Source: a virus. Taken from it: a stretch of 16,150 nt of DNA. The stretch lies in the UHGV virus genome UHGV-0095173; one strand, given 5' to 3'. Positions within the stretch are counted from its first letter, which is position 1; each line of letters opens with the position of its first letter. Shown in pieces: positions 1 through 16,150 of this stretch. Both the position numbers and the translations under genes were made by a program. The notes under the pieces were generated by a model. That model was not told the origin of the DNA and did not search any database. It worked only from the letters and a program-made list of their open reading frames with translations.

Positions 1-584
1 TCAGCTATAAAGCTGTTGTGAAGTTCAGCAAGCGTTTCACGCCCGAACGGGGTCAGCTCTCCGCGTTCCGCATCCAGCATGGCGCGGTAGAACACAATGG
101 CGTTCTCTGTTCCCTGCTCAACGCCGTAGCGCTCAATCATTGCGCCCTCGATGTTGTTTGCCATCGCCAACCGTTCAGCAAACGGGTAAATCACCATGCC
201 CGCATTGCCATTGGAGTAAATCGCAACCTGCGATGATGTGCCGTCAGTGTCAGTAACCGTGGTGGTGCCATTCTCGCGCGTCATCTCAGAAACGAACGTC
301 GCAGCAATCAGCCAGCGCCACATGGTTACTTCATGCTGCGCGGTGAAGTCGAACCAGCCACGCTCCCCGCCGTCAGCCACTGCCAAATGCAGGGCAAATC
401 CTTCATCGGTCTTATTGTCATACTCACCCGCATCCAGACGTACTACGACTTTTTCGTAGTTGATAAGAGCAACATGCTCATACATTCCGGCATCATTGCG
501 GGTCATGATATTGACGCCGTGCGGTGTGGCTTCGGCGTGGAACAGGTCGGGATTTCCCGGTTTAATGGTCAGTATATTGCTCAT
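1..584 (-). CDS. hypothetical protein, 5' part only (at least 194 codons; ORF runs past window start)
   Basis: ATG at 584-582 overlaps the stop of the upstream gene (ATGA at 581-584). My reverse-complement translation (MSNILTIKPGNPDLFHAEATPHGVNIMTRNDAGMYEHVALINYEKVVVRLDAGEYDNKTDEGFALHLAVADGG...) has no stop down to position 1. Absent from the ORF track because no stop lies in the window. No family recognised. Confidence 0.5.
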   Translation of the reverse strand, partial: MSNILTIKPGNPDLFHAEATPHGVNIMTRNDAGMYEHVALINYEKVVVRLDAGEYDNKTDEGFALHLAVADGGERGWFDFTAQHEVTMWRWLIAATFVSEMTRENGTTTVTDTDGTSSQVAIYSNGNAGMVIYPFAERLAMANNIEGAMIERYGVEQGTENAIVFYRAMLDAERGELTPFGRETLAELHNSFIA

Positions 585-802
585 GCTTTGCCCTCCCGAT
601 ATTCACGCATTACATGGTCAGCTAGCTTGCTTTCAGCCTCGCTCATTGCTTCGGGCACACCGTGTAACAGCGTCAGAATGGAACCTATAAGGCGTGGTAA
701 ATCGGGATCTGTTTTATTGGTGGTGCTCTCCAGCCACATGGACAAAACAGCCTGTGCCTGTTCAATCTGGCAGGCAGCATCAATCAGTTTTAACTGGCTC
801 AT
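581..802 (-). CDS. hypothetical small protein (73 aa), paralog of the neighbouring 59-aa protein
   Basis: ORF track entry. Start overlaps the stop of the upstream gene (ATGA) and its stop overlaps the next start. Shares a QAQ-VL-MWL core with the 799-978 product. Confidence 0.5.
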   Translation of the reverse strand: MSQLKLIDAACQIEQAQAVLSMWLESTTNKTDPDLPRLIGSILTLLHGVPEAMSEAESKLADHVMREYREGKA

Positions 803-978
803 TTGTCACTCTCCACTGCCAGCGCATCAGCCAGCCCGTCTAAGATTGTCAGCACCGCATCCACCATATCGGGCGCTTCCCCGTCGTCGGTGGTCATGGT
901 GTGAAGCCACATGGTGAGGACGGTCTGCGCCTGTTGGATTCTGCACATTACTTCACTAACGCTTAGTCCCTGTTTCAT
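799..978 (-). CDS. hypothetical small protein (59 aa), paralog of the 581-802 product
   Basis: Not in the ORF track (under 60 aa). Hand translation: MKQGLSVSEVMCRIQQAQTVLTMWLHTMTTDDGEAPDMVDAVLTILDGLADALAVESDK. ATG at 978-976 overlaps the stop at 975-977; stop at 801-799 overlaps the ATG at 802-800. Confidence 0.45.
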   Translation of the reverse strand: MKQGLSVSEVMCRIQQAQTVLTMWLHTMTTDDGEAPDMVDAVLTILDGLADALAVESDK

Positions 979-1172
979 CGCTTCCCCTCCCGTTCTGCCA
1001 ATTCTTCAATCAGCCATGCGGTAACGTCACCGGAAAGGCGCTTTAGCAGAGTGGCGATTGCGGATACTTCGCTATCTGCAAGGCGGTGGGGGAAGTCTTC
1101 AACAAGACGGGCAATTATCTCAGTCTGGTGGGCGCGTTCTGCTGCCTGCTCTAAGGTGATTTCACGGCTCAT
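975..1172 (-). CDS. hypothetical small protein (65 aa)
   Basis: ORF track entry. Preceded by AGGAGGTG embedded in the upstream gene; ATGA overlaps at both ends. Confidence 0.5.
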   Translation of the reverse strand: MSREITLEQAAERAHQTEIIARLVEDFPHRLADSEVSAIATLLKRLSGDVTAWLIEELAEREGKR

Positions 1173-1348
1173 GCTGCCACCTCCTGAATACGAGTAATAC
1201 GAACGTGCTTATAACCGCCTTTATTCGCCAGTAGTTGCGCAGTCGATTTAGCTGTTTCTGGACTGGTGCTAGTCATGGTGTAGTGAATGCCGACGGTGTT
1301 ACCGCGCTTGTTAACAGCGTATCCGTCGATCTGGAAGGTTTTACGCAT
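1169..1348 (-). CDS. hypothetical small protein (59 aa)
   Basis: Not in the ORF track. Hand translation: MRKTFQIDGYAVNKRGNTVGIHYTMTSTSPETAKSTAQLLANKGGYKHVRITRIQEVAA. ATG at 1348-1346 lies just downstream of the recombinase-like stop (1341-1343); its stop overlaps the next start (ATGA). Confidence 0.45.
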   Translation of the reverse strand: MRKTFQIDGYAVNKRGNTVGIHYTMTSTSPETAKSTAQLLANKGGYKHVRITRIQEVAA

Positions 1349-2219
1349 TTCCGACCTCCATTGCTAAACGGGACTGGATAGCTGCCGCTTTACTGCCTAA
1401 TTGCAGGTAAGTACGAGTTATCGCAGGGTTGCTATGACCCAGCATTTCAGAGGCCACTAATAGGCCCTGTTCGCCACCTGCGGACATGAGGTTAAAGGCG
1501 GCTATTTTGCGGCTTGAGTAGGCGCTCAGGCGCAATTTAGCGTTAATGAAACGGGTAAACCACGCCATGACGCCATGAAGTTTGCGCCAGATGGTTTGGC
1601 GAGTAACGCTACCTTCCAGACGTTGACAACGGTTACTTTCGATTTGAGAGCGGGAAAATACCAGGTCGTCCTCCACCAGATTCCGATCCTGACGGTCACG
1701 CAGCCGCTTGATAATGCCGGGGGGTAACTGTTTGGTGTCGTGCTTGACGTCAGCCTTAGCCACCAGCCCGAACACAATCGCCTGTTCTTCGTCGTTCATA
1801 TCGGCGGCCAGTTCATCACAGCCGATACTATCCCACTTCATGTAGGCGATATGGTCAGCGGCGAGCCGCGCGGCGTCCTTGCGCTGCTGGCGCACAATTT
1901 CAATACCTTTGCGGGTTGCCCGCGCTTCTGCGGCTTTGGTCTGTTTGGAAACGATAATTGTCGCCTGTCCAGTTTCCCAATTGATGCAGGAATAGCGCAG
2001 GTTGCAAACGTCGCTGGTACGCCAGCCGGTTACGGTCGCAATATCCCACCAGAGCAACACCCAATCGGGCTGTGTCTGCTGGATGCGCTCGCGTAGCTTG
2101 CGCTGCTCGTCACGGTCATAGACAGGGGTCATGGTGCGACTGCCCTTTGTGCTCGCCGCTTTAACGACATTGCCGCGCAGCTCGCGGGCTTTGGCTGTCA
2201 GAGTCTGGAGGTTAAACAT
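1341..2219 (-). CDS. tyrosine recombinase-fold protein (phage integrase family, catalytic domain, about 292 aa)
   Basis: C-terminal LGHSNPAITRTYL matches the tyrosine-recombinase box II signature (His and catalytic Tyr). Box I-like TGWRTSDVCNLRY. The usual HxxR appears as SSRK. Start placed at ATG 2219 (MFNLQ...) because GGAGGTG sits 4 nt upstream; the track's longer ORF begins at a TTG at 2312. Confidence 0.65.
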   Translation of the reverse strand: MFNLQTLTAKARELRGNVVKAASTKGSRTMTPVYDRDEQRKLRERIQQTQPDWVLLWWDIATVTGWRTSDVCNLRYSCINWETGQATIIVSKQTKAAEARATRKGIEIVRQQRKDAARLAADHIAYMKWDSIGCDELAADMNDEEQAIVFGLVAKADVKHDTKQLPPGIIKRLRDRQDRNLVEDDLVFSRSQIESNRCQRLEGSVTRQTIWRKLHGVMAWFTRFINAKLRLSAYSSRKIAAFNLMSAGGEQGLLVASEMLGHSNPAITRTYLQLGSKAAAIQSRLAMEVGNA

Positions 2220-2400
2220 GACGCACCTCCGGCACTGGCAGACGTGCGGCCAGAGACAAAATAAAGTGCGGCGCAAGGATGCGGCGGGCTTCGCGTTCGG
2301 TCGCAGCCTCAACGGACAGACGGCAAGGTTTGGCTTTTTTATCGTGGCGATTCAGCGCGAGAAAGCGCCAGGTGAATTTTGAGTGTGCGGATCTAGCCAT
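2212..2400 (-). CDS. hypothetical small protein (62 aa), first gene of the operon
   Basis: ORF track entry. AGGAG about 9 nt upstream of ATG 2400. Its stop overlaps the recombinase-like start (ATGTTTAA). Function unknown. Confidence 0.45.
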   Translation of the reverse strand: MARSAHSKFTWRFLALNRHDKKAKPCRLSVEAATEREARRILAPHFILSLAARLPVPEVRHV

Positions 2401-2720
2401 TTTTAGCGGCTCCTAGAACATATTGAAGGAGTCTCGCCAGATGCTGCTAAACATGGGTGGCGAGACGTGACGGGGTTAGCAGACTGGCGTTCTAGGAAAC
2501 CAGCAGGCGTTAAGCCTCCCCACCACGCCCCGCCATAAATCGGGGGTATGGTTGGTTTTCGGGCGTAAAAATACCGCTATACGGAAATCAGCGGCTACCC
2601 GCTAGAACGTTCAGGCTGCTAAACCCGGCACCCGTTTTGTGAGGTGCAAAATAATCATAACCACACTACCCCGTTAAGCGCAAGGGAAATATCCCCTGCG
2701 CCCACAATGCAAACTTGTGA

Positions 2721-3791
2721 TTAGTACCCGCGAGAAGCGTAAACTCGTGCCATGCCAGCCCAATGAGAGAAAAGAATTTCCCACTTAATTGGGTTGTAGG
2801 TAATACTTCCATCGACTGCGGCAGCATTCCATGCCCGATCAGAAATAGAGCTATCTTTAGCAGTTTTCCCCCATTCAACAATATCCCTTGCTAAAGCCTG
2901 TACACATGCTCGACTGACTACCTTTTCGTCAACGTACGCCCCAACATCAGAGCATGACTCCATACTCATGTTCAGGCTATTTTTAAGGGACTCCAGCCCG
3001 GCCACTGACATAAAGCGACGACCATTAGCGTATGCAACACCGTCATTCCTGATAGTGAACTTAACAGTGTGGAATGCGTCAACAATCATCCGCTGCTCTG
3101 GCGTCGGGTTCTGCCATAGCACAAGGTTAATCTCTCTCTCAGAAGCTATTGATTCTGCTTTCTCACGCTTAACTCGTGCATCCCGTTCTGCCTGGTATTG
3201 TTTTTGATTTTCATCATGAGCCTTTTGGTAACTAGAGGCTAATGCGTCTCTGTTTTTGGCAAATGCTGCAATGCTATTTTTGAAATCGCTTCTGCTAACC
3301 TTGTTTAACCCCATACTCCAGCGGTCATTTTCGTAATCATCATAAATGGCATCAACTTTTGCCGGATTACTCAGCACAGTCGCCAGATTAACCGGAATTT
3401 TAGCCATCTCGTCACTGATTCTCGCTACATGTTCGAAAGTCGATATAGAGCCAACTTCATGACTCCCATACTCATGATAAGCGGCATAAAAAATTGGAAT
3501 AGATTGAGGTTTTTCGTTCACTGACTTAATGATGCTTTTTTCATCACATGACTGTTCACCCCATTTGAAAACACTTTTCCCACCATTTTTGTATGTGTTG
3601 CAATCATCAATACCCAAACGAACCAGCGCATCCCATCCGGGCCGTTTCTTGTAATCCTCGCTCTTGACAACATGCATTGTGGTTAGGGCTTTCGCAGGAT
3701 CTAACTTGCCAGCGGTACAAGACACGATAGGAAAGGCCAGAGAAGCGCAGGCTGCTATCCTGAAAAGGCTCGTCAATCTTTCTTTTTTCAT
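2721..3791 (-). CDS. predicted lipoprotein (356 aa), cargo gene of unknown function
   Basis: N-terminus MKKERLTSLFRIAACASLAFPIVSC has a basic n-region, hydrophobic core and lipobox-like IVSC followed by T. Central charged, coiled-coil-like stretch (YQKAHDENQKQYQAERDARVKREKAES). Looks AT-richer than flanking phage genes by eye. No family recognised. Confidence 0.7.
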   Translation of the reverse strand: MKKERLTSLFRIAACASLAFPIVSCTAGKLDPAKALTTMHVVKSEDYKKRPGWDALVRLGIDDCNTYKNGGKSVFKWGEQSCDEKSIIKSVNEKPQSIPIFYAAYHEYGSHEVGSISTFEHVARISDEMAKIPVNLATVLSNPAKVDAIYDDYENDRWSMGLNKVSRSDFKNSIAAFAKNRDALASSYQKAHDENQKQYQAERDARVKREKAESIASEREINLVLWQNPTPEQRMIVDAFHTVKFTIRNDGVAYANGRRFMSVAGLESLKNSLNMSMESCSDVGAYVDEKVVSRACVQALARDIVEWGKTAKDSSISDRAWNAAAVDGSITYNPIKWEILFSHWAGMARVYASRGY

Positions 3792-3843
3792 CGTCCTAAT
3801 GCTCTTTCAAACCAAGAATGTAGGACATAGTAAATTGTGGTTA

Positions 3844-4170
3844 ATGGCAAGTCGATATAAAGGCCGGGTTATTGGCTTCGGTGCCAATATCATTTCTCCG
3901 AAATTTCATAACGCCTGTAATCGCTCGTTTCCCCATCTTGGGGACATTTCAAAACTGCGAATCAAAGTGCGAATGGAACTGCGAATTCGCAAAGAGAGAG
4001 CGCCGCTCAAAGCAGGCCGGATAAGGCTTCGCGGACATATTGCGAATGCGAATCCACCAGAAACGAAACGCGAATCACCCATAAACAAAACCGATACGCA
4101 GGGAGCGTACTGCCCGTATTCAATCGGCCGAAAAGTCAGCCGATTAAAATCATGCCCGGCTATCCCCTGA
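3844..4170 (+). pseudogene. terS-like relic: diverged inverted copy of the 5' part of the prophage small-terminase gene (possibly an intact 108-codon ORF)
   Basis: An 18-mer caccagaaacgaaacgcg at 4055-4072 is identical to the reverse complement of terS 11811-11828. TGCGAAT repeats at 3956-4075 mirror those at 11904-11958. The frame from ATG 3844 gives MASRYKGRVIGFGANIISPKFHNACNRSFPHLGDISKLRIK..., resembling TerS MAKPDWGELQQRFLSEHAKTGISPKEWCEAQGLNYSTAKRYIKIA. The repeat block is read in a different frame from terS and I found no convincing RBS. Confidence 0.3.
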
Positions 4171-4630
4171 AATTTCAGGAGATCGAGAGCCACCAGCAGA
4201 GAACCGTTCATGCCATCGGTAACTTGCAGCCCGAAGCTCAAATCTGAGCGTTGACCGCCAGCCAGAAGAAACCATTTTAAATCCCGCGCCTTCTCTTTGG
4301 ATGAACAGGGTTACTCCCCGTAATGCTGTGAACTGCCACGATGATTCGGGGTTGTGTTGCGCTGGCCTTTGAGTCCCGCACAAACACTGACCCACAAAAT
4401 TTTTGTAGGTGACTGGCCCTCTTGATGAGGTGCTGTTTTGCGTAACCCTTAATGAGTTGTGCAAAGGCTCAACCCTTTAAAAGGGTTGCCTAACCACCGG
4501 CGATAGTAATAACCGCCAACCTATGAACACTATGAACACCTTTGAGCATTTTTCTATAAACATTCCACTACTGCCCTATTTGATGCCTTTCTCTGGCTGG
4601 CCTGTGTAAGTTACCGTTGCTGGGAACTGA

Positions 4631-4668
4631 CAATAAAAAAGGCTTGCCCCTCTCAGGTAACAAGCCTT
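4631..4668 (-). terminator. intrinsic terminator downstream of alpA
   Basis: Minus strand: 8-bp stem AAGGCTTG / CAAGCCTT with a 14-nt loop followed by TTTTTATTG, about 20 nt past the alpA stop. Confidence 0.5.
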
Positions 4669-4685
4669 GTCTATCGCTCTGGATC

Positions 4686-4898
4686 TCACTCACTACAGAT
4701 TCCGCGCTTTTGGCTCTGTCTTCCGATCCACGCCTCCACCTCATCGCGATACCAGCAATTGCGGCCGCCAACTTTGAAGGGCATCGGAAAGCCGTTCCCC
4801 TCATCCTTCAGAAATTCATAGAACGCAGAATCAGAACGGTAGCGTAGACGGGCTTTAACTTCGACTTTGAGCAAAATATCACTGTTAGATATGGACAT
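4686..4898 (-). CDS. alpA: AlpA-family transcriptional regulator / excisionase-like protein (70 aa)
   Basis: GFPMPFKVGGRNCWYRDEVEAWI matches the AlpA signature (FP-P-K-GGR-W-EVE-WI). GAGG RBS 5 nt upstream of ATG 4898. Sits next to a P4-type integrase. Confidence 0.85.
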   Translation of the reverse strand: MSISNSDILLKVEVKARLRYRSDSAFYEFLKDEGNGFPMPFKVGGRNCWYRDEVEAWIGRQSQKRGICSE

Positions 4899-4973
4899 AA
4901 AAACCTCATTATATATTCGATATAATTATATATGATTTGAATAAAAAAAACGCATTCCGGTTAGCTTTGGGCA

Positions 4974-4999
4974 TAAAAAAAGCTGGCTTAAAGCCAGCT
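4974..4999 (-). terminator. intrinsic terminator downstream of int
   Basis: Perfect inverted repeat AGCTGGCTT / AAGCCAGCT (4981-4999) followed on the minus strand by a run of 7 T, about 40 nt past the int stop. Confidence 0.6.
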
Positions 5000-5040
5000 A
5001 TACCCGTTTGAAATCATGATTATCCAGAAATGGATGTGCC

Positions 5041-6270
5041 TTACACAACCAGCCTCAAGCCCTTATCGCCGCTGGTCTCCAGTATTTCGCCACACTCTGC
5101 GGCCTCGATAAAGTCCCCCCACCATTGCATTAAAACCCGGCGTTTTTCCAGATAGTCGCTACGGTTATAAACATTTCGAATCGCATCGGCGCTTTTGTGA
5201 GCGAGTGCAGCCTCAATCACATCAGGGTTGAACCCCTCGTCATTTAAAACTGTAGATGCCAACGCCCTGAACCCATGAGGAACAATCAGCCCTTTAAACG
5301 ACGTTTTGTGTATCCCGGCCTGAGTCGCACAGCGTGAGATCGGCTTATTTTCTTTTCGCCATGAGGGGAAAACATAATCGCAGCGCTTCCACTTTTCGGC
5401 CTCTTTAAGCACGTTTATAGCCTGGCTCGATAATGGGACTACGTGGGGGCGCTTTCCTTTCATCCGGCTTGCAGGGATTTGCCAGATTGAGTTATCAAAA
5501 TCAATCTCATTCCAGAGAGCGCCGCCAGCCTCCGAAGGCCGGACCATCGTAATGATCTGGAATAATAATGCCAGCTTTGATGGCTCCCATAAGCTCAACT
5601 CGTTCCATGCGCTTAAAAATTCGGGCAACCGCTCTTTCTGTAAAGTCGCTCTTGGCTCGTTTTTTTCAGCCGGGAATGCTTTACCAATTTTCGATAGCGG
5701 GTTGTGCTCAATAACCCCAATGTTTACCGCATAATCCATTATGGCGTTGATGGTAATAACCATTTTCGTAAGCGTTGATGGCCTTTCCCTGAAAGGTTTA
5801 AAAGCCTGAATAGTATCGGCTGCGTTTATTTTATGTACCGTGGTATGCCTAAAAATCGTGGAAAGATGCTTCAACGTCACATTGTGCGATTCAAGCGTGT
5901 TGCTTCTCGCACCTTCTTTAATCTTGATTTTTAGCCATTCATCGGCAACGGCCTGAAATGACTGCGCGTACATTTTACGCTGTTCATTCCTGGCATCTTT
6001 TTTGACTTCGTTCGGATCTATCCCTCGCGCTACCATACGGCGCAGTTTCGAACGTTCCTCCCTCGCTTCGGACAAAGTAAACTCCGGGTATCGTCCAATA
6101 GTATAGGTTTGTCTCTTCTTCGTTACCGGGTGTACATACCGAAAACGCCATGACTTACCGCCCCGGCTTGTGATGTAAAGCAACAAACCGAAACCATCGT
6201 GCAAACTGAAATCCTTGCCCTGTGCCTTCGCGCTTTTCACTTCGACGCTAGTTAGTGGCCTAACAATCAT
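5041..6270 (-). CDS. int: tyrosine-type site-specific integrase, P4-like (409 aa)
   Basis: N-terminal arm-binding-type domain (GKSWRFRYVHPVTKKRQTYTIGRYPEFTLSEAREE). C-terminal catalytic region with HGFRALAST and downstream Tyr (RNVYNRSDY). GAGG RBS 7 nt upstream of ATG 6270. Confidence 0.95.
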   Translation of the reverse strand: MIVRPLTSVEVKSAKAQGKDFSLHDGFGLLLYITSRGGKSWRFRYVHPVTKKRQTYTIGRYPEFTLSEAREERSKLRRMVARGIDPNEVKKDARNEQRKMYAQSFQAVADEWLKIKIKEGARSNTLESHNVTLKHLSTIFRHTTVHKINAADTIQAFKPFRERPSTLTKMVITINAIMDYAVNIGVIEHNPLSKIGKAFPAEKNEPRATLQKERLPEFLSAWNELSLWEPSKLALLFQIITMVRPSEAGGALWNEIDFDNSIWQIPASRMKGKRPHVVPLSSQAINVLKEAEKWKRCDYVFPSWRKENKPISRCATQAGIHKTSFKGLIVPHGFRALASTVLNDEGFNPDVIEAALAHKSADAIRNVYNRSDYLEKRRVLMQWWGDFIEAAECGEILETSGDKGLRLVV

Positions 6271-6484
6271 TCAACACCTCTCTGGCTACCATGTAATGCA
6301 AACGGCGCATGATTCTCTTTCTAGTCCCTCATGTACCGAATCAAAGCGAAATCCGGCGAATAAATCCGCACATGTTCGGAGTGTCATTTTTATGGTTCAG
6401 GCCAGTAACGCCGTATGATTCCGAACGATAACGCACTGATTAATAGATATTAGTTGCATAAGGTACAGATATGCAGTCATTGGA

Positions 6485-7705
6485 TTATCCTTTGCGGTTA
6501 GACCAGAAGTCGGCGTTTTGTTTGTTCAGGGAAGCGATGCTGGTCATGCCCATATTTGGACGTTGTGCATCGCCCGTGGTGCTGCGGGTGTTTCGCCCTT
6601 TGGCAATCTCTGACACGGCGTTAAACGCCATATCTACCGATTGCTTGGGCAATTTGCGGATATCCGCATCACCGACAACCTGGCGAACCAGTGTTTTGTC
6701 AGCGGCAGCCAGCACATCACGTTTGAACGCGGTCGGTTTCACCTTACGGCTCAGATCGATACCCGGGACGATAACTTCGGCACGATAAGCAGCGTCACCA
6801 GTAATCGTGGTTTCTTCTTCATCGTCCTCGCCGTCACCGGTCGGATTATCGTCAGGATTATTGTCGTTATCGCCCGTCGCAGTTCCTTCGAGCTTAGCCA
6901 GCAGGGCTTTGAGCAAGGTTTTGATATCGTCCTCGCCGTCGCCGGTTGGCTCTCCGCCCATTTCCGGCTTTTTGTCCGGCAATGGTTGCTGCGGTGAAAG
7001 GTTAATGTTGAGGTTAACGCCGCTCGGCAGATCCCCTTCGTCACCCGTTACCGCCGCTGGCGCAGAGTCCAGCAGTTCGTTCATGGTGTCAGCGTCACCC
7101 GTTTTGATGGCCGTGCGCATGCGGGTCCACCAGCTTTTCTTTTGATTTGCCATTGTGTCTCTGTCTCCAATTGCACAACGATTTCCGGCTCTGCCTTTGG
7201 GGACAAGAGCCACATGGTTTCCGGTAATATCGACCTGCTCGGCTTTACCTGGCTCGGTCTGCTCGTACTCCGCGTCATAGCCGCACGACACTTCACGCAG
7301 GCCATCTTCGATAAGCTGAATGGCGTTTTCGTCTTTGACGATAAGGTCAGCCAGCATCAAATCAGACTGATCACCAGTCCCGCGCCGAACGTTCTGAAGA
7401 TGCCCGACCGCAAGCTCTTTCCAGTTCTCGGGGTTGACCAGCCGCACATTCCCGTTTTCATCTTCAGGATGCAGGATCGTGATGCTCATCCCTTCGAATG
7501 AGGCGAGCGTGGCCGGATGGAATACCTGCTCAGGAGAACGCGTGACGACTATTTCACCGAACTTATCGGGTTTCAGTTTTGGCAGGTCATCAGCACCATA
7601 GAGCTGCTTACCCGTTCGACCTATCGGCACGTCTTTGCACAGCAGCGAGCCGTCAGCCAGCTGATAGCGGGTTTCCCCCAGCCGGGTGTAGAAGAAATAT
7701 TTCAT
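6485..7705 (-). CDS. phage head scaffold/protease-like protein (DUF2213-like, 406 aa)
   Basis: Follows portal and head-morphogenesis genes. Motif GNHVALVPKGRAG. Acidic, low-complexity C-terminal half with two PTGDGEDD copies. Start overlaps the upstream stop (ATGA). DUF2213 assignment is from memory. Confidence 0.75.
   Translation of the reverse strand: MKYFFYTRLGETRYQLADGSLLCKDVPIGRTGKQLYGADDLPKLKPDKFGEIVVTRSPEQVFHPATLASFEGMSITILHPEDENGNVRLVNPENWKELAVGHLQNVRRGTGDQSDLMLADLIVKDENAIQLIEDGLREVSCGYDAEYEQTEPGKAEQVDITGNHVALVPKGRAGNRCAIGDRDTMANQKKSWWTRMRTAIKTGDADTMNELLDSAPAAVTGDEGDLPSGVNLNINLSPQQPLPDKKPEMGGEPTGDGEDDIKTLLKALLAKLEGTATGDNDNNPDDNPTGDGEDDEEETTITGDAAYRAEVIVPGIDLSRKVKPTAFKRDVLAAADKTLVRQVVGDADIRKLPKQSVDMAFNAVSEIAKGRNTRSTTGDAQRPNMGMTSIASLNKQNADFWSNRKG
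6806..7051 (-). repeat. in-frame acidic repeat region inside the scaffold-like gene
   Basis: Near-identical 22-bp direct repeats at about 6821-6843 and 6927-6949 (atcgtcctcgccgtc[a/g]ccggt[c/t]gg), encoding PTGDGEDD twice amid a Gly/Asp/Asn-rich stretch. Confidence 0.6.
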
Positions 7706-7902
7706 CCATCCGCCGCCTTAGTGGATTTAATAAACTCACGCAGCAGATGCTTTATCTGACGCGCATTACCACGACCTATAAGTTGGCAGCGCTTTGCTCT
7801 ATCACCAACAGATTGATAAATAGCCTCTACGCCATTGTATTTAGCAGTGATGCGCGTAGCTTCGCTGGCCTGTTCTTTCAGGAAATAGATTGTTTTTTCC
7901 AT
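7702..7902 (-). CDS. hypothetical small protein (66 aa) between head-morphogenesis and scaffold genes
   Basis: ORF track entry. AGGT about 6 nt upstream of ATG 7902. Its stop overlaps the scaffold start (ATGA). Basic C-terminus (KRCQLIGRGNARQIKHLLREFIK). Confidence 0.5.
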   Translation of the reverse strand: MEKTIYFLKEQASEATRITAKYNGVEAIYQSVGDRAKRCQLIGRGNARQIKHLLREFIKSTKAADG

Positions 7903-7916
7903 GGGTTACCTGCAAT

Positions 7917-8690
7917 TCAGGCGAGATAGGGATGAGGTGTCGGGAATACGATTTCTTTGTAGCAACGGCAGTTAGGTAACTCCCCGGCGTGACCGGTCAT
8001 GCCGTCAAGCGTTGGAGGTCGGCCCCATTCGACAAACTTCCCTTCCATCTCTCGATGAGAATGCCGGACGTCGCCATCTTCGGCTGTACGCCAGATATAA
8101 CCATTCGAGCCGATTGACAGCGCACGCGCCTGATCCAGTGCACCGGTTGCGCGCCCAAGCTCAGTCCGGGCGATAAGGTTCGCTCGTGAGCGTGACACGT
8201 CACCGGAAGCAGCTATCTCTTTCGCGAATGGCTCAGCGCGGCCACCAGTCACAACAGCCTCGATGGCTTTGTTCTGAATGTCATACACCCGATCGGCAGC
8301 CTCAAGAGGCAGCGATTTGATGTACTTAATTTGCTCGGCGACGATGGATTTCATCACCTGGCCTACCGGGGCGCGGTCAACCATGTTGCGCAGCTCTGAG
8401 CTGATGTTCCGGCTGTGCTGACGCCACTGCTTTTCATTCTGGCGCGCTATGTCTGCGGTGAAGTTCTCAGCTACCTTAGTCGCCCAGGGAGTGATGATTT
8501 CGCTGTAGCGCTCCAGCGCATCCATTATTTCGGTGACACTATCGTTTGAACCATCGTAGCGACCATTTACGATATCCCCGACCGCCCGCGCTATCTGCCG
8601 TAGACTCGTTCGATATCGGATCTCCGCCTGGCGGCTCTGGCGGTTTGTCGCCAAGTTCGCCGATGCCTGGCGGCGCTTCGTCTTCGGCAT
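7917..8690 (-). CDS. phage head morphogenesis protein (Mu gpF / SPP1 gp7 family-like, 257 aa)
   Basis: Position directly after the portal gene and overall sequence character. GAGGA 8 nt upstream of ATG 8690. Overlaps the portal 3' end by about 150 bp in another frame, so the true start may be internal. Confidence 0.8.
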   Translation of the reverse strand: MPKTKRRQASANLATNRQSRQAEIRYRTSLRQIARAVGDIVNGRYDGSNDSVTEIMDALERYSEIITPWATKVAENFTADIARQNEKQWRQHSRNISSELRNMVDRAPVGQVMKSIVAEQIKYIKSLPLEAADRVYDIQNKAIEAVVTGGRAEPFAKEIAASGDVSRSRANLIARTELGRATGALDQARALSIGSNGYIWRTAEDGDVRHSHREMEGKFVEWGRPPTLDGMTGHAGELPNCRCYKEIVFPTPHPYLA

Positions 8691-10008
8691 TCTCGATATC
8701 CTCGTCGGTAATGGATGCCCCGATGCCGGTGACGTCAGAGTTTTCGCGCAGGTCGGTCATCGCCGCCTTACGCGTCATCAATCCGTCGCCCAGCGCGGTA
8801 CTGATCGCGTTGGTGGTGTTTACGGCCACCGTTGATCGGTCAACGTCTGACATTTGCCATAGCGGGTTAAACTCAAACGTGAAATCGTCCGGCAGCGGCT
8901 TTCCGAGTTCCGAGCGGTGCATAATGTCCAGTATCCGGCGCATCGGCAGTCGTAAGCGGCGCTCCTGCAATGAGCTCACCCGGTCGTAATAGTTGGCGAG
9001 GTCTGCATCACCAGTAGAGAAGCCTTTCGGGGATTGACCGAACAGGCGTACCAGCGGGATACCAACGGCACCGCTGATCTGCTCAGCAAACTGCGAAAGA
9101 ATGTCATCCAGACCACTAAAGCTGTACTGGTGGGTTTCGAACTTATCCCGCGAGTCCATGAGCGTCATACCTTCATTGCTCTGGAACTGGCGGATCAGGT
9201 CGATGTTCTTCAGCAACGCTTCGAACGCCGGGCCTCCAAGCGCGATAAGCTCGCGCAACTTCTCCACGCTATAGGTACGCAGATGTGCTTTGTAGACCAG
9301 CTGCGCCGCGCCGACAGTGGCGCTGTCGAACGCAGTAAGCCGATCCCAGATACGCTCTACAACCGACATTCCCCATTCGTTTTCGGTCATCTTCTGCTGG
9401 AATGGCAGCGTGACGCCATCAAAGCGGATCAGGCGGCTGTGATGGATGCGCCAGGCCGGAATGCCCGTTGCGGTGGTCACCACGTCGTAAAACTCAGGCT
9501 TGCCGAGGTCCGGCCCCATCTCTTTAATGCGGCGTGTCAGCACCGGGTTAATCATCCAGCGGTCGAGCGGGAGAATGCCCTTAAACTTGCCCTCGCCAAT
9601 GGTTTCGAGTCGCAGCGGGGTCATTGGTGCTTGCCCCTCGATCATGATGAAGCCGACCGCGCCGCCGTAGAGGCGCGACCATTTCAGCACGTCGTTCAGC
9701 GCATCCCAGATCTGCAACTCATCCAGTTGCGCTTCGAGGGTGCCACGGTCTTTGGCGTCAATCTCCGAAGTGATGCGAATGCCCTTTCGGGTCATATCGT
9801 CCGGGATAGCGTCGACCGCTTCACCGATAACCCACGAACCGCGATATGACCATTCCACCAGCATGCGGTTGCGGCTGGTGAAGTTCGCCCGGTAGGTCGA
9901 TGCAGAGTGCTGATTAGGCGTCTGCATCCCCACGCGGGCGACAAAGTTCTCATAGCCATCAGCGGTGGCCTGCGCCGTTCGCTGAGAGGCTTTCTTGTTT
10001 CGTGCCAT
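8539..10008 (-). CDS. phage portal protein (about 489 aa)
   Basis: Size and position directly after the large terminase; acidic, disordered C-terminal tail. Start set to ATG 10008-10006, which overlaps the terL stop (ATGA); the track's longer ORF begins at a TTG at 10035. Confidence 0.9.
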   Translation of the reverse strand: MARNKKASQRTAQATADGYENFVARVGMQTPNQHSASTYRANFTSRNRMLVEWSYRGSWVIGEAVDAIPDDMTRKGIRITSEIDAKDRGTLEAQLDELQIWDALNDVLKWSRLYGGAVGFIMIEGQAPMTPLRLETIGEGKFKGILPLDRWMINPVLTRRIKEMGPDLGKPEFYDVVTTATGIPAWRIHHSRLIRFDGVTLPFQQKMTENEWGMSVVERIWDRLTAFDSATVGAAQLVYKAHLRTYSVEKLRELIALGGPAFEALLKNIDLIRQFQSNEGMTLMDSRDKFETHQYSFSGLDDILSQFAEQISGAVGIPLVRLFGQSPKGFSTGDADLANYYDRVSSLQERRLRLPMRRILDIMHRSELGKPLPDDFTFEFNPLWQMSDVDRSTVAVNTTNAISTALGDGLMTRKAAMTDLRENSDVTGIGASITDEDIENAEDEAPPGIGELGDKPPEPPGGDPISNESTADSAGGRGYRKWSLRWFKR

Positions 10009-11450
10009 CAGGCCTGTCTCCCTAGCAGCTCCCAAATATCCATTGTTGTATCGGTCGGCGCGAACGCCATTATGAAAGCGTCGGCAATGTTAGGTGAGGG
10101 GATATCGCGCTTAGCCAAATCTTTCTTGCTTTCAACCATAACCCTACCGTTACGATCAAAGTCTCGGTGCGGGGTCGTCAGCTCAAGCTTTAGTTTCTCC
10201 AGGTGCGGGCACGATGAATCGATACTTATCAACTCATCAACAGGATATTCCTCTCCATTTTTCACCGCGTTGAACGTATTACGAAAGCGATCAGCTACCA
10301 GCCACCATGCCTGGGCTTTCAGATTGGCAAAGAAGTCTTTATTCGGAATGCCGTTATATTCAGAATCTGGCTCGTTCACACCAGCGCCAGCATTGAAGCG
10401 TTGATAATTAACTGGTCGTGAATAAGGATTTTCACGTCGTCTGTCTTCGTTAATTTCCGAGAATTTAGCACCAGCAGAAGCGCCAACACCAATGGAGTCA
10501 TAAACGATATCAGCACTTCTCTCTGTGGCTGCCTGATATGCCCGCTGGCAGCTTTTAAGAAGCTCGTCTTCTTTTGCCTTCCATTCATCAGCCCAATACA
10601 CAACGGAGCCATGACGATAAACATTGGAGCACTTATCCGCACCGCTATCGGCAACGTCGAAGCCTATTCGCTTTCGTCCGTTTGGCTCAAAACCAAGCAC
10701 CTTATGGGCATCTATTGCAGCCTCAATCCACGAAAGTTTAATAATTGCCGCGTCATCATCAGATTCGGGAACCCCCATATAAACGTGGTCAAACCCCTCC
10801 GGATCACGACGCTTTGCAGCCGAGATAACCTTAAGCATGGTGTCTGAGAGGAATGGGTTTTCGTCGTAATTGATTTTTCGCACCAACGTATCTTCTGGTG
10901 GATCAACAACGAAATTACGCCATACAAAGTCAGTCACCAGACCAGGGTTAAAAATAAACCAGCATTCAGATCCGCTTTTACGAATGGTTGGTTCCAGTAT
11001 CTTCCACTGGTATTCCGTTAGTGCATGGGCTTCTTCAAGCCACAAAACGCTGATACCTTCCAGGGATTTAATTTCTTCGATATTGCGCCATAAACCGTAA
11101 AACACGAATTCTGAGCCAGTGACCCGGTTGATAATTTTATTATTCAGAATTCGGAAGCGATGCCGCAGCCCAAACCGTTCAATCTGTATTTTGAGCAGGG
11201 TATAAACCGACTCTTCGATTTTGTTCTGAATTTTACGTGCGCAACAGAAACGCAGGTTGTATTTATTTGCCAGAAAGACAGCAAACCCAGCAGCATCCCA
11301 TGACTTTGACGATGAGCGCCCACCAAAAAGTACTTTATTTCGAGCCTGTGTCGTCCAGAAGTTCCTTAGAGCCGGATTCAGGGTCGGTTTGGATGTCAGA
11401 GTAGAAGTCATTAAGGTCACGATCTCCATTACCGTCATCAACGCCAGCAT
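10008..11450 (-). CDS. terminase large subunit
   Basis: Long ORF directly after terS. N-terminal ATPase-type region (KVLFGGRSSSKSWDAAGFAV is Walker A-like; LWLEEAH is Walker B-like). Start uncertain: the track ORF opens with GTG at 11453, first ATG is 11450, and other candidates are 11438, 11429 and 11411; all overlap the terS 3' end. Confidence 0.9.
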   Translation of the reverse strand: MLALMTVMEIVTLMTSTLTSKPTLNPALRNFWTTQARNKVLFGGRSSSKSWDAAGFAVFLANKYNLRFCCARKIQNKIEESVYTLLKIQIERFGLRHRFRILNNKIINRVTGSEFVFYGLWRNIEEIKSLEGISVLWLEEAHALTEYQWKILEPTIRKSGSECWFIFNPGLVTDFVWRNFVVDPPEDTLVRKINYDENPFLSDTMLKVISAAKRRDPEGFDHVYMGVPESDDDAAIIKLSWIEAAIDAHKVLGFEPNGRKRIGFDVADSGADKCSNVYRHGSVVYWADEWKAKEDELLKSCQRAYQAATERSADIVYDSIGVGASAGAKFSEINEDRRRENPYSRPVNYQRFNAGAGVNEPDSEYNGIPNKDFFANLKAQAWWLVADRFRNTFNAVKNGEEYPVDELISIDSSCPHLEKLKLELTTPHRDFDRNGRVMVESKKDLAKRDIPSPNIADAFIMAFAPTDTTMDIWELLGRQA

Positions 11451-12090
11451 CACGACGAAGGCGATCCGCTTCCAGAGACACTTTGTCAGTGGAGGCGAGC
11501 CGATGCTCTATAGATGCCTTTGTGAATTCCAGCGACTCAATGCGGGCCGTGTTACGGTGCATGGCTTTTTGCGCAGATGAAATTAGCTCGTGAAGATTAT
11601 TGGCGGTATCGCCATCAGCTATTTCAAGCTCAGTCTGCCAGCGGCCAATATTTTCAGCAGCGGTAAGGTTCGCCGCACGCAACCAGAAAAGCTCATCATC
11701 AAGAGTGAGCGCCTGAGCATCCTCGGTAATGGCATCAGATAGAAGCATTCGGCGTCCATAGCCACCATGCTTCAATGCGTTCTGATTTCCGGGTCTGGAA
11801 TTATAATGAGCGCGTTTCGTTTCTGGTGAGTTTGATGGTTTTGCGACTTCGCAGTTATCCACTAAGCCCGCTGGTGGCTTACTCTTTGCCACTTTCTCCT
11901 TTTGCGAATTCGCAGTTTTATTCGCACTTTTCTTTTGCGAATTCGCACTACCATTCGCAATTTTGATATAGCGCTTTGCAGTCGAGTAATTCAGTCCCTG
12001 CGCTTCGCACCATTCTTTGGGGGAAATGCCGGTTTTGGCATGTTCGGACAGGAACCGTTGCTGAAGCTCGCCCCAGTCCGGCTTTGCCAT
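11335..12090 (-). CDS. terminase small subunit (251 aa)
   Basis: N-terminal HTH-like domain; motif RPGNQNALKHGGY typical of Gram-negative phage TerS; immediately upstream of terL. AGAGGAAA RBS. Contains the ANSQK-encoding GCGAATTCGC repeat cluster. Confidence 0.85.
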   Translation of the reverse strand: MAKPDWGELQQRFLSEHAKTGISPKEWCEAQGLNYSTAKRYIKIANGSANSQKKSANKTANSQKEKVAKSKPPAGLVDNCEVAKPSNSPETKRAHYNSRPGNQNALKHGGYGRRMLLSDAITEDAQALTLDDELFWLRAANLTAAENIGRWQTELEIADGDTANNLHELISSAQKAMHRNTARIESLEFTKASIEHRLASTDKVSLEADRLRRDAGVDDGNGDRDLNDFYSDIQTDPESGSKELLDDTGSK

Positions 12091-12147
12091 GAATATTTCC
12101 TCTTAATGACATTATCGAAGCCCCTCAGTGAAGAGCTTCTGTAATGG

Positions 12148-12405
12148 CTACTTCGTTTTTGCTTCCGCTCTTTTACGGCGGCGCTCTTCTTTCTTCTCGG
12201 CGTTTGCCATGTCCATGAATGCCTGCATGATCGAGTTCCTCATCATGTAACTGACAAAGTGATGATTGACGCAGCCGTTGAGACGGAGTTGCTCGCCAAA
12301 CTGATCAACCGAGGCCAGCACTTCCATCATGCCCTTCTCGCCTTTCATGAACTCAGAGAAGTCTCGCCCCGCTCTGGAGGCGCATTCGATGACGCGATTA
12401 TTCAT
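12148..12405 (-). CDS. hypothetical protein (85 aa) translationally coupled to the KilA-N gene
   Basis: ORF track entry. ATG 12405 overlaps the KilA-N stop (ATGA). Lys/Arg/Glu-rich C-terminus. Confidence 0.5.
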   Translation of the reverse strand: MNNRVIECASRAGRDFSEFMKGEKGMMEVLASVDQFGEQLRLNGCVNHHFVSYMMRNSIMQAFMDMANAEKKEERRRKRAEAKTK

Positions 12406-12899
12406 CCTTGAAGCCCTGGGATCGTAATCTGCAGCTGGTTAGCCAGGGTATTAATCTCAGCGACCAGCACAGGCTTTGTATAGCGCCATGCAGCGAGGCC
12501 TTGTCCGCAGAAGCTCGCCATGTCTTTCTTCTGGTCAAACTCATGACACTTCATGTTGAGCTGCGCACTTAAGCTGTTGCGATGCTGAAGCTCTCCGGTG
12601 AAGTAGTCATCGAGGATTTTATAAGCTGCGTACTTGAACCCTGGGTTTAACCAGGCCGCATAATCGTAAGCAACAAACTTCCCGCCATAGGTTCCGCCAT
12701 GTACGCCGCGCTCAGTAAAAACCACAGATTCGTGGTTTTTCTCCAGCTCGGCTAAGAACTCTTTGGTCTGCTTGTTTCGCAGGTAGTGGTAAGGCGATTC
12801 AGATTCACTTTTACCACTGGCTTTCCACATATCAGTGAGGCAGATCATGCCATCTTCACCGATACGAATTGGTTGATTGAAGAGGGTTAATGATTTCAT
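12402..12899 (-). CDS. KilA-N domain protein (165 aa)
   Basis: N-terminal IRIGEDGMICLTDMWKA and later GGKFVAYDYAAWLNPGFKYAAYKIL resemble the KilA-N DNA-binding domain. Lies between the lysis cassette and terS. Confidence 0.7.
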   Translation of the reverse strand: MKSLTLFNQPIRIGEDGMICLTDMWKASGKSESESPYHYLRNKQTKEFLAELEKNHESVVFTERGVHGGTYGGKFVAYDYAAWLNPGFKYAAYKILDDYFTGELQHRNSLSAQLNMKCHEFDQKKDMASFCGQGLAAWRYTKPVLVAEINTLANQLQITIPGLQG

Positions 12900-13014
12900 A
12901 GCGTGTACCTACTCTTTGAAATGAACCTTTGCCGCACAGGAAACCAGCCCACCGAGGCTCGCCAGCACTAACTGGTATCCTCAAAGGCCCATTCCAAAGG
13001 GGCAGGTTCGGTGT

Positions 13015-13070
13015 AAAAAACATGCGTTGCGGTACGCATTTATTGCAAAAAGCCCCGCATCGCGAGGCTC
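13015..13070 (-). terminator. two tandem intrinsic terminators downstream of Rz
   Basis: Minus strand: stem AGCCTCGC / GCGGGGCT with loop GAT then TTTTTGC (about 13045-13070), followed by stem ATGCGT / ACGCAT with a 6-nt loop then GTTTTTT (about 13015-13040). The second hairpin also reads as a terminator on the plus strand. Confidence 0.55.
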
Positions 13071-13100
13071 ATTAAATGGACTTTGTGATTTGCAAAAAAA

Positions 13101-13580
13101 TTATTTCAGGCATTGCGTCCTGATGTATTCCTGCAGATAGCCAACCTGCTTCGTCACTGTGACGATTCGCTCTCTGAGGGTGAAATAATCCCGTTCAGCG
13201 GAGTCAGTAAGTCGGGGGCCGGTAACATCGCCCAGGCCGCCGGTGCTGGTCGCTCCGTTCGCGGGACATCTGGCGTTGACGTGCAGCCCACACTTGCCAG
13301 TGCGAACACAACGCTGCAAATCATCAAGCTGCTTTTTAGCATCAGCTAAGTCCTTCGTGTATTTGGCATCCAGCACCGCTGCATCACGCTGGCGGATCTG
13401 CATGTCTTTGATGGTGGCGTTCGCCTGGTTAAGATTCTTAATGGCTTTATCGCGCTGGTCTTTGTAGGTGATGGCGTTGCCGCGGTAGTGGTTAATAGCC
13501 CAAGCCATGGAAACCATCAGGCAGATAACGACAGCACAGATAATTGCTGTTAATCGGCTCACTAATCTAACCCCCAACAC
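13101..13580 (-). CDS. Rz: Rz-like i-spanin
   Basis: Strong resemblance to lambda Rz as I recall it (N-terminal TM segment, [31 protein letters not shown]). The track start at 13580 is GTG; the true start may be the GTG at 13562 (VSRLTAII...). Confidence 0.85.
13154..13342 (-). CDS. Rz1: Rz1-like o-spanin lipoprotein, embedded in Rz in another frame
   Basis: Lipobox ALASVGC followed by T; proline-rich; C-terminal [11 protein letters not shown] as in lambda Rz1; lies wholly inside Rz. Confidence 0.8.
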
Positions 13581-14107
13581 GCCAGCGCGCTTTCCTGGTC
13601 CCGTCTCTCAACCTGACCATAGCAGCCATTCTTCTGGCCTTTGGTTAGTCGGCAATCGCGGCCACCGTCTTTAATCCACCAGCGGATAGCTTCACAGGCT
13701 CCTTTCGTATCGCCAGCATTAATTCGCTTATAGAACGTAGACGGGAAACATTTTCCGGGGCCGATGTTATATGGGCAGAAAGAAGCGATACCCGCTTTCT
13801 GTGGTTCGGTCAGTGGTACTTTGATATTTCGGTCAACCCACGCCAGCGCCTTGTCGCGTTCAATGGCGTTTACCTGGGCGCATTTCTCAGCTGACAGCTT
13901 CATGCCCTGTACTACTGGCTTGCCATCAACCATTGTTGCACCACGGCAAATGGTCCAGAGTCCGCCGCCGTCGCGATATGCTGTCAAGCTGTTACCCTCT
14001 TTCTCATCCAGAAACTGATCGAGAATCACGGGTGCGGAAGCCCCGGCAAGAATCAAACCAACGACCGCTGCGCTCAATTTATTCTTCAGCTTTAGAGACA
14101 TAGCCAT
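13562..14107 (-). CDS. SAR endolysin (T4-lysozyme-like muramidase with N-terminal signal-anchor-release domain)
   Basis: N-terminal weakly hydrophobic Gly/Ala-rich segment [19 protein letters not shown] right after a basic stretch. Glu-8aa-Asp-5aa-Thr catalytic triad in [16 protein letters not shown]. Follows the holin. Confidence 0.9.
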
Positions 14108-14357
14108 TGCGCCGATCCTCCCGTTCTTTCCAGCGGAAATACCAGTTCACTGCACAGGTGATTACCGTGCATGCGATACCGACAATAATTGCCCAGTCGC
14201 TCAGGCTTAACCCTGCAATTCTGTCGGCCAACATCCAGGACACCTCTTTTGCTGTTTTTGCTGTTTCGGCATATGCCTTCGCTGATACACCGCAGCCGGT
14301 CAGCGTGGTGCCTGTTCCATATGAAAGTCTGCTGTAAATGGTGCTCATTCTGGTCAT
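14079..14357 (-). CDS. class II holin, pinholin-like (phage 21 S-like, 92 aa)
   Basis: Two predicted TM segments, the first Gly/Ser/Thr-rich. C-terminus NWYFRWKEREDRR resembles the S21 tail. MTRM dual-start motif. GGAGGTG RBS. Overlaps the endolysin start. Confidence 0.75.
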   Translation of the reverse strand: MTRMSTIYSRLSYGTGTTLTGCGVSAKAYAETAKTAKEVSWMLADRIAGLSLSDWAIIVGIACTVITCAVNWYFRWKEREDRRNGYVSKAEE

Positions 14358-14586
14358 AGCCTCACCTCCGATTCTTCGGATGGCGCTGTGTGTGTATGAA
14401 AAGGGTCAGGCCCTCGGGACGATTTAACAAGAAGGCATGTCGATGATGGTTCCCGTGAGCCTGAAATAGAAAGCCCCAGCAAATGCCTAGGCTAAATGAG
14501 GTGCCAGATCATATATCTGGCCGTATAACCTTGCGTTTGGTATTATTAAATCGCCAAAAGTAACCCTTCAAACACAAGGATTTAAA

Positions 14587-15117
14587 ATGACAAAAAGGAA
14601 GTACCGATTTTATCATGCGGACAGGGGTAACTTGCTGAGCCCTGACATGACAATAATCCCTGTAAATGGCCTCTCTTCATTTGGAAAGCATTATCTCTCC
14701 CGGATAAATAGTGGAAATATGAGCGACGTGCTAGACGAAAATGTACAAAGAGAGATGCTGTATGAAAATGTGCGGATGGAAAATTTCCCATCCCGCCCAA
14801 GCCGATTCTCGTGCCTTTTTGGTGCGAACTCCATTCCTGAAGCGGAAAGCTTCGCCAGAAAGATAATCCCGCAACCGACCACCCCAATTAATATTTATGA
14901 AGTTTTTACTGAAAATTTTGTGATTCTCGATATGAATTGGATGGATTACATAACAACAGATTTCGGTAGTAGGGTTGAATATGCCCGGCAGTACTGGTAT
15001 TCATCAATTACCCAGCACGCCCCACTTACCGGCGATAGGATGATACCAACCCTGGAAGTCCTGCTGCCGCTTCCCGTGGAAGTAGGCAAGCAAGTCAGTA
15101 CTGTCGCTTTTGATTAA
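14587..15117 (+). CDS. hypothetical protein (176 aa), accessory (moron-like) gene antisense to the late operon
   Basis: ORF track entry. AAGGA RBS 6 nt upstream of ATG. Only sizeable plus-strand gene in the window. Looks AT-rich by eye. Sits between the late promoter and the holin. No family recognised. Confidence 0.6.
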   Translation: MTKRKYRFYHADRGNLLSPDMTIIPVNGLSSFGKHYLSRINSGNMSDVLDENVQREMLYENVRMENFPSRPSRFSCLFGANSIPEAESFARKIIPQPTTPINIYEVFTENFVILDMNWMDYITTDFGSRVEYARQYWYSSITQHAPLTGDRMIPTLEVLLPLPVEVGKQVSTVAFD

Positions 15118-15286
15118 TCTGACAGTTCTGCTCAGGGAAATGGGCCAAAGGTTTATGTAAAGTCCAAAGCACTTCGGAAAGGATAGCTTTATATAGCTCA
15201 CCATCATTTGCATGATAGCGAAACCTTTCAGAAGGTGAGATTTCGAAAAGTACCTTTCCCTCATCTGAAACAATTCGGACTTTCAT
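15095..15286 (-). CDS. hypothetical small protein (63 aa), first ORF downstream of the late promoter and terminator
   Basis: GGAGG RBS 4 nt upstream of ATG 15286. Converges on the 176-aa gene with a 23-bp 3' overlap. AT-rich. Confidence 0.4.
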   Translation of the reverse strand: MKVRIVSDEGKVLFEISPSERFRYHANDGELYKAILSEVLWTLHKPLAHFPEQNCQINQKRQY

Positions 15287-15334
15287 CTTTCCTCCAAATT
15301 AGAAGCTACTGATTCAGTTATTACTTACTCCAGA

Positions 15335-15370
15335 AACGCAAAAGCCCCACGGTGTTATCCGCAGGGCTTT
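15335..15370 (-). terminator. tR'-like intrinsic terminator downstream of the late promoter
   Basis: Minus-strand hairpin CCCTGCGG-ATAACA-CCGTGGGG (two G-U wobbles) followed by CTTTTGCGTTTC; alternative 7-bp stem AAAGCCC / GGGCTTT. Confidence 0.45.
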
Positions 15371-15400
15371 AAACGAAGGCATTAACCCATCGTTGGGTCA

Positions 15401-15429
15401 AATTTACCCAACTTTATTCAAAAAGTCAA
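15401..15429 (-). promoter_or_regulatory. pR'-like late promoter with qut-like downstream sequence
   Basis: Minus strand TTGACT, 17-nt spacer, TAAATT, then TGACCCAACGATGGGTTAAT, closely resembling the lambda pR'/qut region as I recall it; immediately downstream of Q. Confidence 0.7.
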
Positions 15430-15471
15430 TATTATGCCGTTAATATGTTGCCATCCGTGGCAATCATGCTG

Positions 15472-16095
15472 TTAACGTGTGACCGCATTCAAAATGTTGT
15501 CTGCGATTGACTCTTCTTTGTGGCATTGCACCACCAGAGCGTCATACAGCGGCTTAACAGTGCGTGACCAGGTGGGTTGGGTAAGGTTTGGGATTAGCAT
15601 CGTCACAGCGCGATATGCGGCGCTTGCTGGCATCCTTGAATAGCCGACACCTTTGCATCTTCCGCACTCTTTCTCAACAACTCTCCCCCACTGCTCTGTT
15701 TTGGCTATATCAACCGCACGGCCTGTACCGTGGCAATCTCTGCATCTTGCACCCGGCGTCGCGGCACTACGGCAATAATCCGCATAAGCGAATGTTGCGA
15801 GCACTTGCAGTACCTTTGCCTTAGTATTTCCTTCGAGCTTTGCCACACCACGGTATTTCCCCGATACCTTGTGTGCAAATTGCATCAGATAGTTGATAGC
15901 CTTTTGTTTGTCGTTCTGGCTGAGTTCATGCTTACCGCAGAATGCAGCCATTCCGAATCCGGCTTGTGATTGCGCCATCCCCATAGCAGCCATCACATCA
16001 GTACCGGAAAGAGAGTCAGAAGCCGTAGCCCGTGGTGAGTCGCTCATCATCGGGCTTTTTGGCGAATGAAATTTAGCTACGCTTTCGAGTCTCAT
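15472..16095 (-). CDS. Q: late-gene antitermination protein Q (lambda-type, 207 aa)
   Basis: Sequence MRLESVAKFHSPKSP... with zinc-binding CRDCHGTG...CGRCKGVG appears essentially identical to lambda Q from memory. GGAGAAGG RBS. Confidence 0.95.
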   Translation of the reverse strand: MRLESVAKFHSPKSPMMSDSPRATASDSLSGTDVMAAMGMAQSQAGFGMAAFCGKHELSQNDKQKAINYLMQFAHKVSGKYRGVAKLEGNTKAKVLQVLATFAYADYCRSAATPGARCRDCHGTGRAVDIAKTEQWGRVVEKECGRCKGVGYSRMPASAAYRAVTMLIPNLTQPTWSRTVKPLYDALVVQCHKEESIADNILNAVTR

Positions 16096-16150
16096 GCGCC
16101 TTCTCCCTGTACCTGAATCAATGTGAGGTTTCCGCAGAACACTGCGCCGG
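16092..16150 (-). CDS. 3' end of an upstream (nin-region-like) gene, partial
   Basis: One minus-strand frame is open from the window edge and ends in TGA overlapping the Q start (ATGA). Only 18 codons are visible (...GAVFCGNLTLIQVQGEGA). Confidence 0.25.
   Translation of the reverse strand, partial: GAVFCGNLTLIQVQGEGA

Follow-up and report, generated by a model that had tools for sequence, protein, structure and literature searches.

A probable C4-RNA-controlled early operon of a PICI/P4-type phage satellite and its compact, apparently active tyrosine recombinase

Introduction

One end of the 16,150-nucleotide virus genome UHGV-0095173 (the window) carries a chain of overlapping small genes, the second of which encodes a tyrosine recombinase that is cut short at its N-terminus. 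We asked to which kind of operon these genes belong and which DNA the recombinase would act on, given that a full-length integrase is encoded in the same window. On balance, we lean towards reading the region as the early ('left') operon, under immunity control, of a PICI/P4-type satellite of about 12 kb; that its apparently active recombinase operates in a Cre-like way on the free circles is possible rather than probable.

A chain of seven cistrons

From position 2400 to past position 1 the minus strand of the window is densely packed with seven cistrons.

2400..2212, minus strand: 62-aa ORF (Icd/Kil-like)
2219..1341, minus strand: 292-aa tyrosine recombinase, no core-binding domain, helical insert
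1348..1169, minus strand: p59a, 59 aa, no family match
1172..975, minus strand: p65, 65-aa helical protein of a phage family (phrog_1478, 2e-30)
978..799, minus strand: p59b, 59 aa, paralogue of p73 (phrog_20558, 2.4e-4)
802..581, minus strand: p73, 73 aa (phrog_20558, 1.8e-10; phrog_2196, 2.7e-6)
584..<1, minus strand: p194, at least 194 aa, N-terminal part of a conserved 208-aa protein (phrog_1515, 5e-46)

Starts and stops overlap at all cistron junctions, twice by 8 nt and then four times by 4 nt (ATGA), and a GGAG/GGAGG motif lies 6-9 nt upstream of each of the seven starts. The ORF coordinates, the overlaps and the Shine-Dalgarno motif at each junction bear out the seven-gene chain that an earlier, sequence-only reading of this DNA had described. 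That reading had placed ATGA, or an overlap close to it, at the five junctions from the recombinase onward. This holds for four of them, while the junction of the recombinase with p59a (ATGCGTAA) is an 8-nt overlap that is not ATGA. The 62-aa ORF and the recombinase are likewise joined by an 8-nt overlap (ATGTTTAA). Both 59-aa ORFs are genuine as it had supposed, being annotated elsewhere as WP_049041008.1 (ABWA45) and WP_002436684.1 (ECONIH4); the latter is 100% identical to p59b.

All cistrons tested, i.e. the recombinase, p65, p59b, p73 and p194, are under purifying selection. dN/dS was 0.0-0.3 for the four small proteins, with 0.10 for p73, and 0.03-0.10 for the recombinase at a dS of 0.4-2.5. 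p59a was left out of this analysis, the only homologue compared being an identical sequence.

The leader of the operon

The 62-aa ORF matched the NCBIfam model NF033153 (phage_ICD_like) with 1.2e-22 and 79.7 bits at a cut-off of 25, and phrog_1743 with 1e-20. In tblastn it was 47-52% identical to the C-terminus of the P4 'cI ORF', to N15 gp32 and to PY54 icd. Judged by these matches, the first ORF is an Icd/Kil-like protein. Upstream of it we found an RNA leader with the following elements.

2453..2540, minus strand: C4-type antisense (immunity) RNA (Rfam RF01695, 75 bits, E 2e-13)
2567..2647, minus strand: IsrK-like leader element (Rfam isrK, 44.6 bits, E 1e-7, below the gathering score of 50)
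2622-2616 and 2609-2602, minus strand: upstream C4 target boxes a1 (TTAGCAG) and b1 (CGTTCTAG), within the IsrK-like element
2450-2444 and 2419-2411, minus strand: downstream C4 target boxes a2 (TTAGCAG) and b2 (GTTCTAGGA), exactly complementary to C4

The RF01695 match spans the full model (1-87), and its 75 bits compare with a gathering score of 45. Within the IsrK-like element the c4-a1b1 model of Rfam scored 18.3 bits; the 3' end of the element forms a hairpin followed by a U run. Boxes a2 and b2 are exactly complementary to positions 59-65 and 44-52 of the C4 RNA, which correspond to a single-stranded linker and to the loop of hairpin 2, respectively, and b2 overlaps the AGGAG Shine-Dalgarno sequence of the icd-like ORF. 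The upstream boxes a1 and b1 are complementary to C4 as well. The a..b pattern occurs three times against 0.00 expected. A promoter scan of the leader yielded no consensus promoter. A C4 RNA also precedes the recombinase gene in loci L009, L011, L012, L013, L015 and L020, and it is present in L010, an element without the recombinase. The sequence-only reading had noticed neither the C4 RNA leader nor that the 62-aa ORF is Icd-like.

Database proteins in which the recombinase carries an N-terminal extension with PF10554 suggested an Ash/Eta protein or an Ash-recombinase fusion. We rejected both: the extensions represent C4 RNA translated in the frame of the recombinase, and the fusion fails because every leader frame in the window has stops (all three frames of 2401-2720).

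The C4 RNA, its target boxes on the icd Shine-Dalgarno sequence and the Icd-like ORF therefore mark an early operon of the P1 immI/P4 left-operon type. Transcription would enter the non-coding leader through the IsrK-like a1/b1 element and run on over the C4 RNA and then a2/b2. Pairing of C4 with a2/b2 would mask the ribosome site of icd, which b2 covers. Each later cistron starts within the stop region of its predecessor. With icd translation blocked, the entire message would presumably stay untranslated and liable to terminate early, by analogy with P1 immI and the P4 left operon. Once C4 control is lifted, at helper induction or upon entry into a new cell, ribosomes would pass through icd, the recombinase, the small proteins and the primase-helicase. 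We infer this coupling of translation and termination by analogy, and likewise that in vivo the C4 RNA is processed, translation blocked and transcription ended early. A promoter, cleavage of C4 by RNase P and Rho-dependent polarity are presumed to be as in P1 and P4. For helper-embedded PICIs, Tommasini, Mageeney & Williams 2023 (PMC10111431) place C4/isrK RNAs in a 'Bro zone', and they review how translation of P4 CI/kil/eta governs termination.

The satellite and its integration site

Comparison with related elements indicates that the operon belongs to a PICI/P4-type satellite of about 12 kb that sits inside a late gene of a SEN34-like prophage.

5041..6270, minus strand: primary P4-type integrase (PF13356 1e-23, PF22022, PF00589 1e-22)
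4686..4898, minus strand: 70-aa AlpA-like ORF just downstream of int (PF05930, 16.8 bits, E 0.0065, sub-threshold at a cut-off of 21)
2721..3791, minus strand: 356-aa cargo gene with a lipoprotein-like N-terminus, no family match
6462..6475, no strand assigned: satellite/prophage junction core GGTACAGATATGCA, from comparison with uninterrupted phage SEN34 and both ABWA45 junctions

The primary integrase has arm-binding, central and catalytic domains and matched the P4-type model NF007246 with 9e-101 and 337.5 bits, a score under the cut-off of 434 bits. As to the order int, AlpA and primase, the integrase match is clear, the AlpA-like ORF is sub-threshold, and the primase lies beyond the window and was seen in ABWA45. 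The junction core falls into codons 3-7 of the SEN34-type virion-structural ('cement') gene of the helper, with which the satellite is co-oriented. The elements of ABWA45 and Apirhabdus use the same insertion site; the cargo gene is missing from the otherwise related Apirhabdus element.

The recombinase

The 292-aa protein has the catalytic-domain fold of the PF00589 superfamily. An alignment with XerA placed the catalytic residues at R67, D70, Y234 (in place of His), R237, H262 and Y271; K92 is also retained. Box I, box II, the catalytic Tyr and the absence of an N-terminal DNA-binding domain, all noted before, stood up to alignment and fold. The motif read earlier as SSRK in place of HxxR was mis-registered: Y234-S-S-R237 aligns with H-x-x-R of XerA, with the Arg retained and His replaced by Tyr. 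A loss of the catalytic Tyr or Arg, which would have made the protein a relic, is not seen, as Y271, R67 and R237 are kept. In 28 distant family members, with identities as low as 17%, R, D, K, R and Y do not vary. Tyr234 is confined to the close clade, and distant members have the canonical H-x-x-R.

The protein has no core-binding (SAM-like) domain. The catalytic domain begins after only about 35 residues, and in distant members it is preceded by no more than 3-8. A helical insert of about 65 aa (residues ~91-155) lies between strands 85-89 and 160-164, i.e. in the beta2-beta3 hairpin. Alignment and predicted fold thus describe a 'simple', catalytically intact and apparently active tyrosine recombinase of a distinct subfamily without a core-binding domain. 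Its activity is unproven, because we know of no characterised precedent for a tyrosine recombinase without this domain. Recombinase-primase fusions (PF03288) were considered as functional evidence and rejected; they resemble deletion products without the Tyr.

Distribution of the recombinase

The recombinase was found in 21 of 5426 E. coli genomes, directly after icd in every one. The gene is accessory and rare, fills the position just behind icd and is swapped as a single-gene module. The family as a whole comprises roughly 90 clusters. No homologue was present in 50,697 phage genomes. In a scan of species-representative genomes, all ten full-length chromosomal matches were accompanied, 1-6 kb upstream, by a separate integrase-like match, as was the truncated eleventh (L021), and no hit belonged to the plasmid clade. 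Homologues also occurred on small circular elements.

Citrobacter plasmid pRHBSTW-00021_2, 8580 bp, complete record: homologue 74% identical to the recombinase
Moellerella plasmid, 8725 bp, complete record: homologue
K. pneumoniae plasmid, 8712 bp, complete record: homologue; circles also assembled in several metagenomes
Shigella plasmid, 13.3 kb, complete record: homologue and ParA
Shewanella metagenome contig, 6.4 kb with a 139-nt terminal overlap: homologue; few ORFs annotated

Circular metagenome contigs of 6.4-9.5 kb carry homologues as well. On the small, circular, non-mobilizable, capsid-encoding elements the homologue is the sole recombinase annotated or detected. Thus autonomously replicating circles carry homologues as their recombinase, while the copy in the window is itself integrated. 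In four of these circle backbones the gene follows a small regulator or small ORFs and lies just upstream of a replication gene. The product of the latter varies between a DUF5906 primase, a wHTH Rep-like protein, and Toprim plus VirE; in the neighbour on the Shewanella contig no replication domain was recognised.

The searches for a recombination site were crude. Among k-mers outside the gene, the 12 recombinase-bearing loci shared only coding-sequence and Chi-like matches and no common site. In blastn-short comparisons of non-coding DNA the window and the plasmids had nothing in common besides the gene itself, and a repeat search found no inverted repeat common to distant contexts. One 20-mer common to two plasmids is missing from the window.

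Role of the recombinase

Because its relatives are the only recombinase annotated or detected on small capsid-encoding circles, we infer a Cre-like role for the 292-aa protein; Cre serves P1 in multimer resolution and cyclisation. The proximity to replication genes, the absence from the phage genomes and the separate integrase-like matches of the chromosomal carriers speak for this role as well. The substrate would be the free, replicating circular DNA of the satellite, on which the recombinase might resolve multimers or cyclise packaged concatemers, with integration and excision left to the separate full-length integrase. We advance this role tentatively, as possible rather than probable. Among the options named in the sequence-only reading, a replication-associated recombinase fits best, while the 12 loci hold no evidence of a switch with an invertible segment. 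A wider proposal is that recombinases with the beta2-beta3 helical insert and without a core-binding domain constitute an uncharacterised minimal class dedicated to phage satellites and satellite-plasmids, which would keep the circle monomeric or re-circularise concatemers and recognise their site without a DNA clamp. We regard this generalisation as doubtful.

Being the sole recombinase annotated or detected on circles of 6.4-13.3 kb would also suit an integrase. The plasmids might be excised integrative elements, and the protein would then be their true integrase and, in the satellite, a second integrase ('Int2') with an alternative attachment site. Satellites are mostly integrative, and early transient expression upon entry would be appropriate for an integrase. 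For nine or ten satellites of this kind, PMC10111431 notes 'secondary internal int genes'. Yet 185,579 species-representative genomes yielded no integrated copy from the plasmid clade, and four complete genome projects deposited the elements as plasmids, one of them with ParA. Furthermore, the protein has neither an arm-binding nor a core-binding domain, and repeat and k-mer searches of related loci did not find att-like repeats. Where annotation was retrieved, the carrier islands occupy the site expected for the primary integrase: this is tRNA-Thr in L009, and for L001, L011 and the window it is the prophage late gene. Several other carrier islands have tRNA genes close by. An integrase function is unlikely on these data.

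The gene lies behind the immunity RNA, in the variable zone that satellites use for proteins directed at the helper. This location, its rarity and its exchange as a single-gene module could also point to foreign DNA as the target. The recombinase would then nick or rearrange the helper genome, or invert a segment as a switch; PLE NixI provides a precedent for a satellite nicking effector. On the other hand, the family adjoins replication genes on plasmids without a resident helper in cis, and the carrier islands are unlikely to share one helper because their host genera and integration sites differ. The loci compared had no conserved site and no sign of an invertible segment, and PADLOC assigned none of nine proteins, the recombinase included, to a defence family. 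We therefore consider a foreign target improbable. Less probable still is a DNA-binding regulator with recombinase fold that does not catalyse strand exchange. Such regulators exist in the SPbeta master repressor MrpR and in SroF of phi3T, and in P1 the slot behind icd is occupied by Ant, so that the gene would be in an 'antirepressor' position. The invariance of R, D, K, R and Y in the 28 distant members, however, disfavours the recruited regulator envisaged earlier.

Comparison with known systems

The chaining of the operon is real, and its type is that of the known C4-RNA/Icd-led early operons of satellites. This PICI/P4-type identity comes close to the well-described early operon that the sequence-only reading had set against its own view. 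The arrangement as such is known and ordinary for satellites, and the recombinase is its uncharacterised part. With the C4/Icd leader recognised, the small first ORF and the chain of overlaps are accounted for, and database annotations in which the C4 RNA is read as protein are corrected.

As in P1 immI (c4 antisense RNA - icd - ant1/2), a C4-family RNA lies upstream, the a and b boxes are duplicated, the second b box covers the ribosome site of the short Icd reading frame, and the next gene overlaps the icd stop. Unlike in P1, a recombinase and a replication operon instead of an antirepressor follow icd, the element is a satellite and not a phage-plasmid, and its regulation is read from sequence alone. 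The P4 left operon has the order PLE - seqA - CI RNA - seqC - kil/eta - eps - orf151 - cnr - alpha. The satellite shares with it an immunity RNA, behind which come small genes and, as seen in ABWA45, a primase-helicase, a leader ORF 47% identical to the Kil/Icd-like C-terminal part of the 'cI ORF', and the match of its integrase to the P4-type model. In contrast to P4, it has no Eta/Ash reading frame across the RNA, a primase of the TOPRIM/DUF927 type (in ABWA45) and an extra recombinase. An eps homologue was not recognised, and neither the annotation of the near-identical ABWA45 element nor the matches of the window proteins include sid, delta, psu or eps.

Helper-embedded PICIs, as described in PMC10111431, also lie co-oriented within a prophage late gene and may contain the secondary internal int genes. 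Their order is int-(AlpA)-variable zone with C4/isrK RNAs-replication zone, which the satellite would follow if its sub-threshold AlpA-like ORF and the primase seen in ABWA45 are counted. The target in the window is different, namely the start of the SEN34-type virion-structural gene beside DUF2213. The accessible parts of the text and supplements mention neither ABWA45 nor DUF2213, and the recombinase is not characterised in them. With Cre/loxP, XerCD/cer and ResD/rfsF the recombinase has in common that a simple tyrosine recombinase with a full catalytic set is found on small circular replicons, once together with ParA. It differs by the missing core-binding domain and the 65-aa beta2-beta3 insert, and no lox- or res-like site was found for it in the 12 loci and the plasmids. 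The cf-PISP/PISP of Vibrio (PMC13230959) are episomal satellite-plasmids, of which cf-PISP has a 'distinct tyrosine recombinase'. These too are small capsid-encoding circles without a classical integrase, but with other hosts and another gene order, and the recombinases can be likened by description only. The element in the window, on the other hand, is integrated and has its own integrase.

At about 265-300 aa the recombinase is compact; it retains the full catalytic set but lacks the domain with which other members encircle DNA. Selection on it is strong, and in Enterobacterales and Shewanella it is linked to replication modules, both of satellites and of the small capsid-encoding plasmids. 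Should it act on a short site, it would reveal how a tyrosine recombinase manages without a core-binding domain. Satellite biology would gain a maintenance function, and the enzyme might find use as a small tool for recombination.

Small proteins and downstream genes

The small proteins had been thought to belong to no known family; phrog_1478, phrog_20558, phrog_2196 and phrog_1515 were nevertheless matched. p59a, for which profile searches and PADLOC gave no family, follows the recombinase only in the window and in ABWA45 among the loci examined. p59b and p73 cross-match each other. p65 is 95% identical in ECONIH4, where it lies directly behind icd. p194 corresponds to a protein of 208 aa in E. 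coli ABWA45, which has 563 homologue clusters in Enterobacterales, all of about 208 aa. A Cnr-like identity of this protein stays a weak lead because a single 33-aa BLASTP match (E 0.004) had no Pfam match to support it. In ABWA45 the gene is followed by a 113-aa ORF and a 926-aa primase-helicase with Zn-ribbon, TOPRIM and DUF927 domains. The operon backbone leads to a primase in both ABWA45 and ECONIH4.

Leader and C4 RNA of the operon

Target boxes, C4 antisense immunity RNA and Icd-like ORF follow one another in the window as they do in the P1 immI operon and the P4 left operon. The operon very probably is an early operon of this type, i.e. a further member of an already known type. Rfam placed the C4 RNA at 2540-2453 with 75 bits against a gathering score of 45 and an E-value of 2e-13. 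The loop of its hairpin 2 and the adjoining single-stranded linker are the exact complement of two box pairs, and box b2 overlaps the AGGAG of the 62-aa icd ORF.

Target boxes of the C4 RNA, by complementarity
2622-2616 and 2609-2602, minus strand: upstream boxes a1 and b1
2450-2444 and 2419-2411, minus strand: downstream boxes a2 and b2

The window holds three occurrences of the box pattern, two as target and one as complement within C4, versus 0.00 expected from shuffles. The upstream pair sits in an IsrK-like element (44.6 bits, below threshold; E 1e-7) that has a hairpin and U run at its end. A match to NF033153 (1.2e-22) identifies the 62-aa ORF as Icd-like, and its homologues are N15 gp32, PY54 icd and, in P4, the Kil/Icd portion of the 'cI ORF'. 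The sequence-only reading had missed both the nature of this small leading ORF and the C4 RNA 5' of it.

In P4, CI/seqA pairing brings about termination of the leader transcript, which is averted when kil/eta is translated (PMC10111431). By analogy, the chained overlaps of the genes described below would make the entire operon dependent on translation of icd, and the recombinase would be expressed only once the island is derepressed.

The C4 RNA gene is overlain by PF10554 (Phage_ASH) hits and by long 'Icd-like' and 'ash family protein' annotations (window 2453-2720; protein records P0001 and P0063; compared locus L010, 10169-10999). Because 2401-2720 of the window contains stops in all three reading frames, at least some of these calls are translations of a conserved RNA.

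Anatomy of the operon

Seven consecutive minus-strand genes, as described before, occupy the window from 2400 to 1.

Genes of the operon
2400..2212, minus strand: 62-aa ORF (icd), ATG at 2400
2219..1341, minus strand: 292-aa ORF (tyrosine recombinase)
1348..1169, minus strand: 59-aa ORF (p59a)
1172..975, minus strand: 65-aa ORF (p65)
978..799, minus strand: 59-aa ORF (p59b)
802..581, minus strand: 73-aa ORF (p73)
584..<1, minus strand: ORF of at least 194 aa (p194), N-terminal part of a 208-aa protein

The first 8-nt overlap (ATGTTTAA) and the last four ATGA overlaps were as previously assigned, but the recombinase/p59a junction, formerly counted with the latter, is a second 8-nt overlap (ATGCGTAA). 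A GGAG-type ribosome site lies 6-9 nt 5' of each of the seven start codons. Both 59-aa ORFs have annotated protein counterparts, in E. coli ABWA45, which carries a near-identical satellite, and in ECONIH4, a related locus without the recombinase. The dN/dS was 0.03-0.10 for the recombinase and 0.0-0.3 for p65, p59b, p73 and p194, p59a being excluded since its sole homologue is identical. By their annotation elsewhere and the low dN/dS, the ORFs are real genes.

The window and ABWA45 are 96-99.9% identical except for a swapped p65/p59b segment. Beyond the window the ABWA45 sequence completes the 208-aa gene and adds to the operon a 113-aa gene and one for a 926-aa Zn-ribbon/TOPRIM/DUF927 primase-helicase. 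The products of p59b and p73 (581-978, minus strand) are paralogues, both matching phrog_20558 and having QQAQTVLTMWL / EQAQAVLSMWL motifs in common. The conserved 208-aa protein encoded 5' of the primase (window 1-584, minus strand; L001 15958-16584) has a faint similarity to P4 ORF106/Cnr (DUF5375), consisting of a single BLASTP match over 33 aa and of weak PF17345 hits precomputed for some homologues.

The satellite and its insertion site

Head genes belonging to a SEN34/Omnitron-like myovirus prophage take up the window from 6485 on. SEN34 itself has 4 bp between its DUF2213 gene and the virion-structural gene that comes next; in the window the satellite lies between the two.

Features of the satellite upstream of the operon
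2721-3791, minus strand: 356-aa protein with a lipoprotein-like signal (…PIVSC…)
4898-4686, minus strand: 70-aa AlpA-like ORF, Pfam score below cut-off
6270-5041, minus strand: P4-type integrase, by family match
6462-6475: satellite/prophage junction core GGTACAGATATGCA, within codons 3-7 of the virion-structural gene

The configuration matches the helper-embedded PICIs of Tommasini et al. 2023 (PMC10111431), a paper that reports C4/isrK RNAs in their variable zone and in which the DUF2213-adjacent site was not found. Apirhabdus apintestini has the same integrase and the same insertion site. Since the ABWA45 element has no annotated sid, delta or psu, the satellite is not strictly P4-like. The AlpA-like ORF, directly downstream of the integrase, is unannotated in ABWA45. 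The 356-aa gene is probably cargo, since its product had no match in Pfam, NCBIfam, PHROG or PADLOC, and the gene occupies a stretch of lower GC, with the AlpA-like ORF on one side and the leader on the other, and is missing in the related Apirhabdus element.

Insertion of the island detaches the first seven codons of the virion-structural gene from their context (window 5041-7705; L001 9840-22100). Short, clustered direct repeats at 3942-4088, within an otherwise unannotated stretch of ~1.25 kb (3792-5040), comprise AACTGCGAAT three times at 12-bp spacing and TGCGAATC-type repeats; they may represent iterons or sites for the binding of a regulator. Two segments are present in the window and missing from ABWA45, 4167-4442 (276 bp) and 7706-7895 (190 bp), the latter also missing from the Apirhabdus locus.

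Catalytic residues and distribution of the recombinase

Alignment with the tyrosine recombinase XerA put R67 and D70 (box I), Y234 and R237 (on H-x-x-R), H262 and Y271 on catalytic positions. Box I and the catalytic Tyr noted earlier were borne out, with both Tyr and Arg kept. The supposed 'SSRK where HxxR is usual' was out of register, as the alignment reads Y-S-S-R. R67, D70, K92, Y234, R237, H262 and Y271 were invariant in 24 homologues. This still held for R67, D70, K92, R237 and Y271 in a set of 28 members with identities as low as 17%, the position of Tyr234 being the canonical His. An exhaustive profile search gave ~90 family clusters at E<1e-10; near-full-length matches have 263-306 aa and start no more than a few residues from the catalytic domain, and those remaining are fragments or fused gene calls.

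The recombinase gene was present in 21 of 5426 complete E. coli genomes, each time adjoining an Icd-like gene, while some part of the operon backbone (window 1-2700) was present in ~500. In ECONIH4 the 65-aa gene directly follows icd, a gene order which marks the recombinase, here with p59a, as an accessory insert. Across Enterobacterales the recombinase gene follows C4-icd in islands whose primary integrases are unrelated, their identity to that of the window being 22-99%. No homologue was detected in 50,697 phage genomes.

Small circular non-mobilizable elements that carry replication genes and encode a major capsid protein have the family homologue as the only recombinase annotated or detected. 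In four backbones its gene is flanked by a small regulator or small ORFs on one side and by the replication gene on the other.

Circular elements with a recombinase homologue
Citrobacter complete plasmid, 8,580 bp: 74% identity
Moellerella complete plasmid, 8,725 bp
K. pneumoniae complete plasmid, 8,712 bp: size identical to circular metagenome contigs
Shigella complete plasmid, 13.3 kb: with ParA
Shewanella circular metagenome contig, 6.4 kb: only partly annotated

Possible role of the recombinase

We tentatively favor a Cre-like function on the free satellite circle, in multimer resolution or cyclisation. The enzyme is a simple recombinase that travels with replication genes, would come on only upon derepression of the island, and is the sole recombinase seen on plasmid-state relatives. 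The main weakness is that no recombination site was found on comparing recombinase-bearing loci or the window with the plasmids. A secondary integrase is an unlikely alternative to which the published satellites lend a precedent, in uncharacterised 'secondary internal int genes' (PMC10111431). In the searchable literature the subfamily appears only under generic annotation or, putatively, as such 'Int2'-type secondary integrases. A helper-directed or inversion enzyme is less probable still, and a non-catalytic regulator, considered beside the invariant R67, D70, K92, R237 and Y271, is the most doubtful proposal.

The circular set (L030, L031, L032, L005-L007, L022 and L008) comprises complete plasmids of 8.6-13.3 kb and metagenome circles of 6.4-9.5 kb from Citrobacter, Enterobacter, Moellerella, Klebsiella, Shigella and Shewanella. 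In most of them a member of the recombinase family and replication genes are combined with genes for a major capsid protein and further phage-type proteins, and a classical integrase is lacking; such small capsid-encoding circles resemble the Vibrio 'satellite-plasmids' (PMC13230959). The Enterobacter kobei plasmid record L033 (NZ_CP110875.1, 34,300 bp) is a head-to-tail tetramer of a ~8.58-kb unit (starts at 5383, 13961, 22544 and 31124) with the recombinase annotated in one copy only; it could be a genuine multimer or a long-read assembly artefact.

Finally, a distant homologue is encoded on AT-rich phage contigs (L002 8900-9140; L003 10542-15294). There a promoter-like sequence right after the recombinase gene is followed by two or three type I-F-like CRISPR repeat units with only 14 nt between units, and one variant continues with tandemly arrayed pairs of a 76-aa and a 123-aa gene.

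Follow-up and report, generated by a model that had tools for sequence, protein, structure and literature searches.

The window that we analyzed, namely, the whole 16,150-nucleotide stretch of the virus genome UHGV-0095173, carries two adjacent small genes, A and B, on its minus strand, within a chain of co-oriented genes. The features of the locus are as follows, in coordinates of the window; L001 denotes the corresponding island of Escherichia coli ABWA45.

1..584, minus strand: 5' part of p209, a 208-aa gene that runs off the window (phrog_1515, E 4.9e-46; full gene at 11958..12584 in L001)
581..802, minus strand: gene A, an open reading frame (ORF) of 73 aa, A-type member of a family of small acidic helical proteins
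799..978, minus strand: gene B, an ORF of 59 aa, B-type paralogue that lacks most of the third helix
803..1168, minus strand: exchangeable cassette made up of s65 and B (blastn against L001, L019 and L021)
975..1172, minus strand: s65, a 65-aa gene, the usual neighbour of the family (phrog_1478, E 2e-30)
1169..1348, minus strand: s59, an ORF of 59 aa that opens the array of small genes and is not related to A or B
1341..2219, minus strand: tyrosine recombinase of 292 aa, within the operon (PF00589, E 4.9e-11; RefSeq annotation in L001)
2212..2400, minus strand: Icd-like protein of 62 aa, with which the operon begins (NF033153 phage_ICD_like, 79.7 bits, E 1.2e-22)
2453..2540, minus strand: C4 antisense (immunity) RNA, just upstream of the Icd-like gene (RF01695, 75 bits; gathering score, 45)
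2567..2647, minus strand: isrK-like element, below the Rfam threshold (RF01394, 44.6 bits; gathering score, 50; E 1.5e-7); this class also picks up P4 seqA-type sites
2721..3791, minus strand: 356-aa protein with a lipoprotein-like N-terminus (…LAFPIVSC…)
4686..4898: weak AlpA-like ORF (16.8 bits against a cut-off of 21)
5041..6270, minus strand: P4-type integrase of the island, co-oriented with the prophage late genes
6485..7705, minus strand: DUF2213 head gene flanking the island

The minus strand from position 1 to approximately 6300-6480 is a Gram-negative phage-inducible chromosomal island (PICI) located inside the head module of a prophage. Upstream of the island, the same strand carries the terminase, portal, head-morphogenesis and DUF2213 genes, and the capsid, neck and tail genes resume past it in the copy of E. 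coli ABWA45, the only copy in which this was seen. In the same copy, which is 96-99.9% identical, the chain continues with p209, p113 and a TOPRIM/DUF927 primase, the latter being outside the window. Such a helper-embedded configuration (HE-PICI) was published by Tommasini, Mageeney and Williams in 2023 (PMC10111431), and the C4 and isrK Rfam models pick up relatives of P4 CI and seqA in these elements (PMC10111431). The island analyzed here shares with them a P4-type integrase, a C4/isrK-type RNA, an Icd-like gene, a site between head genes and, in L001, the primase. In that publication, any gene that lies between the Bro/immunity zone and the primase is termed "hypothetical," and the A/B family is not described. 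The integration site beside the DUF2213 gene may lie outside the 14 published HE-PICI sites; in a search for the att sites of the island, the best repeat was a 13-mer that is probably due to chance.

Several other parts of the element deserve mention. Searches of Pfam, NCBIfam and PHROGs gave no match for the 356-aa protein, probably a cargo of the island, which occupies the position of Bro/AntA-type genes in related islands. Positions 3792..5040, approximately 1.2 kb that contain the AlpA-like ORF, are without an annotated gene in the RefSeq copy, and a stretch of 276 nt (4167..4442) is missing from ABWA45. Within the helper, positions 12147..15371, with KilAC-like and lysis genes, do not align to the otherwise 97-99% identical ABWA45 prophage and are a mosaic replacement.

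The order of the elements on the minus strand is isrK-like element, C4 RNA, Icd-like gene, recombinase, s59, s65, B, A and p209. The Icd-like/recombinase and recombinase/s59 junctions are 8-nt overlaps, the first of which, where the Icd-like gene ends and the recombinase starts, reads ATGTTTAA. From s59 through p209, the start of which overlaps the stop of A, the genes are joined by ATGA start/stop overlaps, each with a GGAG-type Shine-Dalgarno-like run 6-10 nt upstream. The overlaps, the Shine-Dalgarno-like runs and the common orientation of the chain are consistent with the translationally coupled operon that had been claimed in an earlier note on this DNA. A simple scan of positions 1..2800 detected no promoter-like site and two terminator-like sites, a number not above shuffle expectation. 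The C4 and isrK-like elements stand directly before the Icd-like ORF, as in P1 immI or a P4 CI-type immunity unit, and in related islands isrK scores above the Rfam threshold beside C4. The recombinase at 1341..2219 is a second tyrosine recombinase inside the immunity-controlled operon. Most related islands are without an operon recombinase; AlpA, AntA and DUF4222 genes precede the Icd-like gene instead. Homologues of s59 were found in four loci (L011-L014).

Both ORFs are present on the minus strand where the earlier note had placed them, and the peptides that it cited match exactly (residues 11-27 and 42-59 of A; residues 12-28 and 42-59 of B). Its estimate of roughly 30-40% identity over the core was accurate, with a similarity above chance: BLASTP aligned A and B with 20 identities in 56 positions (36%), 64% positives and an E value of 7e-13. 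Their description as paralogues was also borne out by profile matches that extend over most of each protein to the same two PHROG families, namely, phrog_20558 (E 1.8e-10 for A and 2.4e-4 for B) and phrog_2196 (E 2.7e-6 for A and 7.2e-3 for B). These two profiles are similar in size to the proteins (61 and 74 positions) and are bare sequence clusters without annotation. In comparisons with orthologues in which dS was unsaturated, dN/dS amounted to 0.04-0.13 for A and to no more than 0.15 for B. A and B are thus genuine homologous genes under purifying selection.

AlphaFold2 predicted a three-helix bundle for A, with helices at residues 6-26, 35-46 and 49-72, and the model is confident (pLDDT 88.9, pTM 0.69); B stops approximately 11 residues into the third helix. 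All of the 24 family members examined had a pI of 4.0-5.0. An alignment of 21 sequences of both types revealed five invariant positions (Q15, A16, L43, T44 and L46) and six that are nearly so (L6, Q17, V19, L20, W23 and G48). With their i, i+3/4, i+7 spacing in helices 1 and 2, the conserved residues can be read as a hydrophobic core. Since they look like core, the surfaces would be free to vary, and no binding surface is assignable.

Neither protein had a Pfam match at E <= 0.1, and A, B, s65 and s59 were all without a match in Pfam, NCBIfam and PADLOC. No enzyme, DNA-binding or defence family was thus matched by A or B in these three collections, nor did they match the Ant, AntA/B or Bro families in Pfam, PHROGs or NCBIfam. 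Sequence and profile searches of the PDB were empty, and Foldseek returned only generic helical hairpins for the A model (best E value of 0.87 in the PDB and 0.38 in BFVD). Two candidate assignments were rejected. In the case of a WXG100/Esx tandem helical-hairpin pair, the WXG motif is absent from the alignment and EsxA appeared only at a Foldseek E value of 3.1, and in that of a known anti-phage defence or toxin-antitoxin pair, PADLOC gave no match for any of the four small proteins. A literature search found no discussion of the A/B family, and every source name was "hypothetical" or "prophage protein." The family is already catalogued in PHROGs without a function, and both the type of host element and the RNA immunity that it carries are known. 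Taken together, A and B represent two branches that split long ago within one small, uncharacterised family, whose members are acidic three-helix proteins of approximately 57-80 aa.

Among 1.84 billion cluster representatives, 76 matched a joint A/B profile at E <= 0.001. Almost all of them have 57-80 aa; approximately 60 were A-like and approximately 10 B-like. The members with a named source are from Enterobacterales, namely, Escherichia, Salmonella, Klebsiella, Enterobacter, Citrobacter, Kluyvera, Leclercia, Serratia, Cronobacter, Tatumella, Pantoea, Erwinia, Yersinia and Rosenbergiella. Separate orthologues of the A type and the B type occur in several genera, those of B in Tatumella, Pantoea, Erwinia and Yersinia. 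The genes are carried by 10 of the 5426 complete E. coli genomes. When 50,697 phage records were searched by tblastn with four family members as queries, Fels-1 was the sole record that carried a member, and no Fels-1-type DNA was found in complete E. coli genomes. A of the window and the A-type protein of an island in a database record labelled Chryseobacterium sp. (L004, CACSKA010000004.1) are 97% identical, which suggests that the assembly of this record is contaminated or mislabelled.

In a survey of 43 loci, 10 contained two copies and 33 a single copy, in agreement with the view that copy number varies among related elements. The most frequent two-copy arrangement was Icd-like gene, B, s65 and A (7 loci), and the window, L002 and L037 were the only loci with B directly beside A. 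B was found alone in L014 and A alone in many loci. The same operon layout was present in approximately 30 related islands, and the family is also found in the early-left operon of lambdoid prophages, namely, Fels-1, whose member has no neighbouring Icd-like gene, and Yersinia prophages, where a 91-aa Icd-like gene lies immediately upstream of the B-type gene. No C4 RNA was detected in the Yersinia prophages carrying the family. Two of these, L016 and L017, have the cassette in common and differ in their replication genes, which indicates that the family is not tied to a replication module. In the early-left operon of the Yersinia-type prophages (L016, L017 and L033-L043), the cI repressor is followed by long arrays of helical ORFs of 50-75 aa; the junction between the 91-aa Icd-like gene and the B-type gene is constant, and the subsequent genes vary by locus.

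The earlier note had attributed the A/B pair to a tandem duplication with later divergence inside the operon, a scenario that the comparisons do not support. A and B share 53% nucleotide identity and only 36% at third codon positions, which are thus saturated, so the duplication is old. Furthermore, the occurrence of A-type and B-type orthologues across several genera and the prevalence of the order B, s65, A argue against a duplication in place. A comparison of the window with L002 gave a dS of 0.026 for B, corresponding to one synonymous site, and of 0.81 for A. B is thus near-identical and A diverged between these two elements, a difference that indicates cassette exchange. As judged from these sequence comparisons, the A/B pair of the window is the product of cassette shuffling rather than of an in-place duplication.

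An exchange of this kind was also seen between near-identical elements. In L001 and in two viral contigs (L019 and L021), s65 and B are swapped for an unrelated 87-aa gene, with blastn breakpoints exactly at 802 and 1169, which are gene junctions, and with flanks that are 92.5-99.9% identical. The islands with the 87-aa replacement occupy the same helper prophage as the window island; B is dispensable for the window island in its helper. The members of the family are swappable accessory genes that are gained, lost and exchanged at gene boundaries between near-identical elements.

The remaining small genes of the array were also compared with the family. Aligned with the A/B profile using hhalign, s65 was in register with a probability of 54% and an E value of 1.3e-4, whereas the controls, three other small array families (h87, s59 and n58), gave E values of 0.016-0.33, with s59 at 0.33. 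Pairwise BLASTP and shuffles revealed no similarity between s65 and A or B. As a tentative lead, s65 may be a third and very distant paralogue of A and B. A single superfamily for the whole array was rejected because h87, s59 and n58 are unrelated to A and B in the same hhalign comparison.

P1 immI and P4 use an antisense RNA to halt translation or elongation at the icd/eta ORF, on which the downstream genes depend. By analogy with these two systems, the C4/isrK-type RNA immunity would keep A and B expression off in the quiescent island. After activation of the island, expression would spread along the chain by translational coupling, so that A and B would be made early. The likeness to the immI region of P1/P7 (c4 RNA, icd and ant) consists of a C4 RNA and an Icd-like ORF that head a chain of coupled genes; it differs in that the downstream genes A and B are not homologues of Ant. 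Each protein alone would act as a stoichiometric binder of a helper, rival-phage or host protein, and A and B may have been retained as specificity variants for different targets. This reading is derived from the small acidic helical properties of the proteins and their behaviour as accessory genes. The interpretation that we tentatively favor, giving it a little less than an even chance, is that A and B are specificity variants, each of them binding and modulating some other protein, and that neither is an enzyme or a DNA-binding regulator.

The earlier note had proposed paired regulators, and helical-hairpin paralogues commonly pair; in the window, A and B are indeed adjacent and translationally coupled. 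However, an obligate heterodimeric regulator is difficult to reconcile with the single copy in most of the loci surveyed, with the occurrence of either gene on its own or with the other genes that usually separate A from B. In addition, all members are acidic and no DNA-binding family was matched, so that we consider such a heterodimer extremely improbable and do not retain the proposal of paired regulators. The other proposal of the earlier note, an inhibitor and specificity variant, is conceivable. Alternatively, A could be an accessory replication subunit that acts with p209, p113 and the primase, with B as a spare copy. In most surveyed islands p209 follows A, usually with p113 and then the primase behind it, and this near-constant coupling of A and p209 in islands fits a role with p209 equally well. 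The C-terminal ~60 residues of p209 weakly resemble the P4 replication regulator Cnr (ORF106, DUF5375; hhalign probability 37%, E 3.6e-4), and some p209 homologues carry precomputed PF17345 matches. The resemblance to Cnr was not reproduced by hmmscan, and a PDB profile search with p209 was empty. We regard a role as a replication subunit as very unlikely. A and B could also be helper-derepression proteins comparable to P4 epsilon or P1 Ant that inactivate helper repressors, the two of them covering two repressor types. In P1, ant is located after c4-icd, and P4 epsilon likewise lies between an Icd/eta-CI RNA immunity region and the primase, the position that A and B occupy in the window and in approximately 30 islands. 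Vis/AlpA, the Icd/eta region and the primase of the island show homology to P4, and none was detectable for the genes in between. Like epsilon, A and B are small non-enzymatic proteins, and A and B are acidic, but epsilon has 95 aa and belongs to an element that is not embedded in its helper, and no similarity was found when P4 epsilon, orf151 and orf106 were compared with A, B and p113. Moreover, PF25738, the "Derepression" family, is unmatched by A and B, although epsilon itself scores an E value of 9e-51, and hmmsearch with the family profile against the P4 proteins gave E values of 0.5 or above. Lambdoid prophages themselves carry the family, and many related islands already have an AntA/AntB-type gene. 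Since an embedded island is excised after helper induction (PMC10111431), it would have little need to derepress the helper. A derepression function is thus quite unlikely.

A further alternative is suggested by the ECOR61 locus described in a preprint by Silas et al. (10.1101/2023.04.06.535777). In E. coli ECOR61, a set of six linked genes that begins with an Icd-like gene and ends with a DNA primase causes cell death upon expression of phage orf24; transposon suppressors mapped to the Icd-like gene and the next two small hypothetical genes, of approximately 61 and 63 aa, and the phenotype thus requires these two genes. The likeness to the window is one of gene order, namely, an Icd-like gene, small ORFs and linked genes up to the primase, and the Icd-like protein has 121 aa in ECOR61 compared with 62 aa here. 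The small proteins that follow the Icd-like gene could, accordingly, sense a rival-phage protein and gate a toxic Icd-like effector in a cell-death or superinfection-exclusion module, and the Yersinia prophages, with their Icd-like gene directly upstream of a B-type gene, would fit such an arrangement. On the other hand, the family is rare in E. coli, the recombinase and another small gene lie between the Icd-like gene and A/B in the window, the Fels-1 member has no adjacent Icd-like gene, and PADLOC gave no match. We therefore consider this alternative unlikely. An extended form of it, which we rate as clearly unlikely, would assign the part of sensor or gating subunit to A, to B and perhaps to s65, in an Icd-based abortive-infection module that is widespread and carried by satellites and prophages, with ECOR61 as its first experimental example and with paralogues that recognise different rival-phage triggers.

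Taken alone, the family is another uncharacterised small accessory protein of phages and satellites, which is a modest finding. Its value lies in a precisely bounded, rapidly exchanged cassette slot within an RNA-immunity-controlled early operon of helper-embedded satellites, a slot that is common to satellites and lambdoid prophages. Such slots tend to house inhibitors for conflict between mobile elements. The most useful concrete results are the exact boundaries of this slot and a connection with the ECOR61 phenotype that can be put to the test; if the small proteins did take part in Icd-dependent cell death, the family would offer a handle on how the Icd module is triggered.

Follow-up and report, generated by a model that had tools for sequence, protein, structure and literature searches.

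The closest described relatives of the locus analysed here are the immI regions of phages P1 and P7 (c4, icd, ant1/2; RF01695; Citron & Schuster 1990), in which the antisense RNA C4 is co-transcribed with its own target, the immunity region of the satellite P4 (CI RNA, seqA, seqC), the IsrK RNA of Gifsy-1 with STnc1160 (RF01394; Hershko-Shalev et al. 2016) and the c4-a1b1 motif (RF03163; Weinberg et al. 2010). Full repression of ant needs C4 (PMC8198154, citing Citron & Schuster 1990), and RNase P accepts both C4 and P4 CI as substrates (PMC5499578). The CI/seqA/seqC system and the alternative structures of IsrK have been described (PMC4825925), and Rfam matches to C4 and isrK have already been reported in PICIs and in helper-embedded PICIs (PMC10111431).

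We analysed positions 2401-2720 of a 16,150-nt stretch of viral DNA (the window), an intergenic region that lies between the stop codon of a 356-aa minus-strand ORF (2721) and the ATG of a 62-aa minus-strand ORF (2400). An original prediction, based on the density of symmetric motifs, had proposed that this region holds either repressor/activator operators or a structured 5' leader controlling the operon. The second possibility was right in outline: these positions make up the predicted transcribed leader that controls the minus-strand operon, and the motifs are parts of a known phage RNA switch, namely a leader-derived C4 antisense RNA and its pairing sites. We consider it highly probable (approximately 0.88) that 2401-2720 is the leader of a P1 immI-type RNA immunity module of a PICI-like satellite. 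The earlier reading had overlooked the gene for C4, the predicted promoter and the leader of the IsrK kind. The locus is an ordinary fresh copy of the known system, in a phage satellite; its features are collected in Table 1.

Table 1. Coordinates of features of the leader, the operon and the satellite (window positions)
Feature	Position	Strand	Description
Predicted -35 hexamer	2678-2683	-	TTGCGC; aligned with the -35 of P1 P51b (record name P1c4)
Predicted -10 hexamer	2654-2659	-	TATGAT; aligned with P51b -10 TATAGT; spacer 18 nt
IsrK/SeqA-like leader module	2567-2647	-	5' stem-loop 2647-2628, a1 hairpin 2627-2612, b1, terminator-like hairpin and U-run
Site a1	2616-2622	-	RNA UUAGCAG in a1 hairpin loop; complementary to a'; aligned with P1 a1
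Site b1	2602-2609	-	RNA CGUUCUAG; complementary to b'; aligned with P1 b1
Terminator-like hairpin	2567-2595	-	CCGCU/AGCGG, 11-nt loop, then AUUUUU; putative terminator function
C4 antisense RNA gene	2453-2540	-	RF01695 match, fold, P1/P7 identity; mature RNA predicted 2534-2456
b' element, C4 hairpin loop	2488-2497	-	RNA UCCUAGAACG; 12-nt loop of the Rfam consensus; complementary to b1 and b2
a' element, single-stranded C4 junction	2476-2482	-	RNA CUGCUAA, P7-type allele; complementary to a1 and a2
a2 stem-loop (9-bp hairpin)	2431-2466	-	5' arm 2466-2458, 3' arm 2439-2431, a2 at apex
Site a2	2450-2444	-	RNA UUAGCAG, apex of the 9-bp stem-loop
Site b2	2410-2419	-	RNA GUUCUAGGAG; overlaps AGGAG Shine-Dalgarno (2414-2410) of the Icd-like gene
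Icd-like protein, 62 aa, first operon gene	2212-2400	-	NCBIfam NF033153 phage_ICD_like, 79.7 bits vs cutoff 25
Tyrosine-recombinase-like protein, 292 aa, second gene	1341-2219	-	Pfam PF00589, E = 3.4e-11, partial match; PHROG 216 (integrase family)
Weak AlpA/Xis-like ORF	4686-4898		Satellite gene
Integrase	5041-6270		Satellite gene

The C4 RNA gene and its pairing sites

The Rfam model of C4 antisense RNA is matched from end to end (positions 1-87 of 87) by the minus strand at 2540-2453; the score of 75 bits exceeds the gathering score, which is 45 (E = 2e-13). The segment 2443-2628 shares 79-83% DNA identity over 186 nt with the c4 region of phages P1 and P7. The C4 fold (-44 kcal/mol, z = -4.46) has the same secondary structure as in these phages, with a closing stem followed by an ACC overhang as in P1. 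The ends of the predicted mature RNA were set by homology to the 77-nt P1 C4, with the misc_RNA ends taken from the P1 record. A tRNA scan gave neither tRNA nor tmRNA.

With one small correction, the repeated boxes described in the original prediction are present as stated. TCCTAGAA(C) at 2411-2419 and (G)TTCTAGGA at 2489-2497 are complementary without mismatch over 9 nt, a third copy of CTAGAAC occurs at 2602-2608, and the inverted CTGCTAA (TTAGCAG) is found at 2476-2482. GCTGCTAAAC indeed occurs twice, with one copy at 2443-2452 as claimed and the second at 2615-2624, not 2614-2623. In the terms of the P1 record, the TCCTAGAA and TTCTAGGA boxes, as read on the plus strand, are b2 and b', CTAGAAC is b1 and the CTGCTAA boxes are a2, a' and a1; by alignment, every box falls one-to-one on a P1-annotated a1, b1, a', b', a2 or b2 site. 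The order of parts is also that of P1 and P7 (promoter, a1, b1, c4 with b' and a', a2, b2 on the RBS, icd-like), and the a allele, CUGCUAA, is identical to that of P7, whereas the b allele is CUAGAAC in place of CACUAAC (P1) or CACAAUC (P7).

From the single sequence alone, a chance origin of these motifs is excluded only modestly: 17 of 500 dinucleotide shuffles (3.4%) contained a perfect inverted repeat at least as long as this one (9 bp or more, loop up to 40 nt), and 17/500 contained at least two 7-mer families with three or more copies each. We accept the motifs as real because the boxes and the hairpin are kept, with compensatory changes, in dozens of related loci, as came out of the comparison with homologous regions that had been proposed as a check.

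Within the locus, b1 is a perfect 8-nt complement of 2488-2495 and the complementarity of a1 to the C4 region reaches 17/20 nt, while a':a2 comprises 7 bp and b':b2 nine Watson-Crick pairs and one G-U pair covering AGGAG. The aligned P1 b2 carries the record entry 'repression of icd ant translation'. Alleles were compared in 58 distinct relatives, among which we counted 18 b' alleles and 2 a' alleles. An exact complement of b' of at least 7 nt was present at b1 in 58/58 and at b2 in 57/58 (the remaining locus runs off its contig), and an exact complement of a' was present at both a1 and a2 in all 58. Pairing statistics were taken from a 34-sequence alignment, in which a'/a2 together with b'/b2 were 99.2% paired with 145 double-change cells, compared with 30-47% for slid controls, and a1/a' together with b1/b' were 97.5% paired. 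Taken singly, a1 and a' covary and are 100% paired in relatives, and b'/b2 pairing amounts to 98.6% across the 18 alleles, with G-U pairs tolerated at site edges. Boxes that vary freely while complementarity is kept across three copies argue for RNA pairing and not for a protein bound to a fixed operator. On the minus strand of the window and of a 28.8-kb locus (L001), the only places where a b site comes after an a site are a1/b1 and a2/b2, and no further C4 targets in the helper prophage were found in either sequence.

These data bear directly on the proposal that a repressor or activator, for instance AlpA or one of the small operon proteins, binds the boxes and the hairpin as DNA operators at the operon promoter. 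In its favour, inverted and direct repeats cluster between genes, ahead of an operon, and a weak AlpA/Xis-like ORF is present. However, the boxes lie inside the transcript, downstream of the conserved promoter, with one copy of each within a high-scoring structured RNA gene; their sequences are hypervariable (18 b alleles), yet copies far apart stay complementary, in part through G-U pairs, which are sensible only in RNA. Moreover, the P1 record lists the homologous sites as binding sites for C4 RNA, and the P1 C1 operator is absent, its consensus ATTGCTCTAATAAATTT having no match at up to 3 mismatches in the whole window. Based on the covariation pattern and the G-U pairs we rejected the protein-operator reading, which we now regard as barely credible. 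The boxes are RNA-RNA pairing sites for a C4 RNA that is encoded in cis and predicted to act in trans, and the EMSA with AlpA proposed earlier would tell little.

The predicted promoter and the IsrK/SeqA-like leader

A consensus scan for promoters and terminators returned no promoter at threshold and a single weak, irrelevant terminator-like site within coding sequence. The promoter prediction that had been suggested as a check thus gave nothing by consensus, whereas alignment to P1 P51b gives a promoter, weak by consensus (-35 matches 3/6, spacer 18 nt). The TTGC/TTGAC column is conserved among satellite relatives that have unrelated sequence further upstream, and sequence upstream of the -35 hexamer is likewise unrelated to that of P1 and P7. 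The match to the isrK model begins at 2647, 7 nt downstream of the -10 hexamer, and we infer a transcription start near G2647. In contrast to P1, where the C1-repressor operator Op51 governs an upstream promoter, there is no C1 operator and no second promoter P51a.

The leader covers the full Rfam isrK model at 44.6 bits (E = 1.8e-8), a score that does not reach the gathering score of 50; P1 and P7 score 35-44 bits, also below threshold, and the P88-like phage L124 passes with 64 bits. Across 34 relatives its helices remain 93-99% paired and show compensatory changes. The isrK model puts its terminator at the 2567-2595 hairpin, of which the GCGG and the T-run are invariant in the 34 relatives and the CCGC/GCGG stem is conserved. 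The efficiency of this terminator-like hairpin is nevertheless doubtful, because its stem has only 5-6 bp around an 11-nt loop, and the terminator scan made no call there. A competing hairpin at 2604-2589 takes in the 3' end of b1, and one of its pairs covaries with the b1 allele (UA 13, AU 10, GC 5). The c4-a1b1 family, which likewise comprises a 5' stem-loop followed by the a1 hairpin, ahead of c4, was tried and rejected: the leader scores 18.3 bits against a gathering score of 46.7 and against 51-55 bits for P1 and P7, its 5' stem-loop sequence being of the isrK/P88 type, and it cannot be filed there.

The conserved terminator-like hairpin and U-run between b1 and c4, in a leader of the IsrK/SeqA kind, together with the competing hairpin, which overlaps the 3' end of b1 and varies in step with the b1 allele, are what one would expect if the locus acted mainly as P4 does. 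By that mechanism (summarised in PMC4825925 and PMC10111431), C4/CI pairing with a1/b1 (= seqA) and a2/b2 (= seqC) would cause a premature stop at the leader terminator and the block of the RBS would be secondary. The host element is a satellite, as is P4, and the two loci share complementary sites on both sides (upstream and downstream) of a small RNA from the leader of a satellite replication operon and, as predicted here, the processing of this RNA, the RNase P substrate class and immunity by silencing of the element's own early operon. On the other hand, the top sequence identity is with P1 c4, b2 sits exactly on the Shine-Dalgarno sequence as in P1, and the terminator stem is weak; a stop upstream of c4 would also end C4 production, which suits autoregulation and not the main block of the operon. 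Further, the P4 outcome of premature transcription termination concerns a region within the eta/kil coding frame, whereas the leader described here is non-coding. We regard a mainly P4-type termination as possible, although on this evidence unlikely.

The short terminated leader RNA (2647 to approximately 2567) might instead act in trans on the long transcript and turn operon translation on, as IsrK does, either by opening cis pairing of a1:a' and b1:b' or by titrating C4. The E-value of the isrK match would fit this, as would the predicted minimum-free-energy fold of the leader, in which a1:a' and b1:b' are paired in cis and which, among relatives, alternates with the C4 fold; this alternation resembles that of IsrK structures A and B, which have been demonstrated by experiment (PMC4825925). 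The likeness to Gifsy-1 extends to the 5' stem-loop, the middle hairpin and the terminator-like hairpin (Rho-independent type) of 2647-2567, to the C4/CI-like processed RNA that follows, and to the prediction of two alternative global folds with the leader pairing downstream RNA in cis. Nevertheless, the isrK score stays below the Rfam threshold, the C4 region has no overlapping ORF comparable to orf45 in Gifsy-1, the downstream gene is icd-like and not anrP, and the fold predictions are purely thermodynamic. IsrK is an activator, whereas the net effect of the P1 locus is repression, and we consider IsrK-type activation rather improbable here.

The 9-bp hairpin carrying a2

The inverted repeat formed by GTCTCGCCA (2431-2439) and TGGCGAGAC (2458-2466) is, as originally described, perfect with an 18-nt loop, and 16 nt separate the end of the hairpin from the downstream AGGAG Shine-Dalgarno sequence (2414-2410). 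The stem around a2 is longer than that of P1 (9 bp vs 5+3 bp). When folded alone the hairpin has an energy of -18.8 kcal/mol (z = -4.97), and 0/200 shuffles were equally stable. The C4 closing stem is more stable than the competing a2 hairpin. In the 34 relatives the hairpin stem is 86.8% paired with two CG<->UA compensatory pairs, and at least seven different arm sequences are still complementary in other lineages, although the covariation comes from few independent lineages.

An intrinsic terminator or a functionless chance inverted repeat would be another explanation of such a hairpin, and the latter gains something from the 3.4% of shuffles of the region that contain a perfect repeat of this length. 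The hairpin is, however, followed by UCCUUCAAUAUG, without a U-run, and is absent from the terminator scan list; lacking the U-run, it was rejected as a terminator. Against chance, the stem is kept in P1, in P88-like phages and in several satellite lineages, where the arms differ yet remain complementary and a2 is always apical. Both explanations together are very improbable. Nor is the hairpin a stand-alone operator, as one of its arms is the 3' strand of the C4 closing stem and its loop carries a2.

Because the strand 2466-2458 is common to the hairpin (5' arm) and to the C4 closing stem, the hairpin and the C4 fold are mutually exclusive, and both are kept by compensatory changes in at least seven lineages. 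It is conceivable, and we offer this as speculation that is more probably wrong than right, that the leader is a bistable RNA which splits transcripts between two fates. In fold I the transcript would be a C4 precursor and RNase P substrate; in fold II it would be a self-masked mRNA that shows a2 in the loop, with a1:a' and b1:b' paired in cis. If this were true, read-through from the late operon of the helper could shift the C4-to-target ratio and derepress the satellite. The new part would be only the tie between the a2 hairpin, C4 maturation and helper read-through, as the alternative-structure mechanism has already been shown for IsrK.

The satellite operon and its proposed silencing

Downstream of the leader, the Icd-like protein shares 40% identity over 35 aa with P1 Icd (BLASTP E = 8e-5), and the RefSeq annotation of a 99.9% identical locus agrees on this gene. 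The recombinase-like ATG (2219), as read from the sequence, overlaps the icd-like stop by 8 nt, a gene overlap that makes translational coupling between the two genes likely; in P1, too, the gene that follows overlaps the end of icd. A TOPRIM/DUF927 primase is found downstream in L001. The position of ant1/ant2, which in P1 are translationally coupled to icd, is taken here by a 292-aa Phage_integrase-like gene followed by a primase operon. Since the gene after icd is not ant and the C1 operator is lacking, the biological output therefore differs from that of P1.

The region is part of a PICI-like satellite that lies within a late gene of a prophage. As in helper-embedded PICIs (Tommasini et al. 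2023), there are an integrase, a weak AlpA/Xis-like ORF, a primase and a co-oriented insertion in a late gene; head genes on the strand of the satellite lie to either side, and a CTGTACC core in the 5' end of a Gp24-family gene marks the point where the insertion splits this gene. In comparison with P1 and P7, in which immI resides on the P1 plasmid prophage, the module is found here in a chromosomal satellite within a lambdoid prophage.

We propose that a sigma-70 promoter (-35 at 2683-2678, -10 at 2659-2654) would give rise to a minus-strand transcript from near 2647, in which the IsrK/SeqA-like leader would form first and part of the transcripts would probably stop at the terminator-like hairpin. 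Transcripts that read through would hold the C4 RNA (approximately 2534-2456), a tRNA-acceptor-like hairpin, and by homology to P1 its 5' end would be cut by RNase P and its 3' end trimmed. The location of C4 and its target on the same strand, the P51b-aligned promoter and the closing stem with its ACC overhang are consistent with this predicted co-transcription and release. Mature C4 would show b' in a hairpin loop and a' in a single-stranded junction, such that in trans a' may pair with a2 at the tip of the 9-bp stem-loop and b' with b2, through 10 pairs over AGGAG. This pairing is expected to block icd-like translation, and the recombinase-like gene and the rest of the operon, up to the terminal TOPRIM/DUF927 primase, would go down with it through lost translational coupling and Rho-dependent polarity as in P1. 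The net effect would be that the early/replication operon of the satellite is kept off. As for a1/b1, C4 binding there may favour the upstream terminator and so provide autoregulation, as P4 CI does at seqA; alternatively, as a short RNA or in cis, a1/b1 may sequester a' and b', as in IsrK structure A. Both the RNase P processing and the Rho-dependent polarity of P1 are reportedly supported by the 1992 work of Biere, Citron and Schuster. For these two steps we relied on the P1 GenBank annotation and on secondary citations (PMC5499578, PMC8198154 and PMC4825925).

Published work already covers the system, its Rfam families and the occurrence of the system in PICIs and in helper-embedded PICIs, and the current understanding is unchanged. 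For C4 allele diversity in phage-plasmids we found no relevant literature. Cumulatively, a 320-bp region that is blank in RefSeq holds an RNA gene and its targets, and a supposed intergenic operator cluster is now fully explained. With b' = CUAGAAC and an a' of the P7 type, the locus contributes one more immunity-specificity allele to a combinatorial set of 18 b and at least four a alleles common to P1-like phage-plasmids, P88-like phages and PICI-like satellites, and it is probably this set that decides which of these elements cross-repress one another.

C4 antisense RNA and its complementary sites

A whole-window Rfam scan produced a single match above threshold, C4 antisense RNA (RF01695), which lies at 2540-2453 on the minus strand, spans the full-length model and reaches 75 bits (gathering score 45; E = 2e-13). 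In a BLAST search of phage records, window 2443-2628 matched the c4 regions of P1, P7 and P1-like elements at 79-83% identity. The P1 RefSeq record gives the order promoter P51b (P1c4), a1, b1, a 77-nt C4 RNA, a2, b2, whose note names repression of icd ant translation, and then icd; on alignment of the window with P1 and P7, each box named in the original prediction falls on one P1-annotated feature. By homology with the annotated ends of P1 C4, the mature RNA is predicted at 2534-2456; folded alone, C4 reaches -44 kcal/mol (z = -4.46). Throughout the window and L001, the 28.8-kb locus of E. coli ABWA45 that is 99.9% identical to it, the only minus-strand pairs in which an a site precedes a b site are a1/b1 and a2/b2. 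We consider it highly probable (about 0.9) that the leader is a C4-type module.

Reading window 2100-3100 on both strands, together with a repeat finder and exact motif searches, recovered all the predicted motifs; of the two copies of GCTGCTAAAC, the first lies where it had been placed and the second is displaced by one base. The leader is indeed intergenic, flanked by two minus-strand ORFs, one of 356 aa ending at 2721 and one of 62 aa starting at 2400. The window sequence alone gives moderate statistics, the 9-bp inverted repeat and the two triplicated 7-mer families each being found in 17/500 shuffles.

Features of the leader and arm sequences of the a2 hairpin
Feature	Position (strand)	Sequence	Remark
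-35	2683-2678 (-)	TTGCGC	from alignment
-10	2659-2654 (-)	TATGAT	aligned with annotated P1 P51b -10 TATAGT
5' stem-loop	2647-2628		isrK-like part
a1 hairpin, then b1			isrK-like part
a1	2622-2616 (-)	RNA UUAGCAG	upstream leader
b1	2609-2602 (-)	RNA CGUUCUAG	upstream leader
Conserved hairpin, then AUUUUU	2595-2567	CCGCU/AGCGG	enclosed by outer helix
b'	2497-2488 (-)	RNA UCCUAGAACG	C4 hairpin loop
a'	2482-2476 (-)	RNA CUGCUAA	C4 single-stranded junction
a2	2450-2444 (-)	RNA UUAGCAG	3' of C4
b2	2419-2410 (-)	RNA GUUCUAGGAG	over AGGAG Shine-Dalgarno of ORF starting at 2400
Inverted repeat	2431-2439 / 2458-2466	GTCTCGCCA / TGGCGAGAC	9 bp, 18-nt loop
Inverted boxes	2411-2419 / 2489-2497	TCCTAGAAC / GTTCTAGGA	perfect complement over 9 nt
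Repeated box	2413 and 2602	CTAGAAC	copies
Repeated box	2443-2452 and 2615-2624	GCTGCTAAAC	two copies
Inverted box	2476-2482	TTAGCAG	
Arms 5' / 3', window type		GUCUCGCCA / UGGCGAGAC	
Arms 5' / 3', P88-like		CUCGCCA / UGGUGAG	
Arms 5' / 3', L184		CUCACCA / UGGUGAG	
Arms 5' / 3', L216		CCACCACC / GGUGGUGG	
Arms 5' / 3', P1		CCUGC..ACC / GGU..GCAGG	
Arms 5' / 3', L051		ACCACCC / GGGUGGU	
Arms 5' / 3', L100		CCGCC / GGCGG	

Covariation and allele diversity of the pairing sites

A pattern scan of viral contigs yielded 120 loci with 58 distinct 258-nt c4 regions, which carry 18 b' loop sequences; a' occurs in them as two alleles, the P1 form CUGUCAA and the P7 form CUGCUAA. The b' alleles are matched by a perfect complement, 7 nt or longer, at b1 in 58/58 and at b2 in 57/58, the remaining locus leaving its contig, while the a' alleles are exactly complemented at both a1 and a2 in 58/58. 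In A2, an alignment of 34 related sequences, 99.2% of cells are paired for a':a2 plus b':b2 with 145 double-change cells (slid controls 30-47%), and 97.5% for a1:a' plus b1:b' with 141 (slid controls 24-38%). Since the box sequence is hypervariable and yet three-way complementarity is maintained, the data argue for RNA-RNA recognition. The original prediction had read the boxes as operators for proteins or as part of a structured 5' leader; varying sequence with persisting RNA complementarity is the opposite of what operators would be expected to show, and the G-U pairs in A2 lie at the site edges, so that the operator explanation was rejected. The motifs are functional and form part of a long-known RNA immunity system, not protein operators.

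The a allele of the window is P7-type; its b allele, CUAGAAC, is unlike that of P1 and that of P7 and within our sample recurs only in the satellite-type loci L091 and L118. Among the c4 regions of L004-L123 and L125-L216, viewed beside window 2488-2497 and 2476-2482, the specificity sites are combinatorial: P1-like phage-plasmids, P88-like Peduoviridae and satellites carry at least four a alleles (CUGUCAA, CUGCUAA, CUGCGAA from P88-like phages, GUCUCAA from L184) and 18 b' alleles in shuffled combinations, and every allele has its matching a1/b1 and a2/b2 sites except in L165, which has one a1 mismatch to a'. We found no catalogue of C4 a/b allele diversity in the literature.

Predicted promoter, isrK-like leader and alternative folds

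When the sequences preceding a1 in 16 satellite-type loci, P1 and P7 were aligned, two hexamers stood out as conserved amid otherwise unrelated sequence. The spacer is 18 nt in the window compared with 17 nt in P1 P51b, the -35 lying one base further upstream. The predicted leader promoter was not called by a consensus scanner and is thus weak by consensus. Permissive Rfam matching placed isrK (RF01394) at 2647-2567 with 44.6 bits (E = 1.8e-8), just below the gathering score of 50, and gave a weak c4-a1b1 match (18.3 bits); P1 and P7 behave similarly to the window. One P88-like phage, which has 37 nt in common with the window leader, scores 64 bits for isrK and, after it, 83 bits for C4; its a allele is a third one. 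These 37 nt (2612-2648, the 5' stem-loop and a1) are 95-97% identical to P88-like phages (Xuanwuvirus; L124 1462-1536), where the counterpart lies inside a CDS labelled 'transcriptional regulator' or 'ash family protein'; as Rfam calls isrK and C4 in the same stretch, that CDS annotation overlaps RNA genes.

A competing hairpin at 2604-2589 takes in the final b1 bases, and the identity of one base pair in it tracks the b1 allele (UA 13, AU 10, GC 5). This suggests that formation of the conserved, terminator-like CCGCU/AGCGG hairpin could be promoted when C4 binds b1, which would resemble the action of P4 CI at seqA (PMC4825925, PMC10111431).

Given the mature C4 ends taken from P1, the 5' arm of the 9-bp hairpin (2466-2458) coincides with the final 9 nt on the 3' strand of C4's closing stem, the discriminator-like A among them; the 3' arm (2439-2431) lies within the downstream mRNA, and a2 occupies the apex of the hairpin. 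The hairpin can hence not coexist with the C4 fold. Folded alone, the hairpin reaches -18.8 kcal/mol (z = -4.97); its pairing across A2 stands at 86.8%, against 21-58% in slid controls, and includes two CG<->UA compensatory pairs. A second scan yielded 100 stretches with 24 distinct a2 neighbourhoods, and in 24/24 of these a stem-loop carries a2 at its tip. Its arms vary by lineage with complementarity retained, and together these observations rule out a chance repeat. The a1 site too is displayed in a hairpin loop. In the minimum-free-energy fold of the full leader, a1:a' and b1:b' pair in cis and the hairpin replaces the C4 closing stem; among relatives the predicted optimum alternates between this cis-paired fold and the C4 fold, paralleling alternative structures A and B demonstrated experimentally at the homologous IsrK locus (PMC4825925). 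We infer that the hairpin displays a2 so that a' can contact it through the loop, and it may have a role in a conformational choice of C4 maturation or mRNA fate. Directly 3' of the hairpin, CUCCU (2427-2431) is complementary to the AGGAG Shine-Dalgarno (2410-2414) and paired with it in the predicted leader fold; this possible anti-SD is retained in satellite-type relatives (GAGACUCC), not in P1.

The downstream operon and its host element

The ORF starting at 2400 is Icd-like (NCBIfam NF033153, 79.7 bits against a cutoff of 25), with 40% identity to P1 Icd over 35 aa, and the next gene overlaps its stop by 8 nt. Whereas P1 has ant at this position, the window has a tyrosine-recombinase-like gene (1341-2219, 292 aa) whose Phage_integrase match in Pfam is only partial (stretch 43-115), a second recombinase-like gene besides the 409-aa integrase; other satellite relatives have unrelated small ORFs there. 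No C1 operator was found in the window. In the 99.9% identical ABWA45 locus the operon runs on through small ORFs to a TOPRIM/DUF927 primase.

Most likely, regulation proceeds by C4 processing, Shine-Dalgarno occlusion and operon silencing. A leader transcript from about 2647 would yield C4 through RNase P, of which C4 and P4 CI are substrates (PMC5499578). By pairing with a2 and b2, C4 would occlude the Shine-Dalgarno of the icd-like gene, and the loss of its translation would abolish coupled translation; this translational block is probably the primary step. Rho-dependent termination of the untranslated operon mRNA would then be probable, as Biere, Citron and Schuster reportedly described for P1 in 1992. 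The net result would be silencing of the satellite replication operon, and a1 and b1 may serve autoregulation or sequestration.

Upstream of the leader lie a 409-aa integrase (5041-6270) and a weak AlpA/Xis-like ORF (4686-4898), and the element is flanked by phage head genes on the same strand. The island splits a Gp24-family 'structural cement protein' gene at its 5' end, with a CTGTACC core, as judged from the phage frame ATGACTGCATATCTGTACC (6479-6461, minus), which resumes as ...CCTGTACCGGATGCCTG at the island's far end (ABWA45, L001 5780-5860). The element is thus a PICI-like satellite inserted, in the same orientation, into the head-gene cluster of a prophage (window 5041-6480), a configuration matching the helper-embedded PICIs of Tommasini et al. 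2023 (PMC10111431). The 356-aa ORF adjoining the leader (2721-3791) has no Pfam, NCBIfam or PHROG match and sits where PICIs have their variable 'Bro zone'. Compared with the ABWA45 locus, the window has ~282 extra bases somewhere between this ORF and the integrase (2950-5041), and gene coordinates left of 1341 are offset by ~110 nt; the two islands are therefore related but not identical.

Rfam C4 and isrK profiles have already matched several PICIs and helper-embedded PICIs, where they were read as immunity RNAs (PMC10111431), so a C4-type system has previously been reported in this class of element. To this already known RNA immunity system, the module in the window brings a new b specificity.

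What the first reader, a model, noticed from the sequence alone, without database searches (positions are those of the whole stretch)
2721..3791. Orphan 356-aa lipoprotein as cargo of the integrase/AlpA element
Single monocistronic gene flanked by about 320 bp and about 850 bp non-coding regions, with a lipobox signal peptide, a central coiled-coil-like charged segment, paired cysteines (CNTYKNGGKSVFKWGEQSC) and apparently lower GC than its neighbours. Phage- and island-borne lipoproteins often act in superinfection exclusion or receptor masking (established for Llp and Cor families), but this one is far larger and I do not recognise it.
Basis: partly seen in the sequence, partly recalled or inferred. 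Interest (0 to 1): 0.65.

Follow-up and report, generated by a model that had tools for sequence, protein, structure and literature searches.

The report
Phage-satellite envelope lipoprotein, function unknown
This is a real, conserved gene for a lipoprotein with no recognisable fold, probably anchored to the outer membrane; a phage satellite embedded in its helper prophage carries it as a self-contained cassette, its domains also occur in a variable slot in the tail genes of that phage type, and it most likely blocks incoming phages, though that is untested.

Summary
ORF 2721-3791(-) encodes a 356-aa lipoprotein under purifying selection (Ka/Ks 0.16). The lipobox Cys25 and two Cys pairs (64/82, 280/296) are invariant. 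GC is 44.7% against 49-56% nearby.

The element is a published kind, a helper-embedded PICI satellite. Here it is inserted in the 5' end of the cement gene of a SEN34/E217-like prophage. The gene is a 1.24-kb cassette (2667-3908) with hairpins on both sides. The flanks are not empty: a C4 immunity RNA lies below and an ATTCGCA repeat cluster lies above.

The protein is modular. Its N- and C-domains recur, alone or recombined with phrog_3443, as exported proteins in one fixed slot of the helper-type phages, between baseplate hub and spike. The satellite probably captured it from there.

Best reading (0.4, inferred): an envelope-acting exclusion or receptor-masking lipoprotein. It would be a new variant of a known kind. 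Interest is moderate.

The parts
2721..3791 (-). Lipoprotein CDS, 356 aa (stop codon included)
   Evidence: The ORF is listed. It has 41 homologue clusters and Ka/Ks 0.16. It is annotated as a hypothetical protein, WP_049041001.1, in E. coli ABWA45, where the gene is 100% identical.
3717..3791 (-). Signal peptide with lipobox (residues 1-25, IVS|C25). The +2 residue is Thr, which predicts sorting to the outer membrane.
   Evidence: Lipobox pattern test and family-wide conservation. The sorting prediction follows the +2 Asp retention rule, which is established knowledge and was not tested here.
3144..3698 (-). N-terminal helical domain (residues 32-216). It contains the invariant C64/C82 pair and the YAAYHEYG motif, and ends in the long charged helix 181-216.
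   Evidence: AF2 model and alignment. The same domain is fused to a different C-terminus (phrog_3443) in prophage tail-slot lipoproteins: 40% identity over 163 aa, E 5e-37.
2724..3143 (-). C-terminal alpha/beta domain (residues 217-356) with invariant C280, Y286 and C296. It occurs on its own in secreted phage proteins.
2667..3908 (-). The 1,242-bp cargo cassette: gene plus 117 bp upstream and 54 bp downstream. It is absent from the otherwise collinear island of E. coli EC2001.
   Evidence: blastn breakpoints are 2200-2666 at 98% identity and 3909-4209 at 89% identity, flanking a 42-bp filler in L021.
2658..2723 (-). Terminator-like hairpin starting at the stop codon, followed by UUAUUUUG
   Evidence: RNA fold dG -33 kcal/mol, z -3.97, with 0 of 200 shuffles as stable.
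2453..2540 (-). C4-type antisense (immunity) RNA of the satellite, upstream of the Icd-like gene
   Evidence: Rfam RF01695, 75 bits against a gathering score of 45, E 2e-13, full length. It is also present in the sister islands L001, L002 and L003.
2212..2400 (-). Icd-like small protein gene
   Evidence: NCBIfam NF033153, 79.7 bits; phrog_1743.
1341..2312 (-). Second tyrosine recombinase of the island
   Evidence: Pfam Phage_integrase. It is 92-98% conserved among sister islands whose main integrase is only 56-63% identical.
3956..4053 (.). Cluster of six ATTCGCA motifs, inside the conserved small ORF 3906-4241(-). It mirrors a cluster in the phage terminase-small-like gene at 11903-11959. It belongs to the island, not to the cassette.
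   Evidence: 13 motifs in the window against 4.0 expected, and 0 of 200 shuffles reach 13. The shared core is visible. The cluster is present in the EC2001 island, which lacks the lipoprotein.
4630..4677 (-). Terminator-like hairpin plus U6 after alpA
   Evidence: RNA fold dG -22.8 kcal/mol, z -2.07.
4686..4898 (-). AlpA-like regulator/excisionase gene
   Evidence: Weak Pfam Phage_AlpA hit, E 0.0065. The homologue is annotated as an AlpA family regulator in ET791.
5041..6270 (-). Satellite integrase (P4-type, with arm-binding domain)
   Evidence: Pfam Arm-DNA-bind_3, Phage_int_M and Phage_integrase.
6462..6475 (.). att core GGTACAGATATGCA at the junction between island and phage. The island separates the first ~7 codons of the phage cement gene from the rest of that gene.
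   Evidence: Comparison with uninterrupted phage SEN34 shows a 20-bp overlap of the two homology blocks. Phage homology starts at 6462.

Best explanation
Shown:
- The gene encodes an exported lipoprotein with a conserved lipobox.
- It carries two conserved Cys pairs that probably form disulfides in the periplasm.
- It has two modules: an N-terminal helical domain ending in a ~36-residue charged helix, and a compact C-terminal domain.
- It sits as a self-contained cassette between hairpins in the variable zone of a helper-embedded PICI satellite.
- Both domains occur as exported proteins in one fixed slot of the helper-type temperate myoviruses, between the baseplate hub and spike genes.

Inferred:
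- The protein is anchored in the inner leaflet of the outer membrane. The lipid anchor, N-domain and long helix position the C-terminal domain, which is the working binding module.
- That module binds an envelope component. The target would be either the phage receptor, reached from the periplasmic side, or the incoming tail tip (spike or transglycosylase-bearing tape measure).
- Binding blocks adsorption or genome delivery by phages of the helper's own kind. It may also spare released particles from being lost on cell debris.
- The satellite captured the gene from a helper-type phage. It benefits because its host, and the helper prophage it sits in, are shielded from competitors.
For: Export and anchoring:
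- The lipobox and Cys25 are invariant, the +2 residue is never Asp, and four further Cys are invariant.

Binding rather than catalysis:
- Across the wide family only C280, Y286 and C296 are invariant. No catalytic-type residues are conserved.

The C-domain works alone:
- It occurs as a secreted protein by itself in Hafnia phage yong1 gp67 and in proteins of ~200-250 aa.
- Joined to a lipobox and coiled coil, it forms the 240-aa lipoprotein P0094, seen on more than 1,000 Salmonella contigs.

Tail-slot position:
- The hub-to-spike slot holds N+C, C only, coiled coil+C or N+phrog_3443 in 15 loci.
- That position is analogous to llp next to the T5 receptor-binding gene. T5 Llp is a small lipoprotein of the outer-membrane inner leaflet that binds FhuA (abstracts of PMC9586334 and 10.64898/2026.03.26.714494).

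Accessory status:
- It is a 1.24-kb insertion with lower GC and its own hairpins. It is rare, in 16 of 5,426 E. coli genomes.
- Sister islands carry TA modules in the same zone.

Capture from helpers:
- The islands that carry it are embedded in, or related to islands embedded in, the same phage type.
- Capture of helper late genes by PICIs is documented (PMC10111431).
Against: - There is no experimental evidence.
- No sequence or fold similarity exists to Llp, Cor, Ltp or any PADLOC defence protein.
- No consensus-grade promoter lies upstream, so expression in the lysogen is unproven.
- In chromosomal PICIs and in the phage tail slot the gene lies in late-type operons. That suits a role during or after induction more than standing immunity.
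- A satellite normally gains from helper infection, so excluding helper-type phages is not obviously favourable.
- The target molecule is unknown.
Confidence: 0.4

Rival explanations
1. It is a lysogenic-conversion or host-fitness factor unrelated to phage exclusion. The envelope lipoprotein would change a host property such as serum or lysozyme resistance, adhesion or envelope stress tolerance. Lambda Bor and plasmid TraT work this way.
For: - It has moron-like cassette architecture and lower GC.
- It is an exported lipoprotein.
- Neighbouring slots carry virulence or fitness cargo such as SopE in the Salmonella prophages.
Against: - The domains sit at one fixed position inside the baseplate gene block across genera with very different lifestyles: Salmonella, Photorhabdus, Xenorhabdus, Hafnia and E. 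coli. That argues for a phage-centred role.
- No Bor or TraT family hit was found.
Confidence: 0.2
2. It serves the satellite's or phage's own cycle at the envelope. It could tune lysis or release, for example by acting on spanins or the peptidoglycan-outer membrane link. It could instead act against the helper by interfering with its release.
For: - In chromosomal PICIs the gene follows the late-zone genes, directly after the HEAGH peptidase-like gene and before a terminase-small-like gene.
- In phages it is co-oriented within the late tail operon.
- An outer-membrane lipoprotein with a long helix loosely recalls spanin components.
Against: - The helper already encodes holin, endolysin and Rz/Rz1-type genes in the window.
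- The protein is far larger than o-spanins, is not proline-rich and has no C-terminal transmembrane segment (sequence).
- The slot is variable, and in some phages it holds an unrelated secreted protein or TA genes. An essential lysis role is therefore unlikely.
Confidence: 0.15
3. It is one half of a two-gene system with the small cytoplasmic HEAGH metallopeptidase-like protein. Such a system might be a sensor/effector or toxin/antidote pair acting across the inner membrane.
For: - The peptidase-like gene lies immediately upstream, with gaps from one base to about 80 bp, in Serratia, Dickeya, Yersinia and E. coli yicC-site islands.
- Nearly every island that carries the lipoprotein also carries a peptidase-like gene somewhere.
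Against: - In the window-type islands the two genes are about 8 kb apart with the replication module between them.
- The phage tail-slot homologues have no such neighbour.
- The island in EC2001 lacks both genes. In ECONIH5 the peptidase-like gene appears split (two tblastn pieces, 294 and 459 bp annotated ORFs) while the lipoprotein is intact.
- The peptidase match to Pfam M41 is below threshold and limited to the HEXXH region.
Confidence: 0.1
4. It is not a functional gene, only a chance ORF or a decaying remnant.
For: There is no family annotation anywhere.
Against: - Ka/Ks is 0.16.
- Full-length conservation runs from E. coli to Photorhabdus, with 41 invariant columns.
- The structure models are confident.
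Confidence: 0.01

Closest known systems
T5 Llp (superinfection-exclusion lipoprotein that binds FhuA)
   Same: - Both are phage-borne lipoproteins. Llp sits in the inner leaflet of the outer membrane, and that location is predicted here.
- The gene lies among tail and host-recognition genes in the phages that carry the family.
- The proposed role is to block the carrier's own kind of phage and protect progeny.
   Different: - Llp is small and this protein is 356 aa with two domains.
- There is no sequence or fold similarity.
- The target is unknown and the function is untested.
- Here the gene is carried by a satellite.
Cor family (phi80, N15, HK022 and T1-like phages)
   Same: Both are small exported or lipoprotein morons near tail genes of temperate phages that exclude phages using the same receptor. 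This description of Cor is established knowledge recalled from memory.
   Different: There is no homology by Pfam or PHROGs. The size and architecture are very different, and the receptor is unknown.
Ltp of Streptococcus thermophilus phage TP-J34
   Same: [quoted passage not shown] From memory, it has a modular build of lipid anchor plus repeated domain and acts on the incoming tape measure.
   Different: Ltp works in a Gram-positive host. There is no Pfam Ltp hit and the fold is different.
T4 Spackle (periplasmic inhibitor of the tail lysozyme gp5)
   Same: Both are periplasmic, mostly helical phage proteins. Spackle stops genome delivery by neutralising the cell-wall-degrading part of an incoming tail (recalled from memory). 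The helper-type phages here carry a tape measure with a lytic transglycosylase domain, which would be a comparable target.
   Different: There is no detectable similarity. Spackle is soluble and small. The parallel is mechanistic speculation only.
Helper-embedded PICIs (Tommasini, Mageeney and Williams 2023, PMC10111431)
   Same: - The element has integrase and AlpA, a variable zone with a C4-type immunity RNA, a primase and a late zone.
[quoted passage not shown]
   Different: - The helper is a SEN34/E217-like myovirus, not lambda-like.
- The cement-gene site is not named in the text I could read.
- The paper does not mention this lipoprotein.
phrog_3443 (secreted 115-aa phage protein, function unknown)
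   Same: It occupies the same hub-to-spike slot. In some prophages it is fused to the same N-domain in place of this protein's C-domain.
   Different: Its sequence is unrelated to the C-domain studied here, and it is also uncharacterised.

Membership tests
Bacterial lipoproteins (Lgt/LspA substrates) | N-terminal signal peptide with a positively charged n-region, a hydrophobic core and a lipobox [LVI][ASTVI][GAS]C | tested here: met
   MKKER...LAFPIVS|C25 passes the G+LPP pattern. It fails the PROSITE pattern, and by my reading of the sequence Pro at -4 is the mismatching position. Cys25 is invariant, and nearly all full-length relatives pass one or both patterns.
Bacterial lipoproteins (Lgt/LspA substrates) | Actual lipidation and outer-membrane sorting (no Asp at +2) | not testable with these tools
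   The +2 residue is Thr here and is never Asp in the family. Lipidation itself needs globomycin or palmitate labelling and cell fractionation.
Known superinfection-exclusion lipoproteins (Llp, Cor, Ltp) | Sequence homology to the family | tested here: not met
   There are no hits in Pfam-A, PHROGs v4 or NCBIfam, and none to PDB sequences. I did not check which specific models these libraries hold for Llp or Cor.
Known superinfection-exclusion lipoproteins (Llp, Cor, Ltp) | Structural similarity to a solved member | tested here: not met
Known superinfection-exclusion lipoproteins (Llp, Cor, Ltp) | Blocks adsorption or DNA entry of the cognate phage when expressed | not testable with these tools
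   This needs plaque, adsorption and DNA-entry assays.
Catalogued anti-phage defence systems (PADLOC-DB 2.0) | Match to a defence-protein model | tested here: not met
   The only hit is a chance-level match, E 0.036 and 11.5 bits, to a 2TM effector model.
Phage morons (self-contained accessory cassettes) | Insertion between genes that are adjacent in related genomes | tested here: met
   There is a clean 1,242-bp insertion relative to the EC2001 island.
Phage morons (self-contained accessory cassettes) | Own terminator, and base composition distinct from neighbours | tested here: met
   A hairpin with dG -33 kcal/mol and z -4 follows the stop codon. GC is 44.7% against 49-56% nearby.
Phage morons (self-contained accessory cassettes) | Own promoter | tested here: inconclusive
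   The scan found no promoter at 9 of 12 matches or better on the coding strand. By eye there is only a weak candidate, TCGACT-17-TACTAT, about 35 nt upstream of the ATG (sequence).
Helper-embedded PICI satellites (context of the gene) | Integrase plus AlpA, a variable zone with immunity RNA, a primase and a late zone, all co-oriented | tested here: met
   for the window. for the full islands. The zones are defined in PMC10111431.
Helper-embedded PICI satellites (context of the gene) | [quoted passage not shown] | tested here: met
   The insertion lies in the first ~7 codons of the cement gene, and the core GGTACAG[G/A][A/T]ATGCA is found at both ends.
Helper-embedded PICI satellites (context of the gene) | Integrase belongs to the 11capE clade; induction and mobilisation by the helper | not tested
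   No integrase phylogeny was built. Mobilisation needs experiments.

The most novel reading that the evidence does not exclude
The hub-to-spike slot of SEN34/E217-like temperate myoviruses would be an unrecognised, rapidly shuffling immunity locus. It would be built from three exported modules: the N-domain, the C-domain studied here (a new fold), and phrog_3443. These proteins would neutralise the penetrating tail tip, either the spike or the transglycosylase-bearing tape measure, of incoming phages in the periplasm. Helper-embedded satellites would have captured one version and use it to lock competitors out of the cell they share with their helper.
Probability: 0.2. Interest if true: 0.7.

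Novelty: new variant of a known kind. Interest (0 to 1): 0.45.

Why it matters
If the inference is right, this would be a new structural class of envelope-acting exclusion protein in Enterobacterales. It is much larger than Llp or Cor and is modular.

It would also be a clear case of a satellite borrowing an accessory gene from the phage type it parasitises. That gives a concrete, cheap experiment: express one gene and challenge with phages.

The work also flags a conserved but unannotated slot in a common family of Salmonella and E. coli prophages. One variant of the protein in that slot was seen on more than 1,000 Salmonella contigs.

If the inference is wrong, the gene is still a conserved envelope protein with no known fold that moves between phages and satellites. 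It could then be a lysogenic-conversion factor in pathogens. EHEC O45:H2 and O55:H7 strains carry a 71%-identical (DNA) copy.

Tried and rejected
1. Family assignment. Pfam, PHROGs, NCBIfam and PADLOC gave nothing for the protein. The PDB sequence search gave only coiled-coil chance matches.

2. Fold assignment.
- BFVD gave one unnamed viral protein, H9C1A6, which I could not identify.
- The AFDB library was unavailable.
- The weak DUF1311 and T6SS-immunity resemblances were rejected as noise.

3. Upstream gap as a decayed peptidase-like gene. tblastn of five peptidase-like proteins against the window found nothing.

4. Obligate pairing with the HEAGH peptidase-like gene. I downgraded this because the tail-slot homologues and the window-type islands do not keep the two genes adjacent.

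5. ATTCGCA repeats as part of the lipoprotein cassette. Rejected, because the repeats are also in the EC2001 island, which lacks the gene.

6. Spanin identity. Rejected on size and composition, on the absence of a transmembrane segment, and because lysis genes are already present in the window.

7. Other replicons. There is no copy on plasmids. Among phage isolates the family appears only in Hafnia phage yong1.

8. Literature. Nothing was found for the protein accessions or for PICI lipoproteins in exclusion.

Full report
1. The observation

The window has an ATG-initiated ORF of 356 aa at 2721-3791 on the minus strand. An AGGA Shine-Dalgarno sequence precedes it. The N-terminus, MKKERLTSLFRIAACASLAFPIVS|C25-TAG, has a charged n-region, a hydrophobic core and a lipobox. 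It satisfies the G+LPP lipoprotein pattern. It fails PROSITE PS51257, and by my reading Pro at -4 is the mismatching position.

In an alignment of 36 homologues, Cys25 is invariant. So are C64, C82, C280 and C296. Residues 181-216 are 42% charged and are modelled as a single long helix.

The gaps to the neighbouring genes are 320 bp (2401-2720) and 894 bp (3792-4685). GC is 44.7% (GC3 41.7%). This compares with 56% for the Icd-like and recombinase genes, 47.9% for the integrase, 49.6% for the island part and 51.3% for the phage part.

The gene is under purifying selection. Ka/Ks is 0.16 against the 95%-identical copies in E. coli ET791 and ECONIH5. Synonymous sites are saturated against distant copies, while pN stays at 0.18-0.43.

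2. What lies around the gene

Everything from about 6462 to the right end is the late region of a temperate phage: Q, holin/endolysin/Rz, KilA-N, terminase, portal, head morphogenesis and a DUF2213 head protein. This region is 84-95% identical to Citrobacter phage Omnitron, Salmonella phage SEN34 and Hafnia phage yong1.

Everything to the left belongs to an inserted island. Its genes, in order, are:
- an integrase with an arm-binding domain (5041-6270);
- an AlpA-like gene (4686-4898);
- the lipoprotein;
- a C4-type antisense RNA (2453-2540; Rfam RF01695, 75 bits);
- an Icd-like gene (2212-2400);
- a second tyrosine recombinase (1341-2312);
- several small ORFs.

In E. coli ABWA45, whose copy of the gene is 100% identical, the island continues further, as it does in ET791 and ECONIH5. 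It adds a TOPRIM/DUF927 primase, small genes, a HEAGH metallopeptidase-like gene and, in ET791 and ECONIH5, a DUF2280 terminase-small-like gene. It then meets the phage cement and major-capsid genes.

Comparison with uninterrupted SEN34 places the insertion inside the first ~7 codons of the cement gene. The core GGTACAG[G/A][A/T]ATGCA is duplicated at both ends, and in the window it lies at 6462-6475.

This is the helper-embedded PICI arrangement described by Tommasini, Mageeney and Williams (PMC10111431). [quoted passage not shown] Their paper does not mention the lipoprotein, and the text I could read does not name this site.

3. The gene is a compact cargo cassette, and its flanks are not empty

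The island in E. coli EC2001 is collinear with the window but lacks the gene. Homology runs through 2200-2666 at 98% and resumes at 3909-4209 at 89%, with 42 unrelated bases in between. The cargo is therefore 2667-3908. That is the gene plus 117 bp upstream and 54 bp downstream.

A strong hairpin starts at the stop codon (dG -33 kcal/mol, z -4). A hairpin followed by U6 ends alpA. No consensus-grade sigma-70 promoter was found on the coding strand. By eye there is only a weak candidate.

The upstream gap holds six ATTCGCA motifs at 3956-4053. These match a cluster of six inside the phage's terminase-small-like ORF at 11903-11959. The window has 13 motifs in total against 4 expected. The cluster lies in a small ORF, 3906-4241, that is conserved with an ORF following alpA in EC2001. 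It is present there without the lipoprotein. It therefore belongs to the island, perhaps as a packaging-site mimic, and not to the cassette.

4. The protein family

The word-indexed search found 41 clusters, all in Enterobacterales and all 'hypothetical'. Genera include Escherichia, Salmonella, Klebsiella, Serratia, Pectobacterium, Dickeya, Yersinia, Rahnella and Photorhabdus. A genome scan added Phytobacter, Kosakonia and Enterobacter.

An exhaustive profile search of 1.84 billion representatives found only 47 proteins. Of 5,426 complete E. coli genomes, 16 carry a member. None is on a plasmid.

No family or defence model matches. No PDB sequence matches.

Across the wide family only C280, Y286 and C296 are invariant. 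That pattern fits a disulfide-stapled binding domain better than an enzyme.

5. Modularity and the link to the helper phage's tail genes

The C-domain occurs alone behind a Sec signal. One example is Hafnia phage yong1 gp67. Its annotated start is too far downstream, and the upstream ATG restores a signal peptide. Other examples are secreted proteins of ~200-250 aa that carry a coiled coil.

The C-domain also occurs behind a lipobox and coiled coil in the 240-aa lipoprotein P0094, seen on more than 1,000 Salmonella contigs. hhalign against P0094 gives 98.9% probability and E 1.5e-17.

The N-domain occurs with a different C-terminus, phrog_3443, in lipoproteins of 292-296 aa. Identity to the window protein is 40% over 163 aa, E 5e-37.

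A marker table of 47 loci sorts the contexts into three classes:
- Helper-embedded islands with the order int-alpA-lipoprotein-(icd)-recombinase-primase. There are 15 loci at three different late-gene sites in the same phage type.
- Chromosomal PICIs, several next to yicC. Here the gene directly follows the HEAGH peptidase-like gene.
- Prophages of the SEN34/E217 type. Here the homologue always lies between the baseplate hub (gp41-like) and the spike.

In the helper prophage of ABWA45 that same slot holds phrog_3443 and a Phd/Doc pair. The slot is thus a variable locus for exported proteins and other accessory genes. The satellites that parasitise this phage type carry one version of its contents. 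PICI capture of helper late genes is documented.

6. Mechanism

Shown: the protein has a conserved lipoprotein signal and conserved cysteines, is modular, sits in a self-contained cassette, and shares its domains with tail-slot proteins of helper-type phages.

Inferred: it is anchored in the outer membrane, because the +2 residue is never Asp. The C-domain is the active binding module and the N-domain and helix position it. It acts on the phage receptor or the penetrating tail tip to exclude phages of the helper's kind, or to protect released particles.

The closest functional parallels are T5 Llp and Ltp (PMC9586334, 10.64898/2026.03.26.714494 and PMC3952083). Cor and T4 Spackle, recalled from memory, are further parallels. 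The protein is not a member of any of these families. Homology and fold tests were run and were negative.

I give this reading 0.4. The rivals are:
- a host-fitness factor (0.2);
- a role in lysis or release (0.15);
- a two-gene system with the peptidase-like protein (0.1);
- a non-functional ORF (0.01).

7. Verdict

'Orphan' is not correct, and the exclusion function is still a hypothesis.

The element itself is a known kind. The protein is an uncharacterised family without a known fold. Its tie to one tail-gene slot of the helper-type phages is the main new point. Novelty is 'new variant of a known kind' and interest is 0.45.

Noticed in passing
window 2453-2540 (-): A full-length C4-type antisense (immunity) RNA sits in the 'non-coding' gap below the lipoprotein gene, just upstream of the Icd-like gene. 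About 35 E. coli plasmid records, those listed being ~90-125 kb, match the surrounding window 2443-2628 at about 82% identity.
   Followed up: partly
window 3956-4053 and 11903-11959: Two clusters of six ATTCGCA motifs share a ~30-nt core (TTTGCGAATTCGCAGTTnnATTCGCACTT). One is in the island upstream of the lipoprotein cassette. The other is inside the phage's terminase-small-like ORF (11335-12090). This could be a packaging-site or TerS-binding mimic used by the satellite. The cluster is also present in the EC2001 island, which lacks the lipoprotein.
   Followed up: partly
window 6462-6475; L001 5557-5571 and 17775-17790: The satellite is integrated in the first ~7 codons of the helper's cement (decoration) gene, with an imperfect 14-bp duplicated core. 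PGAP then calls the cement gene from an internal ATG. This site is not named in the readable text of the paper on helper-embedded PICIs.
   Followed up: partly
L011, L033, L035, L041 (after the cement gene; in L011 the capsid gene is cut to 153 aa); L036 (after the spike gene): Sister satellites carrying the same lipoprotein sit at two other late-gene sites of the same phage type. Their integrases are only 56-63% identical to the window's. Their second recombinase is 92-96% identical.
   Followed up: partly
window 1341-2312 (-): The island has a second tyrosine recombinase that overlaps the Icd-like gene end. It is much more conserved among islands than the main integrase. Its role is unknown.
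   Followed up: no
L007 9276-9959, L010 9284-9943, L012 9343-9999, L014 9253-9924, L001 6210-6929: A cytoplasmic protein of ~220 aa with a HEAGH motif lies directly upstream of the lipoprotein in chromosomal PICIs and at the far end of the window-type islands. PGAP names it 'peptidase M41 family', but the Pfam match is below threshold and limited to the motif.
   Followed up: partly
L018 (Hafnia phage yong1) 5827-6306: The start codon of gp67 appears misannotated. An upstream in-frame ATG adds MGWRVNKRTVFLILSLFVPIAVMA, a Sec signal peptide. This makes gp67 a secreted protein consisting of the C-domain alone.
   Followed up: yes
window 3906-4241 (-): A 111-aa ORF with a TTG start is conserved with a 128-aa ORF annotated directly after alpA in E. 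coli EC2001. It contains the ATTCGCA repeats. It could be a remnant or relative of the eta-like gene that follows alpA in P4-type elements, or it could be non-coding.
   Followed up: partly
window about 4167-4442: A 276-bp stretch is present in the window but absent from the otherwise near-identical island in E. coli ABWA45. Two IMG/VR contigs (L028, L029) carry the lipoprotein gene at 100% identity and the same marker-gene order as the window.
   Followed up: no
L026 (ABWA45 helper prophage) 8505-9752; L021 834-1181: The hub-to-spike slot of the helper prophage holds a secreted phrog_3443 protein of 114-115 aa. In ABWA45 it also holds a Phd/Doc toxin-antitoxin pair. This shows that the slot is an accessory-gene hotspot.
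   Followed up: partly
L002 13898-14543; L019 14579-15224: In ET791 and ECONIH5 a TumE-family/DUF6516 gene plus a partner gene lie on the opposite strand between the lipoprotein cassette and alpA. This is a second cargo in the same variable zone.
   Followed up: no
window 14587-15117 (+): A 176-aa ORF lies on the opposite strand in a low-GC stretch (43-45%) between the Q antiterminator and the holin gene. It could be another moron. I did not examine it.
   Followed up: no

Follow-up and report, generated by a model that had tools for sequence, protein, structure and literature searches.

The non-coding stretch between the relic of a terS-like gene and alpA in the virus genome UHGV-0095173 is best read as a mosaic of the leftovers of a P4-type replication origin (ori) unit and of a terminator-like hairpin module, both probably relics; we put the probability of this reading at roughly 60%. 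As a patchwork of leftovers the stretch would be mostly ordinary and not a new control element, and, as judged from the sequence, the region is neither coding nor the origin of the island in which it lies. The window is the whole stretch of 16,150 nucleotides that was analysed. The observations that carry the reading are the homology and architecture of the repeats, a deletion within them, the primase types of the islands, the strand bias of pairing in the module and the natural replacement of the region in a sister island.

The island and its relatives

Positions 1 to ~6400 of the window are a satellite island, a helper-embedded PICI (HE-PICI; a known phage satellite class) behind a prophage head gene; its parts include int, alpA, a C4 immunity RNA and a TOPRIM/DUF927 primase. 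The features that frame the stretch are the following.

1341-2312, minus strand: second tyrosine recombinase
2453-2540, minus strand: C4-family immunity RNA (75 bits in Rfam)
2721-3791, minus strand: 356-aa ORF with no match in Pfam or PHROGs
4633-4674, minus strand: intrinsic terminator of alpA, AAGGCTTG ... CAAGCCTT followed by TTTTTTATT; the right-hand limit of the non-coding stretch
4686-4898, minus strand: AlpA-like gene
5041-6270, minus strand: int
6485 onward: late operon of the prophage, with DUF2213 head protein, head morphogenesis protein, portal, terminase, lysis genes and Q

The int and alpA genes lie at one end, the genes are co-oriented, an immunity RNA zone and a primase zone are present, and the insertion is within the late operon of a prophage. 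By these features the island is a member of the HE-PICI class, with putative excision and helper dependence. The same island is found behind the same head gene in Escherichia coli ABWA45 (L001) and ECONIH5 (L002). [quoted passage not shown] The terminator of alpA that bounds it is kept in L012, L019 and L020.

Upstream of the C4 RNA, the nearest gene is the 356-aa ORF, which sits where P4 has the Bro-network gene eta; its counterpart in L012 is 67% identical and is followed there by isrK and C4. An isrK (seqA-like) RNA upstream of C4 reaches the gathering threshold in L012 (2882-2958) and L020 (3356-3437), and none was detected at 2541-2720 of the window. The island directly follows the DUF2213 head gene of the prophage (junction at ~6271-6484). 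In a comparison that took in L001, L002, L012, L080, L082 and L087, islands with integrases only 56% identical follow, in other prophages, DUF2213 genes of only 52-56% identity; the HE-PICI paper (PMC10111431) makes no mention of this site in its main text.

Repeats and chance levels

The first-pass annotation had described a perfect palindrome, a tandem repeat and a GC bracket in the stretch, and the first two are there as described. The palindrome at 4470-4488 is CAACCCTTTAAAAGGGTTG (9+1+9), and the 9-bp unit TATGAACAC occurs twice, at 4522-4530 and 4531-4539; both were read in the sequence and recovered in a repeat search. The GGCG...CGCC bracket amounts to no more than four base pairs (4499-4502 with 4514-4517) closing a loop of 11 nt, and it is neither significant nor conserved, since relatives have AGCG there. 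The local ORFs, which had been judged implausible, are indeed not genes: an 80-bp insertion, an 85-bp deletion and mosaic breakpoints seen among the relatives leave no frame intact, and neither Pfam nor PHROGs returned anything for the local ORFs.

Chance levels were taken from 300 dinucleotide-preserving shuffles of the window. At least one perfect palindrome with 9-bp arms and a spacer of up to 3 occurs in 21% of the shuffles, so the palindrome by itself is unremarkable; the window has two, the other being the int terminator at 4981-4999. A perfect 9-bp tandem occurs in 3% of the shuffles, and on statistics alone the tandem only is unusual. A second perfect 9-bp tandem repeat (TTTTGCTGT twice) lies at 14247-14266, in the lysis region of the prophage. 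The comparative alignment with related islands that had been proposed as a check found both the palindrome and the tandem repeat to be conserved in related elements, and it is by this conservation that they are real.

A truncated P4-type ori unit

The right-hand part of the stretch contains three elements.

4489-4521, no strand assigned: linker GCCTAACCACCRGCGATAGYAAYAACCGCCAACC, common only to islands with an adjacent ori unit; spans the GGCG/CGCC bracket, whose stem is not conserved
4522-4539, minus strand: two surviving iterons, GTGTTCATA twice; remnant of a P4-type ori unit
4540-4565, no strand assigned: flank of the ori unit, homologous to the interval between the pri stop codon and the first iteron in L043-type PICIs

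Read on the opposite strand, the repeat TATGAACAC becomes GTGTTCATA, which is a variant form of TGTTCACC, the type-1 iteron of P4. The layout of P4 was taken from the annotated RefSeq record of the phage, in which the type-1 repeats of ori (CTGTTCACC) are arranged as two direct copies, 35 bp of AT-rich sequence, one inverted copy and three direct copies, reading in the direction of the neighbouring orf88/vis, the alpA homologue; crr lies directly 3' of alpha. P4 is said, also in the annotation of the record, to need both ori and crr, with alpha binding to both.

Sister islands have a complete ori unit at the same position: two iterons, ~37 bp of AT-rich sequence, one inverted iteron and three iterons. 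The full unit (~108 bp) reads GGTGTTCAT-n-GTGTTCAT, the AT-rich tract, inverted ATGAACACC, 9 bp, GGTATTCATA, GGTATTCATA and GTGTTCATA, and its carriers are eight IMG/VR loci (L012, L019, L020, L042, L069, L071, L080 and L087) with alpA genes 88-91% identical. The window (identical here with L016), ABWA45 and L015 have lost 85 bp of it between the 14-bp direct repeats ATGAACACTATGAA; the junction lies inside that repeat, four iterons and the AT-rich spacer are gone, and the outermost iteron on each side remains. Apart from this deletion the window is collinear with L019 and L020, which places the remnant and its flank as homologues of the complete units. The metagenome locus L117 carries the module variant of L015. 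A P4-type array has at least five or six iterons with a TGTTCA core on both sides of an AT-rich unwinding tract; the window has two direct copies only and has lost the tract with the deletion. The suggestion in the first-pass annotation that the region could hold iterons or an origin holds for the kind of repeat, a variant of the P4 alpha type, and probably fails for a working origin, four of six iterons and the spacer having been deleted.

Units of this kind also stand at the primase gene. L043-type PICIs, which have a 587-aa primase, carry two of them in inverted orientation immediately 3' of pri, and the B unit of L020 with its flank is 78% identical to the L043 ori unit over 134 bp. In the L003-type PICI origin the position 3' of pri is taken by GTGTTCACC repeats.

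L020 (oriented) has two separated and mutually inverted P4-ori-like units, at 1762-1867 and 11001-11105, and has no array directly 3' of pri. Paired units are also seen in L080 and in the contig pairs L012/L066, L019/L074, L031/L069, L040/L071, L042/L078, L053/L087 and L079/L082. In these sister islands one unit stands beside alpA and the other upstream of a terS-like gene; the two are 76% identical with the positions of the iterons kept, and they resemble the ori/crr pair of P4.

Other roles for the array were considered. Its three direct repeats and one inverted repeat could have served as an FRT-like site for the second tyrosine recombinase (1341-2312), an idea rejected on two grounds: P4 ori has this very layout, and ECONIH5 has the recombinase and lacks any motif of the kind. 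A further idea, that the array contains a promoter dependent on an activator, was dropped after sigma-70 scans, which gave no consensus site either in this region of the window or in the complete L020 unit.

It is quite unlikely that the TATGAACAC repeats are unrelated to replication and are sites at which AlpA, a Vis/Cox-like excisionase/activator, acts on the promoter of the next operon. They are direct repeats with a 9-11 bp spacing right after alpA, the AlpA protein is 88-100% identical in every island that carries them, and AlpA is the activator of the GN-PICIs (PMC6092414). However, inverted pairs of units lie 3' of pri in loci in which alpA is distant (46% identical in L073) or was not detected in the fetched locus, the motif is missing near the int end of the island and the full unit has no consensus promoter; moreover, the layout copies the annotated type-1 repeats of P4 ori and not the neighbouring type-2 repeats.

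Primase types and the probable origin of the lineage

The primase of L020 has 780 aa, of which residues 676-772 match the origin-binding domain of P4 alpha (PDB entry 1KA8; E = 1.5e-17) as well as Pfam Pox_D5. All islands with a full unit and a visible primase C-terminus have this alpha-type C-terminus, at 96-99% identity. The L020 protein is chimeric, with an N-terminal TOPRIM part like that in the primase of the window lineage (54% identity) and a helicase/C-terminal part that shares 87% identity with the 587-aa primases (the genes compared are L020, oriented, 6043-8385; L001 1784-4564; L043 5166-6929). This suggests that modules have been swapped within the replication gene of these islands.

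The lineage of the window has a 926-aa primase of the TOPRIM/DUF927 type, as encoded in L016, a locus in exact agreement with the window here (99.6% identity over 797 aa). No Pox_D5 domain was found in the primase of L001 or L016, and tblastn with the origin-binding domain gave no match in the window, L016 or L001. Beyond the limits of the window, L001 has an array at 1460-1765, directly 3' of its TOPRIM/DUF927 primase gene, in which at least 13 GTTGGTTCA iterons of either orientation are grouped around AT-rich tracts. Experimentally defined PICI origins lie 3' of pri (Fillol-Salom 2018; PMC6092414), a rule that the GTTGGTTCA array fits, and this array is probably the true origin of the island lineage of the window. 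The repeats at 4522-4539 lie 3' of alpA and not immediately 3' of pri-rep, where the origin of a GN-PICI would stand.

As noted above for L073, iterons occur 3' of pri irrespective of a close alpA; the iterons evidently track the C-terminus of the primase and not alpA, although the link between primase type and ori unit comes down to essentially one replacement, as the window, L001, L015 and L016 are one lineage. From this pattern we infer that the protein partner of the iterons is the primase with the alpha-type C-terminus, and that the window lineage has swapped its replication module, leaving the old origin unit to decay.

That the region is still the working origin of the island, or a crr-like region required in cis for replication, appears most improbable. 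The iterons are of the P4 type, P4 itself reportedly needs two separated iteron clusters in ori and crr, and the sister islands have a full unit at this place with a second, inverted one several kilobases away. In the window, however, only two of six iterons are left around a deleted AT-rich spacer, no protein with the alpha origin-binding domain was found in the window, L016 or L001, a complete iteron/AT-rich array of another repeat lies 3' of the primase of the island, and the island of ECONIH5 does without the whole stretch.

The hairpin module

The palindrome is not part of an origin; it belongs to a conserved, terminator-like module of four hairpins on the plus strand.

4305-4329, plus strand: H1, ACAGGGTTAC / GTAATGCTGT with loop TCCCC; first hairpin of the module
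4336-4415, no strand assigned: 80-bp insertion inside the module, separating H1 from H2, with flanking short direct repeats GTGAACTG / GTGACTG
4411-4440, plus strand: H2, a modest stem followed by TGTTTTG; terminator-like
4436-4466, plus strand: H3, 11-bp stem TTTTGCGTAAC / GTTGTGCAAAG with three or four G.U pairs on the plus strand only
4470-4488, no strand assigned: H4, the 19-bp perfect palindrome; apparent duplicate of H2

The module is ~110 nt in size, or ~190 nt in the window with the 80-bp insertion, which itself contains two imperfect hairpins. The insertion is specific to the window, L012, L014, L015, L019 and L080 and is absent from L020 and from all L003-type modules. We found the module in 47 loci as 24 sequence variants, in hosts that include E. 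coli, Citrobacter and Enterobacter, with one copy in the induced satellite vB_KppS-Ant (L098). That satellite is the one match in the phage and plasmid collections, with none in plasmids, and a single scan of genome contigs gave two loci only. The module is absent from the sister islands L002, L042, L069 and L071.

In most islands the module begins at the stop codon of a small plus-strand ribbon-helix-helix (RHH) gene that diverges from the C4/icd operon; the window has no plus-strand gene upstream of it. The RHH genes that abut the module are mutually unrelated and the module itself is highly conserved, far better than the backbones of the islands (int is only ~26% identical). A plain terminator is not obviously in need of such conservation, so the module may have a further function. 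An 82-aa ORF across the module in L003 was rejected, as it meets a stop after two codons in the window and L004, and a 324-aa CDS over the module in LR881103 was judged spurious, running antisense through the RHH and icd genes. In the deposited record of vB_KppS-Ant (L098 2933-3907; LR881103.1) this CDS, a 'hypothetical protein' that crosses the RHH gene, the module and icd, is probably a mis-annotation.

H2 and H4 have the marks of terminators in the relatives. The T-run TGTTTTG after H2 is kept in 16/16 folded variants, with a fold energy of -10.3 kcal/mol in the window and up to -17.8 kcal/mol in L018. In L003-type PICIs the H4 stem is followed by TTGGTTATCTT, again terminator-like, and H4 has the look of a second copy of H2, tail included. 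Both hairpins are flagged as plus-strand terminator-like in vB_KppS-Ant, which has five such sites, all on the plus strand, against 0.7 expected. In the window a mosaic breakpoint comes right after the H4 stem; there is no U-tract on either strand, and the terminator scan gives no flag. H4 is weak or broken in L012, L018 and L019, and H2 is weak in L003- and L004-type modules.

Pairing is biased towards the plus strand, with an RNAalifold consensus energy of -30.8 kcal/mol against -16.2 kcal/mol for the minus strand. Within H1 and H3, G.U is seen on the plus strand at seven pair positions and A.C at none; the G.U positions of H1 are, in the alignment, pairs 2-26, 7-21 and 10-18, with G.U on the plus strand only. 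H3 comprises pairs 53-83 to 63-73 and folds much worse on the minus strand; three variable positions in it alternate between G.U and Watson-Crick pairs, the sequences having been gathered by patterns that fix part of H3 and so hide variation in that arm. RNAalifold favours pairing of H2 with H4 over two local hairpins, so the fold listed here is provisional. Relative to the common form CCTCTTAAAGAGG, the H4 of the window is altered in both arms in such a way that the symmetry is kept and extended, which argues for selection on a hairpin and not on a fixed protein site; this comparison was made on the listed sequences, as MAFFT aligned the palindrome variants by sequence and not by centre.

These data bear on two alternatives. 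In the first, the module including the palindrome would work as a structured RNA, namely a small RNA (independent or derived from a 3'-UTR) or an RNA element of the immunity zone that regulates in cis. It is a discrete element, highly conserved across islands with unrelated flanks, its pairing is biased to the plus strand with changes from G.U to Watson-Crick, both-arm changes keep the H4 stem, and it lies outside all known Rfam families: searches of Rfam 15 at the gathering threshold and at E-value cut-offs gave no family for the region, the C4 RNA at 2453-2540 alone passes the gathering threshold, and the best match in 3780-4720 is Qrr with 20.6 bits against a gathering score of 50. On the other hand, islands without the RHH gene have no evident promoter upstream, and folded alone, 4296-4640 has no exceptional stability (plus strand z = -0.7, not significant; minus strand z = -1.9, marginal). 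Diversity is also low, which leaves covariation thin (double changes in 2/34 pairs), and the module tolerates the 80-bp insertion and is missing from the four sister islands named above. We consider a functional RNA doubtful, and likewise hold with little confidence its more specific form, that H1-H4 are an undescribed plus-strand RNA of enterobacterial PICIs that is more than a terminator, for example a small RNA or a processing/stability element tied to the immunity switch. If the latter were true, the copy in the window, palindrome included, would still be functional; a small RNA is the sole rival that would make the region interesting.

In the second alternative, H2 and H4, as CCTCTTAAAGAGG-type palindromes ~51 bp apart, would together with H3 be operators for a dimeric DNA-binding protein. 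vB_KppS-Ant has two near-identical palindromes about five helical turns apart around an inverted repeat, and some islands have another H3-like inverted repeat ~300 bp off. The adjacent RHH and alpA/HTH genes, however, vary among islands in which the module is constant, H2 and H4 of the window have diverged from each other with each stem kept, and every mismatch of H1 and H3 is G.T on one strand, a pattern that a site in duplex DNA would not favour. We regard operators as highly unlikely.

Replacement of the stretch and the terS relic

ECONIH5 carries the same element (int 98.8%, recombinase 97.5% and 356-aa ORF 93.8% identical), and a TumE-family toxin-antitoxin cassette (L002 4447-5300) replaces the whole stretch between the terS relic and alpA; this interval of the ECONIH5 island has no iterons and no hairpin module. 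By this swap the interval from the conserved CCATCGGTAACTT motif (4216-4228 in the window) to the alpA terminator behaves as a hotspot for cargo.

The terS-like relic reported on the left of the stretch is real, and it shares repeats with the terS-like gene of the helper.

3956-4075, plus strand: frameshifted relic of the 5' part of terS, with six TGCGAAT repeats like those of the helper terS; outside the non-coding stretch
11335-12090, minus strand: helper terS-like gene (251 aa), with a TGCGAAT cluster at 11903-11959 in its 5' region

The window has 13 copies of TGCGAAT where 3.8 would be expected, and they form two clusters (3956-4075 in the relic and 11903-11959 in the helper terS); relic and helper terS both have the block TGCGAAT-n5-TGCGAATTCGCAAA and CACCAGAAACGAAACGCG. 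The relic looks like a candidate mimic of a pac site, copied from the helper; a copied pac site would allow the terminase of the helper to package the satellite.

Interpretation

Under the preferred reading, 4522-4565 would be the remains of a P4-type origin unit from an earlier replicon of the lineage. The swap would have come first, with the TOPRIM/DUF927 primase and the GTTGGTTCA origin taking over, and decay would have followed. The remnant most likely no longer fires as an origin, and its two iterons might still bind an alpha-type initiator from a co-resident satellite. In other PICIs H2 and H4 would act as tandem Rho-independent terminators after the small rightward RHH genes; the module in the window may at most be a hairpin barrier to stray plus-strand transcription into alpA and int.

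With its repeats read as relics, in place of a concealed origin or control switch, the region should carry no ori annotation. For the window, the outcome is mainly a cleaner annotation; the comparative by-products are of modest value to those who work on satellites. Some HE-PICIs appear to have an origin split in the manner of P4, its two units standing beside alpA and several kilobases off; the primases of these islands are chimeras of exchangeable primase and helicase/origin-binding modules; and a replicon swap can apparently leave a decaying origin behind. These suggest a sequence rule for predicting the initiator of an island: the type of iteron should match the C-terminus of the primase.

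Comparison with known systems

The module resembles the Rho-independent terminators and conserved mosaic-joint linkers of lambdoid elements in that H2 and H4 of the relatives have GC-rich stems and T-rich plus-strand tails, and in forming the conserved right-hand joint of swapped RHH gene cassettes. It differs in that H4 of the window has neither a U-tract nor an upstream plus-strand gene, and in a conservation beyond the needs of a terminator.

The island corresponds to the HE-PICIs as set out in the main text of PMC10111431 in its place in a prophage late operon and in the order of int and alpA followed by the next zones, and the stretch lies in the 'dynamic/Bro' zone, described there as variable and as holding the C4/isrK immunity RNAs. 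That main text makes no mention of a hairpin module or an ori-like unit beside alpA.

To the GN-PICI origin (PMC6092414) the likeness is in the two inverted units after pri in L043-type islands and in the GTTGGTTCA array after the primase in the window lineage. The repeats in the window differ in standing next to alpA instead of 3' of pri, and in being truncated.

P4 ori is the closest parallel to the iterons. The window differs from it in having two iterons, no AT-rich tract and a primase without the C-terminal domain of alpha; the iteron of the island, a putative binding site, ends in TA where that of P4 ends in CC. The iterons nevertheless share the TGTTCA core, and the full unit of the sister islands has the layout of P4 ori, in the same orientation relative to transcription and adjoining the alpA/vis gene. 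The sister islands also encode an origin-binding domain of the 1KA8 type and carry a second, separated unit comparable to crr.

Follow-up and report, generated by a model that had tools for sequence, protein, structure and literature searches.

The window analyzed here is the whole 16,150-bp stretch of the virus genome UHGV-0095173, and its minus strand carries every gene. Read from high to low coordinates, a prophage, hereafter the helper, contributes a Q antiterminator, holin/lysozyme/Rz genes, a KilA-N protein, a terS-like gene (11335-12090, 251 aa), terL (Terminase_3), a portal gene (Phage_portal_3/DUF1073), a Mu F gene, and a scaffold gene (Table 1). Exactly 214 bp past the scaffold gene (6271-6484), on the same strand, begins a tyrosine integrase gene (int) with the domain architecture of the P4/CP4-57 type (DUF4102), and the HGFR...LAH...VY motifs can be read in its translation. 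A first-pass annotation had drawn attention to this abutment of a scaffold gene and a P4-type integrase, and both the ORF coordinates and the Pfam hits agree with it. Translation also bears out that an AAGGA ribosome-binding site and an ATG (6480-6478) past the scaffold stop open a 27-codon ORF, MTAYLYLMQLISINQCVIVRNHTALLA, which runs into the DNA of the inserted element and ends near position 6400. This ORF had been taken as the possible stub of a displaced capsid gene. It is the stub of a displaced downstream head gene, but that gene encodes the cement protein gp24 (Pfam Phage_cement/XM1_gp53), the intact product of which begins MTAYLYRMPVGIAG, and not the major capsid protein. A terminator scan of the stretch from the scaffold stop to int was negative, and the arm at 6271-6461 contains neither a terminator nor, in a simple scan, a sigma-70-like promoter. 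The earlier remark that no tRNA-like sequence was visible agrees with ARAGORN, which finds neither a tRNA nor a tmRNA in the window; a tRNA or tmRNA target for the P4-type integrase was rejected on this ground.

Table 1. Features of the window. "Element" denotes the inserted DNA, here proposed to be a satellite, and "helper" denotes the surrounding prophage.
Feature	Position	Strand	Evidence and remarks
Small element ORFs before the primase	1-1348	-	Collinear with ABWA45 (L001 14494-15731)
Second, divergent tyrosine-recombinase-like protein	1341-2219	-	Partial Pfam Phage_integrase, E = 5e-11; PHROG 216
Icd-like small protein	2212-2400	-	Directly downstream of the C4 RNA; NCBIfam phage_ICD_like, E = 1e-22; PHROG 1743
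C4-type antisense (immunity) RNA	2453-2540	-	Rfam RF01695, E = 2e-13; 75 bits (gathering score 45)
Cargo protein, 356 aa, lipoprotein-like N terminus	2721-3791	-	ORF; conserved in most carriers
Seven GCGAAT/ATTCGC hexamers in the element	3957-4075		Putative mimic of a helper pac or TerS-binding site
AlpA/excisionase-like protein, 70 aa	4686-4898	-	84% identical to WP_044702604.1, RefSeq "AlpA family transcriptional regulator"
Terminator-like hairpin and T run	4981-4999	-	Just past int; 8-bp stem with 5 GC pairs, TTTTTTT; conserved in ABWA45
Tyrosine integrase of the element, 409 aa	5041-6270	-	Pfam Arm-DNA-bind_3, E = 1e-23; Phage_int_M, E = 1e-8; Phage_integrase, E = 1e-22
P' arm (integrase-proximal arm of the element att site)	6271-6461	-	Between the core and the int start codon; element specific, identical in all carriers
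GGACTA motif, candidate arm-type or regulatory site	6322-6327	-	+135 from the core; co-oriented copy at -70 on the other arm, outside the window
Crossover core CTGTACC, 7 bp (attL copy)	6462-6468	-	Sole sequence common to attL, attR, and the empty site
Retained 5' end of helper gp24	6462-6480	-	Codons 1-6 (MTAYLY); translations and alignment of interrupted and intact loci
Helper scaffold gene	6485-7705	-	DUF2213/Pa193_gp24 family; Pfam PF09979, E = 4e-42; last intact late gene before the insertion
Six GCGAAT/ATTCGC hexamers inside the helper terS-like gene	11904-11958		Presumed helper pac region
Helper Q antiterminator and promoter-like site	15401-16095	-	Q at 15472-16095, Pfam Antiterm, E = 1e-57; site at 15429-15401, just downstream

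Window positions 5900 to 6900 were compared by megablast with 5,426 complete Escherichia coli genomes. The scaffold gene is conserved in 338 of them, and in 334 of these 338 the match stops at window positions 6456-6462, the next annotated gene being the "structural cement protein Gp24" or an unnamed equivalent. In this intact arrangement, which also occurs in phages such as SEN34 and Omnitron, gp24 starts 4 bp after the scaffold gene. Isolated phages of 33 to 43 kb, including Salmonella phage SEN34, Citrobacter phage Omnitron, and several vB_EcoM phages, match the scaffold side only. A match spanning the junction was found in only four of the 338 genomes, those of ABWA45, ET791, EC2001, and ECONIH5. 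The search for intact loci among related prophages that the first-pass annotation had proposed was productive, placing the break at 6456-6462 and the core directly at its edge. These counts also bear on whether the integrase could be the prophage's own, located within the late operon by design. Such a native arrangement would fit an int gene that is co-directional with the late genes and an adjacency that recurs in several genomes. However, the adjacency, which had been named beforehand as the observation that would speak against an insertion, is absent from 334 of the 338 E. coli genomes with the scaffold gene and from SEN34 and Omnitron; the ABWA45 prophage has a separate integrase gene at its far end, beyond the recombination genes; and the element possesses its own primase and immunity RNA, leaving a native origin of the integrase next to inconceivable.

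In all four carrier genomes, gp24 minus 7 codons lies directly beyond the element. Next come the gene for the DUF2184 major capsid protein (Pfam Major_capside, E = 7e-82) and, after it, the head-completion, sheath (DUF3383), tube, tape-measure/transglycosylase, and baseplate genes. The event is an insertion and not a deletion, because gp24, the capsid gene, and the tail genes resume past the element in the four carriers; the virion genes were displaced, not lost. Despite different early regions and terminase types in the four carrier helpers, the junctions agree to the base. The insertion of an integrative element into the prophage, as first suggested, is upheld by these precise junctions and by 334 empty sites against 4 occupied ones, whereas the accompanying view of a defective prophage is not supported. 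In that view, the capsid and tail genes were lost by recombination or deletion, which left the packaging and head module fused to an unrelated integrase island. Taken alone, the 16-kb window, in which no capsid or tail gene follows the scaffold gene, would be compatible with such a loss, as would the pseudogenes in the helper of one carrier. It is nevertheless very unlikely, given that gp24, the major capsid gene, and the tail genes lie directly past the element in four complete genomes and that the two junctions share only a 7-bp core, with outer halves that rebuild the intact locus.

The insertion is precise and recurrent, it is polymorphic in that occupied and empty sites both exist, and its orientation is that of the late operon. 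The intact locus reads ...GGATAATCCA-ATGACTGCATAT-CTGTACC-GGATGCCTGTTGGC..., the scaffold-side junction reads ...ATGACTGCATAT-CTGTACC-TTATGCAACTAATATC..., and the far junction reads ...AGCCTTGCATTC-CTGTACC-GGATGCCTGTTGGC...; once joined, the outer halves of the two junctions equal the intact locus base for base. The junctions are identical in loci L001 (ABWA45), L003, L004, L005, and L007. Long direct repeats were considered as att sites and rejected, since the junctions have just the 7-bp core in common. The empty site (attB) is GCATAT-CTGTACC-GGATGC, and the reconstructed attP is TTGCATTC-CTGTACC-TTATGCAA. Inverted TTGCAT/ATGCAA sequences flank the core of attP, and the flanks in attB are GCAT/ATGC; by the lambda Int paradigm, inverted flanks around a core are the layout of the core-type binding sites of tyrosine recombinases. 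The attachment-site arms also contain a 9-bp inverted pair, AATAAATCC/GGATTTATT. The core falls in codons 5 to 7 of gp24, and the insertion takes away the ribosome-binding site and the first seven codons of this gene and supplies no replacement sequence. At attR, which reads ...TTGCATTC-CTGTACC-GGATGCC, neither an in-frame start nor a Shine-Dalgarno sequence is found upstream of gp24, and the RefSeq gp24 call beside attR starts at Met8 (483 bp, versus 504 bp for the intact gene). Because the insertion is a precise reciprocal event around the 7-bp core, excision at the core would restore gp24 exactly. The diagnostic junction sequences are GCATATCTGTACCTTATGCAAC for the satellite attL, TTGCATTCCTGTACCGGATGCC for attR, TTGCATTCCTGTACCTTATGCAAC for attP, and GCATATCTGTACCGGATGCC for the restored attB.

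In IMG/VR, the exact attB 26-mer is present in at least 120 contigs and attL is present in 8. The same attL occurs in Apirhabdus apintestini and in nine of ten sampled assembly contexts, where it again lies 214 bp after the scaffold gene; the tenth context is a chromosomal off-target site with the pseudo-core GCATACC. The attP junction, joining the end of the element to its start, was found in one IMG/VR contig, 12.47 kb (one element length) from attL, and in one separate metagenome contig, though tandem copies or a wrap-around during assembly would explain these attP-bearing contigs equally well. At least one helper, that of ET791, carries pseudogenes, and part of the composites may therefore be in decay.

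The element is 12,223 bp long in ABWA45 and 12.1 to 13.7 kb long across the carriers, and by collinearity with ABWA45 it extends about 5.8 kb beyond window position 1. Its integrase is 99% identical to a cluster of 106 sequences (a 90%-identity cluster) and shares 38% identity with IntA, 31% with P4 Int, and 21% with the integrase of the satellite 11capE. The hairpin past int is the single convincing terminator on the late-gene strand across the whole element. The alpA gene that the first-pass annotation placed after int is supported by the 84% identity of its 70-aa product to RefSeq AlpA-family proteins and by weak matches to the AlpA of 11capE (E = 3e-5) and the Xis of Gifsy-1 (E = 4e-4), but the product has no Pfam hit at E < 0.001 and its AlpA assignment lies below family thresholds. 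The 356-aa cargo protein has no match in Pfam, PHROG, or NCBIfam. The second recombinase-like protein is about 292 aa long from the RefSeq start (the mechanical ORF extends to 2312) and has a counterpart of 290 to 295 aa in 7 of 11 related lineages. Outside the window, the ABWA45 element encodes a 926-aa primase with Zn-ribbon, TOPRIM, and DUF927 parts (L001 11327-14107; PHROG DNA primase, E = 3e-184), followed by a few small genes, and virion or lysis genes were neither annotated nor detected in this copy. The ET791, EC2001, and ECONIH5 copies carry a DUF2280 small-terminase-like gene beside attR, the EC2001 copy also holds a few baseplate, plug, and spike genes, and toxin-antitoxin-like pairs occur in relatives. 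The predicted gene organization is that of Gram-negative PICI-type satellites.

Of the 22 GCGAAT/ATTCGC hexamers in the window, 13 sit in the cluster of the element or in that of the helper terS-like gene. The terS-like sequence attributed to the element at first reading comes down to this hexamer cluster, which mirrors the one inside the helper gene. Gram-negative PICIs hijack packaging by means of terS, rpp, ppi, or a cos/pac site; in the ABWA45/window-type copy, no packaging gene was found, just the GCGAAT array resembling the terS-internal array of the helper. The cluster of the element is conserved in L001, L003, L004, L005, and L007, and in L004 and L005 it is present though the helper terS gene has no matching cluster. 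An analogue was sought of the 258-bp cos segment that 11capE has in common with its helper (PMC10111431); the only DNA shared by helper and element consists of hexamer-array matches of 30 to 38 bp (the window, ABWA45, and ET791) and a DUF2280 gene match of 74% (ECONIH5).

Satellites located inside their helpers, a type that the first-pass annotation had not recognized here, were described as helper-embedded PICIs (HE-PICIs) by Tommasini, Mageeney & Williams in 2023, with Eco567.11capE of E. coli NRG857c as the founder (PMC10111431). HE-PICIs lie inside late genes of lambdoid helper prophages, run in the same direction as these, and disrupt the target gene without bringing a replacement sequence (PMC10111431). 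For 11capE, excision of the composite after mitomycin C treatment, followed by replication and then by excision of the satellite, was shown experimentally, and helper late transcription into the satellite was proposed for HE-PICIs (PMC10111431). The element resembles HE-PICIs in several ways. Its int, AlpA-like, and primase genes are co-oriented with the late operon, all annotated genes of the ABWA45 element being on the late-gene strand; it disrupts a late gene, and its attP brings no replacement sequence; its zones follow the order integration, immunity RNA/Icd, replication, and late; off-target chromosomal copies occur in both; and both have in attP a motif repeated on either side of the core, at -70 and +135 in the element and at -81 and +132 in HE-PICIs.

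The element differs from HE-PICIs in integrase, motif, and site. Membership in the HE-PICI clade was defined by a TBLASTN score of at least 400 bits to the 11capE integrase (PMC10111431), whereas the integrase of the window is 21% identical to the 11capE Int of NRG857c and scores 68.6 bits. The published doubled HE-PICI motif, TGTATTGC/tgTGTATTGCantgTGTATTGCa at -81 and +132 of attP, is absent from L001 to L005 in an exact-pattern search with no mismatches allowed, and GGACTA (-70 and +135) stands in its place; the exact core pattern of the published motif was found in 11capE at the expected +132 position (L006 1169-1188). The HE-PICI sites enumerated in the accessible part of the published list, out of 14 (or 15) mapped in all, are cognates of the lambda genes A (Terminase_1), B (Phage_portal_2), C (CLP_protease), E (Phage_cap_E), L, T, and V (PMC10111431). 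The start of a Phage_cement/gp24 gene in a head module of DUF1073 portal, Mu F, and DUF2213 genes is not among the sites enumerated there. Within the paper and supplements, whose site list was available in part, "cement," DUF2213, Major_capside, GpA_ATPase, and six attL 12- to 14-mers have no match, and the accessions ABWA45 and ECONIH5 have no relevant one, the lone string match being to an unrelated fis PICI (PMC10111431). Judged by sequence, the element is HE-PICI-like in every respect that sequence can show, yet it falls outside the published group by integrase, by motif, and, among the sites enumerated, by site.

Other known systems share parts of this organization. Gram-negative PICIs, for example EcCICFT073 (Fillol-Salom et al. 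2018, PMC6092414), are similar in size (about 10 to 15 kb), in having int at one end beside a co-oriented AlpA gene (in the element, an AlpA-like one), in primase-based replication, in the absence of virion genes, and in the putative packaging-related genes of some copies. They need a helper phage to be induced and transferred; however, the classical ones occupy chromosomal sites and interact with helpers in trans only, whereas the element lies inside its helper. Satellite phage P4 has an integrase with the same domain architecture (31% identical), and it too possesses a TOPRIM primase-helicase and an immunity RNA of the C4/CI type, but it targets a tRNA-Leu gene instead of a phage gene, and the C-terminal part of the element primase has DUF927 and not D5_N/Pox_D5. 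No homologues of Psu, Sid, Delta, or Epsilon were found among the element ORFs scanned with Pfam, PHROGs, and NCBIfam, which included part of the small ORFs. The closest relatives with chromosomal sites are CP4-57 IntA and other integrases targeting ssrA (tmRNA), which are 38% to 41% identical and form the sister group in a neighbor-joining (NJ) tree. These enzymes integrate at the 3' end of ssrA and regenerate it, whereas the element integrase hits a protein-coding phage gene with no regeneration. Regulated gene integrity or "active lysogeny," as for phi10403S in Listeria comK and skin in Bacillus subtilis sigK, likewise involves a reversible disruption, with excision restoring the gene at a defined moment. 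Here, however, what is interrupted is a gene of a different mobile element, the helper phage, and it is presumably the satellite that profits from the switch.

Roughly 2,600 homologues of the integrase were found in all (E at most 1e-30). Eleven more distant integrase clusters (41% to 63% identity), which were found only via a large protein database, were also examined. All 11 lie just downstream of a truncated or terminal late gene in the same orientation, so that, together with that of the window, 12 of 12 sampled lineages sit within the head, packaging, or tail modules of prophages and point the same way as these. The helpers concerned have head modules of several types. Their hosts belong to Escherichia, Salmonella, Enterobacter, Raoultella, Citrobacter, Pantoea, and Yersinia. 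In Enterobacter, the integrase follows a baseplate sheath-initiator gene, and in Raoultella and others it lies within the DUF2184 major capsid gene. E. coli has one type in a lambda-type FII/Z-region gene and another behind a DUF4055 portal/Mu F/DUF6651 set, and it shares with Salmonella a position in the lambda-type gpA terminase gene; Salmonella and Citrobacter also have relatives behind Terminase_2 terS genes. In Yersinia, a relative is located at the 3' end of Phage_portal_2, in Pantoea one comes after Phage_portal_3, and in Yersinia ruckeri one sits inside Phage_cap_E, the lambda capsid E gene. For the E. coli FII/Z-region type, the junction occurs in 3 of the 79 genomes with any match, and most of the others match the phage side only, with the same breakpoint. 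Relatives at 30% to 41% identity sit about 150 to 500 bp after tRNA or tmRNA genes. Among GTDB species-representative genomes, Apirhabdus has the sole close integrase relative (99%), the others being at most 41% identical and located beside tRNA or tmRNA genes.

The NJ tree took in 10 of the 12 lineages, two fetched afterwards being left out. The ten late-gene integrases form one clade, sister to the ssrA-targeting IntA (CP4-57) group, with P4 Int and integrases of tRNA sites further out and the 11capE Int most distant. Nine relatives score 51 to 90 bits against the 11capE integrase. GGACTA occurs 21 to 57 nt upstream of the int ATG in 10 of 10 sequences (the window and nine relatives), three of which have it doubled with 12-nt spacing, and it is absent from the 260 nt upstream of the 11capE int. 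The geometry of GGACTA in the window-type attP (-70 and +135) resembles that of the unrelated published motif (-81 and +132). On balance, we favor the view that these enzymes represent a second, independently evolved integrase clade with a tropism for prophage late genes, sister to IntA/CP4-57 and 21% to 26% identical to the published HE-PICI integrases. A literature search for later reports of helper-embedded satellites or regulated gene integrity leads back to PMC10111431, and a second integrase group is not described in what it returned.

The occupied junction is very probably the attL of a PICI-like satellite of about 12.2 kb that inserted itself into gp24 of a lambdoid-regulated prophage and would be induced and excised by the mechanism set out below. 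The head module of this helper consists of Terminase_3, DUF1073 portal, Mu F, DUF2213 scaffold, cement protein, and DUF2184 capsid genes. A different reading is that of a generic integrative island, with cargo, defense, or mobilizable functions, for which a phage sequence serves as attB by chance and which has no satellite lifestyle, the prophage being a passive landing pad or mainly crippled. The cargo protein without an assigned family, the toxin-antitoxin-like pairs in relatives, and the one off-target chromosomal copy would be in keeping with such an island. However, the gene order of a Gram-negative PICI (int, AlpA-like gene, immunity RNA/Icd, primase, and late zone), the DUF2280 small-terminase homologues in sister copies together with the baseplate and spike genes in one, and a size of about 29% of the helper genome (about 42 kb, from related phage genomes) all point away from it, and it would be difficult to account for the location of every one of the 12 sampled integrase lineages in co-oriented head, packaging, or tail modules if the position brought no advantage. 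A generic island is accordingly improbable, though less so than the two readings considered above.

For the PICI-like satellite, the following course of events is proposed. With the satellite in place, gp24 could presumably not be made normally, and the capsid and tail genes would sit 12 kb further from the late promoter. A site at 15429-15401, TTGACT-17-TAAATT, which is a consensus match only, is the presumed source of late transcription toward the satellite. Lambdoid Q proteins render RNA polymerase terminator resistant, and the immunity of P4 and P1 through C4-type RNAs is based on termination. Upon helper induction, Q-modified, terminator-resistant late transcription from downstream of Q may pass through the scaffold gene into int and continue past the lone strong terminator behind int, the AlpA-like gene, and the C4-RNA immunity region to the replication genes. 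Such read-through, which we infer from consensus scans together with the known behavior of lambdoid Q proteins and P4/P1 C4-type immunity, would switch the satellite on in cis at late times. Int and the AlpA-like protein would then excise the satellite at CTGTACC, making gp24 whole again, and the satellite would replicate by means of its primase and be packaged by helper proteins, possibly aided by the pac-like hexamer array or, in sister elements, by the DUF2280 small-terminase homologue. The composite exceeds the roughly 42 kb of related phage genomes by about 29% and should not fit into a headful-packaging capsid, and helper production would therefore depend on satellite excision.

To annotation tools, intact prophages with such an insertion look "defective" or chimeric; satellite finders miss the satellites, and estimates of prophage size come out too high. 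The exact att sequences permit a direct assay of excision by PCR or read counts. Helper-embedded satellites have been known since 2023, and by sequence comparison it is the integrase lineage that differs here and, among the sites enumerated, the target gene that is new. The findings extend helper-embedded satellites from one integrase clade and lambda-type late genes to another integrase lineage, another target gene, and another type of virion module, which suggests that parking inside the late operon of a helper arose more than once. A position in the late operon would let the satellite be induced in cis and replicated passively, and it would act as a reversible brake on the assembly of helper heads. 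If the second clade is real, helper embedding would be a strategy that arose convergently under selection rather than a peculiarity of a single integrase lineage, and such convergence would argue that selection favors the position itself.

The junction in which both satellite ends are joined (attP) occurs as TTGCATTCCTGTACCTTATGCAAC in two contigs, IMGVR_UViG_3300045988_113726 (loci L096 and L102) and OGVK01015064.1 (L225). In the former, attP lies at the contig end and attL is located 12.47 kb away, a layout consistent with a satellite in circular form or in tandem copies, or with wrap-around during assembly. The hexamer GGACTA is conserved upstream of int in all 10 sequences examined, which comprise the window and nine relatives (L064, L065, L068, L071, L073, L075, L077, L089, and L091), in which it stands 21 to 57 nt upstream of int. 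Three of the 10 sequences carry two copies with a 12-nt spacing. In window-type attP, GGACTA copies are positioned at -70 (in the distal arm of the ABWA45 satellite, L001) and +135 from the core. This geometry is close to that of the published helper-embedded PICIs (HE-PICIs; PMC10111431), although the motif of the latter is unrelated, and GGACTA was not found in the 260 nt upstream of the int of their founder, 11capE.

An off-target copy of the window's satellite was found in a chromosomal context, after a LysR-family gene, in assembly GCA_014330225.1 (L084). Its junction, about 190 bp upstream of int, reads ATGCATACC followed by TTATGCAAC, with the pseudo-core GCATACC where CTGTACC normally stands. 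In Yersinia ruckeri, a lambda-type capsid E gene holds an embedded integrase that belongs to the window's clade (44% identity). The published 11capE shares this target gene with the Y. ruckeri element; however, their integrases are unrelated, and the apparent positions within the capsid E gene differ. The integrase side of the junction query from relative L068, consisting of the attL arm and the first ~500 bp of a P0037-type int, matches Escherichia coli AREA_492 (H102; NZ_CP123335.1, 2836130-2836803) with 95.7% DNA identity. This match adjoins a terminase large-subunit gene, suggesting that the site was switched between close relatives or that the integrase is recombinant.

Features of the window and related loci
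Feature	Sequence	Coordinates	Remark
Icd-like ORF	Window	2212-2400	C4-type RNA directly upstream
C4-type antisense RNA	Window	2453-2540	Rfam, 75 bits
GCGAAT/ATTCGC cluster, 7 copies	Window	3957-4075	Inside satellite
Variable spot	Window	4132-4696	Between AlpA-like gene and 356-aa gene
GGACTA	Window	6322-6327	
66-aa ORF	Window	7702-7902	Between Mu F and scaffold genes
GCGAAT/ATTCGC cluster, 6 copies	Window	11904-11958	Within helper terS-like gene
DUF2280 small-terminase-like gene	L003 (ET791)	4656-5129	Satellite copy
DUF2280 small-terminase-like gene	L004 (EC2001)	4539-5012	Satellite copy
DUF2280 small-terminase-like gene	L005 (ECONIH5)	3047-3520	Satellite copy
Y. ruckeri int	L229	5001-6248	
Y. 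ruckeri int	L230	1620-2867	

Two dense clusters hold 13 of the window's 22 GCGAAT/ATTCGC hexamers. The cluster in the helper terS may be a pac or TerS-binding array, which the one in the satellite would mimic. Even carriers with a helper terS devoid of the array have kept the satellite cluster. The late zone varies among sister satellites: that of EC2001 has baseplate, plug, and spike genes (L004 5253-8330), and three copies have a DUF2280 gene, which in ECONIH5 shows 74% DNA identity to the helper's own terS. The ECONIH5 satellite additionally contains an IS5. At the variable spot, ~277 bp of the window have no counterpart in ABWA45, and relatives carry, on the opposite strand, an HVO_A0114 gene that in some copies is paired with a TumE toxin-antitoxin-like gene. 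The C4-type RNA followed by the Icd-like ORF is the same arrangement as in P1 c4-icd and P4 CI, and the pair precedes the satellite's replication genes.

A ~190-bp segment with the 66-aa ORF, which had no family match, is present in assembly GCA_012994665.1 (L080) and not in ABWA45, ET791, EC2001, ECONIH5, or Apirhabdus; the segment resembles a moron-type insertion into the head operon. The ET791 helper prophage is damaged at two genes: a DnaB-like helicase gene is split and a KilA-N gene has an internal stop (L003 28183-30609 and 22318-22815, respectively), which indicates that at least one helper-satellite composite is decaying.

Follow-up and report, generated by a model that had tools for sequence, protein, structure and literature searches.

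The window (the whole stretch of DNA analysed here, 16,150 nt of the virus genome UHGV-0095173) carries two overlapping genes behind a structured leader RNA, in the interval between its lysis and terminase genes. The first gene encodes a 165-aa protein with a KilA-N and an ORF11CD3 domain and the second an 85-aa partner, and comparison with relatives supports that the two form a two-gene unit. Directly upstream, the aligned leader variants show an RNA whose predicted fold is conserved, covarying and pseudoknotted and reaches to the KilA-N start codon. On balance, we lean towards reading the terminator, the leader, the Bro-network gene and its coupled partner as one late-operon cassette, with the pair as a regulator.

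All genes here lie on the minus strand, where Q (15472-16095), the holin (14079-14357), the lysozyme (13562-14107) and Rz (13101-13580, PF03245) precede the pair, and terS (11335-12090, phrog_370) and terL (10008-11453) follow it. The KilA-N gene (12402-12899) corresponds to hkbK of phage HK620 and the partner gene (12148-12405) to hkbL. The partner ATG (12405-12403) overlaps the KilA-N TGA (12404-12402) in an ATGA at 12402-12405, confirming the gene overlap and the placement between Rz and the terminase genes that the first-pass annotation had proposed. Its description of this gap as an accessory-gene slot is likewise borne out, with rha of P22, hkbK-N of HK620 and gene 79 of ES18 in the same place.

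The HMM check suggested for the KilA-N assignment gave a match of Pfam KilA-N (PF04383) to residues 9-101 of the 165-aa protein (E 4.8e-16, 59 bits against a cut-off of 23.8), and Pfam ORF11CD3 (PF10549) matched the C-terminal residues 109-161 (E 2.4e-13). The protein is an APSES-like KilA-N domain followed by the ORF11CD3 helical hairpin. It joins an N-domain of the Bro network to a C-domain of the same network, and these domains swap among its relatives, which places it in that network: Phage_pRha+ORF11CD3, P22_AR_N+ORF11CD3 and KilA-N+P63C proteins occupy the same slot behind the same leader. Bro-network proteins have been described as domain-swapping regulators (PMC10111431). Pfam at E up to 1 returned KilA-N and ORF11CD3 only, without KilA-C, and none of the antirepressor domains Bro-N, ANT, P22_AR_N, P22_AR_C and AntA was found in the protein by Pfam; antirepressor domains are present in other cargo genes of the slot. 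A PDB sequence search with the KilA-N protein gave chance matches only.

The pattern of codon substitution indicates that the 85-aa ORF is a real gene under selection, as its differences from seven relatives accumulate at the third base of the codon (counts over positions 1/2/3 are, for instance, 5/3/16 and 18/16/32). The partner matches phrog_875 over its full length (residues 1-85 of 85, E 7.7e-52). Its family comprises 133 clusters at 90% identity, every named one of which is from Enterobacterales, and only 21 of 1.8 billion cluster representatives matched in a profile search. The AF2 model (pLDDT 92.6) predicts three helices (3-20, 26-42 and 48-84), the last of which ends in a basic, charged tail rich in Lys, Arg and Glu. 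The Lys/Arg/Glu-rich character given to the whole partner by the first-pass annotation applies mainly to the last 16 residues. No Pfam, NCBIfam or PADLOC family matched the partner, nor did any PDB entry by sequence, and Foldseek against the PDB and BFVD returned nothing below E 0.1, with generic helical bundles only.

The first ~60 residues of the partner, which contain the motifs RAG..F/YS.F and GC..HHFV, are similar to the N-domain found in proteins with a C-terminal T5orf172/MUG113 domain. The similarity is weak but consistent: phrog_4284, which represents this N-domain, matched the partner at E 1.8e-6, and the partner profile found P0131 (E 1.6e-5) and P0132 (E 1.2e-4), both of which carry C-terminal T5orf172 and MUG113. 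One protein with a partner-like domain fused to T5orf172 adjoins a KilA-N+P63C gene among tail genes, and the partner fold is thus again linked to KilA-N proteins. T5orf172 was reportedly described by Iyer et al. in 2002 as another domain of the phage "Bro network". A metal site formed by Cys and His residues of the partner (C8, C45, H48 and H49, invariant or nearly so in the close family) was considered and dropped, since distant T5orf172-fused relatives lack C8 and one of them also lacks C45 and H48. The T5orf172-fused partner-like gene also neighbours an immI-like Arc/Bro-N region.

The first-pass annotation had suggested a two-protein unit from the ATGA overlap, and the distribution of the partner upholds this. 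Among IMG/VR loci gathered through the leader sequence, the partner stands behind a KilA-N gene in 28 of 28 viral contigs (23/23 with KilA-N+ORF11CD3 and 5/5 with KilA-N+P63C), and behind none of the Rha, HNH, P22_AR_N, T5orf172 or other KilA-N cargo genes; the KilA-N classes C2 and C10 lie behind the same leader and have no partner. The junction geometry, a stop-start overlap (ATGA/GTGA) or a 2-nt gap, is kept in 7/7 loci (HK620, PhiR49_1, HK97, HK022, mEp235 and two Klebsiella phages), and no well-spaced Shine-Dalgarno sequence is visible before the partner start in any of the junction sequences inspected. The two upstream KilA-N classes, with ORF11CD3 or P63C, are only 23-27% identical to each other. 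Their partners are 67-92% identical (81-92% for intact E. coli-phage copies, 67-68% for Klebsiella copies and 69% for the frameshifted HK97 copy). In the Klebsiella phages RAH1 (KilA-N+ORF11CD3) and ST11-VIM1phi8.1 (KilA-N+P63C), where the unit is located among tail genes, the partners are nearly identical, with one difference counted by eye.

It is doubtful, although not far-fetched, that the two genes are functionally independent and that the 85-aa gene stays by the KilA-N gene only through block-wise recombination. The partner sequence follows the host genus (E. coli or Klebsiella) and not the KilA-N class, as independence would have it, but this is also compatible with a partner that acts on a host target. 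ATGA overlaps are, moreover, common between unrelated neighbours in lambda-like phages (PMC8022706), and downstream of KilA-N+ORF11CD3 homologues of 51-63% identity, in phiEt88, Cronobacter and Enterobacter, there are different small genes or none. Because these homologues and the classes C2 and C10 do without it, the partner is not generally required by KilA-N proteins. Independence sits poorly with the exchange, seen in phages of both E. coli and Klebsiella, of the upstream gene for a 23-27% identical KilA-N gene with another C-domain next to a retained partner and junction, and with the restriction of the partner to these two classes when Rha, HNH, P22_AR_N and other cargo fill the same slot. 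The downstream neighbours also vary freely, and the partner-like domain beside the KilA-N+P63C gene repeats the association in another arrangement. Since the downstream terminase and head modules differ among phages, the pair moves independently of them. The integrity of the partner in close relatives, on which the first-pass annotation had staked its proposal, holds with exceptions: the gene is intact in all close relatives, but the HK97 copy has a frameshift near its C-terminal end, one Salmonella copy is reduced to 14 codons, and behind the 51-63% identical homologues the gene is absent.

As for expression, the first-pass annotation had described a double terminator after Rz and suggested that the pair may have its own promoter. 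The first hairpin of the proposed double terminator stands. Hairpin 1 (13047-13068, minus strand; pattern scan and fold) lies just past the Rz stop and has a 7-bp stem GCCUCGC/GCGGGGC (13068-13052), the loop GAU and a five-U run (13051-13047); with its G+C-rich stem and U-run, it is a good predicted intrinsic terminator. Of 90 distinct variants, 81 have a terminator-like hairpin with a U-run in the 100 nt before the leader, its stem sequence differing between them, and the equivalent terminator is annotated in mEp235 and ES18. Hairpin 2 is instead homologous to a hairpin of the leader, P0, whose counterpart has no U-run in most relatives. The promoter proposal fared worse: a scan for the sigma-70 consensus only found no sigma-70-like site on the coding strand in 11900-13300, and the proposed region 12900-13014 is taken up by the structured RNA leader. 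A recurrent motif before P0, TTCAC(A/C)-N16-17 with an A/T-rich hexamer, was noticed by eye and set aside because it lacks key -10 positions. No terminator was found by the pattern scan between the partner stop and terS. The locus thus differs from a moron, which has its own promoter and a downstream terminator, in that no promoter was detected and the terminators lie upstream. Late-operon internal terminators are thought to stop non-antiterminated transcription (PMC8022706).

This arrangement also bears on the reading of the pair as a toxin-antidote or abortive-infection module, in which the small protein would neutralise a KilA-N protein that is harmful to the cell or to an incoming phage, serving prophage defence or exclusion; we regard it as quite unlikely. 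The tightly coupled small second gene does resemble toxin-antitoxin pairs, and the 165-aa protein has a partial PADLOC match to the candidate PDC-S22 (E 1e-8, 32.6 bits). The defence protein BstA contains a KilA-N domain, and P1 KilA, which shares the N-terminal KilA-N domain with the present protein, is lethal to the host. However, the best stretch of the PDC-S22 match pairs residues 60-90 with profile positions 100-130 of 281, that is, ~30 residues of the shared KilA-N fold only. P1 KilA differs in architecture, and because its KilA-C domain is missing from the 165-aa protein, its toxicity is not transferable by homology. Defence genes need expression in the lysogen, whereas here a terminator and no detected promoter lie directly upstream. 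A type II toxin-antitoxin assignment finds neither a coding-strand promoter nor a Pfam, NCBIfam or PADLOC family, or any antitoxin, matching the partner, and single partnerless genes fill the same slot behind the same leader.

The leader (13039-12907, minus strand, ~125 nt), delineated by covariation and folding, is predicted to comprise the short hairpin P0 and a long irregular hairpin, joined by a pseudoknot. P0 (13015-13039, minus strand; pattern scan, fold and homologous hairpins) has the stem AUGCGU/ACGCAU (13039-13034 with 13027-13022) and the loop ACCGCA (13033-13028). In this variant it is followed by a run of six U (13020-13015), and the terminator pattern matched here; the homologous hairpins of P22, ES18, HK620, POCJ13 and HK97 (GCGC-loop-GCGC) mostly lack the U-run. 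The long hairpin (12907-13007, minus strand; stems P1-P4, from folding, RNAalifold and a covariance model) has a fold energy of -73.8 kcal/mol (z -3.4). At its base, ACCUGC (13007-13002) pairs with GUAGGU (12912-12907) and covers the Shine-Dalgarno AGG (12910-12908), whose core is thermodynamically predicted to be paired with a probability of 0.999 here (median 0.97 across 72 variants). On the MAFFT alignment, RNAalifold found compensatory changes in 12 of 25 pairs of the long hairpin. After realignment of the leader variants with R1, a covariance model built from that alignment, 95.2% of the positions were paired and 17/25 pairs had changed on both sides, compared with 36-50% pairing and at most 5 such pairs in slid controls.

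The 3' bulge of the long hairpin, the six nucleotides GUGCGG (12932-12937, minus strand), is the predicted pseudoknot partner of the P0 loop, and here UGCGG of the bulge would pair with CCGCA of the loop (13032-13028). The bulge-pairing loop bases of P0 are 95% unpaired in the local fold. At least five contiguous Watson-Crick pairs between loop and bulge can form in 80 of 82 distinct variants, which fall into four covarying loop/bulge classes (CCGCA/UGCGG, UCUCAC/GUGAGA, UCACAC/GUGUGA and UCGCAU/AUGCGA), with a fifth, UUCUCG/CGAGAA, recognized by eye in the HK97 leader; 6 bp were reached in 0.8% of trials when loops and bulges of different classes were combined. This complementarity, together with the covarying classes, indicates the pseudoknot. 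Because of its G-U pairs the fold is strand-specific, and the leader model scores 14-27 bits on the reverse strand against 92-119 bits on the forward strand.

No Rfam family reached its gathering score on the leader; the best matches were rimP with 20.1 bits (gathering score 47), isrJ with 14.5 (37) and DUF805b with 14.1 (35.6), and C4, isrK and Pistol were absent from the matches even at E up to 10. A Pistol-like ribozyme, in which a hairpin loop likewise pairs with an internal loop, was considered and rejected, since the Rfam Pistol model does not match; the topology of the pistol fold also differs from that of the leader. A 55-aa ORF across the leader (12856-13023) was discarded, as HK620 and POCJ13 carry 2- and 3-nt indels there relative to the window.

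The leader corresponds to an RNA detected by experiment. P22F, an 89-nt small RNA from P22-infected Salmonella, was reported in 2026 with no function known (PMC13397905). It has the sequence of the long hairpin, with 6 nt separating its 3' end from the start of rha; the equivalent here is 12906-12993 (minus strand), matching in sequence except near the 3' end. In phages with flanking genes of 92-96% identity, the 201-nt intergenic region as a whole is conserved at 99.5-100%. The 120 nt at its 3' side also show 95% identity to the DNA that precedes a different gene, rha of P22. Such conservation, with the same leader before many unrelated N-domains and ORF11CD3 in several cargos as a possible 3' anchor, would suit a "boundary" homology anchor for cargo swapping that holds no functional RNA, but the compensatory changes in the stems, the loop-bulge pairing kept through five sequence pairs (the fifth by eye), the strand-specific fold and the accumulation of RNA of the leader sequence in P22 infection make that reading very improbable. 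An anchor role and an RNA role are not mutually exclusive.

The leader is shared by the cargo genes of the slot. A degenerate pattern derived from eight phages, which by design makes some positions invariant in the set that it collects, recovered the leader from 30 species-representative genomes and from at least 120 IMG/VR contigs, almost all of Enterobacterales, and it always ends 10-20 nt ahead of an ATG. The cargo was Rha+ORF11CD3 in 53 cases, KilA-N+ORF11CD3 in 23, another KilA-N type in 12, HNH_3/AP2 in 11 and KilA-N+P63C in 5, with P22_AR_N+ORF11CD3 and others making up the remainder; the leader also precedes T5orf172 genes. The R1 model added divergent copies before the KilA-N genes of HK97/HK022 and RAH1. 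It also located a copy upstream of Ant in POCJ13 and, in ECP1, a second leader ahead of an HNH gene.

In the joint reading that we favour, enterobacterial lambda-like phages would share a modular late-operon cassette, of which the locus is one cargo version, in the order terminator, structured leader, Bro-network DNA-binding gene (here KilA-N+ORF11CD3) and coupled partner. The terminator would insulate the cassette from upstream transcription. Since a terminator and no detected promoter lie upstream, only RNA polymerase made terminator-resistant by Q would transcribe the cassette, late in the lytic cycle. The folded leader would hide the Shine-Dalgarno sequence, so that translation of the KilA-N gene would need unfolding or processing of the leader. 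The 5' end of P22F falls inside the 5' arm, which would fit a cut that removes the anti-Shine-Dalgarno strand; P22F could also be a decay intermediate. The partner would then be made by termination-reinitiation at the ATGA, in a fixed ratio to the KilA-N protein, and would act with the KilA-N domain, the sole part common to both kinds of upstream protein. The pair may act on DNA of the phage, of the host, or of a co-resident satellite or prophage. Our best guess, drawn from the analogy to the Bro network, is that the pair is a late-expressed DNA-binding regulator of the antirepressor type, and it is probably neither a lysis nor a packaging component.

Systems of comparable layout are known. 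In c4-icd-ant of P1 and P7 and in IsrK-orf45-anrP of Gifsy-1, an RNA upstream of an antirepressor-type gene controls translation (PMC10111431, PMC13397905). The present locus resembles them in having a structured or processed RNA directly upstream of a regulator-type gene. In P1, a small ORF is translationally coupled to a larger one. In contrast to these systems, the large gene comes first here, the leader has no Rfam C4 or isrK match, the Shine-Dalgarno sequence is predicted to pair with the 5' arm of the leader itself, and the loop pairing would be intramolecular. As a tentative extension, which we think improbable as a whole, the leader might represent a novel class of pseudoknotted RNA regulators gating the translation of potentially harmful Bro-network and HNH late genes. 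The five loop-bulge classes might then be specificities, like those of the heteroimmune c4 RNAs of P1 and P7; a processed RNA of the P22F type could open or close same-class leaders of co-resident prophages in trans; and the KilA-N protein and its partner would be a two-subunit effector set free by the leader switch.

Few phage genes of unknown function are as common as those for KilA-N, Rha and Bro proteins, and the analysis turns hypothetical genes into testable hypotheses, in that one subset of KilA-N proteins would have a dedicated, coupled partner. The gene pair alone is of moderate interest. The more novel part is the leader RNA, a candidate new RNA family in which a conserved pseudoknotted structure before the cargo of the whole slot matches an experimentally detected small RNA. 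The locus raises the questions of how the slot genes of lambda-like phages are silenced in lysogens, how they are switched on late and what role they play. The genes of the pair have been known, as hypothetical proteins, since the HK620, HK97 and HK022 genomes, and databases name those of the hkbK/hkbL type only "KilA-N domain-containing protein" and "hypothetical protein"; our literature search found no paper on these genes. What appears to be new is the dedicated partner for two KilA-N classes, the link of the partner to the T5orf172 N-domain and the family-wide pseudoknotted leader behind P22F.

Among the known relatives, P22 rha (ORF201) shares the slot, a 95% identical leader and a C-terminal ORF11CD3, and P22F shows that its leader RNA accumulates; unlike the gene here, it has a Phage_pRha N-domain in place of KilA-N and no coupled partner. 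Henthorn and Friedman reportedly found in 1995 that Rha inhibits phage growth in IHF-deficient hosts. HK97, HK022 and mEp235 carry members of the partner family in the slot after Rz (81-89% identical in HK022 and mEp235, 69% for HK97p61); stop and start are 2 nt apart, and the leader is present as a divergent copy with a pseudoknot pair of its own. In the HK97, HK022 and mEp phages, unlike here, the upstream gene encodes a 242-267-aa KilA-N+P63C protein of 23% identity, with P63C instead of ORF11CD3. Orthologous pairs with about 91-94% DNA identity occur as hkbK-hkbL in HK620, as gp49-gp50 in Stx2 phage 1717, and in phage 2851, ECP1 and PhiR49_1, so Stx-converting phages also carry the pair. 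These agree with the present locus in protein lengths (165 and 85 aa) and the ATGA, likewise follow Rz behind the same leader or a related one, and differ in downstream neighbours and terminase types but in nothing of substance. The pair is a widespread two-gene accessory cassette of lambda-like prophages. A 1,151-nt query spanning the terS start, the gene pair, the leader and the 3' end of Rz was matched over at least 80% of its length in ~350 of 5,426 complete E. coli genomes and partially in another ~1,200, and the pair in E. coli prophages reaches up to 96% DNA identity.

In phage P22, the annotated start of rha (ORF201; 1546-2151 of the P22 locus, L011) lies within the hairpin of the leader, the conserved pseudoknotted RNA found upstream of the KilA-N gene and other cargo genes. 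The conserved Shine-Dalgarno sequence and ATG common to all other cargos are located 23 codons downstream of this annotated start (L011:1615), and gene 79 of ES18 starts at the equivalent ATG. The 3' end of P22F, the 89-nt small RNA reported for P22, is placed 6 nt upstream of the same ATG; the P22 rha annotation is probably too long.

Several phages contain at least two leader copies, with a different cargo gene behind each (L066, L089, L092; L009, 2148-2263; L013, 219-341). ECP1 has leader copies before KilA-N and before HNH, and POCJ13 has them before Ant, between lysozyme and Rz, and before Rha. Short MAG contigs assigned to Cellvibrionaceae, Nanosynbacter and Collinsella (L155, L156, L168) carry the leader pattern as well; they are probably mis-binned enterobacterial phage contigs.

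On a Salmonella Kottbus contig (L144, 60-3534), four consecutive Bro-network genes, which belong to a family of domain-swapping phage regulators, surround the lysis genes in the series KilA-N+ORF11CD3, P22_AR_N+ORF11CD3, KilA-N+ORF11CD3 and KilA-N. A partner gene on this contig is truncated after 14 codons, and the cut falls at an apparent recombination joint. In Klebsiella-type phages (L007, 3536-4868; L137, 5181-6495), the unit of KilA-N gene and partner is located among tail genes and adjoins an immI-like region with two Arc genes, Bro-N+P22_AR_C and a repressor, an arrangement reminiscent of the P22 ant region.

In the window, the 3' end of Rz with its terminator (13049-13116, minus strand) scored 14.5 bits with the Rfam isrJ model, a weak match below the gathering score of 37 and based on the terminator sequence GAGCCUCGCGAUGCGGGGCUUU. 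Between the genes for Q and holin, the opposite strand carries a 176-aa DUF2441 ORF (14587-15117, plus strand), which could be a moron in the usual post-Q slot.

A 409-aa tyrosine integrase gene (5041-6270, minus strand; Arm-DNA-bind_3 and Phage_integrase domains) immediately follows the head-maturation protease gene (6485-7705) in the orientation of the late genes. ORFs without assignable annotation separate it from a second integrase-like ORF (1341-2312, minus strand), and a related E. coli prophage (L010) has capsid genes where the window has this integrase region. One possible reading is a satellite inserted within a late gene, for which there is precedent (PMC10111431); another is that a truncated prophage ends here beside another island.

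Follow-up and report, generated by a model that had tools for sequence, protein, structure and literature searches.

A convergent gene pair between Q and the holin gene of a lambdoid prophage: a candidate defence cassette with a proposed antidote

Lambdoid phages classically carry toxin genes in the interval between the antiterminator gene Q and the holin gene, and prophage accessory genes are a main source of new anti-phage systems. In the window analysed here, the 16,150-nt virus genome UHGV-0095173, this interval holds two genes that converge and overlap at their 3' ends: a 176-aa gene that runs against the late operon and a 63-aa gene that runs with it. What would a prophage gain from a gene that opposes its own late transcription, and why is that gene paired with a small one? 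The layout suggests a type of prophage defence that would carry its own antidote. We propose, tentatively and with somewhat less than even confidence, that the lysogen produces the larger protein, a putative enzyme, as a defence effector, and that Q-driven late transcription silences it and supplies the small protein as a self-antidote.

Layout and distribution of the cassette

The late transcription unit begins at the Q gene (15472–16095, minus strand; PF03589 Antiterm, 1.3e-57; phrog_127, 6.6e-83), and the holin gene (14079–14357, minus strand; PF16080, 1.7e-11; phrog_20, 2.4e-21) is the first of the lysis genes that follow on this strand. Between them, a promoter scan found a pR'-like late promoter of the lambda type (TTGACT-17-TAAATT; 15401–15429, minus strand), and the pR'/qut region (15334–15471) is 87–95% identical to the annotated pR'/qut sites of HK97, HK022, HK140 and others. 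The promoter is followed by a tR'-like intrinsic terminator, T1 (15334–15367, minus strand), consisting of a hairpin of −18.5 kcal/mol (stem 15344–15367) and then TTGCGTTT, with the T tract on the minus strand. As the original prediction had it, the first open reading frame past T1 is the 63-aa gene (15095–15286, minus strand; from the ORF list), which is co-directional with the late operon and has its start codon 55 nt downstream of the terminator. It is met by the 176-aa gene (14587–15117, plus strand), which is antisense to the minus-strand late genes. The two reading frames share 23 nt at their 3' ends (15095–15117), and every predicted coordinate of this arrangement checked out. Both ribosome binding sites could also be read in the sequence: AAGGA (14576–14580, plus strand) 6 nt before the ATG of the 176-aa gene, kept in six lineages, and GGAGG (15291–15295, minus strand) 4 nt before that of the 63-aa gene.

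A second intrinsic terminator, T2 (14466–14491, minus strand), was found by terminator scan at the holin-proximal edge, here within sequence that is common to empty-site relatives (through 14494). Both flanking terminators face the minus strand, and there is no plus-strand terminator downstream of the 176-aa gene; together with the ORF overlap, the terminator positions imply that the transcripts of the pair would overlap over a long distance. A minus-strand hairpin with a T tract was present at the T1 position in seven of eight lineages (that of Serratia being weak, at −5.5 kcal/mol), and the T2 hairpin and T tract, with covarying stems, likewise in seven of eight. The interval between T1 and the ATG of the small gene was considered as the site of a promoter of its own, but was rejected as such: it contains no conserved element, and in Serratia the 16 nt between hairpin and ATG are too short for a promoter.

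Breakpoints from blastn against E. coli H6 and mEp237 delimit the insert to 14495–15327. The cassette has a GC content of 42–46%, compared to 50–54% for the flanks. Relatives have a Q–holin slot that is empty (E. coli H6), filled with a 213-aa gene (mEp237) or occupied by other cassettes, in agreement with the proposed accessory cargo showing presence/absence polymorphism. The cassette is mobile and rare. Two E. coli genomes with a different Q and a different holin carry the segment 14389–15350 at 99% identity, and no tblastn match to the 176-aa protein was found among 50,697 GenBank phage records. The cassette was present in only 2 of 5,426 complete E. coli genomes, contrary to the alternative, raised together with the original prediction, that the 176-aa protein is a conserved structural or lysis protein.

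The pair is convergent with a 3'-end overlap in every Enterobacterales lineage examined; the overlap is 23 nt in five lineages and 18–44 nt elsewhere. The small gene occupies this same position in eight Enterobacterales genera, at three different places in the late region, so that the expected location between Q and the holin gene holds here but not everywhere. It is the context in Escherichia, Salmonella and Enterobacter; in Serratia the pair lies upstream of the holin gene, in Erwinia in a tail-gene block, and in Providencia in the interval between lysis genes and terminase. Wherever the context is annotated, the 176-aa gene points against the phage genes on either side of it, and the small gene is co-directional with these.

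The enzyme-fold protein and its small partner

No family had been recognised for the 176-aa protein from the sequence alone. This was corrected by a match to Pfam DUF2441 (PF10386) at 33.5 bits (E = 5e-08), where membership requires a whole-protein HMM score of at least the curated gathering cut-off of 25 bits. DUF2441 is a family of the Pfam ADP-ribosyltransferase clan, and the 176-aa protein has the core fold of that clan. It shares this fold with the solved DUF2441 structure, BC2332 of Bacillus cereus (PDB 2AUA), at a sequence identity of only 22%. BC2332 came out of structural genomics and has no known function; membership in DUF2441 says nothing about mechanism, and the family definition includes neither the prophage setting nor the convergent partner that are features of the present locus. 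Residues R13, S72, R73, F78, S82, E105 and E157 are invariant in three DUF2441 subfamilies, and H10 solely within the subfamily of the 176-aa protein. These residues might correspond to an H-Y-E or R-S-E triad (strands 1, 2 and 5). We consider the protein to be a putative enzyme with a toxin-type ADP-ribosyltransferase fold, which may transfer ADP-ribose from NAD+ to a target. A 220-aa version annotated in Salmonella was dismissed as a start-site artefact, since the extension spans the hairpin and promoter described below and is absent elsewhere.

Other searches gave little more. A fold search of BFVD matched only uncharacterised phage proteins, the 176-aa protein had no match in PADLOC or NCBIfam, and neither protein of the pair matched any known or candidate defence model of PADLOC-DB v2.0 at E up to 1. 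Our searches of the literature, which covered prophage ADP-ribosyltransferase defence and convergent toxin–antitoxin pairs, found no functional study of DUF2441/PF10386 and no published function for the pair.

The fold resembles those of the A subunits of heat-labile enterotoxin and pertussis toxin and of Salmonella effectors. Together with the classical toxin slot that the cassette occupies here and the plant and insect pathogens among its carriers (Erwinia tracheiphila, Photorhabdus, Serratia), this resemblance is what one would expect of a virulence effector or toxin that acts on a eukaryotic host and that, like Stx or LT-II, is cargo of lysogenic conversion. However, no B subunit, delivery partner or secretion partner adjoins the gene, which is opposed to the late genes with which Stx is co-directional for release at lysis, and homologues occur in free-living Brevundimonas, in Caulobacterales and in environmental metagenomes. 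A virulence role thus found no specific support, and we consider it very improbable.

ADP-ribosyltransferases are weapons on both sides of phage conflict (DarTG, CmdTAC, AcrIF11, T4 Alt/Mod). The 176-aa protein could also serve the phage, as a counter-defence or host-takeover enzyme comparable to AcrIF11 or T4 Alt/Mod that is on from DNA entry and in lysogens, from a host-type promoter, and off late; the small gene would then either be a regulator or a late accessory gene in its own right. Consistent with this, the gene has a predicted sigma-70-type promoter of its own and partner-less homologues exist, and AcrIF11 is itself described as both phage- and plasmid-borne (PMC11383003). The match to AcrIF11 is weak and partial (74 residues), though, and no better than the matches to many toxins. 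AcrIF11 has no partner gene and another genomic position, whereas the present locus has a partner but no aca-type regulator. Early anti-defence genes do not usually lie in a position that opposes the late genes, absence from the phage records searched above would be odd for a generally useful counter-defence, and the subfamily-specific partners described below are not explained. We regard this alternative as unlikely.

The small gene was conserved in Salmonella, Erwinia, Serratia, Hafnia, Enterobacter, Providencia and Photorhabdus, with protein identities of 41–55% to three lineages and ≈23–37% in the most divergent. Comparison with the Salmonella copy gave 7 synonymous and 2 non-synonymous differences (dN/dS 0.07), while the other five frames give a ratio of at least 0.21 or have zero synonymous changes. 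The 63-aa gene is under purifying selection at the protein level. This ratio and the position conserved across lineages establish the open reading frame as a genuine coding gene, as had been proposed. In one phage contig, the small gene is intact (dN/dS 0.20) and the enzyme gene is reduced to 29 codons. A chance pairing of the two genes was judged unlikely, because the small reading frame is conserved as a protein and the convergent overlap is fixed.

The 63-aa protein is non-hydrophobic and had no match in Pfam, PHROGs, PADLOC or NCBIfam, including no recognisable DNA-binding or other antitoxin domain in Pfam, PADLOC and NCBIfam. Its family comprises only ≈4 clusters among 1.84 billion representative proteins, and a structure predicted without an alignment was poor (pLDDT 56). 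Three long repeat proteins matched by phmmer were judged to be spurious, two of them upon inspection.

A promoter module shared with other cargo

Upstream of the enzyme gene, the original prediction placed the palindrome CCAGAT-N5-ATCTGG (14504–14520) over a candidate −10 element, TATAAC (14524–14529). The palindrome is present, but TATAAC is not conserved in a six-lineage alignment. What is conserved, in all Enterobacterales copies, is a predicted extended −10 element, TGgTATTAT (14538–14546, plus strand), followed by the leader AAATCGCCAAAAG (14548–14560), an arrangement that puts the palindrome at the −35 position. The extended −10 has no −35 element, and the promoter scan therefore gave no call; its consensus suggests that it is active as a promoter. 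The palindrome was found in five lineages with a variable loop length, and its Hafnia counterpart, CCGC...GCGG, is a compensatory change. It thus appears to behave as a conserved hairpin and not as a fixed-spacing operator.

The module of hairpin, extended −10 and leader is not restricted to this pair. The exact promoter/leader pattern TGRTATNRTYAAATCKCCAAAA occurs in 102 IMG/VR stretches, and an 83-nt homologue precedes other cargo in ≈240 E. coli genomes. Altogether, cargo of at least four main classes lies behind the module in these genomes and in ≈100 viral contigs, and would be driven by it. The usual place of the module is directly ahead of a holin gene; of 79 cases, 46 had a match to one of five reference holins. 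It thereby leads to more than 100 additional cassettes whose cargo differs from that described here.

A module that is more widespread than any single cargo, and that usually sits just upstream of the holin gene, raises the possibility of a role at the RNA level: a plus-strand antisense RNA would, in lysogens, quench leaky transcription of late or lysis genes, or it would keep out related phages, and the proteins would be secondary and exchangeable. There is precedent in STnc6030 of prophage BTP1, which is expressed in the lysogen antisense to late genes and mediates exclusion (PMC7067206), and convergent overlapping transcripts that act as mutual switches, or excludons, are an established concept (PMC12288877). 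On the other hand, both reading frames are under protein-level purifying selection and the enzyme fold is intact, which argues that the proteins matter; a purely antisense function needs no conserved 176-aa enzyme. An Rfam scan of 14000–16150 also gave no family match, only a match at chance level. We consider such a role to be quite improbable.

Two more DUF2441 subfamilies (32.4 and 30.5 bits) lie behind the same module, each with its own small convergent partner, of 74 aa and 73 aa, respectively. Profile comparison of the 63-aa family with these two partners showed no similarity. The three partners are positional analogues, their profiles giving no support for homology, and subfamily-specific partners are the pattern expected for cognate neutralisers. 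Including a 189-aa membrane protein with a ≈50-aa partner and a pair of 92 aa and 76 aa, the three subfamilies may belong to a family of two-gene "flip" cassettes in enterobacterial prophages, in which several exchangeable effector/antidote pairs would be built on one portable hairpin–promoter–leader module. In each, an effector made in the lysogen would face a late-strand partner gene placed behind a terminator, and the late antitermination of the phage would flip the cassette from effector-on to antidote-on. We offer this generalisation as possible, if rather doubtful. If true, it would be a defence architecture with self-immunity built into the phage transcription programme.

The cassette resembles the morons of lambdoid phages, such as bor and lom ("The moron comes of age", PMC3594210), in that it is a compositionally distinct insert between conserved phage genes, is absent from close relatives, shows presence/absence polymorphism and has its own predicted promoter. 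However, a moron is a single promoter–gene–terminator unit, whereas here two genes lie on opposite strands, both terminators serve the late strand, and the promoter–leader module is common to unrelated cargo.

Expression of the pair and its possible role

In the reading that we favour, a defence effector with a self-antidote, the enzyme gene would be transcribed in the lysogen from its own host-type extended −10 promoter, against the late operon, and the small gene would be essentially off, with a terminator (here tR') ahead of it. Because the small gene is placed directly behind this terminator, its message would be made mainly by read-through of Q-modified polymerase. The role of the enzyme would be defence or exclusion, either against the invading phage or via an abortive route. 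Once the prophage is induced, heavy transcription of the late strand would pass through the enzyme gene from the opposite direction and shut it down by collision and double-stranded RNA. At the same time, the small protein would be made and would neutralise the enzyme already there, thereby sparing the prophage's own late development. Physical contact between the two proteins is a conjecture on our part. Since a strongly toxic enzyme without its partner would kill the lysogen, the enzyme would have to be trigger-dependent or selective for a phage target. If this model is true, a prophage arms its host without disarming itself, through gene orientation and antitermination alone. The locus provides a compact handle (≈830 bp, two genes), with the prediction that the partner is a late-expressed neutraliser.

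The pair could alternatively be a toxin–antitoxin (addiction) module, with a growth-arresting toxin of the ADP-ribosyltransferase fold held in check by 63-aa antitoxin from a constant low leak through tR' of the constitutive pR'; such a cassette would stabilise the prophage or be triggered upon host transcription shut-off. The two genes do co-occur strictly in Enterobacterales, the enzyme subfamily and the identity of the partner track together, and the small gene has a strong ribosome binding site directly behind a terminator that is downstream of a constitutive promoter. Against this, the genes converge on opposite strands and do not form an operon of the type II kind, the 63-aa protein lacks a recognisable DNA-binding or antitoxin domain, and the Erwinia small gene lies within a tail-gene block, where a constitutive upstream promoter is not expected. 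A plain addiction module would also leave the consistent orientation relative to the late genes unexplained. We consider this alternative unlikely. The known ADP-ribosyltransferase toxin/neutraliser pairs (DarT–DarG, ParT–ParS and other RES–Xre pairs, MbcT–MbcA, TreX–TriX and Tre1–Tri1) are co-transcribed operons, and neither protein described here belongs to those families by sequence. Here, by contrast, the two genes run towards each other with an overlap, the phage late strand encodes the partner behind a terminator, and both activity and neutralisation are putative.

Type I toxin–antitoxin loci with a convergent 3' overlap are found in Bacillus prophages (txpA/RatA, bsrG/SR4). Like these and the excludons, the present pair is prophage-located and consists of convergent units overlapping at their 3' ends, for which mutual exclusion is expected. 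A type I locus, however, combines a small hydrophobic toxin peptide with an RNA antitoxin. Here, both products are conserved proteins, the larger with a soluble, globular enzyme fold, and no non-coding antitoxin RNA was evident in Rfam.

The self-antidote model is similar in logic to SieB/Esc of lambda and P22 and BstA/aba of Salmonella prophages, in which an effector made in the lysogen aborts phage infection and an element of the same locus spares the prophage's own lytic cycle. The likeness is one of logic only, as the proteins are unrelated to those described here, and Esc is an internal translation product and aba a DNA element, neither of them a convergent late-strand gene. (PMC7067206 mentions sieB and its sas antisense RNA.)

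Outside Enterobacterales, homologues without the partner were found in Pseudomonas, in Caulobacterales and in a gammaproteobacterial MAG; thus, the enzyme need not always have a partner. A 45%-identical homologue lies near a PADLOC PDC-S02 candidate and another follows a DUF4365–TPR protein, a weak association with defence genes.

The gene pair and its products

The late region of this lambdoid prophage lies on the minus strand. Q (15472-16095; PF03589, 1.3e-57) comes first, followed by a pR'/qut/tR' block of lambda type (15334-15471), which shares 87-95% identity with the sites annotated in HK97, HK022, HK140 and others. Next come the genes for a class II holin (14079-14357) and a lysozyme (13562-14107), then Rz and Rz1. 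Two ORFs occupy the tR'-to-holin interval: one of 176 codons on the plus strand (14587-15117), with AAGGA 6 nt 5' of it, and one of 63 codons on the minus strand (15095-15286), with GGAGG 4 nt 5' of it. The original prediction had described both ORFs, their ribosome binding sites, their 23-nt overlap and a palindrome at 14504-14520, and each of these was right when rechecked on the sequence. The GC content of the interval is 42-46%, compared to 50-54% in its flanks.

No family had been recognised for the 176-aa gene at that stage, but a Pfam search assigned its product to DUF2441 (33.5 bits versus a gathering threshold of 25); it also matches phrog_5663. PMC7955679 lists DUF2441 as a member of Pfam's ADP-ribosyltransferase clan. 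That listing was the only substantive mention of DUF2441 in the literature searched, in which no functional study of it was found. An AlphaFold2 model, based on an alignment of 39 homologues, had a mean pLDDT of 94.8. The 176-aa subfamily is invariant at H10, S72, R73, F78, E105, D115, D120, Y136 and E157. With two sister subfamilies added, the invariant residues are R13, S72, R73, F78, S82, E105, D115 and E157, and H10 is replaced by S or T. We infer that the protein is an active enzyme, perhaps with an R-S-E-like active site. In RNA-seq of an S. Typhimurium 14028S mutant grown without induction (PMC9867438), STM14_RS06850, a gene annotated as DUF2441 domain-containing, was detected with mild up-regulation, a hint that certain members of the family may be expressed in ordinary culture.

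Homologues of the 176-aa protein were placed on their own contigs. In every Enterobacterales lineage (Escherichia, Salmonella, Erwinia tracheiphila, Serratia, Hafnia, Enterobacter, Providencia and Photorhabdus), an ORF of 61-94 aa related to the 63-aa protein runs convergently into the 3' end of the DUF2441 gene, with an overlap of exactly 23 nt in five lineages and of 18-44 nt in the others. Three lineages share 41-55% protein identity with the window copy and the most divergent ones ≈23-37%, around a conserved core of MKV.I.SD.GKV.F...L..A.L.E..W. Comparison with the Salmonella copy (90% nucleotide identity) gave seven synonymous and two non-synonymous changes (dN/dS 0.07), distributed 2, 0 and 7 over the three codon positions, a pattern absent from the other frames. 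When 1.84 billion representative proteins were searched exhaustively with phmmer, only about four genuine clusters emerged, all of 51-63 aa. By these comparisons, the 63-aa ORF is a genuine gene inherited together with the enzyme gene, and its family is tiny and confined to the DUF2441 partnership.

On one viral contig (L041), the small gene is intact (1403-1612, plus strand; dN/dS 0.20 versus its nearest relative) with a holin downstream, and the enzyme gene is reduced to its last 29 codons (1572-1658); the small gene can therefore persist alone. The convergent partner was absent from the distant DUF2441 homologues (39-46% identical) of Pseudomonas, a gammaproteobacterial MAG, Caulobacterales, Brevundimonas and metagenomes. 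The Pseudomonas homologues (L025, 4001-5196; L030, 3992-5131) lie within a lambda-like tail module, opposed to the tail genes, and are followed by co-directional small genes, including one for a 61-82-aa protein common to both loci (…DGRLLVSLE…). These could be the partner in another arrangement.

A mobile cassette and a portable, predicted promoter module

A megablast search with the interval found its inner part (14401-15350) in only 2 of 5,426 complete E. coli genomes, at 99.5-99.6% identity; with blastn against the E. coli locus, the match grew to 14389-15350 at 99%. In both carriers the cassette again sits between a Q region and a holin, but both of these differ from those of the window, and the cassette is preceded by the remnant of a Q gene and a pair of tRNA genes. 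In E. coli MLI104K1 (7048-7480) these are the C-terminal remnant of a second Q, tRNA-Thr and tRNA-Asn, evidence that the cassette travelled together with part of a pR'/tR' region. The presence/absence polymorphism that the original prediction proposed to look for was found in close relatives of the window's holin and tR': the slot holds 239 nt of unrelated sequence in E. coli H6 and, in phage mEp237, another gene, of 213 aa, that runs in the direction of the late operon. Relative to these two, the insert spans about 14495-15327. The 176-aa protein had no detectable homologue in any of 50,697 GenBank phage records, and a scan of one genome per species found six loci among 100,044 species. These distributions are those of a mobile, accessory cassette.

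In six lineages, the enzyme gene is preceded by a common set of elements: a minus-strand terminator hairpin (T2), a second hairpin, a predicted extended -10, a leader and a ribosome binding site. The second hairpin, CCAG(A)...(T)CTGG (14504-14520), lies at the -35 position and varies in loop length; its CCAG/CTGG stem is kept in five lineages (alignments A6/A7) and is CCGC...GCGG in Hafnia. It may act as RNA, in the late transcript beside T2, or as a DNA site. The -10 proposed previously, TATAAC, falls in a stretch without conservation, whereas the conserved element is the extended -10 (TGnTAtnnT, 14538-14546), and the conserved leader reads AAATCGCCAAAAG. In Salmonella, the homologue has an annotated length of 220 aa (four loci; e.g., L009, 97-759). 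Its 44-codon N-terminal extension runs over the shared hairpin, predicted promoter and leader, and no other lineage has it; this start is probably a mis-call.

At ≈80% identity, the 83-nt module region recurs in about 240 further E. coli genomes, in the same slot of a trkG-carrying prophage. There it precedes a 53-aa ORF that converges, with a 32-nt overlap, on a late-strand gene for a 189-aa predicted membrane protein. An exact copy of the motif is present in 102 IMG/VR stretches; of the 79 with enough flank, 46 have one of five reference holins immediately downstream, and many of the remainder adjoin holin-like membrane ORFs. The module (14495-14586 in the window; 3960-4090 in locus L042) is portable, and it is found with at least four main cargo classes, mostly with their own convergent late-strand partner. 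In the commonest, class A, a ≈50-aa protein is paired with a 189-aa partner (overlap 20-32 nt), the large gene being on the late strand; in L042, a Pro/Gln-rich protein (4087-4248, plus) faces a predicted membrane protein (4217-4786, minus). Neither class A protein has a Pfam or PADLOC match. Class B comprises three DUF2441 subfamilies with late-strand partners: B1, the window cassette (176 and 63 aa, 23-nt overlap); B2 (179 aa, 32.4 bits, and a partner of 74 aa with dN/dS 0.11, 11-nt gap); and B3 (180 aa, 30.5 bits, and 73 aa, 10-nt overlap). Their partners have no detectable similarity to one another. Class C is a 67-aa zinc-ribbon protein with no clear partner, class D pairs a 92-95-aa protein with a late-strand partner of 73-87 aa, and a handful of instances carry other, unclassified cargo.

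Architecture and possible mode of action

The pair occupies the Q-to-holin slot in Escherichia, Salmonella and Enterobacter and lies just upstream of the holin in Serratia. In Erwinia it is within a block of tail genes (products matching E217-phage tail families), and in Providencia it separates the lysis genes from the small terminase. In every case, across all three kinds of location, the enzyme gene is opposed to the neighbouring phage genes and the small gene is co-directional with them: the architecture is constant, the location variable. Two intrinsic terminators bracket the pair on the late (minus) strand. T1 (15334-15367), which in the window is tR' itself, lies 16-66 nt upstream of the small-gene start and is present in seven of eight lineages, strong in six (-12 to -18.5 kcal/mol) and weak in Serratia (-5.5). 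T2 (14466-14491), beyond the upstream region of the enzyme gene, is likewise present in seven of eight, and its stems covary. The gap between T1 and the small gene has no promoter conserved across lineages, and in Serratia there is no room for any. A rival reading, a leak-fed toxin-antitoxin module, is in our judgement unlikely.

No plus-strand terminator was found 3' of the enzyme gene, so the two transcripts must overlap far past the 23-nt ORF overlap. By analogy with STnc6030 of BTP1 (PMC7067206), the function might lie mainly in RNA-level antisense; we consider this quite improbable.

The most economical account, which we put forward tentatively, is that the enzyme, with its ADP-ribosyltransferase fold, would be an effector expressed in lysogeny from its own host-type predicted promoter; that the 63-aa protein would be its cognate neutraliser, supplied only by late, antiterminated transcription; and that the same transcription would silence the effector gene head-on. 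We prefer it because it jointly covers four facts: an ADP-ribosyltransferase-fold enzyme with its own predicted host-type promoter, the strict orientation against the late genes, the terminator-parked small gene on the late strand and the subfamily-specific partners. Such a scheme would resemble both the self-immunity of prophage exclusion systems and an excludon-type switch (PMC12288877). A toxin directed at eukaryotes is very improbable.

Of two distant DUF2441 homologues (L147, 922-3516; L148, 1526-3510), one lies 49 nt downstream of a 676-aa DUF4365-TPR protein, and the other is separated by about 500 nt from a defence candidate of the PADLOC type PDC-S02 (E 1.4e-21). These neighbours lend weak, associative support to defence; on the other side, neither protein of the pair matches any PADLOC model. 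A counter-defence enzyme serving the phage seems rather improbable.

The observation of the pair is confirmed and strengthened. Its initial interpretation is partly supported: accessory cargo in a polymorphic slot and a real small gene held up, TATAAC did not, and the 176-aa protein does have a family. The locus belongs to none of the characterised systems and is best filed as a variant of the moron and of the ADP-ribosyltransferase effector with a cognate partner. What is new is the convergent, terminator-bracketed design, together with a promoter module common to several cargo pairs.

In the Serratia prophage, a second convergent pair adjoins the DUF2441 pair: a gene for an 89-aa DUF1883 protein (5812-6081, plus) and a 59-aa ORF (6058-6237, minus), with a 24-nt overlap.
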